Assembly: GCA_038740245.1 (NCBI GenBank)
Contig: JAVYLZ010000011.1
Coordinates: 1-18,667, forward strand
Direction of reading: 5' to 3'
DNA: 18,667 nt
Source of the DNA: Candidatus Micrarchaeia archaeon
GTDB taxonomy: Archaea; Micrarchaeota; Micrarchaeia; CAILAH01
Shown piece after piece: positions 1 through 18,667 of the stretch. Within the stretch, counting starts at the first letter, position 1, and every line of letters begins with the position of its first letter. Below the pieces are notes generated by a model. It had not been told where the DNA came from, ran no database searches, and saw nothing but the letters and a program-made list of their open reading frames with translations. The position numbers were made by a program, and so were the translations under genes.

Positions 1-3
1 CAC

Positions 4-3000
4 CTACTGCTTGACGCTACGTACGGAGTAGTAGCCATAAACTGAGAGCATCCGCGAGAAGAACACCGCCGGGTCAAGGTTGCCCGTATACAGCCGGGTA
101 GCCTCTGGACGGATGCCCGGCGGCACGTATGCAAGCGCGCCACCCCACGTTTCCGTATCAACAAGCGTCCTGCTCTTGCCGGTGACTACGGCCTGCGCAC
201 CAAGCATGTCCCGTATTAGGTTGCCTGCATCCTTGGCGGTGAGCTTTTTCTTGGCCTCGCCAGCAAACACGAGGTCAAATGAGTATGTGATTGATTTCCC
301 GTCCTCCATCTCCCTCTCGGCGCCGTAGCTTGCGACCACCGAGAACCCGCCACCTACCTTTTCCTTCTCTGCGGTGCCCGACACGTTGAGTGCAGTAAAG
401 TGCGTTAGCGCCCCGTCTTTCCAGCCCACCCAAAGCTCGCCTGTGCCGCGCCCACCCTCAATGGCCGAGCCGCCTGCAGAAAGTGAAACGAGAGTTTGCG
501 CAGAGTCACCTGCTGCGAACAGGACCCTGCCGACTAGGTTCTTGAAATCATCGTCATTGAGCCTGCCGCGGTCATACTTGCTTATGCCCAAATCAATCCT
601 GAATGTGCCGTCAAGCCCGAACCCCACGGTAACCGTTACTGGCATGCCCGTCACCGTGTCAACGAAATCTGCGCGCGCCGACCCCACAGCATACAAGCCG
701 GTATCGCCCATATACACCACGAGCTGGCCGCCGCCGCTTTCAACGCGGTCCTTGTAGATGTCAAGGCCGCCGCCCACGTAAAGGTAGCTGCCAATTGCGG
801 CAACCGCCTGGAAATCGTGCACCTTGCCCTCACGTTCAAGCAGCCGGTCAAGTGTTTCCCTATCCTTTGCGGCCTGTGCACTTATCTTGACAGGCACGCT
901 TGGCACAGTTACATCAATCGCCTTGCCGTCCTTAAAGTAAGTCATCTGGTGCGCCGGCAACCGTGTGTCTATGTCAAGCGCAGTTGTGCCGGCGGCCTCG
1001 CCCTTGCCTCTCCTGTAAAGCACATTATTATAGTTCTCGTACATCTGGTTGAGCTCCCTGAACACACGCGAGTTCCTGTATATGAGGCCGAACCTGACAA
1101 TGCCAACTCTGTTAAGCGTGTAGAGTGAAAGCGCCCAAGCCTCCTTCTCATCAAATCCAGCCGCCTTTAGCGTGTGGTGTAGCGTTACCAGCTTTGCAGT
1201 GACCTTGTATTCTTCGCTGAACTGCATCCCTAGGTTTGCCTCAATGAACCAGTTAATCACATCATATATCCTTTGGCCGCTCAGCAGCACCCGTGCTATT
1301 TTTTCGCCGTTGCTTGAGTTGTACCCGCCAAGCAGTCCGATTATGCCCTTCTCAATGTCCAGCTCCAGCGAGCCTCTGTTGTAGAATGACGCCTCAAGCC
1401 CTCCGAACAAGCCCGCCCATTTTGTCTCAGTCTTATGGCCTTCACGCTTGTCAGTCCAGCCCCCTATCGCATATGCAGTAAGCCTGCCGGTCGCGCCTTT
1501 GCCGGGGTACCAGAAATACTGCAGCCTCTCATAATGGCTGGTGCCGTCCCTGATGGGCCTTCCCGCCTCATCATAATCCATCCTCGTGTACCCGCTGTAC
1601 ATCGTCCCAATGGCGTGGGTGCCGAGGATGGAATGCCCGAGTGCAACTCCCCACTCATCCTTGAACAGGCGGTCAAACTTATTGCTGATATTCCTCCAGT
1701 ACTCGGCATCCCTTTCCCTGCTGGTGCCCCTGCCCCTGTAAATTTCAGCGGCAGCAGCGTGGCTCTCACCGTATTCCAGTATCCCCTTAAGGTCAAATGC
1801 GACCGCCTCGCCCACAAAATTCTTTGATGTTGCGGGTATGGTCTTGACCATCCCGAACAGGTTTGCCTCGCTTACGTCAAGCCTGGCGGCCGCATACTTC
1901 TTCAGGTACTCTTCAACGGGCTCCGAGAAGTGCGCCTCCTGCACCGTCCCGTCGGGTCTCGTGTAATAGAATTTTACCTCCCCACCGGTCTCCCCGCCGC
2001 CCCGCCTGAGGTAGCCGTTCTCATCAACATTCCTCACGCGCACAACAAGCAGTACCTCACTGCCCTTCTCAAGCACGTTCTTTGCAATGTCGCGCGCGGC
2101 AATCTCAGCGTCGCCGAACCCGGGCCGTGCAATGAACCGCACGCGCTCCTCGCCCCTGAGCAGCCCCTTGTCCTCCTCGCCGAGGCGCTCCTGAGCGGAT
2201 TTTGCCTCTCCCTCAACACCTGCGGTGGCGCCTATCTCCAGCTTTTTCTCGCGGAGTTCGCCATCCGTCCCTATCTCGTATATCCTTTGCACGCCTGTGC
2301 CGGGTGCAGCTACGGTGCCACCAACAAACAGAGATGCACCTTCCGCACCCCTTAAGAGCACTTCCCCCCCCGCTTCAGATCTGCCTATTTCGGCATCCAT
2401 TGCGCCGCCCGCGCTCACATATTCCCTGTAGAGCTCGCGCGTGAACTTAACATCGCTTTCAACAAACGCGCGGTTGATTGCGTTTGTGAGAGTGTCCACG
2501 TCCATCCCACTGCTCACCTGCGGCTCAATTCCCATCATATAATTACGCGGGCGGAGCTCGTTTTTGGCACGCTCGTAAAGCGACACAGGGGAATACTTGA
2601 GCGTGAACTTGCCCTTTGCATATTCCTCGCTGTCCCTGCTGAATGCCCTGTAATCCTGGCCGGCAAGTATGCCGAGCATCCCGACTGAATACTGCAGCCT
2701 CTGGAAATCACTCATCTCGGCAACAGTCCTGAGCAAGGGGGTATGTGCAACCGCAAGGTTTGTCTCCTCAAGCGGCACTGAGCGCAGGTCCTCAACAGCC
2801 AGCATCCTGAGCGTCTCAAACCTGTCAAACACGCTTTTTGTGGCCCTGAGGTTATCCTTGGCCCTGTCAAGCACATCGCCTACATATGTAATGCTCTCAA
2901 AAGTCGGTGTGGCAACACGGTCCTCAACGCTTTGGTTCACAGTGCGCAGCAGCCTTGCGGCATCTGCTGGCGTCTTGGCCTTGCCGATTATTTCCTTTTG

Positions 3001-4593
3001 CAGTGCGACGTATTTTGGAAGCAGTGACGGGTGCAGCTTGCTCATTAGGTAAAGGCCGTTTATGGTCTCCCCAAACAGCGAAGATGTGGTTATGCCGTAC
3101 ATATCCTTCTCAATGGAAGCACCCTTGGCGGCGGACATCTCAAGCGAGAATAGTATATACCTCTGCTCAAAGTAGCCGCTGTTGAAAAGGCGGTTAGCAC
3201 GATCTGTATACACATTCTTTACCGCTTGGTCAAGATTTGATTTGGCCATCGCCTCATTGAATGCCTGCCGGTACTGGCTGATGCCTGCGCTCGTATAATC
3301 GTAGATCTCCCTCGCTCTTTTTTCAGCCTCTTCCTTGCTCTCGCTTGTGAGCAGGAGATAGCCAATTGAATTCTTGTCAAACTCCTCATTGGTTATGCGG
3401 CGGTAAAGCTGTGCGTAGTCCTTTTCGTCATTTACGCCGAGCTTATCGGTAAAGTATATGTCAAGCCTTTTTATGAAGTCGGCAACCGCCTTGTAGGAGC
3501 GCAGCTCGCGCGCATCCCGGAGTATCTCCTGGTACTCAATTATGAACTTGTCAAGGGTGTCTCCGCGTTCCTTGTATTTCGTAAGGGCCTGCCCGACAGT
3601 CAGGTTCTCCGTGAGCGCAACAGAATTGAGCTCTCTCTTAACAAACGCGTCTATGTATCCGCCTAAATTTGTGTTCATCCTTGCGTACTCCTGGAGCTTG
3701 TCATAGCTACCGCCCATTGTACCCGTAAGCGGGAAGCCAAGGGACTGGTATGTGAACAGGACAGCATTCCTGTTCAGCGCCTTGAGCGTGTCGGCATAAT
3801 TGATGTCTGCCCCGTCTTTTATCACGTTTGCAAGTGTACCGGCAAACTCTGGGAAATTGCCCCCAGACAGGAGGTACAAACCATAAACATTGCCAAACTT
3901 CTTGACTTCTGATTCGTTAATCTTCTCATATTCCTTGGCAGTGGCCTTGTCGGGGGCCACTACCCTGATTTTTGCAATTTCTTGCAACACATCTAGCACT
4001 TCTTTGTTGCTGGCCCCGTTGCCGATAAGCCAGTCAAGAACCTGCAGTTTGACCGCAAGCTCGGTTGAAAGCACGGGCTGGACCATTCCAATCTCTTCTT
4101 TAGAGATGGTTGGCACTGAGGCCTCCTTCTGCCGCTTCTCCTTGTACTCATTCATCTTTTCTACCAGTGTTGCAAGCTCAGGTTCGCCCTCAAGCCCTAG
4201 AGCAGCAACAACTTTTTTGAGAGCACCATTTGTTTTAGGCCCCACAGCGCCGTCAACATCTATTTTTCTCCCCTCAATTAGGCCAGCATCTACTAGCTCA
4301 TTGTATTTCTCCTGAAATATGTACACTTCTTTCTTAACATCTTCAAGTCGTTTCTTTACGGAGTCCAATCCCCTCTCAACTTCGGCAAGAAGATCTTGAT
4401 TTGACGCAGATTTTTTTAGGATGTCTGGGTCTAAAAAGTAGTCCAATAATTCCCTGTCCTTCTTAAGCTCTTCTTTCATCTTTTCTCCTATAGGAAAATT
4501 AATGAGATTATTGAGCTTCCTCTTTGTGGATTCAATATCCGCCTTAAGCTCGCGTATAGTTTCCTGAGCCCTCTCTTTTACTTCCTGTGCCAT
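4..4593 (-). CDS. Giant hypothetical protein (~1529 aa): N-terminal coiled coil and PG-binding-like motif, helical middle, beta-strand-rich C-terminal half
   Basis: Uninterrupted ORF 4..4614 with TAG at 4-6. ATG 4593 (MAQEVKE) follows a purine-rich SD-like stretch. Contains the motif FQEKYNELVDAGLIEGRKIDVDGAVGPKTNGAL. No signal peptide or catalytic motif recognised. Confidence 0.85.
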   Translation of the reverse strand: MAQEVKERAQETIRELKADIESTKRKLNNLINFPIGEKMKEELKKDRELLDYFLDPDILKKSASNQDLLAEVERGLDSVKKRLEDVKKEVYIFQEKYNELVDAGLIEGRKIDVDGAVGPKTNGALKKVVAALGLEGEPELATLVEKMNEYKEKRQKEASVPTISKEEIGMVQPVLSTELAVKLQVLDWLIGNGASNKEVLDVLQEIAKIRVVAPDKATAKEYEKINESEVKKFGNVYGLYLLSGGNFPEFAGTLANVIKDGADINYADTLKALNRNAVLFTYQSLGFPLTGTMGGSYDKLQEYARMNTNLGGYIDAFVKRELNSVALTENLTVGQALTKYKERGDTLDKFIIEYQEILRDARELRSYKAVADFIKRLDIYFTDKLGVNDEKDYAQLYRRITNEEFDKNSIGYLLLTSESKEEAEKRAREIYDYTSAGISQYRQAFNEAMAKSNLDQAVKNVYTDRANRLFNSGYFEQRYILFSLEMSAAKGASIEKDMYGITTSSLFGETINGLYLMSKLHPSLLPKYVALQKEIIGKAKTPADAARLLRTVNQSVEDRVATPTFESITYVGDVLDRAKDNLRATKSVFDRFETLRMLAVEDLRSVPLEETNLAVAHTPLLRTVAEMSDFQRLQYSVGMLGILAGQDYRAFSRDSEEYAKGKFTLKYSPVSLYERAKNELRPRNYMMGIEPQVSSGMDVDTLTNAINRAFVESDVKFTRELYREYVSAGGAMDAEIGRSEAGGEVLLRGAEGASLFVGGTVAAPGTGVQRIYEIGTDGELREKKLEIGATAGVEGEAKSAQERLGEEDKGLLRGEERVRFIARPGFGDAEIAARDIAKNVLEKGSEVLLVVRVRNVDENGYLRRGGGETGGEVKFYYTRPDGTVQEAHFSEPVEEYLKKYAAARLDVSEANLFGMVKTIPATSKNFVGEAVAFDLKGILEYGESHAAAAEIYRGRGTSRERDAEYWRNISNKFDRLFKDEWGVALGHSILGTHAIGTMYSGYTRMDYDEAGRPIRDGTSHYERLQYFWYPGKGATGRLTAYAIGGWTDKREGHKTETKWAGLFGGLEASFYNRGSLELDIEKGIIGLLGGYNSSNGEKIARVLLSGQRIYDVINWFIEANLGMQFSEEYKVTAKLVTLHHTLKAAGFDEKEAWALSLYTLNRVGIVRFGLIYRNSRVFRELNQMYENYNNVLYRRGKGEAAGTTALDIDTRLPAHQMTYFKDGKAIDVTVPSVPVKISAQAAKDRETLDRLLEREGKVHDFQAVAAIGSYLYVGGGLDIYKDRVESGGGQLVVYMGDTGLYAVGSARADFVDTVTGMPVTVTVGFGLDGTFRIDLGISKYDRGRLNDDDFKNLVGRVLFAAGDSAQTLVSLSAGGSAIEGGRGTGELWVGWKDGALTHFTALNVSGTAEKEKVGGGFSVVASYGAEREMEDGKSITYSFDLVFAGEAKKKLTAKDAGNLIRDMLGAQAVVTGKSRTLVDTETWGGALAYVPPGIRPEATRLYTGNLDPAVFFSRMLSVYGYYSVRSVKQ

Positions 4594-4618
4594 CCCCCTT
4601 CTCCCCCTCTCCACTATT

Positions 4619-4636
4619 GCATTTTATACTTTTTAA
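4619..4636 (-). promoter_or_regulatory. Putative BRE/TATA promoter of the giant gene
   Basis: Minus strand reads GTTAAAAAGTATAAAATG about 26-43 nt upstream of ATG 4593. Confidence 0.45.
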
Positions 4637-4671
4637 CTGTTTCTATAAGCAGCGGTTTGCTGGACCGTTGG

Positions 4672-4694
4672 AAAATAAAGCACAAAAATAAAAA
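4672..4694 (-). terminator. Putative oligo-T terminator after the 413 aa gene
   Basis: Minus strand reads TTTTTATTTTTGTGCTTTATTTT just after the stop at 4699, typical of archaeal T-rich terminators. Confidence 0.5.
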
Positions 4695-4698
4695 GCGG

Positions 4699-5940
4699 CT
4701 ATTTCTTTCCGAATTTTTTAAGATAGGCCTCCTCAGTTTCCCTTATAAGTTTTTCTAGAAGTTCCTTTTCTTTTTCGTTTGTTGCACTACCATAAAGTTC
4801 CTTCAGCCGTTTTATCTCTTCAGAAGCCAATGCATCTAGCCCACGTTCTATGAATGTTTTTGCCTTTTCTTTGTGGGTATTTGCAGCCTTAATTAAATTG
4901 ACCCTTGCATCTTCCTTTTCCTCTTTAGTTGTTTCAGCCACTTTCTTCTCTTCAGGCTGCTTTCCAAACTTGGCGTAGTACGGCTTCCTGAGTTCGGCAA
5001 GAAGCTTCTGCGCGGCCTTGAAGTTCTCAGGGTCATCACGCCTAAGCTCCAGCACAAATTCCTTGAATAGGCGTATCCGCATCTCAGCCGTCTTCTTGTC
5101 ACCGTCACTTATGGCTTTACGTATCTCCTTGACCATCTCAATGATTCTCTTCTCGTTAAGCTCCTCGCGCCCCGCCCGCCGTTCCTTCTCAATCTTCTCA
5201 AGTTGGGCGTCAAGCGTGGCTTCCCTGAGCCGGCCGCCCGTATAAATCTGCGCAAGCTTTGGGATAAACAATCCAGTAGAAGGCTTCTCTTCCGCTTTTG
5301 CCACTGCGGTCTCAATAGGCGTGTTGCCCTGCTTCTCATTCCATTCCCTGACCGCCTTGTCAAGCTCCGCATAACTGCCCTTGACAGCTATTCCTTTTTC
5401 CTTAAGGAACTTCCTCACTTTCTCTTCAGCAGCCATGGTCTTCGGGCCGCGCTTGCCGTCCTCAACGAGCAGATCGCCCTTAATATAGCCCTCGTCAACA
5501 AAGTGGTTGTAGGCAATCTGGAAACTCTTGACCTCCTCACTGTAAGTGTAGCCCCTTTTCTTTACCGGCGTGATCTTGGCCACTTCAGCCTTGGGCGCCT
5601 GCTCCTCCCGCTGCTGTGGCACCTGCTCCGCAACCATGGTGGGCGCCCTGCTGAGCTCGCGCGCCTCCTTCTTTAAGTCATCCACCATAAGCGCAACTGC
5701 TTTTTTTATCTCAGCCGGGGTATATATTCCCCGTTCACGCGCAAATGCGCTCATCATTTTAGTGACCTCTCGCTTAACATCAATTTCTGCGGCTTTCCGC
5801 TGGTCTTCACCCTCGGCGCCTGCGAGCTTTGAGACAAAATTGCTGAAGTTCCTACTTTCCTCCACTTGCTTCAAATTGAATGAGAGGTAAAGGTCCCTTG
5901 CACCTTTCTCAACATCCTTCTCCTTTTGCTTAAACGGCAT
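4699..5940 (-). CDS. Hypothetical helical protein (~413 aa) with a PG_binding_1-like motif and two C-terminal helical repeats
   Basis: ORF 4699..5949. GGGTG SD precedes ATG 5940 (MPFKQKE). Contains KKRGYTYSEEVKSFQIAYN...EDGKRGPKTMAA and is K/E-rich. Confidence 0.85.
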   Translation of the reverse strand: MPFKQKEKDVEKGARDLYLSFNLKQVEESRNFSNFVSKLAGAEGEDQRKAAEIDVKREVTKMMSAFARERGIYTPAEIKKAVALMVDDLKKEARELSRAPTMVAEQVPQQREEQAPKAEVAKITPVKKRGYTYSEEVKSFQIAYNHFVDEGYIKGDLLVEDGKRGPKTMAAEEKVRKFLKEKGIAVKGSYAELDKAVREWNEKQGNTPIETAVAKAEEKPSTGLFIPKLAQIYTGGRLREATLDAQLEKIEKERRAGREELNEKRIIEMVKEIRKAISDGDKKTAEMRIRLFKEFVLELRRDDPENFKAAQKLLAELRKPYYAKFGKQPEEKKVAETTKEEKEDARVNLIKAANTHKEKAKTFIERGLDALASEEIKRLKELYGSATNEKEKELLEKLIRETEEAYLKKFGKK

Positions 5941-5996
5941 ACATAACACCCGCTTCGTATGGTGAGCGCAAAAGCATCACCGATAATCCCTTCTCA

Positions 5997-6014
5997 TTCT
6001 ATATTTAAATACAT
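5997..6014 (-). promoter_or_regulatory. Putative TATA box for the 413 aa gene
   Basis: Minus strand TATTTAAATATA in the short intergenic gap. Confidence 0.45.
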
Positions 6015-6024
6015 TTTGAGGGCC

Positions 6025-6465
6025 TCAAATCTCGTCCTTGAGCAGCTCAATTGCGCCCATGTTGCCCAGCAGCCGCGCAATCTCCTCTGCTGTTATGCCG
6101 TCTTTCGTCGCAATCGTCTTGTCGGCACCGGCGCTTATGAGGAGGCGCGCCGCCTCGTTCCTGCCGTTTGCAACCGCATACATAAGCGCGGTTATCCCGT
6201 CATTATTCCTGAAGTCGGGGTCGCCGCCGTGCTGCAGCAGGTATTTAAGTATTCCGGTGTTGCCCGCACACGCCGCCGCCATTACAGGTGTATCGCCGTT
6301 CTGGTTCTGCAGGTTTGGCGAATACCCCTGCAGCACATAGAATTCAACGGTATTCTTGTCGTTGAGGTATGCCCCCCTCACAAACTTGGACACCTGGTCC
6401 TTGGCATCCAGGAACTCCGTCTTAAACGCAAACCGTGCCTTGTCAAACTGCGCCTCACTTGCCAT
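6025..6465 (-). CDS. Ankyrin repeat protein (~146 aa, about 3 repeats)
   Basis: Repeats GDTPVMAAACAGNTGILKYLLQHGGD, GITALMYAVANGRNEAARLLISAGAD and GITAEEIA. GGTGGTG SD before ATG 6465 (MASEAQ). Confidence 0.9.
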   Translation of the reverse strand: MASEAQFDKARFAFKTEFLDAKDQVSKFVRGAYLNDKNTVEFYVLQGYSPNLQNQNGDTPVMAAACAGNTGILKYLLQHGGDPDFRNNDGITALMYAVANGRNEAARLLISAGADKTIATKDGITAEEIARLLGNMGAIELLKDEI

Positions 6466-6494
6466 AACACCACCTAACGCATATTCGCGTAGGA

Positions 6495-6532
6495 ACTTAA
6501 AAAGGTTAAATATATGGCGGGCATATAAAGGG
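6495..6532. promoter_or_regulatory. Divergent promoter region between the ankyrin gene and pheS
   Basis: AT-rich boxes TTAAAAAGGTTAAATATA and CATATAAAG between divergent genes. Confidence 0.45.
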
Positions 6533-6589
6533 ATATCGGTGCGCAGCAAGCAGCCCTGATTGGCAAGTAGGCGCTCCCGCTATGTTATG

Positions 6590-6756
6590 GCCGGTGAACG
6601 GTGAGCATATGCCTGATGCAAAGAGTGCCGGCCGGCACGGGTGCGCCCCACATACAGGGAAGTGGGCGGTGAACATATGCCCGATGCCAGGGTTGCGCCT
6701 GCGATAATGCCCGCAAAATCAAGGAAGTGAACGGTGAACGCATGTCTGAAGCCAAG
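6590..6756 (+). repeat. Three degenerate 34-nt copies of an SD+ATG translation-start unit (6590-6623, 6658-6691, 6723-6756)
   Basis: Consensus GTGrrCGGTGArCryATGyCyGAwGCmArG. Copy 2 vs 3 match 26/34 and copy 1 vs 3 match 25/34 (manual count). Copy 3 is the pheS start. Confidence 0.75.
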
Positions 6757-8283
6757 ATTAAGGCCATCATATACTCATTGCACCCGCTGGAGCGGAAAGT
6801 GCTCCTGCACATAGGCGCGGATTTCAAGGACATTATGGCAAAGTCGGGGCTCGGCGAGGCAGAGGCGCTCACTGGCATAAGCATGCTTTCAGACAGGGGG
6901 CTTGTGCAGTGCGAAAAGGGCGAGCACAAGTATTACATACTCACACCGAGGGGCGAGCATTACCTTAAAGTGGGCCTGCCGGAGCACCGCCTTCTCGCAG
7001 AGCTGGGCAGGGGCGAGAAAAAAATGTCCGAGCTCACACTCCCGCGCGAGGAGGTTGCGCCCGCGCTCGGTGTCCTGAAGAAGGGGATGCTCATCTCGGT
7101 AGCCAAGTCCGGCAACGATATCATAATTCGTGTGGAGAAGAAGGTGCCCCCGCAAAAGAACCCGCTTGAGATGTTCAGGGGCGGCATACAGGCATCAAAG
7201 GTGCCAGAATCGCAGCGTGGCGAAGTGCAGGAGCTTATCCAGCGGGGCCTTGTGAAGGAATATATGCAGAAGACCATCTCCGTGAAGCTTACACCGCTCG
7301 GCAGGGAGGTTGCGGGGGCGCTCACAGCCAAGTATGCAGGGCTTGATCTTGCAGAGGAAGTAACCGAGGAAATGCTCAAGAAGGGCACGTGGAAGGGCAG
7401 GGAGTTCAGGCATTACGATGTAGGCCTGAAAACGCAGGGCACGGCAGTAGGCCGCAGGCATCCAATGGACGAGTCAAACAACATACTCAGGGACATATTC
7501 ATTGAGATGGGGTTCCAGGAGATGGAGGGCCCCGTTGTTGAGGCGGCGTTCTGGAACATGGATGTGATGTGGATACCGCAGGACCACCCCGCGCGTGATG
7601 AGCAGGACACATTTTATGTGGACGGCCGCGCAAAGCTTGACTCAAAGCTTATCGCGGTGTTCAAGGAGATGCACGAGCGCGGGCTCAAGCGCACGCATAC
7701 AACAAAGGGCGAGTGGAGTGAGGAGATTGCAAGCAGGATGCTTCTGCGCACGCACTCAACAGCCACTACGTTCAGGACACTGGCATGGCTGGCCGAACGC
7801 GCACGCAGGGAGGGCCGTGAAATAGAAAACGGCAAGTATTTTTACGTGGCGCACAATTTCAGGAATGAGAAGGTGGATGCCACACACCTGGCAGAGTTCT
7901 TCCAGGCCGAGGGCTTCATAATAGGTGACAACCTCTCACTGGCGGACCTGATGGGCTTTGTTAGGGAGTACTACGCACGGCTCGGCATTACAAAGATACG
8001 GTTCAAGCCCACATACAACCCCTACACGGAGCCCAGCATGGAGGCGCATTACTATGACCCAAAGCTCGGCAAGTGGTACGCACTCATAAACTCTGGCATA
8101 TTCAGGCCCGAGACGCTTAAGCCGCTTGGCATTGAGAAGAGCGTGATTGCGTGGGGTATGGGCGCATCACGCATAGCGATGCTGCTTACAGGCGTGCAGT
8201 CAATGCGCGACATAACCGGTGGCACATGCGATTTTGAATGGCTGCGCACGCGGCCCGTGCTCTCGCGCAGCATAGTCAGGTGA
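6742..8283 (+). CDS. pheS: Phenylalanine--tRNA ligase alpha subunit (archaeal/eukaryotic type)
   Basis: Motifs FWNMD..IPQDHPARDEQDTFY, LLRTHST, motif 2 FRNEKVDATHLAEFFQAEG, YNPYTEPS and motif 3 AWGMG. GGTGA SD at 6733-6737 before ATG 6742. Confidence 0.97.
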   Translation: MSEAKIKAIIYSLHPLERKVLLHIGADFKDIMAKSGLGEAEALTGISMLSDRGLVQCEKGEHKYYILTPRGEHYLKVGLPEHRLLAELGRGEKKMSELTLPREEVAPALGVLKKGMLISVAKSGNDIIIRVEKKVPPQKNPLEMFRGGIQASKVPESQRGEVQELIQRGLVKEYMQKTISVKLTPLGREVAGALTAKYAGLDLAEEVTEEMLKKGTWKGREFRHYDVGLKTQGTAVGRRHPMDESNNILRDIFIEMGFQEMEGPVVEAAFWNMDVMWIPQDHPARDEQDTFYVDGRAKLDSKLIAVFKEMHERGLKRTHTTKGEWSEEIASRMLLRTHSTATTFRTLAWLAERARREGREIENGKYFYVAHNFRNEKVDATHLAEFFQAEGFIIGDNLSLADLMGFVREYYARLGITKIRFKPTYNPYTEPSMEAHYYDPKLGKWYALINSGIFRPETLKPLGIEKSVIAWGMGASRIAMLLTGVQSMRDITGGTCDFEWLRTRPVLSRSIVR

Positions 8284-8287
8284 ACAT

Positions 8288-9964
8288 ATGGTTTATGTTT
8301 TTGCAAAGGCATCGGCGCTTAACAAGTATATAGGCAAAAGGCTTACTTTGCAGCAGATGCAGGATGCGCTCATTGATATAGGCATGGACATAAAGGATGT
8401 CTTGGGGGACAAGGACCCTGTGCTTAAGGTTGAGATAACCGCGGAGAAGCTCGATTTGGTTTCAGTGGTCGGGCTTGCACGCGCCATCAAGTATTATTTA
8501 GGCATTGAGGACAAGCCAATCAGGTATGAAATTGTGCGTGGCAGGAATTCGGTGTATGTTGACAGGTCAGTGGCCAGGGTGCGGCCGAGGACTGCTGCGG
8601 CGATAGTGCGGGGGCTTAACGTTGATGCAGAAGCGCTTGAGGAGATAATAGGCCTTCAGGAAAAGATGCACGAGTCGTTCGGCCGCCGTAGGAAAAAGGC
8701 AGCCATAGGAATTTACCCGCTTGGGCGCATAAAGTTCCCGATAAAATACTGTGCCGAATCCCCGGACAAAATAATGTTCACGCCGCTCGGGTTCTCGGAG
8801 GTTATGAGCGGTGTTGAGGTGCTTGAGCGCCACGAGAAGGGCAGGGAGTTTTCGCACCTGCTTAGCGGCCATGAAAAGTATCCCATTTTTGAGGATGCGG
8901 AGGGCAAGGTGCTCAGCATGCCCCCTATAATCAATTCAGAGGAGGTGGGCCGCGTGCATGAGGGAAAGCAGGACCTGTTCATTGAGTGCTCAGGCCACAA
9001 CCTCACGCACCTTGACAATGTGCTTAAGGTTATTGTGACCACGCTCATAGAGATGGGCGGCACGGCCGAATCCGTCTCAGTTGAATATCCAGATGGTGAA
9101 ATCTACCGCTTGGACCTTTCAAACTATACGGACGAGATTGACATTGATTTTGTAAATAGACTCATCGGCATAAGCATAAAGCCAAAGGAGGCGGTGCCCC
9201 TGCTCACCAAAATGATGTATAACCCAGTTAAGGTTGTGGGCAGCAAGGTGCAGGTTGAGGTGCCTCCGTTCAGGAGCGATGTGTGGCACGATGTTGACAT
9301 TGCGGATGACATTGCGCGCGCGTACGGCTACAACAACATTGCGCCGCGGTATCCGAACATATCAACGGTTGGCGGGCACCTGCCGTTCTCACGGTTCCGT
9401 GAATCTGCATGTGAAGCAATGGTGGGCATGGGGTTCATTGAGCTTTACACATACATGCTCACATCCACTGAGAAGCAATACAGCATGATGGGGCGTGAAC
9501 AAAAAGAAGGCGGGTACGTACGCATTCTTAACAGCGCAGAGCAGGGCACAAATGCGGTGCGCACAATGATTTTGCCCGAGCACTTGGAATCCCTGAACAT
9601 AAACAGGAAAAGCGGATACCCGCAGAAGGTGTTTGAGGTTGGCATGGTTGTCCGGCCTGAGAAGGGCAGGCATCCGGGGAATGAGTGGCGGTTATCGGCA
9701 TCAATCGCGGGCCCGCGCACAAACTACACAAAAATCAAGGAGGCGCTTGACACGCTGATGTGCGTGCTAGGCGTTGAGTATGAGGTCCGGCCCGCTGATG
9801 AGCCGTACCTGATAGCGGGGAGGGCAGGTGAGATAGCTGTAGGGGGCAGGCCCATCGGCTTTATAGGCGAGGTGCACCCCAAAGTGCTTGATGCGTTCGG
9901 CCTGCTGGTGCCAGTTGCATCGTTTGAAGTTGAGCTCAAGCCGCTTTTTGAAAATAAGAGGTGA
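8288..9964 (+). CDS. pheT: Phenylalanine--tRNA ligase beta subunit (archaeal type)
   Basis: Motifs LQEKMH..FGRRRKKAAIGIY, VLSMPPIINS, VPPFRSDVWHDVDIADDIARAYGY and GEVHPKVL. SD GGTGA overlaps the pheS stop. Confidence 0.97.
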   Translation: MVYVFAKASALNKYIGKRLTLQQMQDALIDIGMDIKDVLGDKDPVLKVEITAEKLDLVSVVGLARAIKYYLGIEDKPIRYEIVRGRNSVYVDRSVARVRPRTAAAIVRGLNVDAEALEEIIGLQEKMHESFGRRRKKAAIGIYPLGRIKFPIKYCAESPDKIMFTPLGFSEVMSGVEVLERHEKGREFSHLLSGHEKYPIFEDAEGKVLSMPPIINSEEVGRVHEGKQDLFIECSGHNLTHLDNVLKVIVTTLIEMGGTAESVSVEYPDGEIYRLDLSNYTDEIDIDFVNRLIGISIKPKEAVPLLTKMMYNPVKVVGSKVQVEVPPFRSDVWHDVDIADDIARAYGYNNIAPRYPNISTVGGHLPFSRFRESACEAMVGMGFIELYTYMLTSTEKQYSMMGREQKEGGYVRILNSAEQGTNAVRTMILPEHLESLNINRKSGYPQKVFEVGMVVRPEKGRHPGNEWRLSASIAGPRTNYTKIKEALDTLMCVLGVEYEVRPADEPYLIAGRAGEIAVGGRPIGFIGEVHPKVLDAFGLLVPVASFEVELKPLFENKR

Positions 9965-9966
9965 AA

Positions 9967-10269
9967 CTATTTTTCATCTGTGAAGCCGAGCAGGTATTTC
10001 AGTTCCTTAAGGCTCACCTTCTCATCCTTTACTATGTGGTCCACAATCTCCCGCGCCTGCCTGTCCTCCTTGCTTTCAGGTTTTGGGGGTGCATATTCCG
10101 GCCGCACCTGCCTTTGCGCGGGCTGGGGCTGCAGGGCCGGCCTTTGCTCGTACGCCACCTGCCTCTCGGGCGGGCGCACGGCCTGCTGTGATGCAAGCCG
10201 CCCCTCAATCCTGTCAAGCCTGCGCTCAATGCGCTCCAGCTTGGCGTATATATCATCAATGGTGGCCAT
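9967..10269 (-). CDS. Small hypothetical protein (100 aa): N-terminal coiled coil, Pro/Gln linker, short helical C-terminus
   Basis: ATG 10269 (MATIDDIYAKLERIERRLDRIEGRL) with a heptad pattern. TATA-like TTTTTAAATATA about 20-30 nt upstream suggests a leaderless transcript. Stop lies 2 nt from the pheT stop. Confidence 0.75.
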   Translation of the reverse strand: MATIDDIYAKLERIERRLDRIEGRLASQQAVRPPERQVAYEQRPALQPQPAQRQVRPEYAPPKPESKEDRQAREIVDHIVKDEKVSLKELKYLLGFTDEK

Positions 10270-10285
10270 GGATGAATATCGCAGT

Positions 10286-10298
10286 GTATATTTAAAAA
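10286..10298. promoter_or_regulatory. Putative bidirectional TATA box
   Basis: GTATATTTAAAAA lies between divergent starts at 10269 (-) and 10323 (+). Confidence 0.45.
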
Positions 10299-10322
10299 GC
10301 AACCAAAACAGTTAATAAATAA

Positions 10323-11338
10323 TTGGAAGTAAATTTATACAAGCGCACCGCATATCCTCTACTGTTTGCACTTATACTATGCGTTGGTTGCACCCATTAC
10401 ATGTACGATGTACATAATTATGTAATGCAAAATTATGTGGACTATTACGTGGAGCTTAGGCCATCAGAAGATGAAATTCTCAAAAATGGCACACAAATTG
10501 AAAGCGTAGTGGAGCTTTTTGACCAGGAAGAATGCGGCTTTGTAAAGTGGGACTGCCATAATGCGCAATCCACGGTGTCTTATTCCATTTGGGGCTGGTT
10601 TTATACTCTAAAAACGACTCTACCTCGAGTTTTGAATTCTATTTGGTAGATGACAAAAGTTTTTGCAAGGAATTGGACGAAGATTCCAAATATCTCTTAA
10701 AAGGCGTTGTTGCAGGAGAATCTTCTTATTTTGGGGAATTACCGGTTTTCAGGTCTAAATATCGCATTTTTGCCTATAATATTAGCCAAGCTAGTGTAAC
10801 TCGGCTTGGGAAGGAGCAAGCCGTTGACTTCTACTATACGGATATAGAATGGGATAATTCCTCAAGGGTTATAGAGCTTGCATGCGGCACCAATATATCA
10901 AGTTTGAAGATTGCCATATCAGGGGACAATGGCTCGGCATATTACCGTCAGAGTTTCCCATTAAAATTGACAAGCAATTCAAACGTTGAGTATTTAATTG
11001 GCAAAGGTAGAGATGTGATACGGTGCGAAATTCCGCCTTCATACGCCATCATAGTGAAAGTTGCACAGCAAAAAGTCGGCTCTGAAATGAAAGTGCGCCT
11101 GTTTGGAAAGGAATGCAAATATTTAGTTGGTGAAGAGGACGCTATCTATTATTCGTGCGAGGTCCCTGACGCGCTGCCAGCATTATCGGAAATAAAGGAT
11201 GAGGACGTGAAGATTGAATTGCATAAGGACGACGAAGAGGTGTGCATCCCAATTGACATATTTGAAAAGGTCAATGCAATTTACGATATTCTGAGGACAA
11301 TGGATACCGAGGATAAATTTAGTTTCCTTTTTGAATGA
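10323..11338 (+). pseudogene. AT-rich secreted/lipoprotein-like gene split by a single frameshift (ORFs 10323-10649 and 10589-11338)
   Basis: ORF1 begins with a hydrophobic signal ending LILCVGC. The ORFs overlap by 61 nt, and one extra base (e.g. A5 at 10610-10614 to A6) fuses them into 338 aa. Six N-x-S/T sequons are present. Confidence 0.6.
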
Positions 11339-11356
11339 GACATTTTTGGAAATAAG

Positions 11357-11430
11357 TGCCGCAGGGCGGATTTGAACCGCCGACACCTCGGTCTTCAGCC
11401 GAGTGCTCTTCCAGGCTGAGCTACTGCGGC
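11357..11430 (-). tRNA. tRNA-Phe (anticodon GAA), intronless, CCA not encoded
   Basis: Minus strand GCCGCAG-TA-GCTC AGCCTGGAA GAGC-A-CTCGG CTGAAGA CCGAG-GTGTC-GGCGG TTCAAAT CCGCC-CTGCGGC-A folds into a full cloverleaf. Confidence 0.97.
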
Positions 11431-11553
11431 GCAGGGGCTCCAGCGGCCCCTGCAACCCCCAGCGACCGTATTTTGTGGGCTCCAGCGGCCGCACTTTTGC
11501 ACTGCAAAATGCGCCCGCAAACCTTCAGTTTGCTTGGCCCTGCAACCCCCAGC
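11431..11553. repeat. Direct and inverted repeats upstream of tRNA-Phe
   Basis: Direct repeats GGGCTCCAGCGGCC (11435-11448, 11477-11490) and CCCTGCAACCCCCAGC (11448-11463, 11538-11553). Inverted repeats GCAGGGGC/GCCCCTGC (11431-11453), TTTTGCA-C-TGCAAAA (11495-11509) and GCAAAC/GTTTGC (11517-11533). Confidence 0.8.
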
Positions 11554-11642
11554 AGCCCATACACCACGCTGGCAAGCGAGGGCCCCGCGGGCCAACTTGT
11601 TGCCGCCGGCAACCGCGCCGACCAATTAAAGGGGCCGTAAAG

Positions 11643-11834
11643 CTACTTCCAGTTCTCGTACTCCTTCATCTTCTTTGTGTCGCCGAAGCATCCCTTGCAT
11701 ATCACTACGCGCGTGACTTTTTTCACCCGCTTTGCGGCGTGCTCACATTTCCTGCACACGTACTTGCCGCAGAAGTTGCACTTCTCTAGCAGATGGGTTT
11801 CAGAGCCGCAACGTTCACACCTTCTTATCATCAT
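11643..11834 (-). CDS. Small zinc-finger protein (62-63 aa, four CxxC)
   Basis: CERC, CNFC, CRKC and CKGC in a basic protein. GAGGG SD-like motif upstream. Confidence 0.8.
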   Translation of the reverse strand: MMIRRCERCGSETHLLEKCNFCGKYVCRKCEHAAKRVKKVTRVVICKGCFGDTKKMKEYENWK

Positions 11835-11869
11835 TTTTCCCTCGCTGGACTTTTTATTGAGCCCTGTAA

Positions 11870-11884
11870 CCCTTATAAATTATT
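11870..11884. promoter_or_regulatory. TATA box in the divergent Zn-finger/glnA-like gap
   Basis: CCTTATAAATTATT lies midway between starts 11834 (-) and 11917 (+). Confidence 0.5.
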
Positions 11885-11916
11885 CTACCTATCCTTTACT
11901 TGGAAGGTGCGTTAAT

Positions 11917-13197
11917 ATGTCCGATGCAACAAAGGTTATTGAGCGCATAAATGCCGACAGATACAGATGGATTGACATACAGTATACGGATATGCTCGGC
12001 CATTTCAAGAGCATAACACTGCCGGCAAGGATGCTTGAGGCACAGTCATTCAAGGAAGGCGTAATCACTGTGGACAGGAACTCAGTGCTTTATGAGTACG
12101 GCGAGGATGTTGTGCTGACACCAGACCCGTCAACATTCGCAATAATACCCTGGGAGCCAAGCACAGTGCGCCTTATCGCGAGCACAAATGCCCCAAATGA
12201 CCCGCGTACCATCCTCGGCAAGGCGCAGGCGCTTGAGCAAAAGCTCAAGCTGGGCTTCAGGATAGGCAGTGAGCTTGACTATTACCTGCTTGACTCAATG
12301 ATTACCGATGCGTCAAAGTTCAGCTACGGTGCATATTTTGACTCGAGGGAGCTGCCGGTAAGCCAGTATGACGGCGAATTTGAGAAGGGGATGCGCAGGT
12401 TCCAGACGATGAACGGCGACATAGGCCGTGCGGTCCGCCTGCAGATAGGCGACTATGCGGACCTTACGGGCGTTGAAGTTTACTCAATGCACCACGAGAA
12501 GGGCAGGATGCAGCACGAGGTGGCGCTTGCACCCGCACCGCTGCTCAAGGCAGCCGACGACTTCGTTACCATAAAGTATCTTGCGAAAAACTCGGCAATG
12601 CTTGTGGGTGCGATTGCATCGTTTGCACCCAAGCTGATGAATGAGGAGCCTATGAGCAAGGCGCATGTAAGCATAAGCGCCTGGAAAGCAGATGACAATG
12701 TCTTCCTTGACATGGGCGGCGAGCGCCTGTCAAAGGAGGGCACATACTTTATGGCGGGGCTTGCAGACCACGCACGCGCCCTGAGTGCGTTTATGCTGCC
12801 GTCAACCGCTTCATACAAGGAGCAGGTGCACATAGACAGGATGCGTGCGCTTGACGGTGTGGTTAAGGTGCCTAAGGCGATACGCGGTGAGGTTGACAAG
12901 CGTATTGAATACCGGCTTGCAGACCCGTCCCTCAACCCGTACATCGCATATGCGGCGCTGCTCGCCGCCGGTGCCGACGGCATATCCAAGAAGCTCGCGT
13001 TTGACGACAGCAAGGACGTTGCACCGCCGCGCTCGCTTGCAGAGGCGCTCAGTGCGCTCATAAGCGACAGCGACTTCCTAGCACCCATATTCGGCGAGGA
13101 GTTCATACACGCGTATGTTGAGCTCAAGGAGCGCGAGATAAAGGAGCAGTCATCCCGCATGACATCGTTTGAGGTGTCGCGCTACCAGAATGTTTAG
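11917..13197 (+). CDS. glnA: Glutamine synthetase type I family protein (426 aa) with degenerate active site
   Basis: Motifs IDIQYTDMLG, PDPSTFAIIPW, DPR, HHE...QHE, ASFAPK and RIEYRLADPSLNPY. GGAAGGTG SD before ATG 11917 (MSDATK). The symbol denotes the family; activity is doubtful. Confidence 0.85.
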   Translation: MSDATKVIERINADRYRWIDIQYTDMLGHFKSITLPARMLEAQSFKEGVITVDRNSVLYEYGEDVVLTPDPSTFAIIPWEPSTVRLIASTNAPNDPRTILGKAQALEQKLKLGFRIGSELDYYLLDSMITDASKFSYGAYFDSRELPVSQYDGEFEKGMRRFQTMNGDIGRAVRLQIGDYADLTGVEVYSMHHEKGRMQHEVALAPAPLLKAADDFVTIKYLAKNSAMLVGAIASFAPKLMNEEPMSKAHVSISAWKADDNVFLDMGGERLSKEGTYFMAGLADHARALSAFMLPSTASYKEQVHIDRMRALDGVVKVPKAIRGEVDKRIEYRLADPSLNPYIAYAALLAAGADGISKKLAFDDSKDVAPPRSLAEALSALISDSDFLAPIFGEEFIHAYVELKEREIKEQSSRMTSFEVSRYQNV

Positions 13198-13239
13198 TTA
13201 ATATATTTTGCCCCCATATGATAGCACAGAGGTGTTATG

Positions 13240-13656
13240 ATGGTAGAGTTCCGTGGCATAAAGCTGAACTACGTTGAGGCCAAGAGGGAGAAGGACACTG
13301 CAGTCAGCGGCCTGAACATAAACATAAACATTGACGACATAAAGGCGATCAATGATGATTTCGCGGTTGATTTCACGTATACTGTGAATTATGCCGAAAA
13401 TGTAGGCTACCTTAAGATGGGCGGCACGGTATACGCAAAGGACACCGTTGCCGGCGCAAAGAAGATTGAGGAAAGCTGGAGGATGGAGAAAAAGATTGAC
13501 CCAGCAATTGCACAGCCATTGCTTAACCTGATAAACTTCAGCTCAGGTGTGAACGGGGTGTTTGTTGCGCGTGCAATCAATCTGGCGCCCCCGCTTGTGC
13601 CCCCCAGGATTGAGGTATCAGTAAAAGGCGGTGCAGCCGCGACAAAGGGCCGCTAA
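13240..13656 (+). CDS. Conserved archaeal hypothetical protein (predicted SecB-like beta-sheet plus helix topology)
   Basis: GAGGTG SD at 13229-13234; start is ATG 13240 or 13237. Pattern F.YTVNY...VG.L...G.V followed by a helix and C-terminal NLAPPLVPP, recalled from an archaeal family. Confidence 0.75.
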   Translation: MVEFRGIKLNYVEAKREKDTAVSGLNININIDDIKAINDDFAVDFTYTVNYAENVGYLKMGGTVYAKDTVAGAKKIEESWRMEKKIDPAIAQPLLNLINFSSGVNGVFVARAINLAPPLVPPRIEVSVKGGAAATKGR

Positions 13657-13679
13657 ATAAATCCAAACAATCCTTCTTT

Positions 13680-14552
13680 TTAGTATATTATTCCACTTAC
13701 GTATCCCAGCATATACCCGGTGATAGTGCCGAGCAGTATTGGCGGCAGTGCGGGCAGGAAAACGCGGTTTATGCGGACGTATGCGAGCACAAGTGCAAGC
13801 GCAATTGCCGAGAACACGCCTACGAGGATGAACGCCGCAATCGCCGGGCCGGTGCCGTATACAAGCATTCCCTTGAGCACAATAAGGTTGAATGCGAGGG
13901 GCAGTGCAATGTCGCCAGTGCCGAGCTCAAGCCGCTCGGTTTTCTCTTGCAGCACCTGGCGCACGCGCCCCCGCGCATCTGTTACGCTTGAGATGCGTGC
14001 GTGCTTCTCCTGCGCCGCAACCGAGAATGACATGTTGCGCCTGCCGAACTCGTTTGCCAGCGTTACCATGTGCCGCGTCACAAACACCGCAACATAATCG
14101 TAAATGCTCATTATTATGAGGAACAGGATAGCCTCAAAAAATGACAGGAACATGGCGAACATTATCGCAACGCCCGCGCTTGAGAGTGTTGCGGTTATGT
14201 TCCGTGCATTGGGCCACGCCAGCTTTGCAAGCGCCACCGCAAGTGCAAGACCGGCCGCCACAACCTCGCCAAGGCCGAGATAAGTGCCAAGACCGTAGAA
14301 CACCACAAATGTTGCAGAGGTAACAACCACAACCTCCATGGCTCGGAACAGGAGGTCGCCCCTGTAGAGTTTTATTATTGCAAGCATAAACAGCACGGCA
14401 AACGCCGCACCCACAACTATAAAGAAGAGGTCATCAATGCCATAGCCCATATAATTGAATGGTGAGCCGGCCTCAAAGTACGGCAGGGCCGCCACAGCAC
14501 CTATGAGCTGCGCTATTGCAAAGAGTGCAAGCAGGCGGAGCACGGTTTTCAT
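13680..14552 (-). CDS. Presenilin/signal-peptide-peptidase-like intramembrane aspartyl protease (MEROPS A22)
   Basis: About 9 hydrophobic segments, catalytic YD (SIYDYVAV), GxGD (LGTGD) and PAL (LPALP). TATA box about 21-29 nt upstream of ATG 14552 (MKTVLR). Confidence 0.93.
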   Translation of the reverse strand: MKTVLRLLALFAIAQLIGAVAALPYFEAGSPFNYMGYGIDDLFFIVVGAAFAVLFMLAIIKLYRGDLLFRAMEVVVVTSATFVVFYGLGTYLGLGEVVAAGLALAVALAKLAWPNARNITATLSSAGVAIMFAMFLSFFEAILFLIIMSIYDYVAVFVTRHMVTLANEFGRRNMSFSVAAQEKHARISSVTDARGRVRQVLQEKTERLELGTGDIALPLAFNLIVLKGMLVYGTGPAIAAFILVGVFSAIALALVLAYVRINRVFLPALPPILLGTITGYMLGYVSGIIY

Positions 14553-14570
14553 CGCCCATATATACATCTG

Positions 14571-14583
14571 CATTTATATAAGC
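14571..14583 (-). promoter_or_regulatory. TATA box for a probably leaderless presenilin-like transcript
   Basis: Minus strand GCTTATATAAATG. Confidence 0.5.
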
Positions 14584-14629
14584 TCTGCATTAATGAGGGT
14601 TGGGCCGCATTTTTTGAAGGTGCAAAACC

Positions 14630-16654
14630 CTATTTCTTGTCGGTTGGCTTTACAAACCCGTGCTTGGGGATGTAAATTTCACCCCTGTCGCGCAGCGCCT
14701 CTATTATGCGCATTGTCTCGTTCTCATCGAGGTTAAACTCGCGCGCAGCGCTCTTTATCTCGTTTATGTCAATCATGTCATACTTGGCGGAGAGGTTCTT
14801 TATGATGTTCATTATAAGCACAAATTTCTCGGTTTTTGCTTTTGGCTGCCCAGTTGCGATTATGTCAATGTCAAGCTTGCCGGTGGTCGCGTCCATGGCA
14901 ATCTGGTGCAGTGAATAGTCAAACAGCTTTATGGCGCGCTCGGCATCCTCAATCTCAACGGACTGGCTCAGCCGTGCCTTTGCGGCGGCCTCACTCATCC
15001 TTATAAGGCCCTCAATCTGGCGTGCAGTGACCGGGACAGAGCCCTGGCTCTTGCCAAGCTTTCTCATCTGCACGTAATACTCCTGTATCCGTTCCATTGC
15101 TGCCGCAGTAAGCGTTGGGGATATGTTCTTTCGCGCATACGCAATGTATTTGCGCAACATATCGCGGGGTATTATTCCCTCATCAGCCTTTTTCTCAACC
15201 ACGCTTGCATGCGCATTGAGTATGTGGCGTGCGAGCTCCCTGTCCCTTTCCTCGTCAAGCACGTCAAATATCGGGAATATGAGGTCAAACCTGCTCAGTA
15301 TGGTTGGGGGGATGTCAAACTGGTCCGCAGGGTACTGGTTTGGGTTGAACCGGCCGAACTTGGGGTTGGCGGCTGCTATTATTGCGGTTTTTGTCCTGAA
15401 TTTTGCCACAATGCCCGCCTTTGCCACGCTTACCGTCTGCGTTTCCATGGCCTCGTGCAGCGCGGCACGCTCGTTGTCGTCTATCTTGTCAAACTCGTCA
15501 ATTGCAGCTATGCCGCCGGATGCGAGCACCAGCGCGCCGGCCTTGAGCACCCAGCCACCATCACCCAACTCATCCTTCTCGGCGCTCGCGGTAAGCCCCA
15601 CACCAGTGACCGACTTGCCGCTTACGTATACGCTCTTTGGCGCAACTTCGGTGACGTATTGCAGGATTCTTGACTTTGCCGCACCAGGGTCACCTATGAG
15701 CAGCAAGTGAATGTCATTTCTTATGGGCGCGCCGCCCGGCAGGACCTTATCTCGCGTGCCGCCGAACAGCTGCAGGCAGATTGCCTCCTTGATTTTTTCG
15801 TGGCCGTATATGCCCGATGCGATGGAATGCGCAATCCTGCGTATTATCTGCGGGTCGCGGGCAAGCTCCTTTATCGCTTTCTCATCCTCCTCGCTTATCT
15901 CAATCTGCTCAAAATCCTTCTGCATTTTCTCAATGCTTACCACATCAAGGTATTTCGCGTATACATTTTCGCTCTTGCCCTTCTGCGTCTGCGGAGGGTA
16001 TATCCTGAGCACCGCATTTACGATGACATTGTCACCCGGGTTAATTGTGTTGACCAGGTCATCCTCCATCATCAGCTCAATATGGCTTGCCGGCGCACCT
16101 CCCTTGAGCCGCTCAAGAAGCTCCTGTATGTCCGCCTTCTGCATATCAACAAAATAGGACTCCTCCTCCGAGAAGTCAATCTTCTTTTTGCATACCTCGC
16201 ACGAGCTCATCGGCTTAGTTTTCTTAGTTATGGCTATCTTGTACGTGGCGCCGCAGTTCGGGCACTTGTAAATTGCAATCTTGACCTTTGGCTTTGTCTC
16301 GGCGCGCTTTGTCACAACGCCCTCAACGCGGATGAGCTTGTCAATGTGTGCAGCGCCTATATCCTGAACGAGAAGTGATGTGTCCGGCAGCCCGTATATT
16401 CGCACGTGCGGCTCGTAATTGTAAACCTTAACGATGCCGCACCGCTCAAGCGCCTCGTGCGCCGCATCCAGTGCCCTGTCCGGCTCGTTGAGCACCATAT
16501 CTGCAATCTCAGCGTTCCATTTCTCAAGGTCTGAATATCTCACGTAAAGGCTCCTGCTCTTCGGGTAGGCACTTTTGAGTGCGGCAATCTCTTGCCTGTA
16601 CACCTCATTGAAAAATTCCTCAAGCTCCGCAACGAGCCCCTCATCCCCACCCAT
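14630..16654 (-). CDS. mcm: Replicative DNA helicase MCM (674 aa, no intein)
   Basis: Zn finger CPNC..CEVC, Walker A GDPGAAKS, Walker B IDEFDK, LHEAME.Q, AAANP..GRF, arginine finger SRFD and TARQIEG. Confidence 0.98.
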   Translation of the reverse strand: MGGDEGLVAELEEFFNEVYRQEIAALKSAYPKSRSLYVRYSDLEKWNAEIADMVLNEPDRALDAAHEALERCGIVKVYNYEPHVRIYGLPDTSLLVQDIGAAHIDKLIRVEGVVTKRAETKPKVKIAIYKCPNCGATYKIAITKKTKPMSSCEVCKKKIDFSEEESYFVDMQKADIQELLERLKGGAPASHIELMMEDDLVNTINPGDNVIVNAVLRIYPPQTQKGKSENVYAKYLDVVSIEKMQKDFEQIEISEEDEKAIKELARDPQIIRRIAHSIASGIYGHEKIKEAICLQLFGGTRDKVLPGGAPIRNDIHLLLIGDPGAAKSRILQYVTEVAPKSVYVSGKSVTGVGLTASAEKDELGDGGWVLKAGALVLASGGIAAIDEFDKIDDNERAALHEAMETQTVSVAKAGIVAKFRTKTAIIAAANPKFGRFNPNQYPADQFDIPPTILSRFDLIFPIFDVLDEERDRELARHILNAHASVVEKKADEGIIPRDMLRKYIAYARKNISPTLTAAAMERIQEYYVQMRKLGKSQGSVPVTARQIEGLIRMSEAAAKARLSQSVEIEDAERAIKLFDYSLHQIAMDATTGKLDIDIIATGQPKAKTEKFVLIMNIIKNLSAKYDMIDINEIKSAAREFNLDENETMRIIEALRDRGEIYIPKHGFVKPTDKK

Positions 16655-16903
16655 GGGATTACATTAGCCCGCTTTGGTTTTTATTTGTTTTTGCGGCCAT
16701 TTTCCTATTCTGAAAATGCGCGCGCAAAACTTACAGGAAGTTTTTGGGCCGCCGCATGCAGGCAGCACCTGCACAGTGCAAAAAGCAAAAGCGGGCACAA
16801 GCGCGCGTTTTTTTGGCCAATCGGGCCCTCACCGCCGTTTTTTTCAATTTCGCCCGCGTATAGCAAGCTATCGCGTCCAATTTCAGCACTGGTGTTTTAC
16901 GTC

Positions 16904-16927
16904 GTAAAAAATTTTCAGGCGGAAAAA
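16904..16927 (-). terminator. Putative T-rich terminator after aIF2-gamma
   Basis: Minus strand TTTTTCCGCCTGAAAATTTTTTAC directly after the stop codon. Confidence 0.45.
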
Positions 16928-18139
16928 TTATTTCACTATGCCGAACCCGCCGAGCCGCCACCTGTTGCCCACACGCCTGCTTATCGCAACCTTGCTGCCC
17001 TTCTCAACCACAATGGGCCTTTTTAGCGTAACGGATGCTATTCCTTTTTTGAGTGCCTTTACGATGCCGACAGAGACCGCAGTGCCCACGCTTATTACTA
17101 TGGGCTCTGACTGCTGCAGCGCAGGCATCTGCAGGTCAGCCCTATCCAAAAGCCTGTACTCAATGTTAACTTCAGCAACCGGCTCGGGGAGCGTGCCCGG
17201 CTTTCCTACAAGCTGGCCGACCAGCCCGTCAGATTTTGCGAGCGCGGGGTCCAGCATCGTTGAGAGTGCAAGAAGCCCGCCCGGCCCCGCTTCATTTACC
17301 CTGCTGCCTCCTGAGCGTATCTCTGTAATTGTCGTGTATATCTTTTCATAAGTGCCTTTCTTTGGGTCAATTGCAATGCCAGGAGATATCTCAATCTGGT
17401 CGCCGACCTTTGCCCTGCCCTGTATGATTGAGCCGCCGACCACCGCCCCAACCAGCCGCGTGATTTCCGAGCCCGGCTTGTTAACATCAAACGAGCGCGC
17501 AACGTACATCCTGAGCGGCAGCTTGTCGTTGCGCTCGGGGACCGGCACATGCTCGTAAATCGCCTTCAGGAGCGCGTCCGTGTTTATCCCGTAATTCGCA
17601 GCCATCGGGATTATGGGCGCATTCTCGGCACGCGTGCCCTTGAGGAATTCCTTTATTTTCGCATAATTTTCACGCGCCTTCTCCGGAGAGACCACATCAA
17701 CCTTGTTCTGCACCACAACAATCTTGTCAATGCCGAGTATCTCAAGCACCATAAGGTGCTCAAGGGTCTGCGGCTGCGGGCACTCCTCGTTTGCCGCAAT
17801 CACAAGTATTGCGCCGTCGGTGATGCTTGACGCCGCAATCGCTGTTGTCATGAGCGTCTCGTGGCCGGGCGCATCTATTATTGAGAACTTGCGCACCATC
17901 TCTGCGGGGGAGCCGCAGTGAACGCAGGCCTTTTTGGTGCCGAATGCAGCCGCACCCGCGCATTTTGGGCATTTGTATATCTCAACATCCGCATACCCTA
18001 TCTTGATGGTAATGCCACGCTTGACCTCCTCGCTGTGCGTGTCGGTCCACACGCCGCTCAGCGCCTTTGTAATGCTGGTCTTGCCGTGGTCAACGTGCCC
18101 AAGCATCACCACATTTATCTCCGGCTGCAATGTCATCAT
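16928..18139 (-). CDS. eif2g: Translation initiation factor 2 subunit gamma (aIF2-gamma)
   Basis: GHVDHGKT, HSEEVKRGITIKIGY, Zn knuckle CPKC..CVHC, DAPGHE, QNKVD, RSFDVNKPG and RWRL.GFG. Start is 18139 or 18136. Confidence 0.98.
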   Translation of the reverse strand: MMTLQPEINVVMLGHVDHGKTSITKALSGVWTDTHSEEVKRGITIKIGYADVEIYKCPKCAGAAAFGTKKACVHCGSPAEMVRKFSIIDAPGHETLMTTAIAASSITDGAILVIAANEECPQPQTLEHLMVLEILGIDKIVVVQNKVDVVSPEKARENYAKIKEFLKGTRAENAPIIPMAANYGINTDALLKAIYEHVPVPERNDKLPLRMYVARSFDVNKPGSEITRLVGAVVGGSIIQGRAKVGDQIEISPGIAIDPKKGTYEKIYTTITEIRSGGSRVNEAGPGGLLALSTMLDPALAKSDGLVGQLVGKPGTLPEPVAEVNIEYRLLDRADLQMPALQQSEPIVISVGTAVSVGIVKALKKGIASVTLKRPIVVEKGSKVAISRRVGNRWRLGGFGIVK

Positions 18140-18145
18140 ATCACT

Positions 18146-18568
18146 TTACTTCTTCTTTTTCGGGGCCGGCTTTTCCTCCTTCTTCTTTTCCGCGCCCTCC
18201 TTTTTGGGGAACAGCTCGGCAAGCTTTTGTGCACCCTCCTTTACAACAACGAGGTTCAGCTGCGATATTTCGGCCGACACAGTATTCCCGCGCACGCTTT
18301 TCCTGCGGCGCTCGCCCTTTCTCCCCTTGCGTATGCCGGGGCCGCTGCTCAGCAGCACGCTTTTGCGCGCGGTGCCGGGCACATCGGGCCTCATTGGGAA
18401 GCCGGACGTGTCGCTGCCCCCTGTGATTTTTAGGGCATACCCAGCCGCACCTATAAGCTCGCCGTCTATCTCATCACCAATCTTTTTGCCAAAAAGAGCC
18501 GACGCCTTACCGGCATCAATCTCCGCTACGTGGGTCGCCCCACTTTTCTCAGATATGTTCAGTTTCAT
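18146..18568 (-). CDS. rps6e: 30S ribosomal protein S6e
   Basis: MKLNIS, KITGGSDTSGFPM, GERRRKSVRGN and QLNLVV. GGTGG SD. Directly upstream of aIF2-gamma, the usual archaeal pairing. Confidence 0.97.
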   Translation of the reverse strand: MKLNISEKSGATHVAEIDAGKASALFGKKIGDEIDGELIGAAGYALKITGGSDTSGFPMRPDVPGTARKSVLLSSGPGIRKGRKGERRRKSVRGNTVSAEISQLNLVVVKEGAQKLAELFPKKEGAEKKKEEKPAPKKKK

Positions 18569-18607
18569 GGTACCACCGGTGCACGCACATAGCGTACACA
18601 GCTGCTA

Positions 18608-18638
18608 CTTTAAAGCCCCCTATGTTTATAATTATTAA
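18608..18638 (-). promoter_or_regulatory. Putative promoter of the rps6e-aIF2g operon
   Basis: Minus strand TTAATAATTATAAACATA and CTTTAAAG upstream of ATG 18568. Confidence 0.45.
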
Positions 18639-18667
18639 CCAGCTTTCCGCCCGCGCGCATTCAAAGG

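Follow-up and report, generated by a model that had tools for sequence, protein, structure and literature searches.

A coupled gene pair of patchy distribution in Micrarchaeota, the larger product of which probably ends in an outer-membrane-type beta-barrel

Results

The locus and its two-gene module

The window analysed here, 18,667 nt long, is the entire contig C11 of G000, a Micrarchaeota genome (688 kb, 41 contigs, 81% complete) from a tiny archaeon of symbiotic type, and carries, together with archaeal housekeeping genes (PheRS, MCM, eIF2-gamma, S6e), a giant gene on the minus strand, the frame of which is open over 4-4614 and closes with a TAG stop at 4-6 (Table 1). Although the window ends where the contig does, the C-terminus is the true end of the protein, since a relative ends at the same place. 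Residue numbers below count the last 803 codons (the 803-aa part), to which 726 is added for positions in the full 1529-aa protein. This part holds 13.4% Gly as compared to 6.0% in the part upstream of it. In line with an earlier note, which saw in the C-terminal 800 residues an outer-membrane-type barrel on a helical stalk, we find no transmembrane helix (the highest 19-residue hydropathy in the giant protein is 1.21), a helical N-terminal half (Table 1) and all ten of the Gly/aromatic segments quoted there. LSVYGYYSV, which it had called terminal, is followed by a tail: seven residues lie beyond the last aromatic, and the chain ends in Gln.

Table 1. Features of the giant gene and its upstream neighbours in the window
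Feature	Position	Strand	Remarks
Stop codon and the same bases as in G047	1..6	-	Partner lies beyond the contig end
Whole giant gene	4..4593	-	Likely ATG at 4593, which is also the database start; 1529 aa
Predicted outer-membrane-type beta-meander/barrel domain, 13-15 strands	16..822	-	Residues 532-800 (1258-1526 of the full protein); based on AlphaFold2 secondary structure, fold searches, face asymmetry, belt finder and connector alternation
Long variable insert (helices and hairpin)	823..1071	-	~40-aa deletion in relatives; DSSP
Single amphipathic strand	1075..1098	-	Residues 440-447; face means 2.79 / -0.7; belt at 438
Conserved mixed alpha/beta middle, Gly/aromatic-rich	1105..2415	-	No charge-free face; pLDDT mostly <50
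Conserved helical stalk region, ~570 aa	2434..4146	-	Alpha periodicity p 0.0002; 74% identical to G047
Peptidoglycan-binding-like motif in allele-specific N-terminus	4168..4272	-	Sub-cut-off in Pfam
Lys/Glu-rich 416-aa upstream protein	4699..5949	-	Positional counterparts in relatives carry PG_binding-type domains
Ankyrin-repeat protein at locus head	6025..6549	-	Also in G047 and, by eye, G005

Among 401 genomes of the phylum the family was found in six (G000, G011, G142, G220, G260, G351), which together with G047 makes seven genomes in all, from two families (4 of 99 in family f15). Behind these counts stand a class sample (5 of 301 genomes, of which one was set aside as a chance match) and phylum samples that gave 7 of 401 twice, with one different chance match dropped from each. 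Rejected as members were G238 (E 1e-3, internal stops), G081 (E 1e-3, within a gene that by eye is heme-synthesis-like) and G104 (E 0.0015, a helical match in an unrelated protein). The distribution is rare and patchy and the locus fast-evolving, with 21-43% identity beyond the closest pairs; within the C-terminal domain, identity runs from 80% down to 20%.

Our searches returned no family or relative beyond Micrarchaeota. Pfam gave no match above cut-off for the giant protein, a PDB sequence search with the seven-sequence profile reached E 0.35 at best, the best ESM Atlas scores (0.82 and 0.86) lay under 0.9, and word-indexed searches found the giant protein itself, the G047 copy and no others. 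From 1.84 billion representatives came three matches, namely two members of the family and a repeat adhesin of 2513 aa, in our judgement a chance match, and a metagenome scan yielded one locus with its match at the same position as that of G142. Homology to the giant family on contig C36, to the second giant of G260, to a 930-aa protein on contig C8 or to the partner described below is likewise without support (hhalign probability <=3.7%). In G047 a 1-nt insertion at L009:10350-10380, either real or an assembly error, splits the orthologue into frames of 769 and 805 aa.

The giant protein belongs to a coupled two-gene module, which the earlier note had overlooked. A partner gene (~950-1160 aa where complete) adjoins the giant gene within ~15 nt in six of six relatives, downstream in five and upstream in G260, and in G047 its ATG lies 9 nt beyond the giant-gene stop. 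The G000 contig ends 3 nt past the stop, these bases being identical to those of G047; the C-half of the partner (71% identical) opens contig C36 of G000 (G000:C36:2-1288), so that contigs C11 and C36 are probably adjacent. When the 401-genome sample was searched with a partner profile, the same six genomes were recovered plus one weak match, G332, which we left out of the count (E 3e-4, C-terminal part only). Outside residues 235-360 the partner is helical; within them, seven amphipathic beta segments (p 0.002) precede a hydrophobic stretch.

The surroundings of the pair vary. At the G005 locus an ankyrin gene, a 311-aa gene and a peptidoglycan-binding protein accompany a different giant of 1403 aa that does not match the family; G047 carries the pair without the G005-type giant at the locus, and G000 carries both the pair and, as its second giant, one of the G005 type. 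In this variable cassette giant proteins stand next to peptidoglycan-binding-like domains; the locus, being patchy and swappable, favours a role in interaction over one as a core envelope part. The second giant of G000 (L034:1349-5623 (+), G000:C36; 1425 aa) has a signal-like leader, a helical N-half and a beta-rich C-terminal 430 aa, its end showing 16 segments (p 0.006), and has relatives in G005, G011 and G017 (4 of 301 genomes). The 930-aa frame on C8 (L036:1244-4033 (-) = G000:C8:12243-15032), helical in its N-part and ending in Trp, shows 13 amphipathic segments in its last 300 aa (p 0.013), which makes it a third barrel candidate; by eye, a gene nearby resembles a VirB4/HerA-type ATPase. 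On G260:C23 (L035:11374-16348 (+)) a 345-aa frame with a signal-like leader overlaps another frame that encodes a beta-rich giant of 1362 aa, and the two are possibly one frameshifted gene.

Strand signal, structure models and fold matches

Where the earlier note had more than 20 alternating strands over 800 residues, the signal we can sustain is that of ~13-16 strands in the last 270-360. Over the whole 800 aa, the single sequence gives 16 alternating segments versus 11.7 +- 2.5 in shuffles (p 0.064), and beta periodicity in the alignment stands at p 0.087; global beta periodicity is marginal (p 0.055). A model-free belt finder, run on six aligned sequences (G047 was omitted as redundant), located 14 amphipathic segments in residues 430-803 versus 6.9 under the null (p 0.002), 13 belts being found in 525-803; residues 185-429 gave three segments versus 3.7 (p 0.78) and residues 1-184 two (p 0.31). 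A barrel of SlpA size, with 28-30 strands starting at residue 185, was dismissed, its middle strands being devoid of face asymmetry. The belt density of the C-terminal domain (4.3 per 100 aa) equals that of soluble-looking beta-rich proteins from the same genome (4.0-4.1; Ig-like by eye), so alternation marks strands, not membrane. This is one reason to consider that the domain may be soluble and beta-rich, be it a sheet on helices or a sandwich, and that AlphaFold2 (AF2) bends it into porin shape on the strength of a shallow alignment.

Two AF2 runs, each on the seven-sequence alignment, predict a continuous antiparallel meander in the last ~270 residues, both at low confidence. Model 1, of the 803-aa part, shows a 13-strand meander (pLDDT 38, pTM 0.25), and model 2, the domain model of residues 490-803, ten contiguous antiparallel strands (pLDDT 43, pTM 0.48; eight residues at pLDDT 70-90 and 98 at 50-70) with the first five strands unfolded; the two models disagree over the last strand, which one of them builds as a helix. 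The structure prediction that the earlier note had suggested as a check yields the porin-like meander, though a closed barrel in neither model. Low pLDDT and an input of only seven sequences suit a soluble domain; that strand positions agree between both models and are recovered by the model-free finder argues against it.

With the domain model, all 50 matches listed by VIA are membrane barrels (Z 9.1-11.5, rmsd 3.3-6.5 A, 139-230 residues aligned), where the best chance match typically reaches Z 7-8. They include CymA (Z 11.5, rmsd 4.7, 189 aligned), OmpG (Z 11.3, rmsd 5.1, 185 aligned) and BpsOmp38 (Z 10.9, rmsd 3.8, 194 aligned), and since none is outstanding among those listed, they name a fold class and no family. 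Propellers, sandwiches and solenoids, the folds that the earlier note had set against its own reading, do not occur among these 50, and neither do toxin or AsmA/TamB chains. Among the matches listed by Foldseek for the same model, each is a porin, a porin-derived design, FapF, BcsC or TOC, with TM-scores of 0.42 at most. For the 803-aa model, 45 of the 50 matches listed by VIA are membrane barrels (best Z 9.2, rmsd 3.5, 106 aligned, residues 643-802); the five non-membrane ones include levivirus coat proteins and a soluble pigment protein, which again fits a soluble domain. Foldseek returned mostly porins for this model at TM-scores <=0.14 and rmsd 16-35 A, and scores this low mean that the porin likeness is local only.

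Faces and connectors

The faces of the predicted strands are unequal. In the 13 model strands of residues 532-800, charged residues occupy 4 of 295 cells on one face versus 42 of 289 on the other (six sequences, p 0.001 relative to shuffling within strands; as the sequences are related, the cells are less independent than their number suggests). The nine strands modelled in 190-447 lack such asymmetry as a set (p 0.55), 440-447 being the exception. Gly makes up 43 of 213 residues (20%) on the polar face versus 9 of 279 (3%) in three beta-rich proteins taken from the same genome as controls, a contrast whose p is inflated by kinship and which in the window sequence alone stands at 7 of 39. It is this Gly on the polar face that separates the domain from the soluble-looking controls, and a Gly-rich lumen is a mark of membrane barrels. 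Aromatics are spread 56 versus 14 over the two faces in model 2 and 62 versus 43 in model 1; their enrichment relative to the same-genome beta-rich controls is not significant (p 0.11).

Connector lengths alternate between short and long (2,2,2,6,4,10,4,13,2,8,4,17,3,27), an order that 22 of 3432 permutations equal or exceed (p 0.006), with period-2 sidedness across 12 consecutive connectors and indels mostly in the long ones. Combining the two models, we arrive at a putative 16 strands: strand 440-447, a candidate first strand that would raise the count to this number, then the insert, which, should the preceding strand be number 1, would serve as the first of the long loops, and 15 later strands, the last of which may follow a long loop as in porins. 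What the domain offers of a barrel, then, is an antiparallel meander of at least eight strands (at low confidence), a charge-free versus a Gly-rich face and short turns versus long loops. The outer-membrane-type fold that had been assigned to the entire region is supported for its last third (low-confidence models, face asymmetry, turn/loop sidedness) and was drawn too widely for residues 1-430, where there is no belt signal. For this C-terminal domain we regard membership in the fold class as probable. A soluble domain, to our minds, is unlikely in view of its Gly-rich polar face, which the controls do not share, and of the sidedness of its connectors.

A one-sided hydrophobic meander would also suit a lipid-transfer groove, that is, a curved sheet like that of AsmA, TamB or VPS13 with its hydrophobic face turned inward and carrying lipids from the host membrane. 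DPANN archaea take up lipids from their hosts, neither model shows barrel closure and ranks 5-6 in the list for the 803-aa model are taken by microsomal triglyceride transfer protein (E 1e-3, at a probability of just 0.11). AsmA/TamB/VPS13 grooves are built, however, from a helix-punctuated five-strand repeat which we do not see in the AF2 strand lists, and the domain model matches barrels throughout the top 50 listed, which makes a groove rather improbable.

Leader, insertion machinery and wall binding

The earlier note had the protein without a signal peptide. That is correct for this allele (best 12-residue hydropathy -0.04) but not for the family, as two of the four members with a complete N-terminus have one: by hydropathy and eye, signal-peptide-like leaders are present in G047, G351 and the second giant, and absent from G000 and G260. 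For the first ~150 residues of the G000 protein there is no counterpart at any relative's locus at E 1, and the stretch around their peptidoglycan-binding-like motif shares 43% identity with the upstream gene over 67 aa; a domain swap may have replaced the leader. A start of the form Met-Ala...Gln followed by a Lys/Glu-rich stretch occurs in 2 of 591 frames of at least 200 aa (window 4564-4593 and an amidase on G000:C23); it resembles the N-termini of the partners and, as a pattern devised post hoc, does no more than hint at a common export leader.

A search for Omp85/BamA (PF01103) found it in none of five genomes (81-93% complete; four carriers and G005), a search whose controls matched in 7 of 14 cases and which a very divergent insertase may escape. 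A terminal aromatic residue is absent, and C-terminal tails of the same kind end the proteins of G047, G011, G142 and G351. The marks of a BAM-inserted protein are accordingly missing here, with no Sec signal peptide (this allele, G260), no terminal aromatic and no Omp85/BamA.

Hints of peptidoglycan or wall binding are real but uneven, as judged from profile matches. PG_binding_3 matches the giant protein at E 0.027 as a whole and at E 8e-4 as a fragment (19.9 bits versus a cut-off of 24.6), and with a profile built from the relatives the giant ORF comes 2nd of 2008 in the genome (E 0.062). PG_binding_1 lies above cut-off in the positional neighbour in G005 (34.9 versus 23 bits) and below it in G351, G260 and the G000 giant protein; it is found in the control archaeon Methanosarcina as well. 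On G000:C32, a frame at L055:5580-7355 (+) that reaches the contig end and has a long remainder carries PG_binding_1 at 34.7 bits, above cut-off. An Amidase_2 peptidoglycan amidase is encoded in G000 and G047, and the amidase family was not found in four of the five other carriers searched. The G000 amidase (L056:2990-4258 (-) = G000:C23:8989-10257; Amidase_2 E 3e-34) has PG_binding_3 and PG_binding_1 above cut-off and, by eye, no signal peptide, and its contig bears archaeal-type genes, again labelled by eye.

Wall-binding domains and an amidase could belong to a two-component, pore-forming weapon that is secreted against nearby microbes, which may be bacteria. Such a weapon would go well with the strict two-gene coupling, the patchy and fast-evolving locus, the beta segment and subsequent hydrophobic stretch of the partner, and a modular amidase with peptidoglycan-binding domains on a contig of archaeal-type genes. 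Known beta-pore toxins, however, contribute one or two hairpins per protomer as against the 13-15 contiguous strands here, no toxin fold is among the matches listed (Foldseek with the domain model, VIA with both models), and in most other carriers searched the amidase was not found. We therefore hold a weapon to be improbable, notwithstanding a published precedent of archaeal peptidoglycan hydrolases that kill bacteria (PMC12352652, available text).

Comparison with known systems

Channels of 12-18 strands (CymA 4d5b, OmpG 2f1c, FadL 3dwo, Vibrio OmpT 5oyk, Omp38 8wv0, Omp32 1e54) share with the domain a predicted up-and-down meander (Z 10.9-11.5), a charge-free face opposite a Gly-rich one and short turns versus long loops. 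Unlike them, the giant protein carries over 1,100 residues N-terminal to the barrel, lacks a terminal aromatic and comes from an archaeal host without detectable BamA; no sequence similarity was found, and identity in structural alignments is 5-11%.

SlpA of Deinococcus and, reportedly, OmpM of diderm Firmicutes tether the outer membrane to the wall, and the giant protein is like SlpA/OmpM in its order of wall-binding-like domain, long helical stalk and C-terminal barrel. It differs from these in having no SLH match (Pfam, E 0.1) and a sub-cut-off PG_binding-like motif instead, in its putative ~16 versus 30 strands, in being accessory and in being paired with a second gene; SlpA chains rank 4, 12 and 17 for the 803-aa model at TM-scores <0.1. 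The SlpA order (wall-binding, helical stalk, barrel), described for Deinococcus in the available part of PMC9388160, could nevertheless support the view that the protein is a true porin or tether of a second, outer membrane in this uncultivated lineage, as may the occurrence of at least three barrel-like proteins in the G000 genome and a one-time postulate of two membranes in Micrarchaeota (bioRxiv 2021.04.28.441871, as far as its available text goes). Against it speak the S-layer of cultivated Micrarchaeota (same preprint and PMC11329633, each from the accessible portion), the failure to find BamA and a presence in 6 of 401 genomes, a number too low for a core part of the envelope unless further copies are hidden by divergence. 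We deem an outer-membrane protein of this kind quite unlikely.

PopA, the porin-like protein of Bdellovibrio, belongs to a superfamily with a possible DPANN relative in Altiarchaeales (PMC12228718, available sections). PopA 9gf0 is match 49 in the VIA list for the 803-aa model (Z 6.3, rmsd 11.5, 175 aligned) and shows no specific similarity above that of other porins; the giant protein is much larger. In the literature we found, as far as its available text goes, this relative is the only such candidate and no membrane beta-barrel is described for Micrarchaeota; Supplementary Table 3 of that paper and Table S2 of PMC12352652 may bear on the point. Ihomp1, the pore protein in the outermost membrane of Ignicoccus hospitalis, differs in being alpha-helical rather than a beta-barrel (PMC3422733, accessible part).

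Discussion

Our data describe a real and hitherto undescribed two-gene module, the larger protein of which probably ends in an outer-membrane-type barrel smaller than first claimed. We favour, by a modest degree of confidence, insertion of this barrel domain into a membrane. The last ~270-360 residues would then form a barrel of bacterial outer-membrane type, likely of ~16 strands, that anchors a 1,100-residue stalk of helical and alpha/beta make-up in a lipid bilayer, with the stalk and the short turns on the side from which the barrel inserts. In members with a signal peptide that side would be the outside of the archaeon's own membrane, and from there the stalk may reach across to another bilayer, that of a host being the likeliest. 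Peptidoglycan-binding-like domains of the locus might grip wall glycan. Working together with the product of the adjoining partner gene, the giant protein, anchored by its barrel, may act as a channel or tether where cells make contact, a role that we put forward tentatively. On this view the pair would be a candidate apparatus with which a cell plugs into a membrane at such contacts.

Membrane beta-barrels are a hallmark of diderm bacteria and their organelles. If real, the barrel bears on whether some Micrarchaeota have a second membrane as well as on what builds the junction between DPANN archaea and their hosts; with its 270-360 residues the domain is also small enough for direct refolding and bears on the insertion of barrels without BamA. 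A different twist would be that the carriers attach to bacteria instead of archaea, with BamA-free barrel-tipped giants that insert channels, peptidoglycan-binding domains that hold the wall and an amidase that opens it. Though we consider this rather unlikely, it would, if true, amount to an archaeal parasite of bacteria with outer-membrane-type barrels as its feeding or delivery conduit. Tomography has revealed, according to the available text of PMC11329633, a 21-nm barrel-shaped complex in a Micrarchaeota envelope; it is far larger than one porin and has no link to the giant gene.

Two further stretches of the window deserve mention. A 139-aa protein at 13237-13656 (+), for which a similar gene lies inside the G260 locus (L027:2411-2809), looked SecB-like by eye, a reading we dropped as PDB and Pfam sequence searches gave no support. 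Finally, at 10323-11338 (+), overlapping frames of 108 and 249 aa without a Pfam match fall in an AT-rich stretch (44% GC) and are perhaps a split lipoprotein gene, with a start that by eye is lipobox-like.
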